64,000 nucleotides of DNA from an uncultured Acidobacteriota bacterium (GTDB taxonomy: Bacteria; Acidobacteriota; Terriglobia; UBA7540), in the NCBI GenBank assembly GCA_963804995.1, contig CAWDSK010000006.1, forward strand, positions 704,001-768,000, written 5' to 3'. Under the pieces are notes generated by a model. That model was not told where the DNA came from and did not search any database. It saw only the letters and a program-made list of their open reading frames with translations. Shown here one piece after another: positions 1-64,000 of this stretch. Position 1 is the stretch's first letter. Every line of letters begins with the position of its first letter. Made by a program: the position numbers and the translations under genes.

Positions 1-2130
1 TTTCGTCTTGGGGTCGGCACTCAGAACCTTCACCTTGACGATCTGGCCGACCTTCACAATTTCCGCGGCGTCTTTGATGTAGCGGTTAGAAAGCTCGCTG
101 ATATGGACTAAGCCATCCTGATGGACGCCAATATCCACGAAAGCTCCGAACTTGGTGACGTTGGTGACCACGCCTTCCAGCACCAGGCCGGGTTGTACAT
201 CGGATAGTTCGCGAACCTGCTCATTGAAGCTGGGCGCGACGAATTTATCGCGCGGATCGCGTCCCGGTTTGCGCAACTCTTCCAGGATATCGTTCAGCGT
301 GTACGTTCCGGCCGACACGCGGTTGCGGTCCACTTTTTCCAGAAGCTCCGGGCTTTTAATCAGCTCCTCAATGGGAACGCCCAGCGATTGGGCGATCTGC
401 TCCACGATCTGGTACGACTCCGGGTGGACGGCGGTCATATCCAGCACGTTCTCGCCGTTGCGGATGCGCAGGAACCCGGCCGCCTGTTCAAATGTTTTGG
501 GACCGATGCCCGGCACTTTCCGTAATTGCGCGCGGGAGCGGAAACTGCCGTTTTCATTCCGGAACGTCACGATGTTGAGGGCGGTGCGTTCTGTGAGGCC
601 GGCGACATAGCGCAACAGCGTCCACGATGAAGTATTCAGATCGACGCCCACCCGATTGACGCAGCTTTCGATCACGCTGGCGAGCGATTGGTGGAGCTGG
701 CGCTGGTCCACATCGTGTTGATATTGGCCAACCCCAATCGATTTGGGATCGACCTTAACCAACTCGGAGAGTGGATCCTGTAACCGCCGGGCAATGGACA
801 CAGCCCCGCGCACGGTGAGATCGAGATCGGGAAACTCCTGCCGCGCAACTTCCGAGGCGGAGTAGACGCTGGCCCCGGACTCGCTTACGGTCACGGAGAA
901 AATGTTGTCCAGCCGCCGCTCGCGCAGGAAATCCCGCACAAAAGCGTCCGTCTCGCGGGAAGCTGTGCCGTTGCCGATGGCGATGGCGCGGACGTTGTGC
1001 TGCGCAAGCAACGTTTCCAGGGTCTTCGCGGCGGCCTCGGCCTCGCCCTTCGATCGATGCAGGTAGATGACGTCGTGGGCCAGGAATTTGCCAGTCTCGT
1101 CGATCACGGCAATCTTGCAACCCGTGCGCAGACCGGGGTCGATTCCCAACACGGAGATGGGCCCGGCCGGCGGCGCCAGAAGCAGGTTGTGGAGATTGTC
1201 GCGAAACACCTGAATCGCTTCCCCATCCGAGCGCTGCTTCACATCCATGCGGATTTCAGACTGAATCGAAGAGTCCAGTAGGCGTTGCCATGAGTCATCT
1301 ATGGCGAGTTCAAGCTGAGGCGTCCAATCGCCTGCGGCACGCAGAATACGCGTCTTCAGCAGGGAGACCGGACGCAAGGGGTCAAGCTCAATAAGGAAGT
1401 TAAGGACCCCTTCGCTCTCGCCGCGGCGAATAGCCAGCATGCGGTGCGACGGGATAGCCTTTACCGGCTCGCGGTACTCGTAATACATCTTGAACTTCTC
1501 TTGCTCGTCCACGGCGTCAGCCACCTTGTGGCAGACCACTACGCCTTCCTCAAACATCATCTGCCGCAGAGCCTTGCGCAGGTCGGCGTCCTCACTGATC
1601 ATCTCAGCCACAATATGGCGCGCGCCGTCGAGCGCTTCTTCCACATTTGCGACACCTTTTTCGGCATTCACAAAACTGCGGGCAAAGGTTTCGAGCGATT
1701 CGGCGGCGGGCTGCTGCGCCCACAAATACAGGGCGAGCGGTTCCAGGCCCTTTTCGCGCGCCATGGTGGCCTTGGTGCGGCGCTTGGGCCGGTAGGGCAG
1801 GTACAAATCCTCCAACTCGCTTTTGTCGAAGGTCGCTTCAATGCGCTTGCGGAGTTCGTCGGTGAGCTTGCCCTGCTCGGCAATGGAAGCCAGAATCGTC
1901 GCGCGCCGCGTCACCAGATCGCGGAAATATCCCACCTTTTCTTCGATGCCCCGGACCTTGACCTCGTCGAGGTTACCGGTCGTTTCTTTGCGATAGCGCG
2001 CAATGAAGGGCACCGTGCCGCCGTCATCGAGGAGTTCAATGGCCGCCACCAGGCCATGCATGGGAACGTCGAGTTCCTGGGCGATGTAAAGCAGTATGTC
2101 GATGGAGAGGATTCTGGGGTCGGTGATCAT
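1..2130 (-). CDS. tex: Tex family RNA-binding transcriptional accessory protein (3' end beyond window edge)
   Basis: Hand translation from ATG at 2130 gives ELLDDGGTVPFIARYRKETTGNLDE and LEDLYLPYRPKRRTKA; the S1 domain (LEGVVTNVTKFGAFVDIGVHQDGLVHISEL) near position 1 is in the same frame. Absent from the ORF track because no stop lies inside the window. Confidence 0.92.
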   Translation of the reverse strand, partial: MITDPRILSIDILLYIAQELDVPMHGLVAAIELLDDGGTVPFIARYRKETTGNLDEVKVRGIEEKVGYFRDLVTRRATILASIAEQGKLTDELRKRIEATFDKSELEDLYLPYRPKRRTKATMAREKGLEPLALYLWAQQPAAESLETFARSFVNAEKGVANVEEALDGARHIVAEMISEDADLRKALRQMMFEEGVVVCHKVADAVDEQEKFKMYYEYREPVKAIPSHRMLAIRRGESEGVLNFLIELDPLRPVSLLKTRILRAAGDWTPQLELAIDDSWQRLLDSSIQSEIRMDVKQRSDGEAIQVFRDNLHNLLLAPPAGPISVLGIDPGLRTGCKIAVIDETGKFLAHDVIYLHRSKGEAEAAAKTLETLLAQHNVRAIAIGNGTASRETDAFVRDFLRERRLDNIFSVTVSESGASVYSASEVARQEFPDLDLTVRGAVSIARRLQDPLSELVKVDPKSIGVGQYQHDVDQRQLHQSLASVIESCVNRVGVDLNTSSWTLLRYVAGLTERTALNIVTFRNENGSFRSRAQLRKVPGIGPKTFEQAAGFLRIRNGENVLDMTAVHPESYQIVEQIAQSLGVPIEELIKSPELLEKVDRNRVSAGTYTLNDILEELRKPGRDPRDKFVAPSFNEQVRELSDVQPGLVLEGVVTNVTKFGAFVDIGVHQDGLVHISELSNRYIKDAAEIVKVGQIVKVKVLSADPKTK

Positions 2131-2455
2131 GGAGACTAGGGGTTCCTGGGCCGAAACGTTTCTGCAAAGGCCGGAGGATTATACCGCGAATAGCGGGTTG
2201 GCGTAGGCCTTCCAGAGCGAAGGGCGTAACCGCTGGTTGGCGCGGACCCCAATAGCGCCGGGAGCAATGGAGTTGTATACTGAGCGGCCGACTGCGGACT
2301 TCCTCTGTATAGTTCCAAGGATGAACACCTTGATCAACCCATCTGAACCTAGCGGACGTGGTAACCACCCGAATGGCCAAAAGCCGAATCTCAAAGGCGG
2401 TCTCCAGGCGCAGTAGCAGGTCTTTTGAAGGAAGCAAGAATTCACGGAGGCTCCC

Positions 2456-4042
2456 ATGAACCGGAGAGAATTCATAAAATCCAGCAGTGTTGCCAGCCTA
2501 TCGCTGGGTGTTCAACGGGGCCTTTACGGGAGAGATGTAGCGACGGCCCGGCCGCCGGAGGGGGGATCGGCATTAATGGTGGGTTTTGCGGAGCGCGACA
2601 TCACTCCCGACCTCGGCATGGAAGTTCCAGGTGGCTATGTCAAAGAACACTTCCGGGAAATTCACGATCCCTGCAAGGTTCGCGCCGTGGTTTTTGACGA
2701 CGGGCGCACGCGCGTGGCGCTCGTGGGTTTAGATGCTCTGATCGTTCCACGCTATGTGGTGCTGGCATCGAGGCGAATTATCCACGAGCGGTGTGGGATT
2801 CCGCCCGAGGCTGTTTTGATTGGCGCCTCGCACGACCATACGGCGGGACCTATCGGCATGGTCCAGCCCGGTCAGTTCGACCACGCTTCGCCACTGGTAA
2901 AGAAGTTAGCCTATGAGGTTTCTTCAACCGCGGATGCCGGTTACGTGGAACGAGTCCAGCAGGAGATTGTCACTGCGGTTTGTCATGCGGACAGTTGCCG
3001 CGTCGAAGCGCGCTGCGGATTCGGGGTGGGGAATGAAGGTAAGGTATCGTTCAACCGGCGGCTGCGCATGAAGAATGGCTTGACCTACTCGCACCCCGGG
3101 CAAGGCAATCCGGACATCGTGGGTTATGCGGGTCCCATCGATCCCCAAGTGGGAGTGGTTGGGGTGTGGGACAAAGGTGGGCGCCTGATGGGATGCATCG
3201 TCAACTTTGCCTGCCACGCTACCACCAATCCCGAGGGATTCTCCGCCAATTGGATTTACTACATGGAAAAAACCATTCGGGGATCACTGGGGCAGGAGTT
3301 GCCGGTGGTGTTCCTGCAAGGATGCTGCGGAGATATAACCCAAGTGGATAATCTAAGTCCTTACGCGTTTCCGACCGAGGAGAAGTGGGCCGAAATTGTG
3401 GGGAGTCATGTGGGGGCGGAGGCGGTGAAGGTCTTGGTCAGCGCTACGTCGGGCGATGAGATTCGCCTGGAGGCGCGAACCAAAGTTTGGAAAATCCGGC
3501 GTCGTGTGCCGAGTGCCGAGCACGTCAGGCGGAGTTATGAGCTGGTGCAAAAGGACCCCAAGCAGGTTGACATGACGGACTGGGTTTTCGCCAAAGAGAC
3601 GGTCCTGCTGGATGCCATTTTAGCCAAGGAGCCAGCCGCCGAGGTGGAAGTGCAGGCCATCCAAGTTGGGCCGGCTGTGTTTCTGACGAATCCGGCGGAA
3701 TTATTTGTTGAGTACGGGCTCGAGTTGAAAGCCCAGAGCCGCTTTCCTTTCACATTTCCGGTTGAACTCGCCAACGGCTGTGTCGGATACGTTCCCACCG
3801 AGGAAGCCCTGGGGCCGCATGGCGGGGGCTATGAAACGCGGCTCACGAGCTACAGTAACCTGGAGGTTTCAGCAGGGCGGCAGATAGTGGAGGCGGGATT
3901 GGAACTGGCAGGACAAATGATCCCAGGGAAGGTTCCCGCTCCCCAGAAGGCGCCACCCTTTAGCACCGCAAGCGCCACGGGTGCAAAGGGATTTGGGACC
4001 CAGGCGTGGTCCTATGGCGATGTCCCGCCGCAGCTTGATTGA
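2456..4042 (+). CDS. Tat-exported neutral/alkaline ceramidase-like hydrolase
   Basis: 528 aa; twin-arginine leader MNRREFIK; motifs GFAERDITP, IHDPCKVRAVV, IGASHDHTAGP, VNFACHAT, FLQGCCGD, ELANGCVGYVP; GGAGG RBS upstream. Confidence 0.65.
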   Translation: MNRREFIKSSSVASLSLGVQRGLYGRDVATARPPEGGSALMVGFAERDITPDLGMEVPGGYVKEHFREIHDPCKVRAVVFDDGRTRVALVGLDALIVPRYVVLASRRIIHERCGIPPEAVLIGASHDHTAGPIGMVQPGQFDHASPLVKKLAYEVSSTADAGYVERVQQEIVTAVCHADSCRVEARCGFGVGNEGKVSFNRRLRMKNGLTYSHPGQGNPDIVGYAGPIDPQVGVVGVWDKGGRLMGCIVNFACHATTNPEGFSANWIYYMEKTIRGSLGQELPVVFLQGCCGDITQVDNLSPYAFPTEEKWAEIVGSHVGAEAVKVLVSATSGDEIRLEARTKVWKIRRRVPSAEHVRRSYELVQKDPKQVDMTDWVFAKETVLLDAILAKEPAAEVEVQAIQVGPAVFLTNPAELFVEYGLELKAQSRFPFTFPVELANGCVGYVPTEEALGPHGGGYETRLTSYSNLEVSAGRQIVEAGLELAGQMIPGKVPAPQKAPPFSTASATGAKGFGTQAWSYGDVPPQLD

Positions 4043-4115
4043 TCAAGGGGTGGGCAGTAGCCCCATGTAGGGGCGATTCCAGATCAGATCGGGACAGGTT
4101 GCGAACCGCCACTTC

Positions 4116-4156
4116 GGGATATCGCAGACCCTAAAGTGCACGGGTCTGCGCCAGCC
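4116..4156 (+). repeat. REP palindrome, family R1 (cognate to the RAYT at 18276-18827), uninterrupted copy
   Basis: gggatatcgcagaccctaaagtgcacgggtctgcgccagcc; 37/41 identical to 18879-18919; stem cgcagaccc/gggtctgcg. Confidence 0.8.
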
Positions 4157-4185
4157 AACGAAAAGCCGGCCGCCTCCCGCTTGCG

Positions 4186-4213
4186 GCCTTCTGCCTACTG
4201 CTTTCTGCCTTCT
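4186..4213. repeat. Tandem heptamer array (GCCTTCT-type x4)
   Basis: gccttct gcctact gctttct gccttct just downstream of the tricorn stop. Confidence 0.7.
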
Positions 4214-4227
4214 GTTCTAACGCCCCC

Positions 4228-7200
4228 CTACCGCACCGGCACGGGCAGCGTGTCGTAGTAATTCGGATAGGCTGGTTTCGGGTACGTGGGTGGTGGATTC
4301 TTCTTAAGCAAATCCAGAACTATTTCCACGGCGCGCTCCAGTTGCGGGTCATGGCCTTCACGCACCAGTTTGGGATCAAGTTCGACTTCCACGTCCGGCG
4401 TGATGCCGTGATTCTCCACCTCCCACTGTCCCTTGGTGCCGTAGATGGCCCAGCGCGGCGCGGTGACGCCGCCGCCATCGAGGAGAGGGGGATAGCCGCC
4501 GATTCCCACCAAGCCTCCCCAGGTGCGTGTGCCGACCAGGGGGCCGACGCCCGTCTTGCGGAAGTACCAGGGCATGGCGTCGCCGCCCGAACCCGCGAAT
4601 TCATTGATGATCATCGCCTTGGGCCCGGCAATGGTTTCCTGTGGTTCGTAAGTGACTTCACCCTCGCGCGTCAGGATCAGGCTCTCCGTGGGGCGGCGGA
4701 GGTAATCGATAATGTAATCCGCCAACTGCCCGCCGCCATTGAACCGCTCGTCCAGCACCGCGCCTTGTTTGCCGACTTGCGCGAAATAGTAGCGATTGAA
4801 ATTCGCATATCCGCCCCCCGCCGTATCGGGCAGGTACACGTAGGCGAGCTTGCCACCGCTCAGCGCGTCCACCTTGCGGCGGTTGCCTTCAATCCAGTCG
4901 AGGTTGCGCAAGGCGTTTTCGCTCTCGACCGGCACCACGGTCACATCGCGGGAGCCGGAGCCGTCCGGATTGGGCCCGACCTTCAGAACCGTCTGCTTTC
5001 CGGCCGTCTCCTGGAAGAAGCTATAGATTTCGTCGCTCGCGGTAAGGTTACGACCGTTCACCGCCACCAGGTATTCACCCTCCTTCACATTGACGCCGGG
5101 CTGGGTGAGGGGCGCGTGCAGTTGCGGGTTCCAATTCTCGCCGTTGAAGATCTTGGCAAAGCGGTAGCGGCCATTTTCGATTTTGTAGTCCGCCCCCAGC
5201 AATCCCACGTGCACTGTGGGGATATCCGGATGCTTGCCGCCCGCGACGTACAGGTGCAGCACATTGATGTTCGAGAGCATCTCCGCGAAGAGGTAGTTCA
5301 GATCGGCACGGCTGGCGACGCCGTCGAGAAACGGCGCGTAGACTTGTTCGGCTTTCTTGATATCCAGCCCGTGGTAGTGCGGGTCGTAAAAGTAGTCGCG
5401 CTCGATGCGCCACACCTCGTGGTACATCTGCTTCCATTCCTCGCGGGGAACCACGTGAACTTCCATGGCCCCGGTGTTCAACATCCCTTTACCGGGCGCG
5501 GGTGGTTTATCCGCGGGATTGATGAACCAGTGGTCGCCTTCGAGGTAGAGCATCTTCTCCCCATCAAAGGAGAGGTGGAAGTCTTGCACGTTGTCCACAA
5601 TGCGTTCCGTCTTGCGGGTTTTCAGGTCGAATCTTTGGACGATAGAACCCCCCGGTCCCGTGCCGATATCGACGACGGGGCTTTCCGTCAGGAAAATGAC
5701 TCCCTCTTTCCCCGCCACCAGGGCGTCGTAATTGCGGGCGGGAATCGGCAGAGCCAAGATGCGCTGGCTGAGCCCGTCGAAATCGATCTTGACGGGCTCC
5801 GGCTTCTTCTCGCCTTCCTTGGGTTTCTCCTTGTCCTCACCGGCAGCGGGTTTGGAAGCACTGTCCGCACCGGCGGCGGGCTGGGAGGCGCCCTCCTCCT
5901 TTTTAGCTTCCGGGGGTTTTTCCTCGTCGCTTTCCGGAGCCAGGGGGGAAGGCAGGTCCTTGCGCAGAACCGCCACGTAGACGCTGCGCGTGACGGGACG
6001 ATCCTCGCTGGTCATATCGAGCCAGCCCGTACTCAATCCCATATTGGTGCTGGCGGTGAAGTAGAGGTACTTGCCGCTCTTATCGAAGCGGGGATAAAGC
6101 GCGTCGCTCATCCCGTCGGTGACTTGCGTGGCCTTGTGGGTCTCCGGCGAGTAAACGAAGACGGCGCGCAGGTAATTGGGAAGCTGCAAGGTGTACGCCA
6201 GCCACTGGCTGTCCGGTGACCAGGTCACATCGATTTCGTGGAGCGGCGAATCGTAGCGGTCCGTATCCACCTTGACGGGTGTAGGGTGGTCGAGGTCAAT
6301 GTACCAATAGTTCAACCGCTTGTCGCTGTAACCAATCTTCTTGCTGTCCGGCGACCAGAAGGGAGAATAGAAAAATGAGGGCGGGTTGCCCAAGTCAATT
6401 TTCTTGACCGTTCCCAAGCCATTCTGGTCGCGAATATGCAGCGCGTATTCCCCGGACTCGTCGGAAAGGTAACAGATGGATTTGCCATCCGGGGACCAGT
6501 TCGGGTAGCGCTCTGCCACTCCCGGAGTGTTGGTCAGGTTGCGCACGTCGCCTTTTTCCGCGGGCACGGTGAAGATATCGCCATGCCATCCGAATATGGC
6601 GCGAGCGCCCGTGGGAGAGATTCTGGCGTTGGCAAATTGCCCGTTGCCGTAATGTTCGAAGTAAGGCCGCACCTGGGGCATGTCGCCCGCCACGCGAATG
6701 TGCACCTCGTGTGAATGGCCGGAGCGCGGATCGAAAATGTGAATCGAACCGAGTTGCTCGTAAATGATGCCGCCTGGGCCGGCCGAGGCGGATTTCAAAT
6801 CGAAACCCTCATTCTTGAACAGCATCTTCACTTGCTGAGTTTTGGTGTCGTACGAGTAAAGCGTCACGGGCCCGTCACGGTCGGAGAGAAAATAAATGTG
6901 ATCGCCAATCCACATGGGATCGAAATCGTTGGAGCCTTCGCGGGGGATTCGGGTGACGCTGGAATCCGCCAGATTGGCAATCCAAATGGGTGCGGCATTC
7001 CCGCCGCGATAGTGCTTGATGGCGATGTAGGCGTCGGCCGCGCCCAGGCGGCGGTTCCACCGCGGGACGTAAGCCAGGTGCGAGCCGTCCGGAGAGTAAG
7101 CGCCTTCCACTCCCATGGGCAAAGGCAGCGCCGTGGGAAAACCACCTTCCACGGGCACGGTGTAGAGTCGTTCGAAACGCGAATAGCTGTCGCGCATGGT

Positions 7201-7576
7201 GCGGAACAACACGCTCTTGCCGTTGAGTGTCCAGCCTACCGCCACGTCTGAGGCCCGGATGGAACGTGAGCCGGCGCGGATCACCTCCCGCCGCGGCGAC
7301 TACGTAGACGTCATCATTGCCATCGTAATTCCCCGTGTACGCGACCATCGTTCCGTCCGGAGAGAAGATCGGATGGCTCAGGGTTCCCGTGCCGGTTACC
7401 AGACGCACCGCATCGCCACCCTCACAGCTGACAATCCAGATGTCGCCGCCATAGTTGAAGGCGATTTGAGTCTTGCTGAGCGTGGGATCTTGCAGGAGCA
7501 GCGGACCGGAATCCGCCGCCACGGCCAGAAGGGAGGCGAACAGCACAAAAAGAGTGGTTAGCAGAATTCGACGCAT
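4228..7576 (-). CDS. Tricorn protease homolog (S41 peptidase), one apparent +1 frameshift near 7252
   Basis: Signal peptide and PD40 repeats in ORF 6875-7576 (to RRLTFHPG) continue as SDVAVGWT in ORF 4228-7284; PDZ domain, DERFNGGG, catalytic AGSGGD, GTRTWGGLVG, VENHGITPD. Confidence 0.9.
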
Positions 7577-7817
7577 GGGGGCTCCAGGGTTGCAAAGTGA
7601 GAGTGATTGGGGTGCCGAGAAAGCCGGAACCAGAGCGAATCAGGACCGCGCCATTATCCCAGATTTCGGCGTCGGACTCTACCAATGAACCAGGGCGGTA
7701 GGGTGCCATATCAATTTCAGAGGCGACCGCCCTGGACGTCAGTGCTGCGCCGTCTGCAAGCTGATGGAATCGTAGAGGACGCCACGCCCTAGAGTCAGAA
7801 GTTCGCTGATTATTAGA

Positions 7818-7942
7818 GAACCCCCTCACCCGTCCCGCCCCGGCTGGTGAAAGCGCCGGCGGCGGTCCACCCTCTCCCCTCGGAGAGGGCTATGATTCAA
7901 GGTGGCTGACGTAGGAGGCCGGATGAGGGGTTACTTCCACCC
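7818..7942. repeat. REP-like element, family R2 (ccctcacc...ctctccc/ggagaggg)
   Basis: gaaccccctcacccgtc...cggctggtga...ccaccctctccc matches the reverse complement of about 58100-58160; tgaggggttactt also recurs near 34644. Confidence 0.7.
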
Positions 7943-7963
7943 GCAGGGCGTCGAAACAACTTA

Positions 7964-8872
7964 GAGCTTATCCGTAAATAATAATCGTCTGTCGCCAGCA
8001 GATCATGGCCGCGGCTAAGGTTAGTAGGGCGACGTAGCTTTCCTCGGTCTTTTCAAAGCTCACCAACACCTTACGGTATCGGTTGAGCCAGGAATGGGTC
8101 CGCTCGACCACCCAGCGGCGCGCCTTGTAACCGGGGACGAGGAGCTTTGCTTTCATCTCTTCTCGCCGTTGCTTGATATGCGGCCGGTAGTGGCGGTTCG
8201 TGGCCGCTTGCCGAGCGCGGGATCCCTTGTAACCCGCATCGGCGCAGAGGTGCTGGGGCTTTCTCGGTCTCGGCGCCGGTCGCGCTCTCACCACCTGGTC
8301 GAGGGTGGTGGCCAGCAGCTTCACATCATGGACGTTGGCTCCGCTGACGGCGAGCGACAGTGGGACGCCACGCCCGTCGACTAACAAACTTCGCTTGCGC
8401 CCATTTTTTTCCCCGATCCGTGGGATTCGGTCCCACACACGCCAAGGCCAGAGGGGCTTTCACCAAGGCCCCGTCGATGCTTTGCCAGTCCCAGGCAATG
8501 CCCTCCAGCTCATCGTACTCAGCCAGCCCCGACCGCCACAGCGCCAGAAAGAAACCCGCCCGCTGCCACTGTTGAAAATGCTTGTGGATCGCGCTCGCGC
8601 TGCCGAATTCCTTGGGCAAGGCCTTCCACTGACATCCCGTGCGCAGCACATACACAATGGCCGAGAAGATCCGGCGCGCCGGCATTGGCTTCCTCCCACC
8701 CCCCGGCTTCCGTCTATACTTTCGACCTTTCGACCGCTGTCGAACGGGAATCAGCGGTTCGACTTTCACCCAAAACTCGTCGGATACTTCCCAAGATTTT
8801 ATCTGCGGCATCTTGGGTCATAATCATGCATCAAATTGTAGCAGGCTTCAACTATTATTTACGGATAAGCTC
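7964..8872 (-). mobile_element. IS5-family insertion sequence, 909 bp
   Basis: Perfect 20-bp terminal inverted repeats gagcttatccgtaaataata (7964-7983 and 8853-8872) flanked by TTA direct repeats (7961-7963, 8873-8875); encodes a DDE transposase. Confidence 0.92.
7968..8811 (-). CDS. IS5-family transposase, two ORFs joined at an A7 run (8404-8410)
   Basis: orfA IFSAIVYVLRTGCQWKALP...SIDG...GPNPTDRGK; orfB NGRKRSLLVDGRGVPL...ADAGY...RWVVERTHSWLNRYR. Confidence 0.88.
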
Positions 8873-9751
8873 TTAGAACTTATACCAGGCGTCCATGAAA
8901 TTCTTTCCCCGGATGACCCGGGTCCGGTCATTCAGCCACTCGACGCCTTCCCGGGGCGAGATCTGATGGGTACCCACGGTTGTGTCTTCTACTTTAATTT
9001 CCACGGGTTCACGAACTTGATAAGGCTTGAATTCTCCCAACCGTTCCATGGCGCGACGGCACTTCTCGCGGATCAGCGTGCAAGCCACAGAGTGAGGAAG
9101 CATGAACCCGCCGGTTCGGCTAACGCCGGACTTCACTTCCGCACACTCCGCTTGGGGCACCAAGGCCAGGAGCTCCTTACAAGCCGCCGTGTCTCCTGAC
9201 AGCATGATGGTTGGAATGCCGAAGCTCGCCGCTACCATCAAGTTCAAGCCGATTTCACCGACGGGCATCGAGTTGACCCACACATTCTGCGTGCCCTCGG
9301 GGTCCTCCGTGTGGCCCAGGATACCCTTTTCCGCTCCCGCCATGGCGTGCTGGCCGATAAAGATCATGGCGCTGTAGGAGGGGTTGAGTGTAAACGTGCG
9401 CGGAACCGAGCCGGTCAGCAGCCGCGCTTTGGGATTGATATCCGACACGGAGAGATTGGTGCCGCTCCAATGCCCATCCAATACCACAACCTCCGTCGCG
9501 CCTCCCTCATAAAGCCCGTCCACCGCAGCATTGGTTTCCCCCGTAAGCAGCTTTCGGGATTCCTCCCAGCGCGGGCTCTTCCACGGAACACATTGCAGAT
9601 CTTCGTCCATAATGCCGTCCACGCCTTCCATGTCCGTAATCACGAATACCTTCTTGGATTGGGCGGTTAGCCCGGGTCTGGAAACCGCAAGGGCGATAAC
9701 AACCCCCAACCCCAGGGCGGCAAAAGCTGACAGTAATATCCTTTTGGACAT
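8873..9751 (-). CDS. M55 family D-aminopeptidase (DppA-like) with N-terminal signal peptide
   Basis: ITDMEGVDG, VLDGH, IGQHAMAG, GHT, VGEIGLN and SGD motifs of M55; basic then hydrophobic N-terminus; GGAGG RBS. Confidence 0.88.
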   Translation of the reverse strand: MSKRILLSAFAALGLGVVIALAVSRPGLTAQSKKVFVITDMEGVDGIMDEDLQCVPWKSPRWEESRKLLTGETNAAVDGLYEGGATEVVVLDGHWSGTNLSVSDINPKARLLTGSVPRTFTLNPSYSAMIFIGQHAMAGAEKGILGHTEDPEGTQNVWVNSMPVGEIGLNLMVAASFGIPTIMLSGDTAACKELLALVPQAECAEVKSGVSRTGGFMLPHSVACTLIREKCRRAMERLGEFKPYQVREPVEIKVEDTTVGTHQISPREGVEWLNDRTRVIRGKNFMDAWYKF

Positions 9752-9863
9752 AACAAAACCTCCTATTCTTTAATCTCGTATTTGAAAGTTAGCGGGCACA
9801 CCGGGAGACATCAACCTGACGCCTCCCCGGACACCCACGCCCTGACCTTACGGGCGAACGGAG

Positions 9864-9904
9864 CCCCCTGGCTCGACCCTTCCAAGCCGGGCCGAGCCAG
9901 GGGG
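9864..9904. other. GC-rich hairpin between the TonB receptor and M55 genes (RNA-stabilising or terminator-like)
   Basis: cccccTggctcg / cgagccAggggg 12-bp perfect stem; no clear U-tract on the minus strand. Confidence 0.5.
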
Positions 9905-9925
9905 GTTGTGTGCGGTACGGTTTAG

Positions 9926-10045
9926 CAGGCTGATGAAAATCGACGTAGCGGCGGGTTTACCCCGCCATCCGCTGTTGAAATCGTTGGCGATATGGCGGGG
10001 TAAACCCGCCGCTACGTCTCACCGTAAGGGTCTTTCAACAACCTG
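9926..10045. mobile_element. MITE-like element carrying a GTAG-type REP doublet
   Basis: Imperfect TIRs CAGGCTGATGAAAA / CAGGTTGTTGAAAG flanked by TTAG on both sides; internal perfect 27-bp inverted repeat gacgtagcggcgggtttaccccgccat (9942-9968, 9992-10018). Confidence 0.75.
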
Positions 10046-13000
10046 TTAGAAAATAAACTTCATCCCCAACTGCACGATACGCGGCTGCCAAGCCCCGCTG
10101 ACTTGGCCATTCTGATAGTTATTAGCGTTTCCGCTGCAGGGGGCGCCGAACGGAGTCTCCCCCCCGCAGAAGGCGTTGACCCCGTTCCACTGTGGATGGT
10201 TGAAGGTGTTGAAGGTTTCCAGACGGAACTGGAACGTGGAGTGTTCACCGTTAAACCAGGGCGCCTGGAAATCCTTCAGCAAGGCCATATCCCAGTTGTT
10301 CCGCCCCGGTCCCGTCAGGACGTTGCGCCCTTCATAGCCGAACATGCCAGGTTCGCCGTTGGAATAGTACTGCGACAGATACGGCTGCTGGAGCATGGCC
10401 GGGTTAAACCAGGTGGGCGTGGGGCCAAACTGCGTATCGGTCATATCCACACCCTTCTGGATTTTGAGCGGTCCCAGGGTGTTGCACTGCATTCCCCTGC
10501 CCACTCCGTTGCTGAATCCGGTTTCGCCACATGAGATATTCACGGGGGTGCCGGTGAAGAAGCTGGTGATGCCGCTGATCTTCCAGCCGCCCATCCCTGA
10601 CCTCAGGAAAGCACTTGAGGCATGCCGGAAGAACGGCAACTCATAGGTGTAATTCAGCACCAGCACCTGGGTACGGTTGACGTCACCATTGGCTCTCCAG
10701 CGGGACGGATTAGTGTTGTCCACGCCATAATTCGCAACATAGCCGGTGGCGGTATCGATGGCGTGCGACCAGGTGTACGCCCCCTGGAAGGTGAGCCCAT
10801 GCCCGATAGCGTGCCGGTAATTGACCTGTAGGGATTCGTAATTGGATATGGCTGAGTACTCAAGCCAGTTGAGGTACCCGAAGCCCTGATAGGTGTTGAA
10901 GTAGATGGAGGGAAACTCCTGGCTGATCAAGACATTCTGCACGTTGCAAGTGCCGGAGGCATCGCAGTTGGGCTGATTCGCCAGGATCGGAACATTCTGG
11001 GTCCCGGCGCCATCGGGAATTTGATTCAGGTTGCGACTGTGACCCAGATGACGCCCCTGGGTACCCACCCAGCCTACGCTCAGGAAGTTACCCCCCGTGA
11101 ACTCGTGCTGCACGGTGAAGTTGTACTGCATGATCATGGGGATAGCCTGGTGGGGAGGGAAGGCTCCGATGCCCGTCGGAGACAAGGGACCGGCGACAAT
11201 GTTCTCATACCCCAGTATGTTATTCGCGACCGGGGCTATGACTGCGGGCGGACCGCCATTAGTTTCTCCCGCACTGACCTCGAGGCCCGCGTTCCAATCG
11301 TGGTAGACACCGAAACCCCCACGGACCGAGGTTTTGCCGTTGCCCTTCGGGTCAAAGGCAAAGCCGAAGCGCGGCGCCCAGGTAAAGCGGTCCGGGTAGC
11401 TGCACCCCAGGGGCTCTGATCCCACCCCGCAGATCGCCAACCCGTTCCCAGGCGACGTGTAGAAGTGACCGCTGCCCGGGATTAGATAGCCGTTAATATC
11501 GATTTTCGGCGCGTCCGCTGGATTAAATTGGCTGGGGTTAAAGGTCGTGGCGTGTTCAGGGTTGTCAATGTTGTGATACATCTGGGTCCATGTGTACCGT
11601 ACTCCCAGATTCAGGGTCAGCCGGCGTTCCACCTTCCAGTCATCCTGGAAGTAGAACTCAACTTGTTTCCACCGGTCGTGATTCTCGCCCCACCCGCCCA
11701 AGGCGGTTCCGGTCACATAGTTGTAAGGCGTTCCTTCCGCATACGTCTGGATGCGGCCCAGGTACATGTCCGCCAGCGCGTTGCCGGATGTGATCGGACC
11801 TCCGCCTGTAAACGAGAAGGAGCCTTGGGGATCCGTATACTGCTGGAGTGTGTCATCGAAATAATCCTGGAATAAGAAACCTGTCTTCAAGGTCTGCTTT
11901 CCCAGGTTAATGATCAGATTGTCCTTCGGGGTAATGATCGGTAACGAATTGTGGTACTTGGGGTTCGAACCGGCGTCTTCGTAGAAGCTGAACCCCGTCC
12001 CGCCACCCACGGACACGCCAGGGAGGACATTGTAGGCGGCGTTAACCGGAAAGATGGGCACTACGCTCCAGGTGGACGGCTTCAGAATCGATCCCGAGGG
12101 CGAACCTGGACCCGGCTGAACACTAATCCAGTGCGCGTCATTGTTAAACGCCAGGATGACCTCATTCATCACGGTGGGTTTGAAGGTGTGAGTAAGGTGC
12201 AGCACGGCGTTCTTGGCGGGCACCCGGAAAGGGCTGGCGATGGTGTCGTAACTCGCCCCGGTCCAGAGCGCGGGAGTGAGGGTCTCGCTCCAGGAGTCCA
12301 GCGTAAAGCGCAGGAACAGCGCCGTCTTTTCGTTGATGTTCTGGTCCACACGGCCTACTTCCTGCTGCCAGTCTTGGGGAACAATGGGAGCTTTCAAGTA
12401 GCCCTTCACACCATTGTTGGGCAAGGGAACCAGAGCGCTGATGATGGCTTGCGCGTTGGGGTTGATGGGTACGGTGTCCCCTGCGAACGGCAGACCGGTG
12501 ACAGGGTTGGTGGGTACGACGCACCCGGAAGCGGCCACGGCGTTATAATTCGCCGAAGCATGGTCGCATTCGCTGAAGTCCCCTTGTCGCATGCGCACGG
12601 TCGGGGCATTCGATGAGATGACCGACCCCTCACGGTACCTGGCCCAATTTTGCGACCAGAAGAAGAACGTCTTGGACTTGTCGGTATTGTAGTGGTGTGG
12701 GATGTAGAACGGCCCGCCGAAGGTGAAGCCAGGGAGATTCCACTTCAGAGGCGTCTTGGGCGCATTACCGCCGGCCGGAGCTATTTCCCGGTTCGCAAAC
12801 CAGTCGTTCGCATCCATATGGTCGTTGCGCACAAATTCAAAGGCGTCACCATGGAAATTCTTTGTCCCTGACTTGGTGACCACCTGGATGTTCGCGCCGG
12901 CATACACGCCAGTGTCCGCGCCGTAGTTCGAGGTGGAGATGCGGAATTCGGCGATGGAATCGAGAGCAGGTACGGTGCCGCCCCCCACTCCGCCGCTGCT

Positions 13001-13660
13001 GGCGTCGTTGTTCTGGGCCCCGTCCACTTCGCCGTTGTTGTAGTAACTGCGAGTTCCGTTAAAGGAGATATCGGGGCTGGCCAGATGCCCCATGTGAGAC
13101 ACGTCGAAATCATTATTCACGGCGCCACCTGGGGTCAGGACGGTAAGGGCCATGAAGTTGCGTCCCACCAGGCTCAGGTCTTGGATTTGTGTCCCGGTCA
13201 CCATGTCGGAAACCGTGGCGTTCTCGGTTTCAACCTTGGTGATGTTACCGGTGACGGAAATTTCCTGCGTGGTCTGTCCGAGAATCAGTTGCAGGTCGAC
13301 ACGCAGAGTTTGGCCTACCTCCAAGGTGATTCCTGAGCGCACCAGCTTTTGAAAGCCGGTGGCTTCCACTGTGACCACATAGTCGCCGATGGGAATTTTG
13401 GCAGCTACGTACTCACCCGCAGAGTTAGTTACCAGATCGCGAGTGAAGCCTTTGATAGGATTCGCAACCTGTACTTTGGCATTGGGGATGGCAGCATTAG
13501 TGGGATCGGTAACCGCGCCCACCAATGTCGCTTCCTGCGCCCATCCTGCGGCCGGCAAGAACAAAACCAGGGCCAAGATAAATAAGCCCGCCTTTCCGAT
13601 GGCACCTGCCGGAGACAGACATGGGTGCGCCTTCTCAAGCCGCTGAGATTTGTGCTCCAT
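10046..13660 (-). CDS. TonB-dependent receptor, Oar-like, with N-terminal carboxypeptidase-regulatory-like domain
   Basis: 1204 aa; signal peptide; GAVTDPTNAAIPNAKV; KSGTKNFHGDAFEFVRND; YFQDDWKV...LTLNLGVRY; C-terminal PRIVQLGMKFIF. Confidence 0.93.
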   Translation of the reverse strand: MEHKSQRLEKAHPCLSPAGAIGKAGLFILALVLFLPAAGWAQEATLVGAVTDPTNAAIPNAKVQVANPIKGFTRDLVTNSAGEYVAAKIPIGDYVVTVEATGFQKLVRSGITLEVGQTLRVDLQLILGQTTQEISVTGNITKVETENATVSDMVTGTQIQDLSLVGRNFMALTVLTPGGAVNNDFDVSHMGHLASPDISFNGTRSYYNNGEVDGAQNNDASSGGVGGGTVPALDSIAEFRISTSNYGADTGVYAGANIQVVTKSGTKNFHGDAFEFVRNDHMDANDWFANREIAPAGGNAPKTPLKWNLPGFTFGGPFYIPHHYNTDKSKTFFFWSQNWARYREGSVISSNAPTVRMRQGDFSECDHASANYNAVAASGCVVPTNPVTGLPFAGDTVPINPNAQAIISALVPLPNNGVKGYLKAPIVPQDWQQEVGRVDQNINEKTALFLRFTLDSWSETLTPALWTGASYDTIASPFRVPAKNAVLHLTHTFKPTVMNEVILAFNNDAHWISVQPGPGSPSGSILKPSTWSVVPIFPVNAAYNVLPGVSVGGGTGFSFYEDAGSNPKYHNSLPIITPKDNLIINLGKQTLKTGFLFQDYFDDTLQQYTDPQGSFSFTGGGPITSGNALADMYLGRIQTYAEGTPYNYVTGTALGGWGENHDRWKQVEFYFQDDWKVERRLTLNLGVRYTWTQMYHNIDNPEHATTFNPSQFNPADAPKIDINGYLIPGSGHFYTSPGNGLAICGVGSEPLGCSYPDRFTWAPRFGFAFDPKGNGKTSVRGGFGVYHDWNAGLEVSAGETNGGPPAVIAPVANNILGYENIVAGPLSPTGIGAFPPHQAIPMIMQYNFTVQHEFTGGNFLSVGWVGTQGRHLGHSRNLNQIPDGAGTQNVPILANQPNCDASGTCNVQNVLISQEFPSIYFNTYQGFGYLNWLEYSAISNYESLQVNYRHAIGHGLTFQGAYTWSHAIDTATGYVANYGVDNTNPSRWRANGDVNRTQVLVLNYTYELPFFRHASSAFLRSGMGGWKISGITSFFTGTPVNISCGETGFSNGVGRGMQCNTLGPLKIQKGVDMTDTQFGPTPTWFNPAMLQQPYLSQYYSNGEPGMFGYEGRNVLTGPGRNNWDMALLKDFQAPWFNGEHSTFQFRLETFNTFNHPQWNGVNAFCGGETPFGAPCSGNANNYQNGQVSGAWQPRIVQLGMKFIF

Positions 13661-13728
13661 AAGTCACACTCCTTTAGGTTAGATAGACCCGACGCTTGAC
13701 GCAAAGACAACCAAGGCTGGTCGCCTAA

Positions 13729-15743
13729 CCTGCCTTTCGCACTTCCACCCGCTACCGGGCTGATTTTGGCAGCTTGCGGTGCACAAGGTCTTTGCCTTCA
13801 ATGGGCGCGGGTTGAAGAGTGCTTGTAGGCCCGACCTACCCTCTTTTCTGGGGCGCGAAGGTCTGGCATTCTGGGGCGTGCACCTGAAGATTCATCGACG
13901 CAAAAAGGACGGCAAGGAACATCGTTATTTCAGCATCGTCGAGAGTCGGCGCGTGTCGCGCTCGAAGGTCGTGCATCGGACGGTGCTGTATCTGGGCGAA
14001 ATCAACGACAGCCAACAATCCGCGTGGCGCAAGACGCTGGAGGTTTTTGACGAGGACCGTCGCGTCCTCGCGTCCCTGAGCCTCTTCCCGGAGGACCGCG
14101 AACTTCCTGCGGATGCTGTGGACGGCGTACAAGTGAAGTTGAGTGAAATGCGCGTTGAGCGGCCGCGCACCTTCGGTGGCTGTTGGTTGGGCTGCGAGCT
14201 GTGGCGCCAGTTGAAGCTGGACGAGTTCTGGCAGGCGAGGTTGCCGGAAGGGCGCGAGGGAGTTCCGTGGGAGAAGGTGCTACGGCTGCTGGTGGTGAAC
14301 CGGTTGATCGAGCCGGGCAGCGAATTCCGTGTGCATCGGCACTGGTTCGATCAGACCGCCATGGCCGAGTTGCTGGCAGTGAACTTCGCGGTGGCCGAGA
14401 AGGACCGGCTCTATCGTTGTCTGGATCGAATACTGGCGCACAAGGCGGAGTTGTTCCAGCACCTGCGGCTGCGGTGGCAAGACCTCTTTGCGGCGCGCTT
14501 TGATCTGCTCCTCTACGATCTCACCAGCACCTATGTGGAAGGAGAGGCGGAAGCGATTCCCAAAGCCCGCCACGGTTACAGCCGGGACGGGCGGTTCGAC
14601 TGTCGGCAGGTGGTGATCGCCCTGGTGCTGACGCCGGAAGGTTTCCCGCTGGCCTACGAAGTGATGGAGGGGAATACTTCCGACCGGAACAGCTTGCGCG
14701 GTTTTCTGGACAAGATCGAGAGCGTGTACGGCAAGGCACGGCGGGTGTGGATGATGGATCGGGGAGTTCCCAGTGAAGAACTGCTGGCGGAGATGCGCAC
14801 CCCGGGGCGGGAGATGTTTTACCTGGTGGGGACGCCACGGGGCAAGATCCGGCAGTACGAAGCGAAGTGGACGGAACTGCCGTGGCGGAAGGTGCGCGAG
14901 TCGGTAGAGGTGAAACTGTTCGCGGAGGAAGGCGAGTTGTATGTGCTGGCGAAGAGCGCAGGCCGCCAGGCGAAAGAGATGGCCATCCGTCGACGCAAGC
15001 TGGCACGGCTGTTGTGGAGGCTGCGGGCCTTGCGGCGCGTGTGTCCGACGCGTGATGCGTTGCTGATGAAGATCGGAGCAGCCAAGAGTGAAGCCGGACG
15101 GGCCTTCGGTTTCGTGAAGATCAGCGTGCCCAAGGCCCAGGAAGAAGTGACTCGCCAGACCTTCCAGTTCCGGCTCGAGCGCAGCAAGTTGGAGGAAGCG
15201 GAGCGGCGCGATGGACATTATCTGTTGCGCACCAATCTGACGGGGGAAAATCCCGAGGTGTTGTGGGACCGCTACATGCAACTGGCGCAGATCGAAGCGG
15301 CCTTTAAGTGTTTGAAGAGTGAGCTGGGAATTCGGCCGATTTATCATCAAATAGAACATCGCGTCGAGGCCCACATCCTCATTGCCTTTCTGGCGTACGG
15401 CTTGTGGGTGACGCTGAAACAGCGTCTGCAGGCCCACGCTCCGGGCCTGACGCCGAAAGCGGTGCTGGAGAAGCTGGCGGGCATGCAGATGCTCGATGTG
15501 TCTTTCCCGACCACGGATGGGCGCCGATTAGTGATGCCCCGCTACACCGAGCCGACACCCGAACAAAAGCTCCTGTTGCACGAACTGCAGCTCGTGCTCC
15601 CCACTCAGCCACCGCCCAGGATCACGGTCCAGCCGGAAATCTTTCCTGCTGGAATGCTGCGTTTGTAGGCCAGACCTTGGCAATGCCTGTACTGAAAAGA
15701 AGCGAGTTAACCCAACTCAACACCCTGAAGTGCGAAAGTTCGG
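13729..15743 (+). mobile_element. IS1634-family insertion sequence, 2015 bp
   Basis: 17-bp imperfect TIRs cctgcctttcgcacttc (13729-13745) and gaagtgcgaaagttcgg (15727-15743); CTAA direct repeats at 13725-13728 and 15744-15747. Confidence 0.88.
13878..15668 (+). CDS. IS1634-family DDE transposase
   Basis: Probable GTG start, MHLKIHRRKKDGKEHRYFSIVESRR; LLYDLTSTYVEG, HGYSRDGR, WMMDRG, QIEAAFKCLKSELGIRPIYHQ. Confidence 0.92.
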   Translation: MHLKIHRRKKDGKEHRYFSIVESRRVSRSKVVHRTVLYLGEINDSQQSAWRKTLEVFDEDRRVLASLSLFPEDRELPADAVDGVQVKLSEMRVERPRTFGGCWLGCELWRQLKLDEFWQARLPEGREGVPWEKVLRLLVVNRLIEPGSEFRVHRHWFDQTAMAELLAVNFAVAEKDRLYRCLDRILAHKAELFQHLRLRWQDLFAARFDLLLYDLTSTYVEGEAEAIPKARHGYSRDGRFDCRQVVIALVLTPEGFPLAYEVMEGNTSDRNSLRGFLDKIESVYGKARRVWMMDRGVPSEELLAEMRTPGREMFYLVGTPRGKIRQYEAKWTELPWRKVRESVEVKLFAEEGELYVLAKSAGRQAKEMAIRRRKLARLLWRLRALRRVCPTRDALLMKIGAAKSEAGRAFGFVKISVPKAQEEVTRQTFQFRLERSKLEEAERRDGHYLLRTNLTGENPEVLWDRYMQLAQIEAAFKCLKSELGIRPIYHQIEHRVEAHILIAFLAYGLWVTLKQRLQAHAPGLTPKAVLEKLAGMQMLDVSFPTTDGRRLVMPRYTEPTPEQKLLLHELQLVLPTQPPPRITVQPEIFPAGMLRL

Positions 15744-16021
15744 CTAATGACTTAAGTAATCCCCTTCGTGCGGGTGTGCTTCCTCTTACCCGCCTTCCAG
15801 TGACCCACTACTCCACTCCCTGAACTGATGGGCTCCCGAGAGGCCCGGCACCCTAACCCCGGGATGAAGCTTTCAATTGATTTGTCGCCCGCTCCGACGG
15901 AGGAGTGCGTCCATGAGCAAACGACAACGGGTGTGCGTCTGCCCTCCCTGATTTTGCGAGTTTCCTGCCGCCAGCCTTATCCTGGCGGATCGCTACGTTC
16001 TTGTGTGTTAACCGACCACCA

Positions 16022-16063
16022 AATTATGAGCGGTGTTTACAACACTATTGAGGGAGTTGTCAA
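16022..16063 (-). promoter_or_regulatory. Possible sigma70 promoter with LacI-like operator for the TonB receptor
   Basis: Minus-strand TTGACA (16063-16058) with only a weak -10; overlapping aattatgagcggtgtttacaa resembles lac-type operators. Confidence 0.3.
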
Positions 16064-16241
16064 GAGTTTTTGTGGATCGTTTTTGTGAATCGCCTTTTTG
16101 AGTGGCTATGATAGCGCCAGTGGTGGCCCACTTGGCGTTTTGCGCTTTGAGTCTTAGCTTTTTTATGCCTCTTTGCTCCGCTACTTGCTCCTCATTTTGT
16201 TCCTGGGTGACCCCCTAACCTGCTGACCCCTGTACTTGGGA

Positions 16242-16292
16242 GTCTGCGATGTCCTGAAGGGACAGGTAAGAGCCAGCGGGTCACCCCAGCCG
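16242..16292. repeat. 51-bp perfect direct repeat, copy 1 (REP arm, spacer and last codons of RAYT)
   Basis: gtctgcgatgtcctgaagggacaggtaagagccagcgggtcaccccagccg, identical to 18237-18287. Confidence 0.92.
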
Positions 16293-16304
16293 CAAAGGCT
16301 GGCG

Positions 16305-18217
16305 GTTGCGGTAGGGATACCGGTTACCCGGTACCCCCCGCACGGATCCGTACGTGCGCTGGTTAGCGCATACGGCTCTTATCTCGGATGTGTGGCGGCG
16401 AACCGTTGGGATGGCCAAGGATGCACAACGTGCGGAGCAGGCAACCAGCAGGCCGCAAGCTTCCCCAGTCGGTCCCAGTTGAGGCGGTGGCGTTGACTGC
16501 GTTGACGCAGTTGCGTTCGCCACAGTCGGGTCAACCGTTCCCGAAAGATTCGCAGGCGGTCGAGGTTTCCCGGTACCGCGTGATAGTTGAAGTAGCCTTG
16601 CACGACCGACCGGAGCCATTTACCCGTATCCGCGATGGGATCGTGCCGACGCTGCCGGAGTTGTTGCTTGAGTTCCTGCAACTTCCCCCGCAGGCGCTTG
16701 CTGATCGTCTTCCGCTTCACGGTAAATTGCCCCCTCCGGTTCTTCCCGCTGATATGCGTGAAGCCCAGAAAGTCGAACGTCTCCGGCTTACCTTCTCCTC
16801 TCCGTTTCCGGTAAAGTTCGGCAAACGGCCCGAACTCAATCCGGCGCGTTTTGTCAGGATGCAGTTCCAATCCAAACTTCCCCACCCGCTCCCGGAAATC
16901 CTCCAGAAAGCGGTCGGCTTCCGTCTGCGATTGGAATCCAAGGACCGTATCGTCGGCATACCGCACCACGACCACGTCTCCCCGGGCGTGCTTCTTGCGC
17001 CACGCCTGCACCCACAGGTCAAAGACGTAGTGCAGATAGATATTCGCCAGCAGGGGCGAGACCACCGCCCCTTGTGGCGTACCCATCTCCGTCTCCGACC
17101 ATTCGCCTTCCTCCCTCACCCCGGCTTTCAGCCATTTCTGGATGAGCCGGAGAATCCGGGGGTCGGCGACGCGATGCTGCACGAACTTGAGCATCCATTC
17201 GTGGGATATCGAATCGAAAAATCCACGAATGTCCGCGTCAAGAACGTAGTTCACGTGCTTCACCGTGAGCGCGTACGAGAGCGCGTCCAGCGCTTGATGC
17301 TGGCTGCATCCCGGTCGAAAGCCATACGAGAAGCCCAGAAAGTCTTCCTCGTAAATCGCATTGAGGATGGTGACCACGGCCTGTTGGACGATCTTGTCCT
17401 CCAGTGCCGCAACCCCCAACGGACGTTGCCGCCCGTCGCCTTTCGGGATATACGCCCTTCGCGAGGGCTTCGCTCGGAATGCTCCACGGTGGACCCGGCT
17501 GTGCAGATCGACGAGTCGACCTTCCAGCCCGCTTTCATACTCCTGCCACGTCATGCCGTCTACTCCCGGTGCAGCTTTTCGCTTCAAGGCGTAAAAGCTT
17601 TCCCGCAGCAGATCGACCGTTAAGTGGTGGAGCAAGGCCGTGAACTTCATCTCCCTGTGTTCCTTCGCGGCTTTCCGCACACCCGCGAGTCCCTGGGACA
17701 CGCGTGCCCCGCTCTGTGTCGGGTGCGTGTTAGGCCAACGGGTGTTCTCCTTGATCAGCGGCCTTCCCTCCTCATTCTCCGCCAACGGCTTCCCGTCTTT
17801 GTTCAAATGATTCATCGGTACTGTTCCGCTGTCCGACTCCTCGAGAGCGTGCAGGCGGGCTGTACGGCCATCGCCTTTTCCCGCCGTCCGGCCACGATCT
17901 ACGGCGGCCGGCGCCTCCGAGGTCTCCCGGTTCTCGTGCAGAAAGTGTCTAGGCGTGTCTGGGGTCTACGACTACGCAGGACTGTGCCGGAACTCGCGTT
18001 GGCGTCCCGGCCTCATGTTGCCTTCCGTTTAGTCTGAAAACGTCGGCGTCCTGATTGGACATTTTCGAAGCTCAATACCCAGCCCACCTATTCCCCTGTT
18101 TACGCTTCACCGTGCGCCTCACGACGCCCAGCGCAAAACTCGGGGCCGAGTGGATCGCTACTCCTTCCTCGTGAGAAATTTTCATTCTCTGCTTTCTGCC
18201 GGTTTATCCCGGCGCAC
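16305..18217 (-). mobile_element. Group II intron, 1913 nt, full length, no endonuclease domain (probably bacterial class E)
   Basis: 5' end GUGCG at 18217; domain V gagccguaugcgcuaaccagcgcacguacggauccgugcgggggg and domain VI ending ...cccuaccgcAAC at 16305; RT ORF inside; removing it restores an R1 REP. Confidence 0.92.
16379..17815 (-). CDS. ltrA: Group II intron reverse transcriptase/maturase
   Basis: AAPGVDG, RPLGVAALEDKIVQ, SYGFRPG, LDADIRGFFD, GTPQGAVVSPLLANIYLH, YADD, FDFLGF, X domain GYFNYHAVPGN; no HNH tail. Confidence 0.95.
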   Translation of the reverse strand: MNHLNKDGKPLAENEEGRPLIKENTRWPNTHPTQSGARVSQGLAGVRKAAKEHREMKFTALLHHLTVDLLRESFYALKRKAAPGVDGMTWQEYESGLEGRLVDLHSRVHRGAFRAKPSRRAYIPKGDGRQRPLGVAALEDKIVQQAVVTILNAIYEEDFLGFSYGFRPGCSQHQALDALSYALTVKHVNYVLDADIRGFFDSISHEWMLKFVQHRVADPRILRLIQKWLKAGVREEGEWSETEMGTPQGAVVSPLLANIYLHYVFDLWVQAWRKKHARGDVVVVRYADDTVLGFQSQTEADRFLEDFRERVGKFGLELHPDKTRRIEFGPFAELYRKRRGEGKPETFDFLGFTHISGKNRRGQFTVKRKTISKRLRGKLQELKQQLRQRRHDPIADTGKWLRSVVQGYFNYHAVPGNLDRLRIFRERLTRLWRTQLRQRSQRHRLNWDRLGKLAACWLPAPHVVHPWPSQRFAATHPR

Positions 18218-18236
18218 CAGACCCCCGTACTTTGGG

Positions 18237-18287
18237 GTCTGCGATGTCCTGAAGGGACAGGTAAGAGCCAGCGGGTCACCCCAGCCG
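18237..18287. repeat. 51-bp perfect direct repeat, copy 2
   Basis: Identical to 16242-16292; overlaps the RAYT stop at 18276-18278. Confidence 0.92.
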
Positions 18288-18827
18288 ATCCATACGCAGG
18301 ATCGACGCATCCTGCAAGAAGTAAAACCTCCAACTCGACCACGGCCAATCCCCCGGCGAACTAACCAGCCCGCGCTTCACCGGGTTGTTATGCATGTAGT
18401 TTAATTTCTCCTGCCGTTTCTCATCGCTGCAAATCTCGAATGGGTAGAATCGGCGCTGCCAGAGGCGGCAGTGCGACTCGTCATGGACCGTGGGTGGCAG
18501 CCGCAGGCGCGTCTGCATCTTCCGGCACCAGGGATACTGCGGGTTCTCCTGAAGTGTTTTGAGGATGCGCGTGGCCGTTTGCTCCTTCAGCCCCTTCAGG
18601 ATCACAGGAGTAGTTTCGGCGGGCTGCGGCAGGAGAAGCAAATGGAAGTGATCGGGCATCAGTACCCAACCGAGGAGCAGGAATTTAAACTCTTGCCTCA
18701 CCTCGTCGAGCCTTTGGACAAAATAGCGGCGAAAGCGGTCAGAAAGGAAGAGGGGCGCGCGCCGATAGGTGCTGGCGGTGATGAATTGGAGGTGGCCCGG
18801 GGTGTAAGTGCGCTCGTAGAATGGCAT
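18276..18827 (-). CDS. REP-associated tyrosine transposase (RAYT / TnpA-REP, HUH Y1 family)
   Basis: 183 aa from ATG 18827; FITASTYRR, WVLMPDHFHLL (HUH), LWQRRFY, LNYMHNNPVKRGL, DWPWSS; flanked by inverted REP palindromes. Confidence 0.9.
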   Translation of the reverse strand: MPFYERTYTPGHLQFITASTYRRAPLFLSDRFRRYFVQRLDEVRQEFKFLLLGWVLMPDHFHLLLLPQPAETTPVILKGLKEQTATRILKTLQENPQYPWCRKMQTRLRLPPTVHDESHCRLWQRRFYPFEICSDEKRQEKLNYMHNNPVKRGLVSSPGDWPWSSWRFYFLQDASILRMDRLG

Positions 18828-18878
18828 TCTGCCGGAAAGTATACTCGTGCTAGTCCCTTGCTGGAAGAGTGCCCCTTT

Positions 18879-18919
18879 GGGACATCGCAGACCCCAAAGT
18901 GCGAGGGTCTGCGCCAGCC
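18879..18919 (+). repeat. REP palindrome, family R1, upstream of RAYT
   Basis: gggacatcgcagaccccaaagtgcgagggtctgcgccagcc; inverted relative to the intron-split copy (16297-16304 plus 18218-18250). Confidence 0.85.
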
Positions 18920-18978
18920 AGCCTGTCACTTCGTTTTCACTGGTGACCACCCGGCGCCCGGCACGGCGCGGCAAAATG

Positions 18979-19026
18979 CTCCCCTCCTAACTTTAGGAGG
19001 GGTGGCGCTCCGAGCGACGGGGTGGT
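18979..19026 (+). repeat. REP-like element, family R3
   Basis: ctcccctcctaactttaggaggggtggcgctccgagcgacggggtggt; recurs at about 33308-33354 and 39473-39544. Confidence 0.8.
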
Positions 19027-19335
19027 CTGTAATCCTGAAGAATGCATGCAAAACCAAGCTCTTCTAAACTGCACCATGACCCTGGAGGAAAAACGTCAGC
19101 CCGGTAAAATCCCGCGTGGGTGAAGTACGGCTGAGGTGGGACACCGGTTAATTGCAGGGGCACGGCCAGGGCGGTAGGGTCGCGGCCCGGGCGCGATTCG
19201 GCCGGGGTGGCAGCGACATTTTGGCGTCCCAGTTGCGCGGCTCCCAGGGGCTCCGCGGGCCTTGTCCCATCAAAAAGGCAGGCTTTGCTCCAGTCAGAGA
19301 AATTTTGACCCTGAGGTTCTCGCTCCGGCGCGGCG

Positions 19336-20364
19336 TCATTTTATTCCCGACCCAACCAGGAACATCGCAACGATCAGGATGACAAGTCCCGCACTCATAA
19401 CCTGTAACGGCCTGCGCCCCGCACTGCGCCACTCACCGGTAAAGAGTCCCCAAAGATTTGCGACGACAACCATCGAAGACATGATGAGTGCCCAGCCCAC
19501 TGATGAGCCCATCTTGCCAAGCCGCGCTGCTCCCATTCCGTAAAAAAGGAATCCCGCCAGCCACATCGCTCCCATGCTTGCGGCCAGCAGATAATTGCGG
19601 CCCGTTCCCGGCAGCAGAAATTTTCCGAGGCTATGATTTCGCATGTAGAGATATGCGCAGAACACCGTGTTGCAAACCAGCAAGGGAAAAGTGAGGAGGG
19701 CCCAAAGTGGATTGGCGGCATATTGCGGATTTGTTCCTAAATGTTTCGCCACGTCGGCCATTTCCGTTCCAAAGGCGAAAGCAAGATTGCCGCAACAGGA
19801 GAGAACTCCGGATAGAACGCAGATGAAAACCCCGAGCGCATAGGATTTCTTGGGAGAGGGATTCACCGCACTCGCGTCTTTCGCCACCGTGTCATCTCGC
19901 AATTTCCCTGCCCACGAGCACATTGAAACTCCGGCAAGCACCACCACAATTCCTACGAGGACGGTGATTCCTTGCGCGGAAGTTGGGCTCACCTGTGATA
20001 GGACCAGCATGGGAACCAGAGTTCCAATCGCCGCCGCCAATCCAATAATGATTGCAAAACCGAGCGCCATGCCCAAGTAATCCACTCCCAAACCGAAGGT
20101 GACTGCGCCAATTCCCCAAGCCACTCCCCAGAGAAGCGTGCGCACCTCTGTTGCGGTGCTGGTCTGAGAAAGAACTTGCCCAAGGTGGGGGACCGTGACG
20201 AGAGCCACTAGCCATGGGCATATCAGATAGGCCGTCACACTGAATCCCAGCCAGGTGTTCTCCCAACTCCACGCCGCGGTGTACTTGATGGGCAATATAA
20301 AAGTGCCTTGAAAGAATCCTGCGGCTAGAACCAACAGGATTCCGATTGCGATATGTTCGGTCAC
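19336..20364 (-). CDS. rhaT: L-rhamnose/proton symporter RhaT-like transporter
   Basis: GTG start after GGAGGAAGG; QGTFILPIK..WSWENTW, WGIGAVTFGLGVDYLGMALG, ANLWGLFTGEW; about 10 TM helices. Substrate is not certain. Confidence 0.75.
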   Translation of the reverse strand: MTEHIAIGILLVLAAGFFQGTFILPIKYTAAWSWENTWLGFSVTAYLICPWLVALVTVPHLGQVLSQTSTATEVRTLLWGVAWGIGAVTFGLGVDYLGMALGFAIIIGLAAAIGTLVPMLVLSQVSPTSAQGITVLVGIVVVLAGVSMCSWAGKLRDDTVAKDASAVNPSPKKSYALGVFICVLSGVLSCCGNLAFAFGTEMADVAKHLGTNPQYAANPLWALLTFPLLVCNTVFCAYLYMRNHSLGKFLLPGTGRNYLLAASMGAMWLAGFLFYGMGAARLGKMGSSVGWALIMSSMVVVANLWGLFTGEWRSAGRRPLQVMSAGLVILIVAMFLVGSGIK

Positions 20365-20706
20365 GAGCCTTCCTCCGGGGTAAAGGTATTTCAAATCTTG
20401 CGAGCGGCACTCAATTGGAATAAAGTGCGTGTGAGTCCGAAGAGGACTGACTGTCAGCCTGCAATCAGCGCCATCGGAGTCGTCGCATTCTACAGCAAGT
20501 TGGGAGCGGCATGAGTATAATCGCCACGCAGCCTGGGGCGCGGGTAAGATCCTTTCAGGCCGCGCGCATCGAGCCGCCGCTCTCCAATCTGCCCAAGGCT
20601 TTTGTGTAACCTCCTCGTTCCTGACCCTGACTCGCCCCACGCGCTTGCCGCCGCGACGAACAGAGAATCCGCGAGGAGACCAACCCGCACTGAATATGAG
20701 GTCTTC

Positions 20707-22041
20707 ATGGTCGACGCATTAATCGTTCATCGCCTGCACTTTGCTTTTACGGTTACTTATCACTACCTGTTTCCACAGCTCACCATGGGATTAGCGTTGC
20801 TCATTCTTATCCTGAAAACCATTGCGCTCAGAACTGGTGAAGAGCATTACAACCGGGCGGCGCGCTTCTGGGCGAAGATTTTCGGAATCAACTTTGCCAT
20901 GGGAGTGGTGACGGGCATCCCCATGGAATTCCAATTCGGCACCAACTGGGCGCAATTCTCCCGTGCCGCGGGCAGCGTGATTGGCCAGACTCTGGCCATG
21001 GAAGGAGTCTTCTCATTTTTCCTGGAATCGAGCTTCCTGGGCCTCTTTCTATTTGGGGAGAAGCGCCTGGGCCCGAAGGGTCACTGGTTTGCTGCCTTCA
21101 TGGTTTTCCTCGGCTCCTGGCTGTCAGGTTACTTGATCGTCGCCACCGACGCCTGGATGCAGTACCCGGTGGCCTACCGGCTGGGCGCGAATGGCGAAAT
21201 CCAGCTCGCGAGCTATTGGGGCCTGCTGTTCAATCCCTGGGCGCTGTGGCAGTACGCGCATAACATGAGCGGCGCGGTCACGACGGCGGCGTTCGCCATG
21301 GCCGCGTTAGGTGCATTCTATCTGTTGACGAAACAATTCCAGGCCTATGCGCAAACCTTTGTGCGGATCGGCGTGGTGGCGGGCCTCCTCGCCTCGCTCT
21401 TTCAACTTGCTCCCTCGGGTGACGCGCAGGGCCGCATGCTGGCTGACCACCAACCGGTCACACTGGCTGCCATGGAGGGCATGTTCGAAACGCAGCGGGG
21501 AGCGCCGATTGCTATCCTGGGCCAGCCCGACATGCAGAACCGGCAACTCGATAATCCCCTCGTAGTGCCGCGCATGCTGAGTTTCCTTACCTATCGCCGC
21601 TGGATGTCGGAGGTGAAGGGTCTGGACGCCTTCCCTCAGCAGGATTGGCCTGACAATATCCCGCTGCTCTATTACAGCTACCACATCATGGTGGGTCTCG
21701 GCACCATCTTCATTGCCATTATGGTCATCGCCGGTTGGAAGCTTTGGAAGGGAACTCTCTACGCTTCGCGGGGCATGCTGTGGGCGCTGATGCTTGCGCT
21801 CCCCTTCCCGTATATTGCCAACACCGCGGGATGGATGACGGCGGAATTCGGCCGCCAGCCGTGGCTGATTTACGGGCTGATGCGCACCCAGGACGGCGTG
21901 TCGCCGCAGGTGTCTTCCGGAAACGTCTGGTTTACGCTCATCGGTTTCATGGGCATGTACACAGTGCTCAGCATACTGTTCCTCTTCCTCGTTTATCGCG
22001 TCATCGAGCGAGGACCGGAATCTTTTTCATCCCATACCTAG
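20707..22041 (+). CDS. cydA: Cytochrome bd ubiquinol oxidase subunit I
   Basis: FTVTYHYLFPQLT, GVVTGIPMEFQFGTNW, YHIMVGLG, AEFGRQPWLIYGLMRT. Confidence 0.95.
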   Translation: MVDALIVHRLHFAFTVTYHYLFPQLTMGLALLILILKTIALRTGEEHYNRAARFWAKIFGINFAMGVVTGIPMEFQFGTNWAQFSRAAGSVIGQTLAMEGVFSFFLESSFLGLFLFGEKRLGPKGHWFAAFMVFLGSWLSGYLIVATDAWMQYPVAYRLGANGEIQLASYWGLLFNPWALWQYAHNMSGAVTTAAFAMAALGAFYLLTKQFQAYAQTFVRIGVVAGLLASLFQLAPSGDAQGRMLADHQPVTLAAMEGMFETQRGAPIAILGQPDMQNRQLDNPLVVPRMLSFLTYRRWMSEVKGLDAFPQQDWPDNIPLLYYSYHIMVGLGTIFIAIMVIAGWKLWKGTLYASRGMLWALMLALPFPYIANTAGWMTAEFGRQPWLIYGLMRTQDGVSPQVSSGNVWFTLIGFMGMYTVLSILFLFLVYRVIERGPESFSSHT

Positions 22042-22068
22042 GCACGAACTGCTTGAGGAGTCACTGGC

Positions 22069-23115
22069 ATGCAAACCGTCTGGTTCTGTCTCGTCGCAGT
22101 CATGATCGCAATTTATGTCGTGTTGGATGGATTTGACCTGGGCGCAGGGGCAATTCATCTGTTGGTGGCGAAGGACGCGAAGGAGCGGCTGCAGGTTATC
22201 CGCTCTATCGGCCCTGTTTGGGACGGCAACGAAGTCTGGTTGCTGGCGGCGGGGGGAGTGCTTTACTTTGCTTTCCCGGTGCTCTACGCCTCTGGATTCA
22301 GCGGCTTCTATTTGCCGCTTATGATCGTGCTCTGGCTGTTGATTCTGCGTGGCATCGCTATTGAATTCCGCGGCCAGGTGGACAGCCCCGTCTGGGTTCA
22401 GCTTTGGGATGTTGTCTTTGCGGGGGCGAGTCTTCTGCTCGCCGTCTTTTTCGGTGCGGCGCTCGGGAATGTGGTTCGCGGTGTCCCCTTGAACGATAAA
22501 GGGTATTTCTTTGAGGCCTTATGGACCAACTTTCGTCTGGGACCGAACACCGGCATCCTGGACTGGTACACGGTCATCGTCGGGGTCGCAGCTCTGCTCA
22601 CCCTCGCCCTGCATGGAGCGCTCTGGCTGGCCGTGAAGACAGAAGGCCCCGTCCACGATCGTTCTACGCGCTTGGCGCGAGCCGTATGGTGGGCCGTCCT
22701 GGCCATGACGATTTTAGTTACCGTGGTCACTTTCGAAGTGCAGTTGCAGGTTCCTCTGAATCTCATGCACCACCCCTGGGGATACATCTTTCCCTTGCTG
22801 GCCCTGGCTGGCCTCGCGGGGATGGCCTGGTTCATGTTGAAGAAAGACGATATGAAAAGCTTCCTTTCGTCTTGCGCGTACATTCTGGGTATGCTGACAA
22901 GCGTGGTGTTTGGATTATACCCGCTGGTTTTGCCGGCCAGCACCCTCCCTTCCTACTCGCTCACCGTCGACAATGCCAAAGCCGGCGATTACGGTCTGCG
23001 CGTGGGCCTGGCGTGGTGGATCGTCGGCATGATACTGGCCAGTGGTTACTTCATTTATCTCTTCCGCAGCTTCGCGGGAAAAGTCCAGACGGGGGAACAA
23101 GAAGAGGGCTATTGA
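22069..23115 (+). CDS. cydB: Cytochrome bd ubiquinol oxidase subunit II
   Basis: YVVLDGFDLGAG, IGPVWDGNEVWLL, LILRGIAIEFR; directly follows cydA. Confidence 0.95.
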   Translation: MQTVWFCLVAVMIAIYVVLDGFDLGAGAIHLLVAKDAKERLQVIRSIGPVWDGNEVWLLAAGGVLYFAFPVLYASGFSGFYLPLMIVLWLLILRGIAIEFRGQVDSPVWVQLWDVVFAGASLLLAVFFGAALGNVVRGVPLNDKGYFFEALWTNFRLGPNTGILDWYTVIVGVAALLTLALHGALWLAVKTEGPVHDRSTRLARAVWWAVLAMTILVTVVTFEVQLQVPLNLMHHPWGYIFPLLALAGLAGMAWFMLKKDDMKSFLSSCAYILGMLTSVVFGLYPLVLPASTLPSYSLTVDNAKAGDYGLRVGLAWWIVGMILASGYFIYLFRSFAGKVQTGEQEEGY

Positions 23116-23160
23116 TAATCTCTTGGGCCCAACAACAAGTAAGGGAAGCATCGCGATAAC

Positions 23161-23475
23161 ATGCCCGGCACCTTCAAGAAGCCTGGGGTCGAACGGGATT
23201 TTCTGGCCTTGTGGCCCGCCTATGAGAGTACACGCTCGTTGGATCATCTCCGAGCCACGGAGTACTCTCGCCTGGACCAGCTTGGGCACAGCTACCTTGA
23301 TTACACGGGAGCGGGCCTGCATGCGAGCAGTCAGGTGCGCGAGCACCTGAACCTGATTGAGTCGCACGTTTTCGGCAACCCCCACTCGCACAATCCCACC
23401 TCGACCACCATAACGGCTCTGGTTGAACAGTACCGGCGCAAGGTCCTCGAGTTCGCAACTGAATTCCTTGAATAA
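23161..23475 (+). pseudogene. Truncated class V aminotransferase / Moco sulfurase-like remnant
   Basis: EYSRLD...SYLDYTGAGL...VFGNPHSHNPTS...RRKVLEF then early stop; only about 100 aa, no PLP-lysine region seen downstream. Confidence 0.7.
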
Positions 23476-23919
23476 CCCCGAGTTTACAAATGCCGTGGCC
23501 CGAGCCCGGATTTCTCCTTCGTATCACCTGTAAAGTTGTCAGGGTTTGCGCAAACCTCTAATCTCCCTGCGCCTGCTATGACTCAGGCGCACCCTCACCG
23601 CAGGCGTAGGTATTACCTGGCCAACATCGCCCACCTCAGCGTGGTGCGACTGGACCCGTCGCCATCGTAAAAGTGCAGGGAAAACGATAATTATTCCTTG
23701 GATTTAGGTTCGCAACTTACCTGTGGCTTATCCCCCGACGGGGAATGGGAACGCGAAGCTCAGGTAAAGCGGGAAATCCCGGGGATTCGAGGCAGGACAA
23801 CAAACCAGAGGATCAGGAACCCGACAAAAACCAATGCACCTTCCATATGAATGAGGATACACCAAATCGGTGCGGGCGGCGGGGATTACTCCGGTCCGTA
23901 AGAAGCGGTTGCACACTCG

Positions 23920-25494
23920 TCAAAGCGAAGGCCACAGGGATTCCCAAATCTTGAACTCATGATGAAACCCGATCTGTTCGGTGCGGGTGGACTTGCGGCC
24001 GGAAGCGACGTCCAGGGTTTCCTGGAAAATCCTGTTCCCGACCTCTTCCTTCGTTTCCTCGCGGTCCAGGATGGTTCCGGCGTTGATATCCAAATCGGCG
24101 TAGGATTTGGCAAGCTGGGGGTTGGTGCCGATCTTCATCACCGGCCCCAGAGCGCAGCCGATGCCTGTCCCGCGCCCGGTCGTGAAGAGCGCCACTTGCG
24201 CCCCGCTGAGGAACAGGGCGGGAGTGCAGAGGTGATCGTAACCGGGCGTGTAGAGCACATACAGGCCCTTGCGGTCACCCAGCCACTCCCCGTAATCGAT
24301 CAAATCCTCGACGATGGAAGTTCCGCCCTTGGCTTTGACACCGCTCGACTTCAGATAAATGTTGTAAAGCCCGCCCTTGATATTACCCGGTGAAGGATTA
24401 TCGCGGAAGTAGTCGCCGAATTTCCGCACATAAGCCTCATAACGTTTGAGGGCATTCATCAATTTGCGGCCCACGGCACGCGTGCGGGCCCGTCTGACCA
24501 GATCAATCATCGCCGCGCCCTGCAACTCCGGGATTTCCGGAAGGAAAACGGCGGCGCCGGCTTTCACGAACATGTCAGCCGCCACGCCCACGGCGGGATT
24601 GGCGGTCACGCCTGACCAGCGGTCTGACCCGCCGCACTCCGTCCCCACAATAAGTTTAGAAATGGAAACCGGCTGGCGTTGGAATTGATTGGCGTAATGA
24701 AGCAGATTCTCCACGGCTTCCAGGCCGCGTTCAACGGTTTTCTCACTGCCACCCAATTGCTGCACCGTCAAATTCACGACGCGCCGGTTATAGTCGGTAA
24801 TGGAACTCTGAAAGATCGGCACGGAGCACTCAACGCACGTCTTGCCGCACCCCAGGTCAACGTAAGCGGCCGCACCTAGATTCGGATGGCGCAGGGTATT
24901 GGAGAGCAACTGATTGAGAATCGCGACAGCCTCACCGTCGGGCATGCCGCAGCCGGATTCATGAATGATGGGGACAACACCATCGACGTTGGGGAATTTC
25001 TCACGAGAATAAATCTCGCGATGGGCGCGCGTGGCAATTTCCCGGACTTCCGTGGAAGAACACATTCCCGAGGTCACCACGCCAACCAGGTTGCGCACAC
25101 CCACTGTCCCATCCGGCCTGACGAATCCGTCAAACGTCAGGGACGAGAGTTTGGGATCAAGCTTGGTCGGCGCGGGGTTATCAACATAGCGGACGGATAG
25201 GCGAGGCAGCCGGGAATGCAGGTTACTTGTGTCGATGGGTTCGCCCGGGTGAACGGAACGGGAGGCAAGCCCGATGGGATCTCCCAGCGAGACGTAGGCC
25301 TGACCACGGCGGATCGGCTTAATCGCGAAGCTTTGGCCACGCAGGGTGCGGCCAGAAATCGTCATGACTTGCCCCGCGTGTTTCAGTGCGGCGCCCTTAT
25401 CGATCAAATCCGCCGTCACCACGGCCACGTTGTCTTTGTCGGGCCGGACGATGATTGCGACTTCCTGAAGGTCTCGTGGTTCCATACTAAGCAT
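23920..25494 (-). CDS. UxaA/GarD family sugar-acid dehydratase with SAF domain
   Basis: DNVAV SAF start; GFVRPDGTVGVRN, HESGCG, GTECGGSDRWSGVTANPAVG, NPSPGNIKGGL, LFTTGRGT. Confidence 0.85.
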   Translation of the reverse strand: MLSMEPRDLQEVAIIVRPDKDNVAVVTADLIDKGAALKHAGQVMTISGRTLRGQSFAIKPIRRGQAYVSLGDPIGLASRSVHPGEPIDTSNLHSRLPRLSVRYVDNPAPTKLDPKLSSLTFDGFVRPDGTVGVRNLVGVVTSGMCSSTEVREIATRAHREIYSREKFPNVDGVVPIIHESGCGMPDGEAVAILNQLLSNTLRHPNLGAAAYVDLGCGKTCVECSVPIFQSSITDYNRRVVNLTVQQLGGSEKTVERGLEAVENLLHYANQFQRQPVSISKLIVGTECGGSDRWSGVTANPAVGVAADMFVKAGAAVFLPEIPELQGAAMIDLVRRARTRAVGRKLMNALKRYEAYVRKFGDYFRDNPSPGNIKGGLYNIYLKSSGVKAKGGTSIVEDLIDYGEWLGDRKGLYVLYTPGYDHLCTPALFLSGAQVALFTTGRGTGIGCALGPVMKIGTNPQLAKSYADLDINAGTILDREETKEEVGNRIFQETLDVASGRKSTRTEQIGFHHEFKIWESLWPSL

Positions 25495-25689
25495 TCTGCC
25501 TTTCGCCAGGCTGACTTACGTACATCGTTTCTTGACGGACTTGTTACCGCGCCACTTCTTCCTTAAATCCCGGTGTCAGCTACTTTCAAAGCGGGGCGCG
25601 AAGGCCGCGAGTAACGACTCTCCATGTGCAGCCTGATCCCTTGATGCTGGAATCTGCCTGACGGGATTCCGTTGCGCCCTGAGCCGTAC

Positions 25690-27012
25690 CTATCCTGCGG
25701 ACTGCGCGAGGTCTGCAAATTCCGGCACTCGCACTTTCGATCCATAAAAAGCATAGTACGTAATGAACGTATAGCAAGCCATGGGCACGAGCATCGCCAG
25801 GGCCATGCTCCGCGTAAATTGAAAGATCAGTCCCATGGCGGGTGGGGCGCAAGCGCCGCCGATAATCGACATGATGATGATTGAGCCGCCCAGCTTGGTG
25901 TTGGGGCCCAGTTCCTTGATGCCCAGCGCAAAGATAGTGGGGAACATGAGCGACATGAAGAAACTGGTCATGAAAACTGCCCCGACTCCGATCCAGCCCG
26001 GGGAAAAAACTCCCACGCCGACCAGAGCCACATTGATGATGCCATAAACCCCCATGAGCCGGGTTGGCGCGACGAATTTCATCAGATAAGTGGCGGTAAA
26101 CCTACCCACGCCGAAAGCTACCAGGGTCCCAGTAAGAAAATAGCCGGCAATCTTCTCTGGCCGATGCGTGTAATCCTGTATGTATTGGATGTAGTAACTC
26201 CAGGTCCCCACCTGGGCGCCCACGTAGAGAAACTGCGCGATCACGCCCTTCACGAAATGCGGGTAATGAATTAGGTCAGCCGCCTTGCCATGCTGGCGGG
26301 CGCCTGCGGGGTCTGCTTCTTCCGCTACCTTGGGGAATTTAGTTTTCAAGATCAGAAGCGCCCAGAAGAAAATGATCGTACCCAGAACGAGATAGGGAGT
26401 AACGACGCGCAAAGTTTCGCCTTGCAAGTAGGCGTTGTAGGTGCCGGCAGCCTTGAGGGAGTTAACCTGCTGATTGTTCAGTTCGACCCCGGAAAAAATA
26501 AAGACCGTTCCCACCAGGACGCCGGTAACCGCGCCGACAGGGTTGAAAGCCTGGGAAAAGTTGAGCCGGCGCTCCGAAGTCCTGGGATCGCCCAACAAGG
26601 CGATGAACGAATTCGCTCCCGTTTCCAGGAACGACGCGCCGCTGGCAATGACGAACAGGGCAAAGAGAAAAAATCCATAATGGCGAACGATCGCCGCCGG
26701 CCAGAAAAGGAAGGTGCCAAGGCTGTAAAGGAAGAGCCCAATTACCAGCCCGGCCTTGTATCCAAATCTCTTCATCACCAGGGCGGCAGGCACGGCCAAA
26801 AGGAAATAACCCATGTAGAAAGCGGATTGAATCAGCCCTGCCTTGAGCCGAGTGAGCTCAAACGACTTCATGAACTGCTTAATCAGAATGTCGTTCATAT
26901 TGCTCGGGATACCCCAATACAGGAAAAGGGCGGTGACAAGCACAAACGGCAGGGTATTCCCAGGCGAAAAAAGGGGCGGGGGTTGATCCGAGTTGGCATT
27001 CGTCAGGGGCAT
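25690..27012 (-). CDS. fucP: L-fucose:H+ symporter permease FucP-like MFS
   Basis: NDILIKQF, IQSAFYMGYF, FLETGAN, RRLNFSQAFNPVG, AQFLYVGAQVGTWS, FMSLMFPTIF. Confidence 0.85.
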   Translation of the reverse strand: MPLTNANSDQPPPLFSPGNTLPFVLVTALFLYWGIPSNMNDILIKQFMKSFELTRLKAGLIQSAFYMGYFLLAVPAALVMKRFGYKAGLVIGLFLYSLGTFLFWPAAIVRHYGFFLFALFVIASGASFLETGANSFIALLGDPRTSERRLNFSQAFNPVGAVTGVLVGTVFIFSGVELNNQQVNSLKAAGTYNAYLQGETLRVVTPYLVLGTIIFFWALLILKTKFPKVAEEADPAGARQHGKAADLIHYPHFVKGVIAQFLYVGAQVGTWSYYIQYIQDYTHRPEKIAGYFLTGTLVAFGVGRFTATYLMKFVAPTRLMGVYGIINVALVGVGVFSPGWIGVGAVFMTSFFMSLMFPTIFALGIKELGPNTKLGGSIIIMSIIGGACAPPAMGLIFQFTRSMALAMLVPMACYTFITYYAFYGSKVRVPEFADLAQSAG

Positions 27013-27204
27013 GCTGGGGCTCCAGTCGCCAGACTAAAAATCCAAAGTTTCTTTCGGTGGGCAAAACAGGCCGGTCAACCTCGAAACGGCTATCCTATCC
27101 TTCCACTCCGTCCAGCCCAGACAGCATGGCACAAGTCTTGCTGTCGGTATTTCACGGCGGCAGAAGTTTCTCCACTTCTTGTGTTGCTCGGTTTCGTCAT
27201 CGGC

Positions 27205-28224
27205 CTAGGTTTCCAAATCTTGTGTGTCGAGTCTCCCCTCGCTTTTGAGCCTCTCGAAAATGGCAGCGGTTTCCCGGATTCCGTCTTGCAGCGGCGTGCG
27301 CGGAACGCCAGCCAAATCGTGTTGCAGCGCGCTGTCGTCGAAGTCGAAGGAAACTGGCAGAGAATTGCCTTCGGCTTTTACCAGCGTGCGAGACTGGGGC
27401 AGAATCTGTTCCAAGGTGGCAAGAAAATCCTTGATGCGGGTGACCTCGCCGCGTGGTGTATAGACTTTTGCCCCGGTCAAGGCCGTCTCCGCGCAGCGGA
27501 TAAAGATGCGGGAGGTGTCTCGCACGTACTGCAAATCGAGCCCACCGGTAAAGCGAATTGTGTACGGCTGGCCGACCACCGAAGCTTTGATGGCCTTGGT
27601 GGGACCGGAGGTCATCCCCCGGTCGCGCCCCACGCCGTAGACGGATCCCGGGCGGATGGCCACACTGGAAATACCATGATCCAGGAAATAGACTCGAGCA
27701 TTACCTTCATTGCATTGTTTGAAAACGCCGTAATGTGTTCCGGGCAGAAGGGGCGCGCCTTCCGGAACGGTGACGCCCCCGTAAACTTCTTCCGGGCCGA
27801 AGACCGCGGCCGAGCTGGCATAAACGATACGCTCCACCAGATCGCGCCGGCGCCGGGCCGCTTCAAACACATTGAGCGTTCCCACCACGTTGATCATCGC
27901 GCCGCGAATGGGATCTGCCGCACAGAAAGGCACCTGAATTCCAGCCAGATGGAGCACGTGCGTGATGCCGTGCTGCCCAATGGCGCTTTCCACGTCCGCG
28001 AATTGGGTGACATCACCTTGAATGAATTGGACTGACGCGAGCTGCTGCGGGGTCAAGAGCGCCGCCAGTCGCGCTGCCGCGGTGTCGATATCAAAGACAT
28101 ACGGACGGTCCCCACGTTCGATGAGTTCCTTGACGATCCAGGATCCAATAAATCCTTTTGCGCCCGTGATCAGATAACGGCGCGGTGAGTCGGCGGGCTT
28201 GCTACCTTGAGTAGATGGAGTCAT
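27205..28224 (-). CDS. NAD-dependent epimerase/dehydratase (extended SDR)
   Basis: LITGAKGFIGS, HLAG, NVVGTLNVFEA, ASSAAVFG, YxxxK (YGVFK). Confidence 0.88.
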   Translation of the reverse strand: MTPSTQGSKPADSPRRYLITGAKGFIGSWIVKELIERGDRPYVFDIDTAAARLAALLTPQQLASVQFIQGDVTQFADVESAIGQHGITHVLHLAGIQVPFCAADPIRGAMINVVGTLNVFEAARRRRDLVERIVYASSAAVFGPEEVYGGVTVPEGAPLLPGTHYGVFKQCNEGNARVYFLDHGISSVAIRPGSVYGVGRDRGMTSGPTKAIKASVVGQPYTIRFTGGLDLQYVRDTSRIFIRCAETALTGAKVYTPRGEVTRIKDFLATLEQILPQSRTLVKAEGNSLPVSFDFDDSALQHDLAGVPRTPLQDGIRETAAIFERLKSEGRLDTQDLET

Positions 28225-28396
28225 GGCTTGGCATTATATAAGTTCGCGGAAGTGAGTCAACGCCGGGGTGCGATGTTTTGCAGCAAGCCCTTCAGGAACG
28301 GGCCCGGAAATCCAGTTTCGGCAGGCCCGGTGGACAAGAAAAAACATTTCGTGGCGAGGCTGAAATGGTTGCGGCCCATGGGCGGCCGAACGGGAA

Positions 28397-29674
28397 TCAG
28401 TGTGCCGGAGCGTCAGCCGTCCCCGCCTGTTTCTTCGGGGCATGAATCATGAACAAGACGCAGGCCGTCGCCAGCAAGGGTACGGTGCCTGCCAGAAAGA
28501 ACGCCGGGAAGTAGGAAAACTTATCAACCAGCCATCCCACGAGCAGCGTGAAGAGTGTTCCGGCCAGCCCCGCGCCCATTCCGCTTACGCCGGTAACGGT
28601 AGCGACAACGTCCTGCGGAAATAAGTCGGAGGGAAAGGTAAGGCCCATGGTTGACCAGCTCGCATAACCCCACACGGCAAGACTGATAAGAAGGAGTGCC
28701 CCGTAAGCGCTATGTGACATGGCCGCCGGGATTCCGGCGAGCATGGGCACGGAACTGATGACACAGACCCATTTGCGGGCGCGCACCACGGGCATGCCGC
28801 GCTTGATCAGGTAGCCGGAGGCGAAGCCCCCCGTAAAGTTTCCGATATCCGCCGCAACGAAGGGAAGCCACGCGAAGGCCGCAATCTGTTTCAGGCTGAA
28901 CCCCCGTGCGTCACTGAGATATTGCGGCAGCCAAAAAATGTAGAACCACCAGATAGGATCGGTCAGCGAGCGGCCGAGGACGATTCCCCAAACGTTCTTC
29001 TGTTTCAGCAGGCTTAGCCAGCGCGCGACGCCGCGCTGTGAGGAAGTGGTCGCCGTGTCGTGCCCGGCCCTGATGAGCGCCCGCTCCTCCTCGGTCACCC
29101 GTGGATGACGGTCCAGAGGATGATAAACAGCCAGCCAGACGGCCAGCCAGACAAAACCCAGGAGTCCCGAGAATACGAAGGCGTATCGCCAACCAAAGAG
29201 AATGGCAATCCAGGGGACGACCAGCGCCGCAATGGCTCCTCCCACGCTCGAGCCGCTATCAAAAATGGCGACGGCCACCCCACGTTCTTTGGCAGGAAAC
29301 CACTCCGCAACGGTTTTGCTTGCGCCGGGCCAATTGCAACCCTCACCAATACCCAAGAGAAAACGAAACACTCCAAAGGAGAGGACGGAATTCGCGAGGC
29401 CGGTTAACATGCTGATGGCTGACCACCAGATGACCGCTAAAGTGAGGCCGAGCCGCGTGCCGATGATATCGAGCAGAACACCACCCACCAACCACGTGCC
29501 GGCATAGGAAATTTGAAAGGCCGAGAAGATCCAGGAAAGCTGGGTGTGGTTGAGGTGCAATTCCTGCGTGATCACCGGCGCCAGCACGGAGAACGTTTGC
29601 CGGCTGATGTAATTAATTACCGTTGAGCCGAACAGTGTCCAGACGATCCACCAGCGCAGTCGCTTGGAAGCCAT
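28397..29674 (-). CDS. MFS transporter, hexuronate ExuT-like
   Basis: LRWWI, INYISRQTFSVLAP, LGIGEGCNWPGASKTVAEWFPAKER, LTDPIWWFYIFWLPQYL. Confidence 0.85.
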   Translation of the reverse strand: MASKRLRWWIVWTLFGSTVINYISRQTFSVLAPVITQELHLNHTQLSWIFSAFQISYAGTWLVGGVLLDIIGTRLGLTLAVIWWSAISMLTGLANSVLSFGVFRFLLGIGEGCNWPGASKTVAEWFPAKERGVAVAIFDSGSSVGGAIAALVVPWIAILFGWRYAFVFSGLLGFVWLAVWLAVYHPLDRHPRVTEEERALIRAGHDTATTSSQRGVARWLSLLKQKNVWGIVLGRSLTDPIWWFYIFWLPQYLSDARGFSLKQIAAFAWLPFVAADIGNFTGGFASGYLIKRGMPVVRARKWVCVISSVPMLAGIPAAMSHSAYGALLLISLAVWGYASWSTMGLTFPSDLFPQDVVATVTGVSGMGAGLAGTLFTLLVGWLVDKFSYFPAFFLAGTVPLLATACVLFMIHAPKKQAGTADAPAH

Positions 29675-29794
29675 AGAGATCGATTCTTCACCTTAATCGC
29701 GGTCCTGAATTCGCGCAATGTCGCTGCACGATACCATAGCCCGCGGCTTTCTGTCATCGATTTTTGGGGCGCTCCGATGGCGTGCGCGGCGGGC

Positions 29795-29905
29795 GGTGGT
29801 GGGTCAGTTTGATGTTGTAGCGGCGAGTTTACCTCGCCAAATGGCGGCGTCCCGATCGGATCGGGATGAATGCCGCCGCCTCTACGTCAAATTGACACCA
29901 CTACC
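29795..29905. mobile_element. MITE-like composite repeat (TIRs, GTAG REP doublet, palindromic insert)
   Basis: Ends ggtggtgggtcagtttga / tcaaattgacaccactacc; internal gtagcggcgagtttacctcgcc and cccgatcggatcggg; right part repeated at about 39544-39620. Confidence 0.65.
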
Positions 29906-30014
29906 CCGCAGGTGGCTTCATTGCATTCGGAGGGTGGTTTCATATACAGTACCCGGCGATGTTGCGGAACGCCCGCGCTGTGCGCCTGCTTGTATCTTCT
30001 CCAGGAGTCACTTA

Positions 30015-33000
30015 ATGCGACCTCTTAGGCTCACCCTCCTTTTGATTTTCGGCCTGATGGCCAGCAGCTTGCCGGCTTTCAGTGAGGCGGCCCGCGTGTG
30101 GCAGGGCGACCTCCAAATTCCCACCTACCAACTCGGCGCGGAAGACCCCAACCCGCCGTTTGCCATCGCAGGCCGTGGTGGTGTGTACCCTTACCCGATG
30201 CTCGACGACCTGACGGGCCGGCTGGAGACGAAAACGTACAAGGCAGTCTTCCTGGAAAATGAGTATTTGAAAGCCATCGTTCTTCCCGAACTGGGAGGTC
30301 ACCTCTATTCGCTTTACGACAAGGTCAACAAGCGCGAAGTGCTGTACCGCAACCACGTGGTGAAGTACGGTCTGGTGGCGCTGCGCGGCGCCTGGATGTC
30401 AGGCGGCATCGAATTCAATTTCCCCAACGGGCACACGGTGGTGACGGTCTCGCCCGTGGCCTTCACGACTCTGCAGGGATCGGATGGCAGCGCGACGGTC
30501 GTGGTCGGTGACGTGGACCAGGATACGGAGATGCATTGGGAAGTGGCGCTCGCGCTCCGCCCGGGTGTGGCGCGGTTAGAGCAGCACGTGACGCTTTTCA
30601 ACTCGACGCCACTCGCGAATCTATACTGGTTCTGGGCAAACGCGGCGGTTCCCTCGACCGACGACATGCAGTTCATCTATCCCATGCGGGAAGCCAATCC
30701 ACACGAAAGGGGTGTGCTCTGGTCGTACCCGATTCACGACGGCGTCGATTACAGCCAGCCGAAAAATGTTCGCCAGCCGACCTCGCTTTTCGCCCACGAT
30801 GTTCACCGCAGCTTTTTTGGCGCGTACTATGCGAAGTCCGATTACGGCGTCGTGCACGTTGCCGATTTCCGGGAAGTTCCCGGGAAGAAAGTCTGGACCT
30901 GGGGAATGGCGGACGACGGCGCGATCTGGACTGATCTGCTGACCGACCACGACGGGCCTTACAACGAAATCCAAGCCGGCCGTTATGAAACGCAACTGAC
31001 CTATGAATTCATCCCGCCCCGGCAGGCGGAGTCGTTTACGGAGTTCTGGTATCCGGTCGGGAAGCTCGATGGAGGCTTCGTGGAAGCCACCTCGCTTCTC
31101 GCGCTGAATGCGAATTTTTTTCCGGCGAAGCCGGGCACTCCGCAACACGCGGAGTTTTCGCTTTTCCCGACCATGGCGATCAAGGGAGCCAAGGTTCGTG
31201 TCCAGTTGGGCGGGCAGACGCTGAAAGATTTTGGACCCGTTTCCTTTGAGCCCATGACCGCCATCAAAGTGGGCGTGCCGGTAACGGATTTAGATGCCGC
31301 CAAAGCGAAGATTGAAATCACGGTCAGCGCGCCAAACGGTCAGACGATTTTGCACTGGTCGGCTGCCGATCCGATCGACGGCAACCCGGTGTTCGTCCCG
31401 GCCGCCGGAGCCCCGCCGCCACCACGCCCGCCTGCGGAGAAGCTGAGTGTCGAGGAACTCTACCTGCGCGGGGTGGGGCAGGAAAAGGGTGGCAGTGTGC
31501 AAGCCGCGGTGGAAACCTATCAGGCTGTGCTGCAGCGCGACCCGGGTTATGTGCCCGCACTCCAGAAAATGGCGTGGCAGCAGTTCCGCGGCGGAGACTT
31601 CCGCGCTGCTGAAACCTATATCACCCGCGCCCTGGGGCGCAACGGTTTCGACCCCTCGACGCTCTATGCGGCGGGAGTTGTATTCCGCGCCGCGCATCGT
31701 TGGTCCATGGCCCAGGACGCCTTTTGGGGAGTCATCCATTATGGGGGCGCGCAGGCGCCGGCGTTCGCGCAGTTGGGAGAAATCTCGATCTTTCTCCAGG
31801 ACTATACCCAGGCCGCCACGCAGTTATATCAAGCCCTCAGCCACAACCCCTACGACGCGATGGCCGGAGCGGATTTAGCCGTGTCGATGCGCCTCGCCGG
31901 CCGGCCCGCCGACGCAGCCAAGGCCATCGCGCCGGTTCTCGAACACATGCCGCTACTGCCCTATGCGCGCGCGGAGCGGTGGATCCTCCAAACCACGTCC
32001 CAGAAAGGTGCGCCGAAGCCCGCGGGCCCCGCGCCGGAGGATTGGGCGAAGCCCTACCCCCCCACGGCTGACACTTATCTCGAGGTCGCCGCGTGGTACC
32101 GGACGCTCGGCGACTTGGCAGCCTCGAACGCAATTCTCGAATCTGCCCTTGCCCATCTGCCGGCGCAGGCGATAACGCCCGTGGTCTATTACTATCTGGC
32201 GGCCAACGCGCGCGAAGAAGATAAGGACACGCAGGCTGAGGAGTTCTCCCGTCAGGGCCAGGCGGCGCGCCCTACCACGGTTTTCCCCAATCGCATGGAA
32301 GACGCCAAGGTGATCGACGCGGAGCTGAACATCCATCCCCTGGACGCGCAGGCCTCTTATTTCCTTGGGAATTACCTTTTTGCGCATGGCCGTTCTGATG
32401 ACGCGGCTCGCTATTGGCTGGGCGCCTTCGAACAGGGGTTTGAGTACTCGGTTCTGCAGCGCAATCTCGGCCTCTATGCGTGGCAGGTGAAGAATGATTT
32501 GGAGGGCGCCGCAGGTTTTTATGAGAATGCGGTCAAGCTGGCTCCGGAAGACTACCGGCTCTACACGGACCTGGATGAGATTTACTTCCGCCTGGGGCAC
32601 GCGGGGAGCCGGGAGAAGTTGTTTGCGGCGGCTCCGGAGGGCGTCCTGGATCGCGATTCGGTGCGGGTGCGGCGTGCCCTGTTGCTGACGCAGGAGCGGG
32701 AGTATGACCACGCCGTCCAACTCCTCAAGACCCACCACTTCAATCCCTGGGAAGGTGGGGTGGGGGTGCGCGAAATCTACGTGCTGGACTACGTGCAGAA
32801 GGGAAGGCGCGCCCTGGACGACGGGAAACCCCTGGATGCCGTCGTGGCCTTCCGCGAGGCGCTTGAGTATCCGGCCAACCTGGGCGTGGGCAAACCCGAT
32901 AAGCCGCATGACGAGGAAGCGCTGTTCTGGCTGGGCGAAGCCCTGAAGGCCCTGGACAACCTGGATGCCGCGCGCGCCGCCTGGACGCAGGCCGCAGAGG

Positions 33001-33269
33001 AAGGCAAGCGTGGTTCGGAGATTGCAAACCTGTACCGAGGCATGGCCCTGCGTCGATTGGGTCAAGTCCAGGAGGCGGACAAGGTCCTGACCGCGCTAGA
33101 GGAGGTCAAACCCGGAGAAAAGCCCGGCGCGATGCAGTGGTACGCCATGGGCTTGCTCGACTTGTTTGAGAATCGCAACGATCGGGCAGAAGCGAAGTTC
33201 CTGGCAGCACTCCATGCTGACCCGGCTTACTGGCCCGCGCGCCTCGCGCTGGACCGGGTCGCGAGGTAG
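30015..33269 (+). CDS. DUF5107-domain TPR protein with signal peptide
   Basis: ATG after AGGAG; YPY, LENEYLKAIVLPELGG, GAWMSGGIEFNFP, YWFWANAAV, PGKKVWTWG, GPYNEIQAG, FNPWEGG; TPR C-terminal half. Confidence 0.85.
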   Translation: MRPLRLTLLLIFGLMASSLPAFSEAARVWQGDLQIPTYQLGAEDPNPPFAIAGRGGVYPYPMLDDLTGRLETKTYKAVFLENEYLKAIVLPELGGHLYSLYDKVNKREVLYRNHVVKYGLVALRGAWMSGGIEFNFPNGHTVVTVSPVAFTTLQGSDGSATVVVGDVDQDTEMHWEVALALRPGVARLEQHVTLFNSTPLANLYWFWANAAVPSTDDMQFIYPMREANPHERGVLWSYPIHDGVDYSQPKNVRQPTSLFAHDVHRSFFGAYYAKSDYGVVHVADFREVPGKKVWTWGMADDGAIWTDLLTDHDGPYNEIQAGRYETQLTYEFIPPRQAESFTEFWYPVGKLDGGFVEATSLLALNANFFPAKPGTPQHAEFSLFPTMAIKGAKVRVQLGGQTLKDFGPVSFEPMTAIKVGVPVTDLDAAKAKIEITVSAPNGQTILHWSAADPIDGNPVFVPAAGAPPPPRPPAEKLSVEELYLRGVGQEKGGSVQAAVETYQAVLQRDPGYVPALQKMAWQQFRGGDFRAAETYITRALGRNGFDPSTLYAAGVVFRAAHRWSMAQDAFWGVIHYGGAQAPAFAQLGEISIFLQDYTQAATQLYQALSHNPYDAMAGADLAVSMRLAGRPADAAKAIAPVLEHMPLLPYARAERWILQTTSQKGAPKPAGPAPEDWAKPYPPTADTYLEVAAWYRTLGDLAASNAILESALAHLPAQAITPVVYYYLAANAREEDKDTQAEEFSRQGQAARPTTVFPNRMEDAKVIDAELNIHPLDAQASYFLGNYLFAHGRSDDAARYWLGAFEQGFEYSVLQRNLGLYAWQVKNDLEGAAGFYENAVKLAPEDYRLYTDLDEIYFRLGHAGSREKLFAAAPEGVLDRDSVRVRRALLLTQEREYDHAVQLLKTHHFNPWEGGVGVREIYVLDYVQKGRRALDDGKPLDAVVAFREALEYPANLGVGKPDKPHDEEALFWLGEALKALDNLDAARAAWTQAAEEGKRGSEIANLYRGMALRRLGQVQEADKVLTALEEVKPGEKPGAMQWYAMGLLDLFENRNDRAEAKFLAALHADPAYWPARLALDRVAR

Positions 33270-33285
33270 CCCGGATTTCTTATCG

Positions 33286-33354
33286 AGGAGGGGAGTTTAA
33301 AGCGGAACTCCCCTCCTAATTTAGGAGGGGTGGCGCTCAGAGCGCCGGGGTGGT
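33286..33354. repeat. REP-like element, family R3
   Basis: aggaggggagtt...aactcccctcctaatttaggaggggtggcgctcagagcgccggggtggt between convergent genes. Confidence 0.75.
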
Positions 33355-33434
33355 TACAGAGCGCCGGGGCGGTTTTCCGCAGTGTGGTGTTTCCCCGCAG
33401 CCTGTTCAGCCCTGCCGTGTCTGGACCTTCCCAA

Positions 33435-34433
33435 CTATTCCGTAGAAGAAACCGCGGCTAGGCCATGAGCTGTCGGCACAAGCCGTTCGAGGGCATCCTG
33501 CTGGGCAGGGATCAGTTCTTCCGCCAGGCTGACCAGCGCGTGCAAGTTTGTATTGCTGGTGTCATCCATGTCGTCATTCCCTTTATCCAGCCGTGGCTCA
33601 AATCGGTAATAGCGGCGCGTGGGTCCCGCAGCCGGCAGCATCTGGGTCATCTGGTAGTCGACGGTCACGCTGACGCCGTGGAAGACCACGCTCAGAATGG
33701 GTAACGCCCAGCCCGCCACGCCCCAGTCCTTCGCGTCCGCAAAGTGAATGGGGCGCGTCAGTTCGCCGGTCCCGAGCGAAACAACCAGATAATCATCGGC
33801 CTGCGGGAACGCTTTCTTGGCCTCGGCAAATGCACAGAGGGTAGGATTGTTGGCGTAAACTCCGCCATCGATCCAGGCGTGGTATGCGGGAGAACCATCC
33901 GAAGGATACTTGAGGGGCTCGAAATACGTGGGTGCGGCGGAGGTGGCTCGGGCCACTACCTTCATGGGGTAGTCGAAGTCAGGAAAGCGCCTGGCATTGC
34001 GACTCTTGAAGAACCAGGGAATGCGCCGCTCGATTTCGTAACTGGTGATGATCACTTCCTTCAGAGCTTCCTTGAGACGCGTCTCGGCAAAATATCTTTC
34101 CAACACATCTTCGATGCCTGTCGCCTGGTAACGTTCCTCAAGTAAATTCCCGATGGCGCGAATCCGGTGCCAGACGCTGCGGGAGAAGATCTCCTGGCCC
34201 TCGTTCTCGTAAAGTGCGACGAGTTGCTGCGCGCTGTACGCCGGCTTCCCCGCCCCGTCAGGCTTGGTCAGGGCCAAGGCCAGAATGCCGCCTGTAGAGG
34301 TGCCTGCAACCAGGTCAAAGAGATCCGCAATGGGCTTCTGGGTGCGCTTTTCGATTTCCGTGAGCAGCAAAGCGGGAATGATCCCGCGAATGCCACCACC
34401 ATCGATGGCAAGGACTTTGACGATTTGAGGCAT
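33435..34433 (-). CDS. Patatin-like phospholipase
   Basis: DGGGIRG, GTSTG, SAAPTYF, DGGVYANNP, SLGTG. Confidence 0.9.
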   Translation of the reverse strand: MPQIVKVLAIDGGGIRGIIPALLLTEIEKRTQKPIADLFDLVAGTSTGGILALALTKPDGAGKPAYSAQQLVALYENEGQEIFSRSVWHRIRAIGNLLEERYQATGIEDVLERYFAETRLKEALKEVIITSYEIERRIPWFFKSRNARRFPDFDYPMKVVARATSAAPTYFEPLKYPSDGSPAYHAWIDGGVYANNPTLCAFAEAKKAFPQADDYLVVSLGTGELTRPIHFADAKDWGVAGWALPILSVVFHGVSVTVDYQMTQMLPAAGPTRRYYRFEPRLDKGNDDMDDTSNTNLHALVSLAEELIPAQQDALERLVPTAHGLAAVSSTE

Positions 34434-35208
34434 GGAACCCTCCTGGAATCAGTTTATCCGAAAGTATAGTGCTTGACATGTTAATACTGCGAATCCCGGT
34501 CAAACGCAACAGGGTGGGTGGCACCCGCGCTGTTTAGCCCCAAGGGGGCGCAAAGGCAAAGTAGCGCAGGGCCCGCGGTTGTAGGTCCGCCAATCTTAAT
34601 GGCGGACGGCTTTTCCACAGTGCCGTGCTTTGGGCGGGACGGGTGAGGGGTTACTTCACCACCCGATGAGCGGACCCGCACCCAACTACGGAACTAGCAG
34701 CGCCTTTTCTAGTTTGGTTGCGGCCCGGCCGCAGTGCGATATTTACGCCGCGGCGCTTCGCCCCAGACAAGTTCTCGGACAATGGGTCGCTGGCCTTGCA
34801 TTTTGGGGCTACCGGTAGCCCGAAAGTGATTCTTGCCTATTGACTTCGCCAATAATTAAGAGCAAAATAAAGCTGAGGTTACAGGCAGCGTTTCGGTACG
34901 GAATTTTATTCGCCTGCCGTGGATCTTCCTGATGCCCTTAAACGAGCAGCGCAAGATGAGTCCGGCTATGCTGGCGCCGTTACCTATGTATCACACCCAC
35001 GTCCTGCTGAGTGCGAATGGCGGGGCGGTCCAGCCGTTCAGCCAAGATAGAGTTGGAACGACGCTGGCTGCTAGTCGGACAAGCGTAGGGCAGCCCTCCA
35101 AGGCTCGGGCGATACGTCTGACTTTTTGCCATTTACAGATTGTCAATTTGTCCGCTAAGATGAGGCCGGGATGCACAATTCAGAAAAACATCAAAATGAA
35201 GAGTGCTC

Positions 35209-35459
35209 CCAATAACATAATGAAAACAAAGGGTCGTAAAACGACACAATGTCGCCTACCCAATAACTCATGCAAAACAATAGGTTTATCGAATATGCCA
35301 ATAACTTACTGAAAATGCATGAGATATCATAGTTCAAGGGTCCCCAGATCACCCAAAAGCCGCTCAAACCCCCACTAGGCCAATAACTTTAAGAAAATAA
35401 ATAACTTGCACGTTGCAGCTCAAGGCGATGCCAATAAGTTTATGAAAAGGCTGGAGATA
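35209..35459 (+). repeat. Array of five degenerate ~29-nt AT-rich direct repeats (CCAATAA...GAAAA), IHF-site-like
   Basis: Copies start at 35209, 35260, 35298, 35380 and 35431; a perfect WATCAANNNNTTR match lies at 35543-35555. Confidence 0.7.
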
Positions 35460-35905
35460 TTAACAGGAAGGAAATGTCCACTCTCTGGACATGGGAAACC
35501 TTCGGCTAGGAGTGTGTCGGAAATAATAATTCGTCAACGAAGAATCAACAACTTACAGACACTCGAACCTCGCTAAGTTATTAATTCTACGTACAACGAA
35601 ATCTATCTCCGACGGGCTCCTAGGGCGCAATGATCGGTACGTTACAGGGGGTTCGCCGCACAGTCACCTCCACCGATTTGACCCGCCCGTGACACACCCC
35701 CCCACATCGGTTATCGGTGGATTTGAATACGGACATGAGCCCACAAATCAGGCGAAGGTTGACAATCACTCAATCGCCACATCACTCAATTCCTCGATGG
35801 TCCGCGAACCGGCCATCCTCCGCCTAACACTCGGCGAGGCACGGTTGTTCTGCTCTCGCTCCCTCAGACTTGGCTTCGGAGACAGCCTCTAAGGCGGCGG
35901 GAGTG

Positions 35906-37547
35906 CTAGTGATGCCCGCCACCTGGGCTGGCAGAATGCGAGCTACCCGAGGCGCTGGGGCCGGATGGCGGAGCGCTGTTCGATACGCTACCGCCACCTC
36001 CGCCACCGGCGTGCGTCATGCCACCCCCGCCACCGGGGTTCGAAGACGCTGAGGCCTGCCCATGGGGCAATATTGCGGGTCCCGCACCGCCTCCGCGCAG
36101 GGACTCCGGTCCTCGGGAGCCATTCATCCCTCGCGCCCCTACGCCCTTGAAGGCATCGCCCCGGAACTCACCCCCTGTGCCACCCACATTGAATCGGCCC
36201 CCCAGGGTTGTCCCCGTCTGGGCACGCAGTGGCTGATGACTGCTGTGACGAGCTTCGAGCACGCGCGCTTTCCTTCACCGGGTCGCCTCCCATCAGGATG
36301 GTAGTTGGAGCAAGAGTGTGCCCCACTGCCGCCAGTGAGATTCCCCCGCTGATGGACGACGCGCTCGCTGCCCGCGGACTTCCGGAGAGCGTCGCTCCCT
36401 CGCCGGCTTGGAAAGCCACTTGCCGCACCCTCGTCCCTGCATCGGGCCGTACGTGAGCCACAATTTGGGGGGTAATCAATTGCCCAGTCTGGATAGCGCT
36501 TCCGGGAACCGTGGTCACCAGATTCATACCCGGCCGGCCGTGGGTTCCATAGGGCGCCCAACCCACCCAGCCCGGCCCCAAATACCAGGAAACCAAAGCC
36601 GGCGACCAGGCGCCAAAGCTCCCCGGCATCCAGAACCAGCCAAAGGTGGGGTCAAAGTTCCACAGGCCGTAGTGATAAGGAAGCCAGCCCCAGGGGTCGC
36701 CGGAAATCCAGGTCATACCCATGCCGGAGTAGAAGTCCCACATCCCCATGCTGTAAGGTGACCAGCCCGCCTGCGCATAAGGCGCCCAGCCATTTCCGTA
36801 CCCGGGAATGTAGGCCCACTCGCCATAGGTGTTGAGATCACTCCAGCCATAAAGTGGTCCAGGGCTTGAAACGGCCTGATCCCGCAAGGACAGTTGGGCT
36901 TGCGTATCGCGGGCATCCGTCCATTTATCCCACGCGTCCTTGGTAATTCCATGCTGGACGTTCATGGCGACTTCCGGAGTGCTGGTCGAGTACTCCAGCA
37001 CTTTATCCTTGCCGAGTTTTTCGCTTCCGGAGGGTGCCACCACTTCAACCGAACCGTTGAACACTTCCACTCGAACCCGGCCCTCGCGGAGATCTGTCCG
37101 GAATTCCGTTTTGCCGTTGGGAGTCAAGGTGGCGTCCGCGATCTTGACGCTATAAGTGTCGCGATGTTCGGGCACGAAATGAAAAGTGGCGTACCCCGCA
37201 TCGAAGGTGAGGCGGTTCAACTTGTTGCCTTCTCCATCCAGGGCCAGTTCACTGAAACCCACCTTGGAGAGCGCGCCCAGCCGGGCTGTCGAACCATTCT
37301 CAAATTCCACCTCGGCAAAACTATTGTCGGAGGTCGACACCTCGAAGCCTTGCTGAATGGGCGTGTTCACGAGCGCCTTGGCCCATTCGGTCGAATCAGG
37401 CCGCCTTATTCCCACCGTGCCGCTTACGTAGCTTAGCCGCACCACACGCACGTGCGAGACGGCTTGTTGGGCCAAAAGGGCGGCGGGCAAAAGGAAGAGT
37501 CCCGCGACCATCGCGGGCAGACTGAAGCGTAAGGCGGGGCTTCTCAT
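35906..37547 (-). CDS. FecR-domain / DUF6600-like exported protein, apparent +1 frameshift near 36263
   Basis: Signal peptide; SHVRVVRLSYVSG, AEVEFENGSTARLG; DLNTYGEW...GWAPY...PWGWLPYHYGLW; Gly/Ser-rich tail ending GGGHH continues in ORF 35906-36262. Confidence 0.75.
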
Positions 37548-37747
37548 GAATGGCCTCCTCAGAATTGCTGATAGTCATTATATGCCAAAAAAAAACCCGG
37601 GGTTGGATGATTAACCGTGAAGCTGGATTTTCGTGGCGAAACTTTCTTGCTGAGATAACACGATCTGACGGGTTTGCAATGCAGAGATTTGACAGGCCCT
37701 TTCTCTGCGTCTCAGCGCCTCTATTGAGACCGATGCAGGGATCACGG

Positions 37748-37888
37748 GGGTACGGCGAGACCGGTGTGGACGTCGCCACGGCGCGCGCCCGAATCCCGCT
37801 CTTGAACCTGGTGGGCGGCGACCCCCTGGCGATCGAGCGTCATTTCCAGTCGATGACCGGGGCTATTCATCCTTACCGGCCGATATGA
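37748..37888 (+). pseudogene. Possible remnant of a mandelate racemase/enolase-family dehydratase N-terminus
   Basis: GYGETG...ARARI...LVGGDPLAIERHFQSM resembles the capping domain; no start or remainder seen; lies just upstream of a sugar-acid-type MFS. Confidence 0.35.
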
Positions 37889-38035
37889 GTACGTCGTATT
37901 GTGCGAATTCCGTTACGGGTCAACCCTTGATAGTCTTCTTCAGAAAGCTCGCTCATTGCGGAACACCAGCTTGCCATTCCTATCGATTCGTGGCAATCTT
38001 TTGGTCCGTGCGGCTTCGACGTTTCAAATTTGTTA

Positions 38036-39315
38036 ATGGAATCTGCAAAGCCAACTCGGATTCGCTGGCTGCTGGTGGGCTGGATCGCTTTGATGGGTGC
38101 GACCAGCTTTCTTGACCGCGTTAACCTCTCCATTGCCGGGCATTCGCTCGTGCAGGATTTTCAACTCACGAACGCGCAGCTCGGCCGGATCTTCAGCGCC
38201 TTCTACGTTGGGTATGCACTCTGTCAGATCGCCGGCGGCTGGGCGGCGGACCGCTGGGGCCCACGACAGGTGCTCGCCTTCGGAGCCACGTGGTGGGCCG
38301 TCTTCACGGCGCTTACCGCCAGCATCCCCGTCGGCATCCCGCGCGTGTTCCTTTTATTGTGGGCCGTACGCTTCCTGCTGGGCGTGGGCGAGTCCGTCAT
38401 GTACCCAAGCTCCAATCTGTGGGTGGCAAACTGGGTGCCCTCGGCGGAGCGCGGTCTCGCCAACGGATTGATCTTTGCCGGCGTGGGAGCAGGTTCCGCG
38501 TTCACACCTCCCATTATCGCTTCCCTGATGCTTCACTTCGGGTGGCGCACGGCCTTCTGGGTCTGCGCGGGATTGGGACTGGTAGTGGCCGTAGGATGGT
38601 TTGCCTTGGCGCGCGATCATCCCGACCATCATCCCTGGGTGAACGACCCGGAAAGAAAGTGGATTCGGGAGGGGCTTCCGCAACGCGACCAGGGGAGGGA
38701 CCCAGACTTTCCTGGGGCACGATCCTCGGCTGCCGGGAAGTCTGGACCATCACCTTCAGTTACTTCTGCTACGGGTACGTCGCCGTCATCTTTTTCACCT
38801 GGTTCTACATCTACCTTACCAAGGAGCGGGGACTGAACCTCCAGACCGGTAGCTACTACGGCATGTTGCCCTTCATCGCCATGGCGCTGGGTTCCGCCCT
38901 GGGCGGCTGGATTGCAGACGCGGTCAGCCGGCGCTTTGGCCGCTGGTGGGGACGGTGCGGAGTGGCGGCAATCGGAATGGCAGGCGCGGCAGTGTTCGTT
39001 GCCGCCGGCGCCGATGCCAAGAGTGCGGCCGCGGCCAGCGTGATTCTGGCGGGCGGGGCGGGCTCACTTTATATTTCCCAGAGCGCATTCTGGGCGCTCT
39101 CAGCGGATTTGGGCGGGCCCTCCTCCGGCTCACTTTCCGGCTTCATGAACATGGGAGGCCAAATCGGGGGCGCGGTGACAGCGGCTCTTACCCCTGTGCT
39201 CGCTGACCGTTTTGGCTGGACCACAGCGTTCCTCACCGCCGCTGGCTTGTGTGCCCTGGGCGCGGCAGTGTGGCTGACCGTCGATCCCAACAAAACCCTT
39301 ACGGCGCGAGATTAA
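38036..39315 (+). CDS. MFS transporter (glucarate/galactonate-type), apparent one-base deletion near 38695
   Basis: RIRW, FLDRVNLSIA, RFLLGVGESVMYP, ERGLANG in ORF 38030; LSWGTIL...YFCYGY...GFMNMGGQIGG in ORF 38290; the switch falls in a G-rich run. Confidence 0.85.
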
Positions 39316-39450
39316 CCGATCAGCACCACCGCCTTATCATGTCAGCACCACCCCGGCATTCCCTTTTCAGCACCACCCCGTCGCTCAGCCCCGATGATCA
39401 ATTTGGAAAAAACACGTTATCGGGGCACGGCGCGCCACCTCTCCTCATCT

Positions 39451-39620
39451 GAGGCGGGGAGTTCCGCAACAACTCCCCTCCTGATTTAGAGCCTGCCCTG
39501 AGCCTGTCGAAGGAGAGGGGTGGCGCTCCGAGCGACGGGGTGGTTACCTCGCCGGATGGCGGCGTCCCGATCGGATCGGGATGAATGCCGCCGCCTCTAC
39601 ATCAAACCGCACCACTACCC
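39451..39620. repeat. Composite repeat: R3 REP with a 25-nt insert, fused to the right half of the 29795 element
   Basis: ctcccctcctgatttag[agcctgccctgagcctgtcgaagga]gaggggtggcgctccgagcgacggggtggt then ttacctcgcc..atggcggcgtcccgatcggatcgggatgaatgccgccgcctctac..accactaccc. Confidence 0.8.
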
Positions 39621-39690
39621 GCGACCTGCCATTCTTTTCCGAATCCCCGATATGATATAGTTTGGCCGCCCGTTCCAGGGGGCGACCGGC

Positions 39691-41529
39691 ATGAAAATCT
39701 GCCCCACTTGCCAAGCAACTTATCCCGACAATATTTCATTCTGCGCTCGCGATGGCGCGGAGCTCAGAGCGAGAGGAACCTGGTCCGCGGGGACCGTGAT
39801 CCGCGGCCGCTATCGCATCCTAAACAAACTGGGTGAAGGTGGAATGGGCGCGGTCTACAAGGCAAAGCACACGGGGTTTGACGAGCTGCGTGCGGTCAAG
39901 GTGCTCAATCCCGACCTCCTGGGCGACGAGAAGCTTCGGCAGCGCTTCGAACGCGAAGCCTTCATCACGCGGAAGCTTCAGCACCCCAACGCCGTGCGCG
40001 TTGACGACATCGACGAGACAGAAGACGGCCGCCCCTTCATGGTCATGGAATACATCGAAGGCCTGAGCCTGCGGCAGGTCATGTCGCTGGGCCCGATTCC
40101 GGCGGCGCGGGTGTGCTCAATTGCCAAGCAAGTGGCTTCGGCTCTCGAAGCTGCACACCAACTCGGCATGGTTCATCGCGACATCAAGCCGGACAACATC
40201 GTGCTGGTCAGAACGCCCGAGGGGGAACAGGCCAAGGTGCTTGACTTCGGTATCGCCAAAATCCGCGAAGGTGGATTGCGAGATGAGCCAAAGGGAAAAG
40301 AACTGACCGGGGTGGGATTCGTGGTCGGGACTCCCCGGTACGTGTCGCCAGAGCAGGCCAAGGGCAAACGGGGTGACGACCTGGACGGGCGCTCAGACCT
40401 CTATTCGCTCGGCATCGTCATGTACGAAATGCTGACCGGGGACGTGCCTTTCAATGCTGACAACACCATGGACATCCTGATGGCACACATCCAGAAGTCG
40501 CCCGGCCCGGTTCACCAGGTTCGTCAGGACGTTGAGATTCCCGCGGCGCTCTCCAACCTGATCATGCGCACTCTCCAAAAGAAGCGGGAACTGCGCCCGC
40601 CCACCGCTACGGCGTTTATCGAAGAGTTAACTCGAATCGAAAAGGAGTTGCCGGCGCGCCTCCCAAGCGTTTCCCCGGGACTTGCCGGAAACTATTCACG
40701 GGGTCAATTCGGATTGGCCCCGGTTCCTGCCCCGGCTGTTCCGGCGCCGGTCGCGTCCGTGCCGAGCGAATCTGCAGGCCTTTCACCCGGTCTCAGGAAT
40801 GGGTTGATCGCCGTCCTGGCTGTCGGTCTATTGGGGGGGATTTGGTATTTCTCAAGACAACGCCCGGCGGAGCAAATCGCCCGGCATCGCGCGGCCGCGG
40901 CGGACTTTGAGAGCCAAAAGCTCTACCCACAGGCTGAGAAGGAATACCGCGCTGCCGCTGAGCTCGATTCGAACGACGCGACACTTCGCTCTGCGCTTGG
41001 AAACGTCCTGATTCAAGAAAAGAAATGGGACGAAGGCATCGCCACACTGCGTGAGGCCGTGAGCCTGCGACCGGAGGACGCGGTGGCGCACAACAACCTG
41101 GGTGTGGCCCTCCAAACTGTGGGCAATATTCCGGACGCTGTCACTGAATACCGGGAAGCTCTGCGCCTGAAGCCCGATTACGCTGAGGCCCACCAAAACC
41201 TGGGTGACGCCCTCCAGAAACAAAACGATCTGGCCGGGGCCATCGCCGAGTATCGCCTGGTGCTTCAGTCAAAACCTGACGACCCCGAGGCACACTTCCA
41301 CCTGGGGTTGGTACTCTATAAACAGGGCAATTCCGATGGCGCCGTGGATGAATATCGTGAGGCGATCCGGCTGAAACCCGGTTTCGCACTCGCGCATTTC
41401 GGTCTGGGTGGGGTCCTTTATAACCGGGGCGAACATGAGGCGGGCATCGAGGAGTTGCGCACCGCCTACTCCCTCTCCCCGGACGATCCCGAAATCCGGG
41501 CCTCCTACGAAAAATTGCTGCAGAGATAG
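39691..41529 (+). CDS. Hanks-type Ser/Thr protein kinase with Zn ribbon, TM helix and C-terminal TPRs
   Basis: CPTC..FCARDG; LGEGGMGAVY, AVK, HRDIKPDN, DFG, GTPRYVSPEQ; TM segment; AHNNLG-type TPR repeats. Confidence 0.92.
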   Translation: MKICPTCQATYPDNISFCARDGAELRARGTWSAGTVIRGRYRILNKLGEGGMGAVYKAKHTGFDELRAVKVLNPDLLGDEKLRQRFEREAFITRKLQHPNAVRVDDIDETEDGRPFMVMEYIEGLSLRQVMSLGPIPAARVCSIAKQVASALEAAHQLGMVHRDIKPDNIVLVRTPEGEQAKVLDFGIAKIREGGLRDEPKGKELTGVGFVVGTPRYVSPEQAKGKRGDDLDGRSDLYSLGIVMYEMLTGDVPFNADNTMDILMAHIQKSPGPVHQVRQDVEIPAALSNLIMRTLQKKRELRPPTATAFIEELTRIEKELPARLPSVSPGLAGNYSRGQFGLAPVPAPAVPAPVASVPSESAGLSPGLRNGLIAVLAVGLLGGIWYFSRQRPAEQIARHRAAAADFESQKLYPQAEKEYRAAAELDSNDATLRSALGNVLIQEKKWDEGIATLREAVSLRPEDAVAHNNLGVALQTVGNIPDAVTEYREALRLKPDYAEAHQNLGDALQKQNDLAGAIAEYRLVLQSKPDDPEAHFHLGLVLYKQGNSDGAVDEYREAIRLKPGFALAHFGLGGVLYNRGEHEAGIEELRTAYSLSPDDPEIRASYEKLLQR

Positions 41530-41604
41530 CGGGGGTTCTCCATGAGGCGGCCTAAGCTGAGGCAAGACCCGGGTCGACAGGCCATTGGCATGTGCGGGGC
41601 GGCG

Positions 41605-42099
41605 CTAGTCGTGATGTACGGTCCGCCCTTGAATCAAATCCACCACGTGCGGCAGTAAATCCAACAGACTTCCCAGTGACTCACACGCGCCGCGCGGGCT
41701 GCCCGGCAGGTTGACGATGACCTTGCCTTTGCGCAACCCTACGACACCTCGCGATAGCGCGGCGCGCCGGGTCTTCTTCAAACCTTCGGCACGCATTAAT
41801 TCCGCTAAGCCGGGGATTTCTTTTTCGAGGATGGCCCGCGTGGCTTCCGGAGTGACATCACGCGCGCTTACGCCGGTGCCACCCGAGGTCACAATGGCAT
41901 CGCAGTCGTTGAGGTCGGTAAGGGCCTCAAGCCTGCGCCGAATGGTTTCGAGGTTGTCCGGAAGGATTTCAGCCGCAACAACCTCCCATCCTTGCGCTTG
42001 GAGCATTTCGCGCACCGCAGGCCCGGACTGATCCACACGCTCGCCGCGCGAAGCAGCGTCACTCAAAACGATAATTCTGGCACGGAGTTGAGAAGACAT
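41605..42099 (-). CDS. mogA: Molybdopterin adenylyltransferase, MogA/MoaB family
   Basis: LSD...DQSGP, TSGGTGVSARDVTPEAT, LSRG, NLPGSP. Confidence 0.88.
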   Translation of the reverse strand: MSSQLRARIIVLSDAASRGERVDQSGPAVREMLQAQGWEVVAAEILPDNLETIRRRLEALTDLNDCDAIVTSGGTGVSARDVTPEATRAILEKEIPGLAELMRAEGLKKTRRAALSRGVVGLRKGKVIVNLPGSPRGACESLGSLLDLLPHVVDLIQGRTVHHD

Positions 42100-42108
42100 C
42101 AGAGAAGA

Positions 42109-42204
42109 GGTGTCAGGTATCAGGTGTCAGGGCCACAATCGAAATCCGAATTTCGGGGCAGAGTTCGCGAGTTTCGAGTTTCGAATTTCGATTTTCGAGT
42201 TTCG
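42109..42204. repeat. Heptamer arrays GGTRTCA x3 and CGAGTTT-type x5
   Basis: ggtgtca ggtatca ggtgtca (42109-42129); cgagttt cgagttt cgaattt cgatttt cgagttt cg (42168-42204). Confidence 0.8.
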
Positions 42205-42225
42205 TCCTTCCCCAAGTCCCCAGCT

Positions 42226-42951
42226 CTACCCCGCATCCCGATTGGCTTCATCGAGGATGCGCAGGCCTTCCAACATCAGTCCCTGGGTAGACATGGTCGT
42301 GGTACGCTCGGGGGAGTTTTTCTGGAAATCCACCTCCCAGTCGCCGTCGGTCCAGGTTAGAACCCTGAAGACCACAGGGTCCCCTTTCAAACCGCCGCCC
42401 ACCGCATGGGTCACATTGCCGTCGGTGAAATACAACGTGTAGGTTTCGCTGCCCGAGCGCAGGATCAAGGCACAGGTTTTGTGACCCTGTTCGAGCGACT
42501 GCATCCAGTCAATCACGCTGATTTCCGCAAGGCGGCCCTTGATGCCCGCTCCCCCGCCCTCCTTTTCCATGCGCTGCTGGAGGATGCGGGCGGTGATGCG
42601 GCGCGCCTGCTGATAGAGGTCGCGCATGAAGAAAGGCTTGACGAAATAGTCTTCGACGCCATCGACGACCATGCGCAGGCGCTCATCAATCTCCTTTTGC
42701 GAGGCGAGAAAAACGAAGGGAATGTTCTGGGTTTCCTTCCGCGCCCGGAGCTTGTCAAAGAGCGCGCGGCCATCCATGACGGGCATGGAGTAATCCGAAA
42801 TAATCAGGTCGGGCTTGACCTCGATCGCGCGCATCAACGCATCCGCGCCGTCCGTGGCCGTGAGCAGCTCCCCACACTTTTCCAGGCTCTGACACACCAG
42901 CTTCAAAATGGTCGGATTGTCATCAACGACAAGGATCCTGAGAGTGGACAC
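42226..42951 (-). CDS. Response regulator with C-terminal DUF4388 (PatA N-terminal-like) domain
   Basis: ILVVDD, PDLIISDYSMPVMDG, YFVKPF; GRLAEISVIDWMQSLEQGHKTC...YFTDGNVTHA...LTWTDGDW. Confidence 0.8.
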   Translation of the reverse strand: MSTLRILVVDDNPTILKLVCQSLEKCGELLTATDGADALMRAIEVKPDLIISDYSMPVMDGRALFDKLRARKETQNIPFVFLASQKEIDERLRMVVDGVEDYFVKPFFMRDLYQQARRITARILQQRMEKEGGGAGIKGRLAEISVIDWMQSLEQGHKTCALILRSGSETYTLYFTDGNVTHAVGGGLKGDPVVFRVLTWTDGDWEVDFQKNSPERTTTMSTQGLMLEGLRILDEANRDAG

Positions 42952-42975
42952 TCGCTCAACCTTATCCGCTTGAAC

Positions 42976-43464
42976 TTACCTCGCCTGGCGGCGCCGCTGG
43001 GGCGCGCGATAGGGGCCGCTCTTGCCTCCGCTCTTCTCGAGCAGGCGGAGGGCGGAGATTTCCATGCCGCGATCAGCCGCTTTGCACATGTCGTAAATAG
43101 TCAGTGCCGCAACGGCCGCCGCGGTGAGCGCTTCCATCTCAACTCCCGTGGGGCCGGTCGAACGCACTGTTGAGGAAATCTCTACGCCATTCTTACAGAA
43201 ATTCGCCTGAACATCAATATGACTCAACATTAACGGGTGGCAAAGCGGAATCAGCTCGGCGGTCCGCTTGGCCGCCGCAATACCCGCTATGCGGGCAATC
43301 TCCAAAGGATCACCCTTGGGATTGCGCCGGGCAGCACGCCGGGCGGCAGGACTCATCTTGATGTGCACGCTCGCTACCGCCTCCCGCAGCGTGTCGGGCT
43401 TCGCCGACACATCCACCATGCGGATGCGGCCAGAGGAATCGTAATGGCTTAATTTCTTGACCAT
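42976..43464 (-). CDS. moaC: Cyclic pyranopterin monophosphate synthase MoaC
   Basis: LSH...MVDVSAK, KGD...ARIAGIAAAKRT, LIPLCHPL, TGVEMEALT, TIYDMCKA, EKSGGKSG. Confidence 0.95.
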   Translation of the reverse strand: MVKKLSHYDSSGRIRMVDVSAKPDTLREAVASVHIKMSPAARRAARRNPKGDPLEIARIAGIAAAKRTAELIPLCHPLMLSHIDVQANFCKNGVEISSTVRSTGPTGVEMEALTAAAVAALTIYDMCKAADRGMEISALRLLEKSGGKSGPYRAPQRRRQAR

Positions 43465-43494
43465 GTCTTAATCGAGTGGCAAGCAATGGGCATC

Positions 43495-43583
43495 CGAAAG
43501 ACGAAATCGAAACTCGAAATTCGAAACTCGCCACGATTTTCGATTGTGCCCAATCGTCCATCGGCAATCGAAAATCGGCAATC
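43495..43583. repeat. Heptamer arrays (CGAAACT-type and AATCGGC-type)
   Basis: cgaaact cgaaatt cgaaact cg is the inverted counterpart of 42168-42204; aatcgtc catcggc aatcgaa aatcggc aatc at 43552-43583. Confidence 0.75.
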
Positions 43584-43590
43584 TTGCTTG

Positions 43591-44799
43591 TCACTGCCCT
43601 TTCGGCAAAACGTCCACCCAGTCGCCGGCATCGAGGTTCGTCTCGTGGGGATGCACGACTAGAAAGCAATTGGCCGCGGCCACTCCCACCAGATCTCCTG
43701 AACCCTGCCAGCCCACCGGACATACTACCGGGTCGCCGGCCCGGGGTTCGAGGCGGGCCGGTAAAAACGCCGTCAAACCAAGCTTCTGCTGGAAAGGGTG
43801 GGCCAGACGGGCGCGCAAGAAGACGGGCGGCTCAAAAATCGCACCCCCCAACGCTGCGACCGCCAGGCGTGCAAACAGCTCAAAGGTGACGTAAGTCGAA
43901 ACCGGGTTGCCGGGCAATCCGAAAAAAAACGTGCCGCCCACACGACCAAAGACCAGGGGCTTTCCAGGGCGCAAGGCCACTCCCTGGAAATAGAAAGTCG
44001 CGCCGAGATCGCCCAGCGCTTGCTCCACGAGATCGTACTTCCCCACCGACACGCCGCCGCTGAGCAATAGCAGGTCAGCACTCAAGCCTTCCTGAATCAT
44101 TTCGCGCAGGGTCTCCAGGCGGTCCGGCGCAACCCCCAAGCGGCGGGGAATACCCCCGGCAGCGGCCACCTGGGCGGAGAGCGCCAGGGCGTTGCTGTTG
44201 CGAATCTGAAACCATTCCGGCCGTTGCTCAACGGGGACAACTTCATCCCCGGTGGGAAGAATGGCCACCACCGGTCGCGTGAACACGCTGACGCGCGATT
44301 TCCCGACGGTGGCCAGCAGACCAATTTCCCCGGCGCCTAACCGCCTGCCCCGCACCAGGACTCTCGCGCCGGCGGAGGCTTCACTTCCCTGCCGAACCAC
44401 ATTCTCACCGGAGCGAACGGCCCTTTGAATGTTAATCCGCTCACCCTGGGGTTCCGTGTACTCGACCATCACCACCGCGTCGGCGCCGGCAGGCAAGGGC
44501 GCGCCGGTCATGATGGAAACGCACTCGCCCGCGGCCACGTTGCCCTCGAAATGATTCCCGGCGCGAACTTCGCCCAGCAATCGCAGCGTAACCGGCGGCG
44601 CACTGACGTCCACAGCGCGAACCGCAAATCCATCACGAATGGCGCGATGGAAGGGCGGGTAATCGCGGTCGGCAGCGATTTCCTCAGCCAGGATGCGGCC
44701 CCGGGCTTCGTCAAGAGGCACGACTTCCGTGTCGGGGCTTAAATCTGCCGCCGCCAGCTTCTCCTTGACGATACCGAGAGCCTGCTCGAAGGAAATCAT
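43591..44799 (-). CDS. moeA: Molybdopterin molybdenumtransferase MoeA
   Basis: ATG 44799 MISFEQAL; PPFHRAIRDGFA, IMTGAPLPAGADAVVMVE, TGDE, SGGVSVGKYD, RPGKP, GLPGNPVS. Confidence 0.95.
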   Translation of the reverse strand: MISFEQALGIVKEKLAAADLSPDTEVVPLDEARGRILAEEIAADRDYPPFHRAIRDGFAVRAVDVSAPPVTLRLLGEVRAGNHFEGNVAAGECVSIMTGAPLPAGADAVVMVEYTEPQGERINIQRAVRSGENVVRQGSEASAGARVLVRGRRLGAGEIGLLATVGKSRVSVFTRPVVAILPTGDEVVPVEQRPEWFQIRNSNALALSAQVAAAGGIPRRLGVAPDRLETLREMIQEGLSADLLLLSGGVSVGKYDLVEQALGDLGATFYFQGVALRPGKPLVFGRVGGTFFFGLPGNPVSTYVTFELFARLAVAALGGAIFEPPVFLRARLAHPFQQKLGLTAFLPARLEPRAGDPVVCPVGWQGSGDLVGVAAANCFLVVHPHETNLDAGDWVDVLPKGQ

Positions 44800-44801
44800 T
44801 T

Positions 44802-44877
44802 GATTTTGGATTTTGGATATTTTTGATTTTGGATTTAAGACGGAAATGTGGTGACGCAACGTCCCTAATCCAAAATC
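44802..44877. repeat. Inverted GATTTTG / CAAAATC heptamer arrays between purA and moeA
   Basis: gattttg gattttg gatattttt gattttg gattt, about 30 nt, then aatc caaaatc. Confidence 0.75.
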
Positions 44878-46177
44878 AAATGCCCCGGACAGCAGTCTCA
44901 TCCATCCAAATGCATTGCTCCCGCTCCGGGCCGGTAGAAACCATGGCGATCTTTACGCCGACCTGCTCCGCAAGGAAGCGGAGATAATCCTGGGCACGCG
45001 CCGGCAGCCGTGAAAAATCGCGGGTACCAAAGGTGGGCTGTTGCCAGCCCGGAACCGTACGGTAATGAACCGTGGCATGCTCCAGGCTTTCGATTTCCGG
45101 GGGAAAGTCCTTGAAGCGCTTTCCCTTGTATTCGTATTCGACGCCCACGGGAATTTCCGCCAAGGGGTCGAGGATATCAAGCTTAGTAATGATCAGCGCG
45201 GCCAGGTTGTTCACGCGCGTGCTGTAACGTGCCGCCGGGACGTCGAACCAACCGCAGCGGCGCGGGCGCCCGGTAACGGCGCCATACTCGCCGCCGCGCT
45301 CACGAATCTTTTCGCCCTCCGGGCCGGTAGCTTCGGTGGGGAAAGGCCCGCTTCCCACGCGGGTGGCGTAAGCCTTCGACACACCCACCACCGCACCGAT
45401 GCGCGTCGGCCCCACGCCGGTCCCGGTGCAGGCTCCGCCGGCAGCGGCGCTGGAAGAAGTCACATAGGGGTAGGTACCCTGGTCAAGATCCAGCAAAGTC
45501 CCTTGCGCACCCTCGAAGAGCACGCGTTTACCCTTGTCCATCTCCGCATTAAGATACGCGGAAACATCGGCGAGGTAGGGCACCATGCCACTAGCGGATG
45601 CGAGGTATTGATCCGCCAGTTCTGCGGCGTTGAGCGGGCCCTTGTCAAACAGCGCTGAGGCGATGCGGTTCTTTTCCGCGACAACCGCCGCACATTTCTC
45701 GCGGAACTGCGCGGGGTCACGCAAGTCACAAGCCCGCAGACCACGGCGGCCGGCCTTATCCTCATAAGTGGGCCCGATGCCTTTGGCCGTGGTTCCAATC
45801 TTGCCCACGCCGCGAGCCTCCTCTGCAGCCACTTCGTGCGCGCGGTGGTAAGGCAAAATCAGGTGCGCGCGGTCGCTGACCAGGAGGCGTCGGCCGACGC
45901 TCACACCGTTTGCTTCGATCTTCTGAATCTCCCGCAGCAGCGCCTCCGGATCGATTACCACGCCGTTCCCGAGGGCGGCAACCTTCTCCGGGCGAAGGAT
46001 ACCCGTAGGGAGAAGTTGCAGAACAAATTTCTTTTCTCCGATTCTAACGGTGTGCCCGGCGTTGGCTCCCCCCTGATAGCGCGCCACGATATCAAAGTGC
46101 TCCGCCAAGGCATCCACAACTTTGCCCTTGCCTTCGTCACCCCACTGAACACCTACAACTACAACATTGGTTGGCAT
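44876..46177 (-). CDS. purA: Adenylosuccinate synthase
   Basis: GVQWGDEGKGK, RYQGGANAGHT, GTTAKGIGPTY, FEGAQG, GTYPYVTSS, TRVGSGPFPTE, TGRPRRCGWFD. Confidence 0.97.
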   Translation of the reverse strand: MPTNVVVVGVQWGDEGKGKVVDALAEHFDIVARYQGGANAGHTVRIGEKKFVLQLLPTGILRPEKVAALGNGVVIDPEALLREIQKIEANGVSVGRRLLVSDRAHLILPYHRAHEVAAEEARGVGKIGTTAKGIGPTYEDKAGRRGLRACDLRDPAQFREKCAAVVAEKNRIASALFDKGPLNAAELADQYLASASGMVPYLADVSAYLNAEMDKGKRVLFEGAQGTLLDLDQGTYPYVTSSSAAAGGACTGTGVGPTRIGAVVGVSKAYATRVGSGPFPTEATGPEGEKIRERGGEYGAVTGRPRRCGWFDVPAARYSTRVNNLAALIITKLDILDPLAEIPVGVEYEYKGKRFKDFPPEIESLEHATVHYRTVPGWQQPTFGTRDFSRLPARAQDYLRFLAEQVGVKIAMVSTGPEREQCIWMDETAVRGI

Positions 46178-46285
46178 GCTGAGCCTGCTTTTTTCTGGGA
46201 CGCAACCGCGTCCGTTGATTCTGCCCCGGATGGTTTTAAAAATGCCAGGGGAGTATAAGGCTGCCGACGCGGCCGGAGGTTCATT

Positions 46286-46357
46286 CGTCTTAGTGGCGGC
46301 CCCCCGCCATCTGAAACCAGAATCACCGTCCCGACGAGTCTTTCAACAATCTGCTAG
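46286..46357. repeat. Degenerate copy of the 9926-10045 MITE
   Basis: gtctttcaacaatctg followed by CTAG matches gtctttcaacaacctg followed by TTAG; eroded REP tagtggcggccccccgccatc inside. Confidence 0.5.
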
Positions 46358-46417
46358 AGGTGCTTATCGAGTAATTTGCTGATCACGTCCTTCAACGTCG
46401 TCCCCACCAACCGAAGA

Positions 46418-47863
46418 TCAAGCTTTGGCCTTCTGCAAGGTCTGATAGATTTTGGCGTACGCCTTGGCGGAGCTGGCCCAGGAAGAATCCTTCTTCATTC
46501 CGTTGTGCATCAGCTTTTGCCAGGTCTTGGGGGCCGCATAAGCCTCGAGAGCCATCTGGATTGTGGCCAACAAGGCCTGCGGCGAGTATTCCAGGAATTT
46601 GAATCCCGTCCCGGTTTTGCCATCGAAAGGCTCGATCGTGTCATCAAGGCCCCCTGTCGCCCGCACTATGGGGACAGTGCCATACTTGAGGCTGTAAATC
46701 TGGTTGAGCCCGCACGGCTCATAACGAGAGGGCATCAGGAACATGTCCGCGCCGGCTTCGATCTGGTGGGCCAGGGTGTTGTCGTAAGCAATCTTCACCA
46801 GGAACTTCTCCGGATACTTCGCCGCCATGGTGCGGAACAACTCCTCGTGCGGAGGCTCACCCGTGCCCAGCGCCACAACGTAAAGGTCGAGCGCCGCCAG
46901 TTGCTCAGCGATGCTGGCGATCAGGTCAAATCCTTTTTGCGAGGCAAAGCGCGAAACAATGCCGATGACCGGCCGCCGCAATACCGGAGATTGCACTCCC
47001 ATTCTCTCGAGTAAAGCTTTCTTGCAGGCTTCCTTGCCCTTCAGGCTGGTGGGCGAGTAGTTGGCCGCGATCAGTTTGTCGGTAGCAGGATTCCAGGCCT
47101 CGTAGTCGACGCCATTCACAATTCCTTGCAGGTGGTCGGCACGCGAGCGGAGCACGCCCTCCAGGCCATAACCGAACTCAGGTGTTTGAATCTCCTCCGC
47201 GTACTTACGGCTTACGGTAGTGATGAAATCGGAAAAGATAATACCGCCCTTGAGCAGGTTCACCATTCCGTAATACTCCAGGCCGTCGACAGTAAAAAGG
47301 CCAGCGTGGAGCGAAATCTGGGGCAGCAGATGCGGAGGGAAAAGACCCTGATAGCCCAGGTTGTGAATGGTGAATACGACTGACGTGTTCTGAAAGTACC
47401 CGTCATCCTGATAGAGATTGCGCAGATAAATCGGAGCGAGCGCCGACTGCCAATCGTGGCAATGAATGATGTCAGGAGCAGCCGTGCTGTGCTTCAGAAA
47501 CTCCAGCGCCGCCAATGAAAAAGCAGCAAACCGGTGCGCATTGTCCGGATAATCTACACCCTTGTCCTGATAAAGGCCCTCGCGGTCGAAATACTCGGGG
47601 CAATCAACAAGGTAAGTCTGTACGCCGTTTGCCCGCCCGCCATCCTGGACGGACGCGAACTTGAATCCCGGACCGAGGGGCAAGGTAAGGCTCGCGGCTC
47701 CGGGCACGGTGGGTCCCGGCTTGGTCATGCGATAGCGAGGCAGAATGACTTCCAATTCGTGCCCCATCGCGGCGAGCGCTTTAGGCAGAGCGCCTACAAC
47801 GTCTGCCAGTCCGCCCGTTTTGGAATGCGGAACACCTTCGGATGCGACGAAGGCAACTTTCAC
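46418..47863 (-). CDS. glgA: Glycogen synthase
   Basis: GTG after AAGGAGG; KTGGLADVVGALP, IHCHDWQ, FTIHNLGYQG, VSRFASQKG, MPSRYEPCGLNQ, RATGGLDDT. Confidence 0.96.
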   Translation of the reverse strand: MKVAFVASEGVPHSKTGGLADVVGALPKALAAMGHELEVILPRYRMTKPGPTVPGAASLTLPLGPGFKFASVQDGGRANGVQTYLVDCPEYFDREGLYQDKGVDYPDNAHRFAAFSLAALEFLKHSTAAPDIIHCHDWQSALAPIYLRNLYQDDGYFQNTSVVFTIHNLGYQGLFPPHLLPQISLHAGLFTVDGLEYYGMVNLLKGGIIFSDFITTVSRKYAEEIQTPEFGYGLEGVLRSRADHLQGIVNGVDYEAWNPATDKLIAANYSPTSLKGKEACKKALLERMGVQSPVLRRPVIGIVSRFASQKGFDLIASIAEQLAALDLYVVALGTGEPPHEELFRTMAAKYPEKFLVKIAYDNTLAHQIEAGADMFLMPSRYEPCGLNQIYSLKYGTVPIVRATGGLDDTIEPFDGKTGTGFKFLEYSPQALLATIQMALEAYAAPKTWQKLMHNGMKKDSSWASSAKAYAKIYQTLQKAKA

Positions 47864-48031
47864 GCCGCTCCTCCTTTTGGCGAGATCAAACCCCAAACTT
47901 CGTTACGTTAGAGGATGCCTCCAGCAAAGTCAAGGACTCTGCGGTCATGCTATGATGTGGCGCGGCCCTTGTAACGACGAGCCTCTCTGCCGGACCGGTG
48001 CGCGTTCACGCTATAGGGTCCTGCACCTCAC

Positions 48032-48841
48032 ATGCCCGCGAGCGAACGTCCCAAACTCGGACAACACTTCCTTCAGGATGAAGGCTATCGAAGAAAGATT
48101 CTCGATCATCTCCACCTTCCTGAGCATGGTCTGGTGATCGAAATCGGTCCGGGACGCGGGGCTATGACCGGGTTGCTGGCAGAACGCTTTCAGAAGGTTG
48201 TCGCGATCGAGATCGATTCCGCGCTCGCACGGAAACTCCAGGAGGCGTACGCCGAGGTACCTCGCGTTGCGATACTTCAGGCGGATGTGCTGACTGTGGA
48301 TTTTGCGGAAATGTGCCGGCAGCAAGGCGTCGCCGAGTGTTCGGTAATTGGAAACCTGCCCTATTACATTACCTCGCCCATCTTGCATCGCCTGTTCGCA
48401 TACCGGGATTGCATTCGCGCCATGGGCTTGCTCGTGCAACGCGAAGTCGCAGAGCGGGTGACGGCTGAACCCGGCACCCGCGATTACGGCTACCTTACGG
48501 TCTTGGCCCAACTCTACTCCCAGCCCCGGGTTGTGCTGGCCGTCCCACCCGGGGCCTTCTCACCTCCACCCAAAGTGCACTCGGCGCTGGTGACATTTCA
48601 AATGAGGCCCAGATTTCCAAAGTGGACAGGTGCGCAATGCGAGGAATTCCTGGAATTCGTGAAACGTTGTTTTGCTCAGAAGCGGAAGACCCTGCTCAAC
48701 AACCTGGCACTTGCATTTTCACGACCCCAAGTGGCGCAGGCGCTGGCTGGGGTGGGCAAGGCTCAGAATCTACGCGCAGAACAACTTTCTGTGGAAGAAC
48801 TCGCGGCGGTCTTCGAACACCTTGCCCGCGGCACCGTCTAG
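48032..48841 (+). CDS. rsmA: 16S rRNA A1518/A1519 dimethyltransferase
   Basis: LGQHFL, IEIGPGRG, IEID, GNLPYYITSP, VQREVAER, FSPPPKVHS, FAQKRKTL, RAEQL. Confidence 0.96.
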   Translation: MPASERPKLGQHFLQDEGYRRKILDHLHLPEHGLVIEIGPGRGAMTGLLAERFQKVVAIEIDSALARKLQEAYAEVPRVAILQADVLTVDFAEMCRQQGVAECSVIGNLPYYITSPILHRLFAYRDCIRAMGLLVQREVAERVTAEPGTRDYGYLTVLAQLYSQPRVVLAVPPGAFSPPPKVHSALVTFQMRPRFPKWTGAQCEEFLEFVKRCFAQKRKTLLNNLALAFSRPQVAQALAGVGKAQNLRAEQLSVEELAAVFEHLARGTV

Positions 48842-48850
48842 GCTAGATGT

Positions 48851-50228
48851 TCAGTGGCCCATCTTACCAACTATCTGGTTATAGATCGCGATGACCTGGG
48901 CGTTGTTCGGATCAAGCTGGTAAGCGAGGCGAATCTCCCCGAAACCCTCTGCAAAATTCCCTTTCAGGCACAGCAGCAGGCCAAGGTTGGCATGGGCCAC
49001 CGCAAACTTGGGATCCAAACGAACCGCCTCGCGGTACTCAGTCTCGGCACCGGCGCGGTCTCCCTGCTGGCCGAGCGCCAGACCGAGCATATTGTGGGCA
49101 ATGGCGTTTCCAGGGTTCGAGCCGCACCGTTTCACGGTATTCGTCCGCCGCCGCAGGCAGATTCTTTTGCTGGGCCAGAACCATTCCATGCACCAGGTGT
49201 GGATACGGGGTATTGGGGTTCACATGCATCGCGTACTGAACCTCCGCGTTCGCGCCATTCGTGTCACCCTTGGCGCCGAGGGCGTAGCCCAGATTGGAAT
49301 GGGCCACCACGGAGTCGGGCTGCAAACGCAGCGCTTCCCGATATTCGGCAATGGCGCCATCCCAATCTGCTTTGGCGGCGAGAGCGTTGGCGTAATCATT
49401 GTGCGGAAACCAGGTGTAAGGGTCCAGGTTGAGCGCTTGGCGAAACTCGCTGATGGCGCCATCCGTATCTCTCTTTTCGATGAGCAGAATCTGGGCGCTG
49501 GCGTAATGGCCCGCGGCGCTATCGGGAGCCATAGCGGCGGTCTTGTGCATCTCCGTCATCGCACCCGGCACGTCATGCACGTTATAGAATGAAGCTGCCA
49601 GGATATTCCTGGCTTGCAGGTCCTGAGGATTCAGTCGTAAAGCCTCACGCAACTCGGGGATCGCTGGGGCGGCGTCCCCCCGCAGGGCGAGAGCCAATCC
49701 GAGAGCAGCGTGAGCTTCCGCCGACCGGGGGTCTATCTGTATCGCATTACGATATTCCCCCAGAGCCTCATTCCATTTCTGTTGCTTACATAAGACGCGC
49801 CCTAGACCAACATGCAATGTGCTGTTTTGGGACTGTACGGCCAGCGCCGCGCGGTATTCCTGCTCGGCCTGGGGATAGGATTCCTGCTTTTCGAGTTCCA
49901 TCGCCCGGGCCAGATGCTGTTCCACCTGGAGATCCCCCGCCGGCCGCTGGACAGGAGTGGGATTGCTCCCGGCTCCCCCGGCCTCACGGAGTGCCCGGAG
50001 CAGATCATCCTTCCCTCCCGCGGCGCGCACTTTCCTGAGGTAATCCTCCGCTGGAGTGAAATCGATACCGTTCTCCCCCACCAGCATGGTCACGCGCGAG
50101 CTGGGGACATAATTATTCAGGAGATAGAGAATATCGTCACGGGTCAGTATCTTCTTGGGGGGGTGCGGAGAAGCGGCGATTGCCAGGCTGGCCACCCATA
50201 GAATGACGAAAGCCAAGGAAGTCTTCAC
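48851..50228 (-). CDS. Exported TPR-repeat protein, apparent +1 frameshift near 49114
   Basis: GTG after GGGAGG, signal peptide; TPR repeats to ETVRLEP in ORF 49038 continue as GNAIAHNMLG in ORF 48851. Confidence 0.82.
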
Positions 50229-50747
50229 AGGTTGTACCTCCCAGGTTCTGGAAATGACTCTGCCTTGCCGCAAGGATACGACGGAAGAACCATCGACACA
50301 AGTCCGTGAGAAAGGCCTGAGAAAGCATGGCGGCGACCCTGGTGGCGGGGGGAATACGTTCGCCCTGAAGGATTAATCAGCCACCCCGCTAAGAGTAATC
50401 GCCAATTGCTTCGCGAGGCAATAACGAGGAGGGTTTGCGCAAGTAAAACAACCCGCATTTGCACGTATTTTCCTGTTGATTCTCCGCACCCGGAATGTGC
50501 TAACATTAAAGGCGCTTCAGGGGCCGACTGCCCATTCGTATCAGGACGAGACAAGCCGACCATGCTGCAAAGAATTTCCTAAGTACCGTCCTCTTGAAGG
50601 AGAGGATTGTTTCAGGTTGCTCACGCGGCTTCCGATAACTCCGCTCGCCGAAGCCGCGTGCGAGGCTGAATACAGAAGGTCCCGCGAATTGGCAGTTCCA
50701 GGGAAAGTTTGCTCCAACATCTCAAATACCAGCTCGGAGGGTAAGAA

Positions 50748-51761
50748 ATGAAACGTCTGCTGAAGGTCGCAGGAATGATACTCGTGGTTATTGCTCTTCT
50801 CTTAGTAGGGGCCATCACCATGACCATTGGCTGGCGGCCCTTCCTTGGACCGAAGGTGCGCCCCTTGACCGGAAGGAAATTCGAACGGACACCGGAAAGG
50901 TTGAAGCGCGGAGAGTACATGGTTGAGAACCTGGGGTGCTTTGATTGCCACGGCGAGCACGACTGGACGAAGCACCCGGCTCCCCTGACTGAGGGCACAC
51001 GCGGCGCTGGTTACGCTAACTTTCCCATGGCGGGGTTACCCGGCCGCATTGTTCCCTCCAATATCACTCCGGACCCTGAAACCGGCGCCGGCACTTGGAG
51101 CGACGACCAACTGGCGCGCGCTATCCGCGAAGGCATTGGCCACGACGGGCGAGCGCTCTTCCCCTTGATGCCCTACCAGGCCTTCGCTCACATGTCGGAT
51201 GAAGACCTGGCCTCGGTGATTGTTTATATCCGCTCCATTCCACCTGTGCATAAAGCGCTGCCCCCCACGGAGATTATCTTTCCGGTAAAATACCTCATTC
51301 GTAGCGCGCCGCAACCCATCACCGCACCCGTTCCCCCGCCGGATCTATCCACGCCTGTGAAGCGGGGCGAGTACCTTGTGGCTGTCGCAGCATGCGCCGA
51401 TTGCCACACCCCCCAAGTCAAAGGGCAGCCGGTACCCGGCATGGAATTCGCTGGAGGTTTTATTCTGGATGGACCCTGGGGGCGCGTTGCCAGTGCCAAC
51501 ATCACGCCGGATCCCTCCGGCATTTCCTATTACGACGAGGCCCTGTTTCTTGAGATGATTCGCACGGGATACGTCAAAGCGCGGAAGATTAACCAGATCA
51601 TGCCCTGTGACCATTACCGGAACCTCACCGAGGAAGATTTAAAGAGCATTTTCGCTTACTTGCGCACGCTGAAGCCCGTCAAGCACCGCGTGGACAATAC
51701 GGAGCGACCCGCCCTCTGCAAGATTTGCGGAAGTGTGCATGGGTTGGGAAGTCAGAACTGA
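50748..51761 (+). CDS. Membrane-anchored di-heme cytochrome c
   Basis: N-terminal TM helix; RGEY..CFDCH and RGEYL..CADCH; duplicated NITPDP and MP motifs. Confidence 0.88.
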   Translation: MKRLLKVAGMILVVIALLLVGAITMTIGWRPFLGPKVRPLTGRKFERTPERLKRGEYMVENLGCFDCHGEHDWTKHPAPLTEGTRGAGYANFPMAGLPGRIVPSNITPDPETGAGTWSDDQLARAIREGIGHDGRALFPLMPYQAFAHMSDEDLASVIVYIRSIPPVHKALPPTEIIFPVKYLIRSAPQPITAPVPPPDLSTPVKRGEYLVAVAACADCHTPQVKGQPVPGMEFAGGFILDGPWGRVASANITPDPSGISYYDEALFLEMIRTGYVKARKINQIMPCDHYRNLTEEDLKSIFAYLRTLKPVKHRVDNTERPALCKICGSVHGLGSQN

Positions 51762-51878
51762 TCCGAGCTTCGCCTGACTCATGGTGCTTCTGCCGCAAAG
51801 CCCCCCGCTGGAGGTCTCCCCTGCGGCCGCACACCTTAAGATTGTGTGTTAGCATAGATCGACACACAGGAGGATCGC

Positions 51879-53552
<1,674 letters not shown>

Positions 53553-53560
53553 TCATAACG

Positions 53561-53595
53561 GATTTTGGATTTTAGATTTTGGATTTTGGATTGAA
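53561..53595. repeat. GATTTTG heptamer array upstream of the four-helix-bundle gene
   Basis: gattttg gatttta gattttg gattttg gattgaa. Confidence 0.85.
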
Positions 53596-53642
53596 GAATT
53601 TTGCTTGGGATTTGGGTTCTTATCCCTTCCGAACGCACTGCT

Positions 53643-53996
53643 ATGGACGAGCAAACATTTAAGAACAGGACCAAGCGGTTTGCTTTGGAAGTCATCCGAT
53701 TGCTTGAATCGCTCCCGCGTAACAGGACTACCGAAGTGATCGGACGGCAATTGTTGCGCGCGGGGACTTCGGTCGGAGCGAATTACCGTGCGGCGTGCCG
53801 AGGGAAATCGATTTCTGACGTCGTCGCCAAGCTCGGAATTGTCGAAGAGGAGGCGGACGAGTCAATCTATTGGATGGAATTACTAATTGACGCGGGGGTA
53901 ATTGCACCGAATCGCGTAGATGCCATCAAGAAAGAAGCCAATGAGCTACTCGCCATGACGGTTGCATCCATCAAGACCCTGCGCACCCGCAGATAG
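53643..53996 (+). CDS. Four-helix-bundle protein (23S rRNA IVP-like family)
   Basis: RTKRFALEVIRL, IGRQLLRAGTSVGANYRAACRGKS, KLGIVEEEADESIYWMELL, EANELLA. Confidence 0.9.
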   Translation: MDEQTFKNRTKRFALEVIRLLESLPRNRTTEVIGRQLLRAGTSVGANYRAACRGKSISDVVAKLGIVEEEADESIYWMELLIDAGVIAPNRVDAIKKEANELLAMTVASIKTLRTRR

Positions 53997-54017
53997 CGTC
54001 TAGAAGTGAGATCGATT

Positions 54018-54042
54018 AATCCAAAATCGAAAATCCAAAATC
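54018..54042. repeat. CAAAATC heptamer array downstream of the four-helix-bundle gene (inverted to 53561-53595)
   Basis: aatc caaaatc gaaaatc caaaatc. Confidence 0.85.
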
Positions 54043-54051
54043 AGGTGCCCC

Positions 54052-54954
54052 ATGCCTCTATACCAAGCCATCGTTCTTGCCATCGTGCAAGGTCTGACAG
54101 AGTTCCTCCCGGTTTCGAGCACGGCGCACCTTTGGTTGGTTCCGTGGCTCCTGCAATGGAAAGATCCGGGCCTCACCTTTGACATCGCTCTGCACGCAGG
54201 GACGCTCGTCGCTGTACTCGGCTATTTCTGGCGCTATTGGCTCGAGATGGTCAAGATGGTGTTGGGAATCAGCGGGGGCAATACCCACACGGCGGCGGCG
54301 TCTGGCACAACGGCTGCTCTGAATCCAAAATCCAAAATCGAAAATCCAAAATCAGCGGCGGGCCCCATCGCATTGCTCGGGGAGAACCGCCAACTCTTCT
54401 GGTTCCTGGTCATTGCCACGATCCCTGCAGGGATTGCAGGATGGCTCTTTGAGCACGCCGCGGATGAGCAATTGCGCTCGCCGATCATCGTCGGCTCCGC
54501 GCTCATCATCGTGGGTCTGATAATGGGTGCAGGAGAGCGGGTCGGTCGCCGCGAGCACGACCTGGGTCACGTGGGACTGGTGGATTCCATCATCGTCGGC
54601 GTGGCGCAGGCATTTTCCGTGATCCCGGGCGTTTCGCGTTCGGGCTCGACCATGGCCGCGGGCCTGTTTCGCAACATGAAGCGCGAGACGGCGGCGCGCT
54701 TTTCCTTTCTGCTCTCCACCCCCATTATCGCGGGCGCGGCTCTCAAAAAAGGACTGGAGATTCACCATGCCGGCCTGCCCGCGGACATGCGCCTGCCCTT
54801 CCTGGTGGGCATTATGGTATCGGCAGTCGTCGGATATCTGGTCATTGCCGTACTCATTCGTTTCCTCGAGCGCCGGACCTTCACAGTTTTCGTTGTTTAC
54901 CGGATTGTATTAGGCGTGATAATATTGCTCCTTGGATGGGGATTGCGTCACTAA
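54052..54954 (+). CDS. uppP: Undecaprenyl-diphosphate phosphatase (BacA family)
   Basis: VQGLTEFLPVSSTAHL, FDIALHAGT, ATIPAG, IPGVSRSGST, AARFSFLLS. Confidence 0.96.
   Translation: MPLYQAIVLAIVQGLTEFLPVSSTAHLWLVPWLLQWKDPGLTFDIALHAGTLVAVLGYFWRYWLEMVKMVLGISGGNTHTAAASGTTAALNPKSKIENPKSAAGPIALLGENRQLFWFLVIATIPAGIAGWLFEHAADEQLRSPIIVGSALIIVGLIMGAGERVGRREHDLGHVGLVDSIIVGVAQAFSVIPGVSRSGSTMAAGLFRNMKRETAARFSFLLSTPIIAGAALKKGLEIHHAGLPADMRLPFLVGIMVSAVVGYLVIAVLIRFLERRTFTVFVVYRIVLGVIILLLGWGLRH
54322..54353. repeat. CAAAATC heptamer array inside uppP, reading frame preserved
   Basis: aatc caaaatc caaaatc gaaaatc caaaatc encodes NPKSKIENPKS. Confidence 0.85.
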
Positions 54955-55068
54955 CTGGCAGGTTCCAGGGTTAGGTGTCGGGGTCAAGCGCCAGCTTTTT
55001 TCTGACACCACGCACCCGGGACCGTGCAGTTTATTCTACAGACGCCGGTTCATAAAGTGAGGCACCCC

Positions 55069-57456
55069 ATGGGAAGCCCAGTCCGGGCATCTTCCTCCAA
55101 GGCCAGAGAAACAAACTCCAAGAACCCGAAAACTCCCCTGCTGGACGCGCGGCGCCTTTCCGAACTTATGGGATTGCTCACCGCTGTGGCCGGCTTGCTG
55201 ATCCTGCTGAGTCTGGCTTCTTTCCTGCCTCAAGACCCATCGCTCGATACGGCGGTAGCCACCGGGAGCTTGCCGCATAACTGGATTGGCCCGGTGGGCG
55301 CGTTCGTTGCGGACGGACTGTTTCAGGGTTTTGGCTGGGTCGCCTATTTTGTTCCGCTGATCCTGCTGGTGATGGGCACACGCTGGCTGATGGGCCGTCC
55401 GTTCCATGCCCCGGGCACGAAGGCCTTGGGCGCGGGCATGCTCGTGGTGTCACTTGACGCCCTGCTCGAAATTTTTCCCTACACCCCGGCCATTCACGGG
55501 GCGGTGCGAGGCAGCGGCGTGCTGGGGTATCTCGGCGCGGCTGGGTTAATTCACACCTTCAACCGCGTAGGGGCGGGCATCGTGGCCGCGACAGTCTTCC
55601 TGACATCGCTGTTCTTGGTCACGCGATTCTCCTTCGGCTGGGCGGTGGAGTTCCTGAAGAACCGTTGGAGCGGTACGGTAGCCCCACTTAAAGCCCGCTG
55701 GGAGGTTTGGAAAAAAGCGCGAGCGGCCCGAGCCGCCGAGCGTCAGCGGAAACAAATGGAACGGCAACGCGTCATCGGTAAGCCGCCGGTCGTGCTGCAA
55801 AAGGTGGCGGGCGGACCGCCAGTCGCAGTTCGACCCACCACCCCACCGCCGGCAAGCACGCCTTTCATTGTTCCCTCGAGCAAGGGTGAGTCGGCGGAAA
55901 AACCCACGCTTGTGCCTATGGTCCGTACGCCCAAGGCTGCGCTGGGCATCACCCCGCCCAAGATTGTGGGACGCGGACTGCATGGCTACAAGTTGCCGAG
56001 CGCCACCCTGCTACGGCCTCCGGATGATGCGGAAGGAATTGATGAAGATGAATTGAAGGAACGCGCCGTCCGCCTGACCGAAAAGTTCCGCGAGTTCGGT
56101 GTCACCGGCAGCGTCACGCAGATTCATCCGGGGCCGGTAGTAACCACTTACGAATTCAAGCCGGAAGCCGGAATCAAGTACAGCCGCATTACGAACCTGG
56201 TGGACGATCTGTGCCTCGCCATGAAGGCCGAATCGATTCTCATTGACCGCATTCCGGGCAAATCCACGGTAGGCATCGAAGTCCCGAACCTCCATCGCGA
56301 GATCATTCACCTGCGCGAGCTCATTGAGTCGAGCGAGTTCGCGACCACGGCCTCCAAGCTCAGCGTAGGCCTGGGGAAAGACATCACCGGCAAGATCCGC
56401 ATCGGTGACCTGACCCAGATGCCGCACCTGCTGATCGCCGGCTCAACCGGGGCCGGCAAGAGCGTGGCGATCAACTCCATGGTGGTCTCCATCCTTTACA
56501 AGTCCACGCCGGACGAAGTGAAGCTGATTCTGATTGACCCCAAGCGCCTGGAGTTGAATCTCTATGACGGGGTTCCGCATCTGCTCACGCCCATCGTCAC
56601 CGAACCCAAGCAGGCGGCCAATGCCCTGCGCCGCGCCGTGATGGAAATGGACGAGCGGCTGAGAAAGCTGGCTGAGCACGGGGTGCGCAACATCGACCAA
56701 TACAACAAGATGTTTGAACCCGAGGCGACCCTGAACCTTTTTGACACTAACGGCGAGCGCGAGCGTCCCCTGCCCTACATCGTGATCGTCATCGATGAAC
56801 TCGCCGACTTGATGATGGTGGAGCCCCAAGGTGTGGAGGAATCCATTACCCGCCTGGCCCAGATGGCGCGCGCCGTGGGCATCCACCTGATCCTGGCCAC
56901 GCAGCGGCCGTCCGTGGATGTGATTACGGGCTTGATCAAAGCCAACATGCCATCGCGAATCTCTTTCCGCGTCGCCTCCAAGGTGGACTCCCGCACGATC
57001 CTGGATGCGAACGGCGCTGAAGCCCTGTTGGGGCGTGGCGATATGCTGTTCCTGCCGCCCGGCAGCGCCCGTCTGCAACGGCTGCATGGGGCGCTGATCA
57101 CCGAGCAGGAAATCGGCAAAGTGGTGGATTGGTGGAAGTCACAGTCGCAGCCACAATACAATGAGGAGTTCCTGGAACCGATTCGCGACAAGGATCAAGA
57201 AGACCTGCCGGAGGACGATGAGGAAGCCGCCGAATTGGATTCCGTCTATGAGGAGGCTGTGCGCATCGTGGTGGAATCCGGTAAAGCTTCCACCTCCCTG
57301 TTGCAACGCCGCCTGCGCCTGGGATATGGGCGCGCCGCGCGACTCATCGACATGATGCAAAAAGACGGCATTGTCAGCTCACCAGATGGCTCGCGTCCGC
57401 GCGAAGTCCTGAAGCGCCCGGATTGGGTGCGCGAGGTCGATGAGTCCATACGCTGA
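55069..57456 (+). CDS. ftsK: DNA translocase FtsK
   Basis: 4-TM N-terminus; GPVVTTYE, PHLLIAGSTGAGKS, IDPKRLEL, VIDELADLM, LATQRPSVDV, gamma domain LQRRLRLGYGRAARLID. Confidence 0.96.
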   Translation: MGSPVRASSSKARETNSKNPKTPLLDARRLSELMGLLTAVAGLLILLSLASFLPQDPSLDTAVATGSLPHNWIGPVGAFVADGLFQGFGWVAYFVPLILLVMGTRWLMGRPFHAPGTKALGAGMLVVSLDALLEIFPYTPAIHGAVRGSGVLGYLGAAGLIHTFNRVGAGIVAATVFLTSLFLVTRFSFGWAVEFLKNRWSGTVAPLKARWEVWKKARAARAAERQRKQMERQRVIGKPPVVLQKVAGGPPVAVRPTTPPPASTPFIVPSSKGESAEKPTLVPMVRTPKAALGITPPKIVGRGLHGYKLPSATLLRPPDDAEGIDEDELKERAVRLTEKFREFGVTGSVTQIHPGPVVTTYEFKPEAGIKYSRITNLVDDLCLAMKAESILIDRIPGKSTVGIEVPNLHREIIHLRELIESSEFATTASKLSVGLGKDITGKIRIGDLTQMPHLLIAGSTGAGKSVAINSMVVSILYKSTPDEVKLILIDPKRLELNLYDGVPHLLTPIVTEPKQAANALRRAVMEMDERLRKLAEHGVRNIDQYNKMFEPEATLNLFDTNGERERPLPYIVIVIDELADLMMVEPQGVEESITRLAQMARAVGIHLILATQRPSVDVITGLIKANMPSRISFRVASKVDSRTILDANGAEALLGRGDMLFLPPGSARLQRLHGALITEQEIGKVVDWWKSQSQPQYNEEFLEPIRDKDQEDLPEDDEEAAELDSVYEEAVRIVVESGKASTSLLQRRLRLGYGRAARLIDMMQKDGIVSSPDGSRPREVLKRPDWVREVDESIR

Positions 57457-57642
57457 CGCCGTGGCCGTTGAATTACCAGTAGGTGTGCAAGTAGGCATCT
57501 ATCCCGCGCTTTGATACAGTTTAATCGAGATTTCCTCTTGAGCCGGGCGCCTTACCAATGGTATGAAAGTATTTGGTGAGATGGCCGCGCGTGCCAGGCG
57601 CGGCAACCTCCCTCCTGTTACTCCGCCGAAGAAGGAGTAGGC

Positions 57643-57990
57643 GTGCCCTCAGCCACTCAGCCCTATCCTCAACAGAGACGCTCCTCGCGACTCCTCTTCC
57701 GCTGCCACGTTGAGATCAGCGGATATGATCCTGAGGGCAATAAGTTCACCGAAAATAGTGTAACCGTCAGCATCGGGAAATTTGGGGCGTCACTCAAAAC
57801 CGCTCGTGAGTATTCTATGGGCCAGATCGTCACGGTTTTCACCAAAGAGTCGCGCCATGTCGGTCAGTTTCAGGTGGTGTGGATTGGCATGCCCGGCACC
57901 CGCGAGGCTGGGCAGATCGGGATTGAGCTGCTCGATGCCCGCCGCTTCTGGGGAATTGAGTTTCCCCCCGAAGACTGGGGAGCACGTTAG
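57643..57990 (+). CDS. PilZ-like domain protein
   Basis: GTG after AAGGAG; RRSSR motif, TVSIGKFGASL, VVW..G...GIEL...FWGIEFP. Confidence 0.7.
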   Translation: MPSATQPYPQQRRSSRLLFRCHVEISGYDPEGNKFTENSVTVSIGKFGASLKTAREYSMGQIVTVFTKESRHVGQFQVVWIGMPGTREAGQIGIELLDARRFWGIEFPPEDWGAR

Positions 57991-58193
57991 TGTGGTGTCC
58001 CGGTTAATATTTGACAAGGCTGTCCGACCCCCTCACCCCCCAGCCCCTCTCCCCCAAAGGGGCGAGGGGAGAGTTAATTCTCTTGCCCTCGCCCCTTTGG
58101 GGGAGAGGGTGGCTGGCCGAGGCGTTCTCATCAGCCGAGGCCAGACGGGTGAGGGGGTTCTACCCATTGTCAACTCTAGCACGGGACACCACA
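57991..58193. mobile_element. MITE-like element (203 bp) carrying an R2 REP hairpin
   Basis: 27-bp imperfect TIRs tgtggtgtcccggttaatatttgacaa / ttgtcaactctagcacgggacaccaca, flanked by TTAG and CTAG; internal ccctctcccccaaaggggcgagg / cctcgcccctttgggggagaggg inverted repeat. Confidence 0.75.
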
Positions 58194-58373
58194 CTAGATT
58201 CCCCGCTCCCGCCTTAATGTGTGGAGTCCCGCCCCTCACCCCTCAGAGTCAGATTCTTGACAGGAAACCAAATCCGTCTGAGAATGTTTGCTCAGACCTG
58301 AAGATGCCCTTCGAAGCGTCTGGCCAATAATCCAGCGTGCTCTCGAGCGCTTCAGTTAGTCCACGATTCGCGT

Positions 58374-58449
58374 GCCGCGGTAGCTCAGGTGGTAGAGCGC
58401 AGCCCTGAAAAGGCTGGCGTCGGCGGTTCAACTCCGTCCCGCGGCACCA
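58374..58449 (+). tRNA. tRNA-Phe (GAA)
   Basis: 76 nt; acceptor GCCGCGG/CCGCGGC, D arm TAGCTCAGGTGGTAGAGC, anticodon stem CAGCC/GGCTG with loop CTGAAAA, T loop GGTTCAACTCC, encoded CCA. Confidence 0.96.
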
Positions 58450-58485
58450 TATTTTCAAACACTTAGCAAGGCTCCACTTCCCATT

Positions 58486-58505
58486 TTGCTTCCAATTGCT
58501 TCCAA
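58486..58505. promoter_or_regulatory. Putative integrase arm-type binding sites
   Basis: Tandem TTGCTTCCAA TTGCTTCCAA between tRNA and integrase stop, preceded by IHF-like tttcaaacactta. Confidence 0.5.
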
Positions 58506-58506
58506 T

Positions 58507-59685
58507 TCAGTTCACCCTTTGCCCGATCTGACGTGTCTCACCTAGCTTTTCTACGACTCGCTTCTGCGACTCGGGAACGAACTGCTGGTAAATATCCAGT
58601 GTCGTGCTTGCCCGGGAGTGCCGCATCTGCGCCTGCGCGTCCTTCACGTCGGCTCCCGCTAACTTGAGCCAAGTCGCGTGGGAGGTTCGCAGACAGCGCC
58701 AGTTTACCCAAGGCAAACCCAGACTACGGGCAGCAGGCTTGAGGAACCGGCTCAGGATGTTGTTATCACGAATGGGCTTGCCATCCTTGACCGATTGAAA
58801 CAGTAAATCATCCGGGCCAGAAGATTTCACGACCCGGTATTTCCGTACCGCACGGCCTGCCCTCACCTCAACGGTCAGCAACTTGAGGCGGTGAATTCGC
58901 TCGATAACGCAACCTTTGACTCCGATCGTGGCATTGGAGGCTTCACTCTTCGGCGCCCCCCAATCACCACGGCAGTACCTTTCGTCAACGGTAATCGAAT
59001 CGGGGTGAACGTCGTTCCACCGCAGCCCCGCCAATTCACTCACCCGAAGCCCTGTGTAGATGGCAACAAAGACGATCGTCGCGTAAGGTTCCGGTATTTT
59101 CGCCAGCAGCGCTTCGAACTGCTCGAACGTGACCACCGGTTTCGAGTGGCGCTTGCCCCGCCGCTCGGGCGGCAGGCGTACACCCTCCACCGGGTTCTTA
59201 ACCAGTAATCCATACTGAACGGCTGAACCGAGAATGCTGGAGAGCACATCCCGGATTTTATCCTTCGACTCGTGGGACAACGATGAAGCCGCCAGGTTCG
59301 AGATATAGCGCTGGATGTTTAAGGTTGTGAGGTCCCGCAAACAGAGATCGCCGAATGCGGGTAGAAGATAGTTCCCGATGACGCCCTGATAGCGGTCCTG
59401 CGTGCTCTTGGCCATCAACGGCATCACCACCGGGATGTAGGTCTCGTCCACGTACATGGTGAAGTTCGTAGCCGAGCCAATGCTTTCAAGGCCCTGGTTG
59501 AGCGGCCGAAGCAGTTCGGCCGCAATTTTCTTGATTTCTCGTTCTCGCATGGATGATGCTGCCAGCTTTGCCCAAACCTTTTTGCGCTTGGGACTGCCAC
59601 CGCTGAGATCATCCCGCCAGTACTGAAGATACCACCACGCCCCGCGCCTGAAAGGCTTGGGGTTCTGAAATCTCCGGCGTGCCAT
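58507..59685 (-). CDS. Tyrosine recombinase / phage-type integrase
   Basis: TGLRVSELAGLRW, PKS, WRCLRTSHATWL, AQMRHS, TTLDIY; adjacent to tRNA-Phe. Confidence 0.92.
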   Translation of the reverse strand: MARRRFQNPKPFRRGAWWYLQYWRDDLSGGSPKRKKVWAKLAASSMREREIKKIAAELLRPLNQGLESIGSATNFTMYVDETYIPVVMPLMAKSTQDRYQGVIGNYLLPAFGDLCLRDLTTLNIQRYISNLAASSLSHESKDKIRDVLSSILGSAVQYGLLVKNPVEGVRLPPERRGKRHSKPVVTFEQFEALLAKIPEPYATIVFVAIYTGLRVSELAGLRWNDVHPDSITVDERYCRGDWGAPKSEASNATIGVKGCVIERIHRLKLLTVEVRAGRAVRKYRVVKSSGPDDLLFQSVKDGKPIRDNNILSRFLKPAARSLGLPWVNWRCLRTSHATWLKLAGADVKDAQAQMRHSRASTTLDIYQQFVPESQKRVVEKLGETRQIGQRVN

Positions 59686-59749
59686 CCGCTCAAAGTCTCC
59701 TCTCAGCGGGACGCCGGTGTTTGCCTCGGATGGAACGATATCACACTCC

Positions 59750-60621
59750 TGTGGTTCGTCAAAACTCTGGCCGACTGCAAAATCAATAACATAGCTGCCG
59801 CCCTCCCGCCACGGTTCTGCTATAACTCCTGGCCATGTTTCGATTCATTGTCCTGTCCCTCGGAACGCTGGCTCGCCTCTTGCGGGCGCGTCGGAGCCTC
59901 CTCCTCGAGAATCTCGCGCTACGCCAACAACTCGCCGTGCTGAAGCCTCGGCATCCGAGGCCCAGAATAGGCCCGCTCGACAAGCTCTTCTGGGTCGCCG
60001 TCCGTTGGTTCTGGTCAGGATGGAAACAATCGCTGATCGTGGTTACACCTGAGACTGTAGTCCGGTGGCACCGAGCCGGTTTCCGCTTGTACTGGCGGGT
60101 GATCTCCAGGGTCAGGACGCAGATGGGGAGAAGACAGACGTCGCAGGAAGTTCGGGAATTGATCTTCCGGATGGTTGCTGAGAATCCGACTTGGGGAGCA
60201 CCGCGGATACATGGCGAACTCCTCATGCTCGGTTTTGATCTCTCCGAGAGAACGATCTCACGCTGGATGAAACGAGCTCCGAGGGATCCCGAACCAGTCA
60301 AGCGTTGGCTTGCCTTTCTTCGAAATCACAGGGAAGCCATCGTTGCGATGGATTTCTTCGCGGCCCCGACGATCACCTTCGGCATACTCTATGGCTTTTT
60401 CGTAATCAGCCATGACCGCCGGCGGATCCTGCACTTCAACGTCACGAAGCACCCGACGAGCAATTGGATCATCCAGCAGCTACGGGAAGCATTTCCCTTC
60501 GAGTCGGCGTCCAGATTTCTAATCTTCGACCGGGATGCGAAATACGGGTTGGAGGTCCCCGTGGCCGTTCGATCCCTGAAGATGAGCCCGGTGCGGACCT
60601 CCTTCGAGAGTCCCTGGCAAA
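59750..60621 (+). mobile_element. Truncated IS with rve integrase-core transposase (IS3/IS481-like)
   Basis: Candidate left end TGTGGTTCGTCAAAACTC at 59750; the transposase is cut off by the serine recombinase module; right end absent. Confidence 0.6.
59835..60619 (+). pseudogene. rve-family DDE transposase/integrase truncated at SPWQ
   Basis: ENLALRQQL, VTPETVVRWHR, ENPTWGAPRIHGEL, AMDFF, IFDRDAKY, SPWQ then unrelated sequence; the N-x3-ER segment with the third catalytic residue is missing. Confidence 0.82.
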
Positions 60622-60625
60622 AGGC

Positions 60626-62720
60626 TTATGCTTCATACTGCACCTCATTGGTATGATTCGAGGGGTCCTCGAAGAATCGCTGCCTGGCAGCGAGCTTCGT
60701 CCCTTGCATCTTGCGCGGCGGATCATCGCCGGGGTGTTCATATAAACACTCGTTTTTCTCGTTGTAGGCTTGAGCTCTTAACAGACCATGGTCCCGCCAG
60801 ACTTTCACCCACCCGGTGGAGATGCCGAGCAGCTTAGCCATCTCTTGCAGGGTCAACAGGCCGGCTCCGCGTAGGCGAGTGTAACCGCTCTTCAAGGCAT
60901 AGTTACGCCGTATGCGCGCGACGATGTGAGGGCTGAAGGGCCTGCCTTCGCCCGAGAGCCAGCCGCGTTCATTCAGCAGGCTAGCGATCTGCCGATCGGT
61001 ACGTTGATCCAGGAGCCGGTCGATCTCCGCCACCACCTCCGGCTTGGTGGTGCGCTGTTTCCAGGCATTGAGGGGGATGGGCAAATGCAGGGTCTTTGTA
61101 GCTCCCCCCTTGAAGCGGATCTGAAGCGTGATCTCATGGTTGCGGGTCAACGTAACGTCTTCCAATAGAAGGCGGACCATACGCTTCCGTTCTCGATGTG
61201 GCGTTTTCGCATCGCGCCACAGCCGAGGGAAGTCTGTGGCCAGGGCAAAAATCTGAGCGCGTTCCTCTTCCCGACACAACCCACGGTCGACCTGACGTTG
61301 ACGTTGATACTCTTGCTGAGCCTCTCCCAGAGCACGCAGCTTGTGGTTCCAGTCGGCCTCGAGCGAATCCGCCACGAGCCGGTTGTCGGGATCGCAACGC
61401 AAGTAGCGCCGCTCGGCCAGCTCCGCCTCATACCGGGCGCGCTCGACTTGGGTTTGGCGCAACCGATCCGCTTCTTCCCAACGAGACTGAAGTTCTTGCT
61501 GCACGCTCAGCGCCACCTCCAGGGCTAACGGAGTGACCACTTCGATCAGCAGTTCCCCGATGGCCTGGTCGATACCCGCTCCAGGAACCGTCTGGCAGAT
61601 GGTTTGAGCGTGTTCGATACCGTACCGCTGACACACATAATGGGGGGCCAGGCGTGACCGGTGAACATGATAACGCACGGTCATCCGATTCCCACAGCGG
61701 CCACAGATCACTAATCCCTGCAGAAGCGCTGGACCTTCCCGCGGAGGGCTTTGACGACGGTCGGGACCCCAAGCTTGCGCGGATTCCCGTAACCGCCGCT
61801 GATTGCTCTCATATTCTTCCCAGGAGAGGTAACCCGCATGGGCCCCAGGAAGGCAAGTGTCCCACTCCTCGCGAGGCAACCACTTCACCGTCACGCCACC
61901 CTCCAGCTTCTTGCGCGTCTGACTCCGGCCAAAGACGTAGGCCCCGGCATACCGAGGATTGTGCAAAACGCGCAGGACATGGCTGTGAACAAGTTCCACC
62001 CATACCAACTCTCCTTGGTGGGGCCCCGCCCGCAGGCGGCGGGGAAACAGCAGCCCCTGCTGGCGAAAGGCCTTCACCGTGGCCAGGGCGGATCCCGTAC
62101 GACGGAAGGTTTCAAACAAGAGTCGAAGGCCCTGTTGCACCTGCTGGTCCGGATCGAGAACGAGTTGCCCCGAGCCGTTATAGACCAAGCCGACCGGAGG
62201 TGGGATCTCCAACTCACCGCGCCGAGCTTTGCTGAGGATTCCGCCTCGCAACCGGGCTCGCAGCACGTGCAGTTCCGCCTCGCTCATCGTGCCTTTCAGC
62301 CCCAACAGCAGGCGGTCATTAAAGTGCGCCGGGTCGTAGATGCCATCTTCATCCAAAATGAGCGTGTCGGTGAGCGCGCAGATCTCCAGCAGTCGATGCC
62401 AGTCCGTGGAGTTGCGCGCCAGGCGCGACACCTTGAGAACCCAGAACGATCCCTGCTCGCCCCATCCCCACTTCACTCACCAACCTTTGAAATCCCTCTC
62501 GGTCTACCGCCGAAGCTCCCGACTGGCCTTGATCGTTGTCGATCACGATGATCCGTTCCAAAGGCCAGCCCAGGGCCACGGCCTGTTGGCGTAACGCGTA
62601 CTGGCGCTGGGTGCTCTCGGTATTCTCAAAGACCTGCCGAAGCGTGGACTGCCGGATATACAGGTAGGCGTCGCGTTTCAAATGGTGGGCTTGAACCTTC
62701 TGCGGCATTTCGGTTCTCAT
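60626..62720 (-). CDS. Large serine recombinase, apparent +1 frameshift near 62438
   Basis: YIRQST catalytic Ser, DQGQSG, REGFQRL, GIVLG then LKVSRLARN in the next frame; LLGLKGTMSEAELH, NPRYAG, Zn ribbon CGRCG, C-terminal HTH. Confidence 0.88.
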
Positions 62721-63022
62721 CCTCTCACCTCCGGCCGACTGTGAAGTACCATGCTCGCCAGAATCGTAACCACTTCCGTGTGCAGATCGAGAGGAACCCT
62801 CTCCTCAGGGCCGGACGGATTCTGGGGTTTCATCGGAATCCCACCCGGCAGGCAGTGGGACCAGGCTTCCATCCAGCCTTTCATCCCCTGGCGAATAAAC
62901 AGCGCCAGGCCCAAGGCTCCGCGCCTGCCGCCTAACTCACCCCGCACTTGTCGCCGGAGTTCCTCATATTGGTTTACGATCCCCTCCTGGGCCATCAGGG
63001 GAGCAACGGGAGGGTCGCTCAA
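62717..63022 (-). CDS. Small hypothetical protein of the serine recombinase module
   Basis: TTG overlaps the upstream TGA and its stop overlaps the recombinase ATG; QYEELRRQV...GLALFIRQGMKGWMEAW...ILASMV. Confidence 0.65.
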   Translation of the reverse strand: MSDPPVAPLMAQEGIVNQYEELRRQVRGELGGRRGALGLALFIRQGMKGWMEAWSHCLPGGIPMKPQNPSGPEERVPLDLHTEVVTILASMVLHSRPEVRG

Positions 63023-63486
63023 CGTCGTTTTTTTTGCTGCTGCCGAAGCCGGCGCTCCAAGCTGCGAGGATGGACCCGTAGACGGAAGGCTTTCTTCACC
63101 CGGGCCGCCAGTTCCTCGCTCCGCAAGGAGGGTTCGGCAGCTCGGGCCTGCCGGACGAACTCCATTACCTCGGCCGTGAGCTTGTGGGCGTGCCGAGGTC
63201 CCCGTTTCTGGGGAATCAATCCTGCGAGTCCCCTGGCTACGAAGCCCGCCTGGGCGAGGTAGAAGGAGGGTCTGGAGAAACCAAAAGCCTCCGCCGCTTG
63301 GCTCACCGCTTGGTTTTCGACCCTCACTTGGCGCAGCATCTCGTACTTGACCTGCAGCAAGTCCCGGGGATCGAAGAAGTCGCTGTCCTGGAACAGGGCG
63401 TGGGCCACCTCCTGCGGGCGGGGATTCAAGGTACCTTGGGAGCGCAGGATATGGCGCTTGGCATCGTGGCGTGAGGAAGGGGACAT
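63019..63486 (-). CDS. Helix-turn-helix domain protein of the serine recombinase module
   Basis: GTLNPRP..V...F..SDFFDPRDLLQVKYEMLR, AAEAFGFSRPSFY, GLIPQKRGPRHAHKL, VHPRSLER. Confidence 0.8.
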   Translation of the reverse strand: MSPSSRHDAKRHILRSQGTLNPRPQEVAHALFQDSDFFDPRDLLQVKYEMLRQVRVENQAVSQAAEAFGFSRPSFYLAQAGFVARGLAGLIPQKRGPRHAHKLTAEVMEFVRQARAAEPSLRSEELAARVKKAFRLRVHPRSLERRLRQQQKKRR

Positions 63487-63706
63487 GGGCTCCTCCGGAG
63501 CAAATCCGGCAAACGAGTGTAATGTTAATTATATACATTCTCTTGCTCCCTGTCAAGCCTTTTCTATCCTCCGACCCGAATTTGTGTTGCACAATAAGCG
63601 GATATTGCACTCACACACCCACCGAAAACTCTGGACTTCGGCTCAAGCTCCGACATAATCCCTTTAACACAAACGGCGTAATTCCCTTTACAGACCTTCC
63701 GGGGCT

Positions 63707-63991
63707 TCAGGACCGTAAACCCTCCACCAAACGCACCAATTCAATCAGGTCCTCAACGCGAAAATACGAGCGGCCTCCCCCTATGACCACGAATGGGTCC
63801 TCCCCCACGACACTCGTCCACCGCGCCGGTAGCGAGGTCAACTGGCCTCCTTCGTCGTAGAAATACACTCGGTCCTCCCCCCAGTTCTGGCGGTAGTCCA
63901 CCCATTCGAATTCACGTTGGAACAGTGGATGGTAAGGGTGAGTTACTCGGAAACGTCGTTTTGAATAGTCTCTATGGTGTGTAGTTGACAA
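63707..63991 (-). CDS. DUF5372-like small protein (start uncertain)
   Basis: VTHPYHPL..REF....RQNWGEDRVYF...SLPARWT....DPFV...GGRSYFRVEDL. Confidence 0.7.
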   Translation of the reverse strand: MSTTHHRDYSKRRFRVTHPYHPLFQREFEWVDYRQNWGEDRVYFYDEGGQLTSLPARWTSVVGEDPFVVIGGGRSYFRVEDLIELVRLVEGLRS

Positions 63992-64000
63992 CCTGATCCA

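What the first reader, a model, noticed from the sequence alone, without database searches (positions are those of the whole stretch)
16297..18919. Group II intron homing into the REP palindrome of a RAYT locus, with EBS1 complementary to the REP arm
Seen: deleting 16305-18217 joins ggctggcg to cagacccccgtactttggggtctgcgatgtcc, restoring a 41-nt palindromic REP that is 38/41 identical (inverted) to the REP upstream of the RAYT (18879-18919) and matches a third copy at 4116-4156. The 5' exon ends GGTCTG (IBS1). In the domain I hairpin gccgacguuu-UCAGACU-aaacggaaggc, the hexamer CAGACU (18036-18031) pairs with it by five Watson-Crick pairs and one G-U. The intron is on the RAYT strand, 58 nt past its stop, and has no endonuclease domain. 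Established: RAYTs are flanked by REPs that spread through the genome; class C introns target terminator and attC hairpins. Inference: this intron, which does not look class C, has adopted a RAYT-amplified REP as a multicopy neutral target, so a retroelement exploits a REP-RAYT system. I do not know of a described example but cannot search.
Basis: partly seen in the sequence, partly recalled or inferred. Interest (0 to 1): 0.88.

Follow-up and report, generated by a model that had tools for sequence, protein, structure and literature searches.

The report
REP-homing group II intron burst
A mobile self-splicing intron has copied itself about forty times in this peat/soil bacterium, always into the same spot of a small hairpin repeat (REP) that a separate transposase system spreads through the genome, so one selfish element is using another's offspring as its landing pads.

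Summary
Window 16305-18217 (- strand) is a complete 1913-nt group II intron: RF02005 at 173 bits, a 478-aa RT/maturase, no endonuclease domain. It splits a REP hairpin 58 nt past the stop codon of a RAYT gene.

- **Copies:** the genome holds 38 full-length copies, all at least 99.5% identical. In 37 the 5' flank is visible, and every one sits at the same position of a REP-type hairpin (CGCAGACC...GGTCTG|CGC).
- **EBS1:** CAGACU lies in a 7-nt hairpin loop. The loop covaries with the 5' exon in 16 related introns.
- **Strand:** occupancy is strand-specific. On the G-rich strand of four contigs, 22 of 43 cognate REPs are filled. On the other strand, 1 of 65 is filled.
- **Hairpin:** the same linear 9-mer outside hairpins is never used (0 of 45).
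- **Class:** it is class E, not C or D. The RT is 57% identical to S.me.I4 and the intron matches the same Rfam model.
- **EBS2:** relatives pair EBS2 with the exon. This lineage does not.

I found no published REP-homing intron. Earlier agents of this scan reported the same element from other windows of this genome.

The parts
16305..18217 (-). Complete group II intron, 1913 nt, 5' GUGCG ... 3' AC
   Evidence: There are 38 full-length copies at >=99.5% identity with these same ends.
17962..18182 (-). Domain I core (Rfam RF02005, group-II-D1D4-6)
   Evidence: 173 bits against a gathering score of 49, full model 1-225.
18031..18036 (-). EBS1, CAGACU, in a 7-nt hairpin loop
   Evidence: Rfam alignment and MFE fold. 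Covaries with the exon end in relatives. Identical in 38/38 copies.
18056..18068 (-). Variable single-stranded stretch (…AAAAUGUCCAAU…), the EBS2 position in relatives
   Evidence: Pairs 6-8 bp with exon -7..-14 in L091, L093, L059 and L054, but only 2-3 bp in the REP-homing lineage. Coordinates are approximate.
16379..17815 (-). Intron-encoded RT/maturase, 478 aa, YADD present, no En domain
   Evidence: RVT_1 at 2.3e-39. TIGR04416 at 342.7 bits, cut-off 300. Intact in 37/38 copies.
16345..16378 (-). Domain V, 34 nt, AGC triad, AACC loop
   Evidence: RF00029 alignment and fold.
16307..16342 (-). Domain VI with bulged A at 16312, 8 nt from the 3' end
   Evidence: Fold and RF00029 alignment.
18218..18250 (-). 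5'-exon part of the split REP: 5' arm, loop and most of the 3' arm. IBS1 GGTCTG = 18218-18223.
16297..16304 (-). 3'-exon part of the split REP (CGCCAGCC; IBS3 = C at 16304)
   Evidence: Position +1 is C in 38/38 copies.
18276..18842 (-). RAYT (REP-associated tyrosine transposase) gene
   Evidence: NF047646 at 116.9 bits, cut-off 80. Y1_Tnp at 2.3e-9.
18879..18919 (+). Inverted REP upstream of the RAYT, unoccupied
   Evidence: 38/41 identical to the restored REP.
16220..16296 (-). Tandem second copy of REP plus linker. Its REP is degenerate (exon end GGTCAG) and unoccupied.
4116..4156 (+). Third REP of the same family, unoccupied
   Evidence: 35/41 to the restored REP, inverted.

Best explanation
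This is an active or very recently active bacterial class E (IIE) group II intron whose homing site is a REP hairpin.

**Proposed mechanism**
- The excised intron RNA, bound to its RT/maturase, reverse-splices into the CTAC/iREP-oriented strand of a REP, between GGTCTG and CGC. That point is 2 bp inside the base of the stem.
- The site is chosen by six EBS1-IBS1 pairs with the 3' arm, plus position +1 and a further determinant that only intact hairpins provide.
- The protein has no endonuclease. Insertion therefore succeeds when the target strand is the lagging-strand template at a replication fork, where a nascent DNA end primes cDNA synthesis.
- REPs are intergenic, numerous and renewed by RAYTs. 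They give the intron a large, harmless, self-replenishing set of targets, which explains a burst to about 40 copies.

**Shown:** the anatomy, the copy set, the site identity, EBS1 covariation, the strand asymmetry and the class.

**Inferred:** reverse splicing, priming at the fork, the role of the hairpin, and that RAYT activity feeds the intron.
For: - **Copies.** blastn gives 40 hits: 38 full-length at >=99.5% and 2 cut by contig ends. ORFs are intact in 37/38, the mean pairwise difference is 3.4 nt, and the EBS1 hairpin is identical in 38/38.
- **Flanks.** All 37 copies with a visible 5' flank lie in a CGCAGACC-loop-GGTCTG|CGC hairpin. The 3' exon reads CGCTAC in 23, CGCCAG in 13 and something else in 2. 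Loops differ between sites, as they do among empty REPs.
- **Census in the intron-deleted genome.**
  - GGTCTG|CGC hairpins: 32 of 144 filled.
  - GGTCCG|CGC hairpins: 3 of 114 filled (Fisher p = 1.9e-6).
  - The opposite face of the same palindromes (|CGG 102 and 109 sites, |CGA 31 sites): 0 filled.
- **Hairpin needed.** On the G-rich strand of contigs C3-C6, 22/43 hairpin sites are filled. Non-hairpin GGTCTGCGC sites give 0/45 and non-hairpin GGTCTGCGCYA sites 0/12.
- **Strand.** 22/43 sites are filled on the G-rich strand and 1/65 on the other (p = 3.8e-10). REPs themselves are not strand-biased. On contig C6 all 15 introns point the same way as the only 16S rRNA gene, as the GC skew and as the slight ORF excess.
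- **EBS1 covariation.** 9 of 16 cognate loop/exon pairs give 6 of 6 pairs and 14 of 16 give >=5. Among 230 non-cognate pairings the figures are 3.5% and 25%.
- **Sister genomes.** G005 carries a 90%-identical intron with EBS1 CGGACU in six GCGGACC-type REPs. That REP variant outnumbers the CAGACC type 44 to 13 in G005; in G000 free sites are 103 to 103.
- **Class.**
- **Literature.** En-minus introns use nascent strands at replication forks as primers (PMC4424553, passage read).
Against: - No direct evidence of splicing or mobility. Metagenome contigs never bridge an empty version of this site, and RNA contigs are mostly only 90-95% alike.
- The replication direction rests on weak markers: GC skew of at most 3%, an ORF split of 47/53%, and one rRNA operon.
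- EBS1 pairs with the 3' arm of a 10-bp G+C-rich stem (-12.7 kcal/mol as DNA). A formed hairpin would hide IBS1, so a positive role for the structure is not obvious. The 0/12 result could instead reflect extended sequence contacts.
- Four copies sit in GGTCCG sites with an A-C mismatch. Five of the six G005 copies have a mismatch at -4.
- RF00029 scores 39.2, just under its gathering score of 40.
Confidence: 0.85

Rival explanations
1. Pure linear-sequence homing. The intron recognises only a short linear motif (about -6 to +5, perhaps a few more bases through the protein). REPs are hit simply because they carry most copies of that motif, and the hairpin plays no part.
For: Class E relatives in Proteobacteria home to ordinary non-hairpin sites by EBS1 and EBS2 pairing. 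The REP stem would have to melt for EBS1 to pair. Of 103 GGTCTGCGCTAC sites in the genome, 95 are in hairpins, so the motif and the REP are nearly the same set.
Against: On the permissive strand, 0 of 45 non-hairpin GGTCTGCGC sites and 0 of 12 non-hairpin GGTCTGCGCYA sites are filled, against 22 of 43 in hairpins. Some empty sites are REPs with a damaged 5' arm. The two REP families share little beyond the arms and CGCYA. No EBS2 pairing with -7..-14 exists in this lineage.
Confidence: 0.3
2. Passenger spread. The intron entered one REP once, and the REP-plus-intron unit was then copied around by the RAYT or by recombination between REPs, not by retrohoming.
For: This copy and the copy at C5:56440 lie next to RAYT genes. 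RAYT-type enzymes also act on single-stranded lagging-strand template (PMC3333891, passages read).
Against: The identical DNA ends exactly at GUGCG and AC. The flanking REPs belong to two families with many different loops that mirror the empty REPs. The exon end tracks EBS1: 32/144 GGTCTG hairpins filled against 3/114 GGTCCG hairpins. EBS1 changes with the REP variant in G005.
Confidence: 0.03
3. It is a class C (IIC) intron doing what class C introns do, inserting at DNA stem-loops.
For: Small ribozyme (about 480 nt outside the ORF), no En domain, a hairpin target, many copies, and no usable EBS2 pairing.
Against: - The RT is 34% identical to the intron on S. meliloti GR4 pSymB that sits after a terminator hairpin and T-run. 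That intron matches RF02001/RF01998, not RF02005.
- The RT is 57% identical to S.me.I4 (class E), which matches RF02005.
- DV has an AGC triad and is 34 nt long.
- Insertion is inside the 3' arm, not downstream of the stem.
Confidence: 0.02

Closest known systems
Bacterial class E (IIE) group II introns, e.g. S.me.I4 of Sinorhizobium meliloti pRmeGR4b and Cl.be.I2
   Same: - RT/maturase without En.
- 57% RT identity to the frameshifted RT on pRmeGR4b. PMC5894124 calls that element the disrupted class E intron S.me.I4 (passage).
- Same Rfam domain I model, RF02005.
- Small IIB-like ribozyme, as described for IIE/IIF in PMC3753933 (introduction).
- EBS1 in the same hairpin loop.
   Different: The relatives examined (S. 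meliloti pMl2, Cupriavidus, Acidithiobacillus, Microvirga, P. putida plasmids) sit in ordinary unique sites. Three of the four plasmid relatives tested have 6-8 bp of EBS2 pairing (L091, L093, L059; L092 only 4 bp). This lineage targets a dispersed hairpin repeat, has about 40 copies, and shows no EBS2 pairing.
Class C (IIC) introns that insert after terminator stem-loops or into attC sites (B.h.I1, S.ma.I2)
   Same: Works alike: an En-less intron, short exon pairing, a DNA stem-loop at the target, neutral multicopy sites, and high copy numbers (PMC4424553 passages; PMC1702495, abstract only in the listing).
   Different: Different RT and RNA class. IBS1 lies inside the 3' arm of the stem rather than downstream of it. 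The target is a RAYT-associated REP, not a terminator or attC.
RmInt1 / RmInt2 of S. meliloti (class D)
   Same: En-less, replication-fork dependent, homing into a multicopy mobile element (ISRm2011-2), and many copies per genome (PMC5894124 passage; PMC1802570, abstract only in the listing).
   Different: 33-35% RT identity and Rfam RF01999. The target is a gene-sized IS recognised by EBS1 plus EBS2, not a 30-40 nt palindrome.
IS elements that target REPs (ISPpu9, ISPpu10, ISPa11, ISPsy8, IS1397)
   Same: A second mobile element uses REPs as specific insertion sites (PMC1525189, title, abstract and table passage).
   Different: Those are DNA transposons with protein-guided targeting. Here the guide is an RNA loop. 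In that paper's table the P. putida KT2440 group II intron was REP-associated in only 2 of 9 copies.

Membership tests
Mobile group II intron | Domain I-IV ribozyme structure | tested here: met
   RF02005 at 173 bits, gathering score 49, full-length match.
Mobile group II intron | Domain V/VI with catalytic triad and bulged branch A; 5' GUGYG and 3' AY ends | tested here: met
   RF00029 aligns end to end at 39.2 bits, 0.8 under its gathering score of 40. The fold gives a 34-nt DV with AGC and a bulged A 8 nt from the end. GUGCG and AC ends are read.
Mobile group II intron | Intron-encoded RT with maturase (X) domain in domain IV | tested here: met
   TIGR04416 at 342.7 bits, cut-off 300. RVT_1 at 2.3e-39. 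YADD at residue 285.
Mobile group II intron | EBS1-IBS1 pairing with the 5' exon | tested here: met
   6 pairs at this copy. Cognate versus non-cognate covariation in 16 lineages.
Mobile group II intron | Splicing and retrohoming activity | not testable with these tools
   Indirect only: 38 near-identical copies, 37 with an intact ORF. Laid contigs gave no spliced or empty junction.
Bacterial class E (IIE) | RT groups with class E RTs | tested here: met
   57% identity to S.me.I4 on pRmeGR4b, against 33-35% to the class D and class C introns of the same strain. This is a comparison of identities, not a full phylogeny with the reference set.
Bacterial class E (IIE) | Class-specific ribozyme form | tested here: met
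   Same Rfam model as S.me.I4 (RF02005, 145 bits). RmInt-type introns match RF01999. The terminator-associated intron matches RF02001 plus RF01998.
Bacterial class E (IIE) | Five-nt DV loop and alpha' in a terminal loop of DId3 (features named in PMC3753933) | tested here: inconclusive
   The DV loop here reads AACC closed by U-A (4 nt), or 6 nt if that pair is open. Alpha-alpha' was not tested.
Bacterial class E (IIE) | No endonuclease domain | tested here: met
   478 aa, and no HNH match in Pfam or NCBIfam.
Bacterial class E (IIE) | EBS2-IBS2 pairing just upstream of IBS1 | tested here: not met
   2-3 bp in the window intron and in L039 and L057. Other relatives scanned range from 1 to 8 bp, with 6-8 bp in L091, L093, L059 and L054. 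PMC3753933 reports EBS2 as dispensable for splicing of Cl.be.I2.
Class C (IIC) | RT and ribozyme of class C; insertion downstream of a terminator or attC stem-loop | tested here: not met
   34% RT identity and different Rfam models than the S. meliloti intron that follows a hairpin and T-run. Here the insertion is inside the 3' arm.
REP-RAYT system (the target) | RAYT gene flanked by inverted REPs; the same REPs dispersed in high copy number | tested here: met
   NF047646 at 116.9 bits, cut-off 80. Flanking REPs are 38/41 identical in inverted orientation. 279 forward-oriented hairpin sites exist in the genome. A second RAYT at C5 is flanked by arrays of the other REP family.
REP-RAYT system (the target) | Conserved GTAG head next to the hairpin | tested here: met
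   The CGCTAC family reads GTAGCG on the other strand (23 of 38 filled sites). The CGCCAG family beside this window's RAYT reads CTGGCG instead.

The most novel reading that the evidence does not exclude
A class E intron has converged on the class C strategy. It dropped EBS2 pairing and now needs an intact DNA hairpin, a REP on the lagging-strand template, in addition to six EBS1 pairs. It lives as a hyperparasite of REP/RAYT systems: its EBS1 tracks whichever REP variant the RAYTs of each host species have amplified. That would be a fourth natural target specificity for bacterial group II introns, beside homing sites, terminators and attC.
Probability: 0.3. Interest if true: 0.8.

Novelty: new variant of a known kind. 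Interest (0 to 1): 0.7.

Why it matters
A 2015 review names three target specificities for bacterial group II introns: homing sites, terminators and attC sites (PMC4424553, passage read). This element adds a dispersed REP hairpin, used by a class that is otherwise an ordinary site-specific homer.

- It links two selfish systems. RAYT-driven REPs supply the landing sites for a retroelement, and the intron's guide sequence differs between sister species in step with their REP variants.
- The strand-specific near-saturation (about half of cognate sites on one strand, almost none on the other) is a natural record of replication-fork-dependent retrohoming.
- An RNA-guided element that lands in hundreds of neutral intergenic sites could also serve as a multicopy integration tool.

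Tried and rejected
- **Public runs.** Contigs of three peat or sediment DNA runs and one RNA run were laid on 15900-18700. They cover the intron and break at its ends. None bridges an intron-less REP or the flanks. Of the 17 RNA contigs laid, 14 are only 90-95% alike. This gives no verdict on splicing or on presence/absence polymorphism.
- **EBS2.** The variable stretch that pairs with the exon in relatives gives only 2-3 bp here. Its complement GGACAT does occur just 5' of the hairpin in the REP family beside this RAYT, but not in the more often used CGCTAC family, so I do not claim it.
- **EBS3 and delta-delta'.** Not determined. There is too little variation at +1 among the relatives that have both junctions.
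- **RAYT nick as primer.** In E. coli, TnpAREP cleaves the iREP (CTAC) strand on either side of the palindrome (PMC3333891, passages). That is the strand the intron enters, so it cannot supply a bottom-strand primer. Dropped.
- **PDB comparison.** It could not tell the class. The IIB and IIC RTs all score about 1e-39 to 7e-41.
- **Megablast of the S. meliloti pMl2 intron.** pRmeGR4b was not among the 40 of 54 records listed. I reached that plasmid by accession instead.
- **Class C, class D and passenger transposition.** Considered and rejected; see the rival explanations.
- **Literature.**
  - No paper in the held library describes a REP-homing group II intron.
  - Toro et al. 2002 (Gene), which defined class E, is not in the library and was not seen.
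  - The Zimmerly intron database was not available.
  - No supplementary files were opened. Additional file 15 of PMC1525189 may say more about the 2 of 9 KT2440 copies.
Full report
**What is in the window.**
- On the - strand, 18217 to 16305 is a complete group II intron of 1913 nt. It starts GUGCG and ends AC.
- Rfam finds domain I as RF02005 (group-II-D1D4-6) at 173 bits, gathering score 49, at 17962-18182. It finds DV/DVI as RF00029 at 39.2 bits, just under the gathering score of 40, ending exactly at 16305.
- A fold of the last 80 nt gives a 34-nt DV with an AGC triad and a DVI with a bulged A 8 nt from the end.
- The ORF 16379-17815 encodes 478 aa. It matches RVT_1 (2.3e-39) and TIGR04416, group II intron RT/maturase, at 342.7 bits against a cut-off of 300 over residues 70-438. 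It carries YADD. Nothing in it resembles an endonuclease domain.
- Upstream on the same strand, 18276-18842 is a RAYT (NF047646 at 116.9 bits, cut-off 80). Its stop codon is 58 nt from the intron.

- Removing 16305-18217 restores a 41-nt REP. It is 38/41 identical, inverted, to the REP at 18879-18919 on the other side of the RAYT, and 35/41 to the copy at 4116-4156.
- As DNA the restored element folds into a 10-bp stem of -12.7 kcal/mol.
- CAGACU at 18036-18031 lies in the 7-nt terminal loop of a hairpin, both in the Rfam alignment and in an independent MFE fold of intron nt 1-265. It pairs with the exon end GGUCUG.

**Every copy is in a REP.**
- blastn of the intron on the whole genome (7.55 Mb, 9 contigs) gives 40 hits. 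Of these, 38 are full-length at 99.5-100% identity and 2 are cut by contig ends.
- ORFs are intact in 37 of 38 copies. The mean pairwise difference is 3.4 nt. The EBS1 hairpin is identical in all 38.
- One copy has only 3 nt of 5' flank before a contig end. The other 37 all lie at the same point of a hairpin, CGCAGACC-loop-GGTCTG|CGC, 2 bp inside the base of the stem.
- The 3' exon reads CGCTAC in 23 copies, CGCCAG in 13, and CGCCAA or CGCCAT in 2. CGCTAC is GTAG on the other strand; CGCCAG is the family beside this RAYT.
- The exon end is GGTCTG in 32 copies with a full view, GGTCCG in 4 and AGTCTG in 1.
- Loops and outer flanks differ from site to site in the same way as among empty REPs. 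The intron therefore entered pre-existing, diverse REPs.
- Both families are RAYT-associated. A second, distant RAYT at C5:58419 is flanked by arrays of the CGCTAC family and also has an intron in its adjacent REP.

**Which REPs are used.** I deleted the 38 introns in silico and scanned for hairpins.
- GGTCTG|CGC hairpins: 144, of which 32 were filled.
- GGTCCG|CGC hairpins: 114, of which 3 were filled (Fisher p = 1.9e-6). This fits the A-C mismatch with EBS1.
- AGTCTG|CGC hairpins: 20, of which 1 was filled.
- The other face of the same palindromes, which also offers GGTCTG|CG, is never used: |CGG 102 and 109 sites, |CGA 31 sites. Something at +3 or beyond, or the loop's polarity, therefore matters.
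- Outside hairpins there are 135 GGTCTGCGC sites, none filled.

**Strand rule.**
- REPs are not strand-biased, but occupancy is. On contig C6, 15 of 22 forward CTG-type sites on the - strand are filled and 0 of 32 on the + strand. C3 and C5 behave likewise.
- I took the G-rich strand of contigs C3-C6 as reference. On it, 22 of 43 GGTCTG|CGC hairpins are filled. On the other strand, 1 of 65 is filled (p = 3.8e-10).
- On that same strand, 0 of 45 non-hairpin GGTCTGCGC sites and 0 of 12 non-hairpin GGTCTGCGCYA sites are filled.
- The intron's sense strand is the locally G-rich strand for 32 of 38 copies.
- On C6 all 15 introns point the same way as the genome's only 16S rRNA gene and as the slight excess of long ORFs (53% on the - strand).
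- These markers are weak but agree. They say the intron sits in the strand with leading-strand polarity, which is the lagging-strand template.
- That is the expected behaviour of endonuclease-less introns, which borrow a nascent strand at the fork as primer (PMC4424553, passage).
- It is also the substrate on which IS200/IS605-type Y1 transposases act; a similar route is proposed for BIMEs cut by TnpAREP (PMC3333891, passages).

**EBS1 is proven by natural covariation.**
- Relatives of the intron occur in 18 of 24 same-genus genomes searched.
- I aligned 5' junctions and domain I of the relatives. The loop changes with the exon end, for example TGTCAG with CTGACA, GAATTT with AAATTC, TGGCTA with TAGCCA, and CATAC with GTATG.
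- Over 16 lineages, 9 give 6 of 6 pairs and 14 give at least 5. Among 230 non-cognate pairings the figures are 3.5% and 25%.
- The closest relatives are also in REPs.
  - G002 has a 92%-identical intron with EBS1 CAGACU, in a REP ending AGTCTG.
  - G005 has a 90%-identical intron with EBS1 CGGACU. Its six copies are all in GCGGACC-type REPs, and five of them carry a mismatch at -4.
  - G006 has an ORF-less derivative with EBS1 CGGACU, in a REP ending GGTCCG.
- Free REPs of the CAGACC type versus the CGGACC type number 103/103 in G000, 13/44 in G005, 47/152 in G006 and 4/21 in G002.
- In G005 and G006 the guide therefore matches the commoner REP variant. This is only four related genomes.

**Class.** Earlier notes of this scan disagreed (E, C or D), so I calibrated on one strain whose introns are classified in print. 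PMC5894124 (passage) lists for S. meliloti GR4:
- RmInt1 and RmInt2 (class D);
- a class C intron on pSymB;
- a disrupted class E intron, S.me.I4, on pRmeGR4b.

The results were as follows.
- On pRmeGR4b the window's RT finds a frameshifted RT at 57% identity and a second RT at 35%. The first locus matches RF02005 at 145 bits and the second RF01999.
- On pSymB, three copies at 33% identity match RF01999. A 34% copy that sits right after a hairpin and T-run matches RF02001 plus RF01998.
- The best plasmid homologues of the RT (58-61% identity, about 474 aa) are proteobacterial. The five I fetched all match RF02005 at 137-191 bits.
- The intron is therefore class E by RT similarity and by ribozyme model.
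- I did not build a full reference phylogeny. The DV loop (AACC) does not obviously fit the 5-nt loop mentioned for IIE/IIF in PMC3753933 (introduction).

**What is unusual for the class.**
- The proteobacterial relatives sit in ordinary, non-hairpin sites with matching EBS1.
- In three of the four plasmid relatives tested, and in one same-genus relative, a variable single-stranded stretch upstream of the EBS1 hairpin pairs 6-8 bp with exon positions -7 to -14. These are L091, L093, L059 and L054; L092 pairs only 4 bp.
- In the REP-homing lineage the same stretch pairs only 2-3 bp, and REP loops vary anyway.
- Recognition here therefore rests on 6 EBS1 pairs, position +1, and a determinant that only intact REPs provide.
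- Functionally this resembles class C introns. However, IBS1 lies inside the stem, so the stem must open for pairing. I cannot say whether the structure or the extended sequence is read.

**Literature.**
- Four full-text searches found no description of a group II intron that homes into REPs.
- The nearest is a table in PMC1525189, where the P. putida KT2440 intron is REP-associated in 2 of 9 copies while several IS elements are at 100%.
- PMC4424553 lists three known target specificities.
- Toro et al. 2002 and the intron database were not available to me, and I opened no supplements.

**Earlier findings of the scan.** Other agents reported the same element from other windows of this genome. 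My tests agree with the REP homing, the copy number and the EBS1 switch in a sister species. They support the class E reading over C or D.

**Verdict.** The finding is real and well supported. It is a new variant of a known kind: ordinary RNA-guided retrohoming by a class E intron, aimed at a RAYT-amplified hairpin repeat. It shows a striking strand rule and signs of hairpin dependence. Activity and mechanism remain inferred.

Noticed in passing
window 16220-16296 versus 18219-18290: The REP plus its 38-nt linker is tandemly duplicated on either side of the intron. The second REP is degenerate (exon end GGTCAG instead of GGTCTG) and carries no intron.
   Followed up: partly
window 13779-15668 (+): A 629-aa DDE transposase ORF (Pfam DDE_Tnp_1, 1.8e-11) lies about 600 nt from the intron's 3' exon. 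It looks like an IS element unrelated to the finding.
   Followed up: no
G006 L057; G007:C249; G013:C11:265591-266242; G018 L058: Sister genomes hold ORF-less derivatives of this intron family (about nt 1-545 joined to nt 1810-1913). Several have an odd 5' end reading GAAAGCG instead of GUGCG.
   Followed up: partly
L032 (G021), L035 (G017), L043 (G003): An 84-86% identical lineage with EBS1 AACUUC sits in three different genomes. Each copy follows a similar short motif (…ccacgat.t.tatgaaa…g.gagtt|), and in L032 a similar motif recurs just after the intron. This may be another dispersed repeat used as a target.
   Followed up: no
G005 loci L065, L066, L068, L071, L072: Five of six G005 copies have a non-pairing base at exon position -4 (GGGCCG or GGCCCG where EBS1 expects GGTCCG). 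The same change also breaks the REP stem at that position.
   Followed up: no
window 18251-18256 and about 18056-18068: The EBS2-position stretch AUGUCC is complementary to GGACAT, which directly precedes the hairpin in the REPs flanking this RAYT (21 nt upstream of IBS1). It is not complementary to the CGCTAC REP family, which holds most copies.
   Followed up: partly
L017 3985-4620 (G000:C5, beside a second RAYT): BIME/REPIN-like arrays: GTAG-headed hairpins of the GCGGTCC type alternate, in inverted orientation, with the intron-target REP at a period of about 165 nt.
   Followed up: no
G000:C6:842412, C1:440866 and nine sites at 57-73 bits: The genome holds at least eleven further RF02005-type domain I matches above the cut-off. 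They belong to other intron lineages of the same RNA class.
   Followed up: no
G000, 10 sites, e.g. C1:511471 and C2:157418 (coordinates of the intron-deleted genome): A 50-nt sequence ending …gtcaaggtctg|cgccatctgg recurs 10 times. It is presumably part of another repeat or IS. It carries the linear intron motif and is never occupied.
   Followed up: no
runs X1-X7: Peat and freshwater-sediment metagenome runs hold 23-61% of the sampled words of this stretch. Contigs break at the intron's ends with several different flanks.
   Followed up: partly
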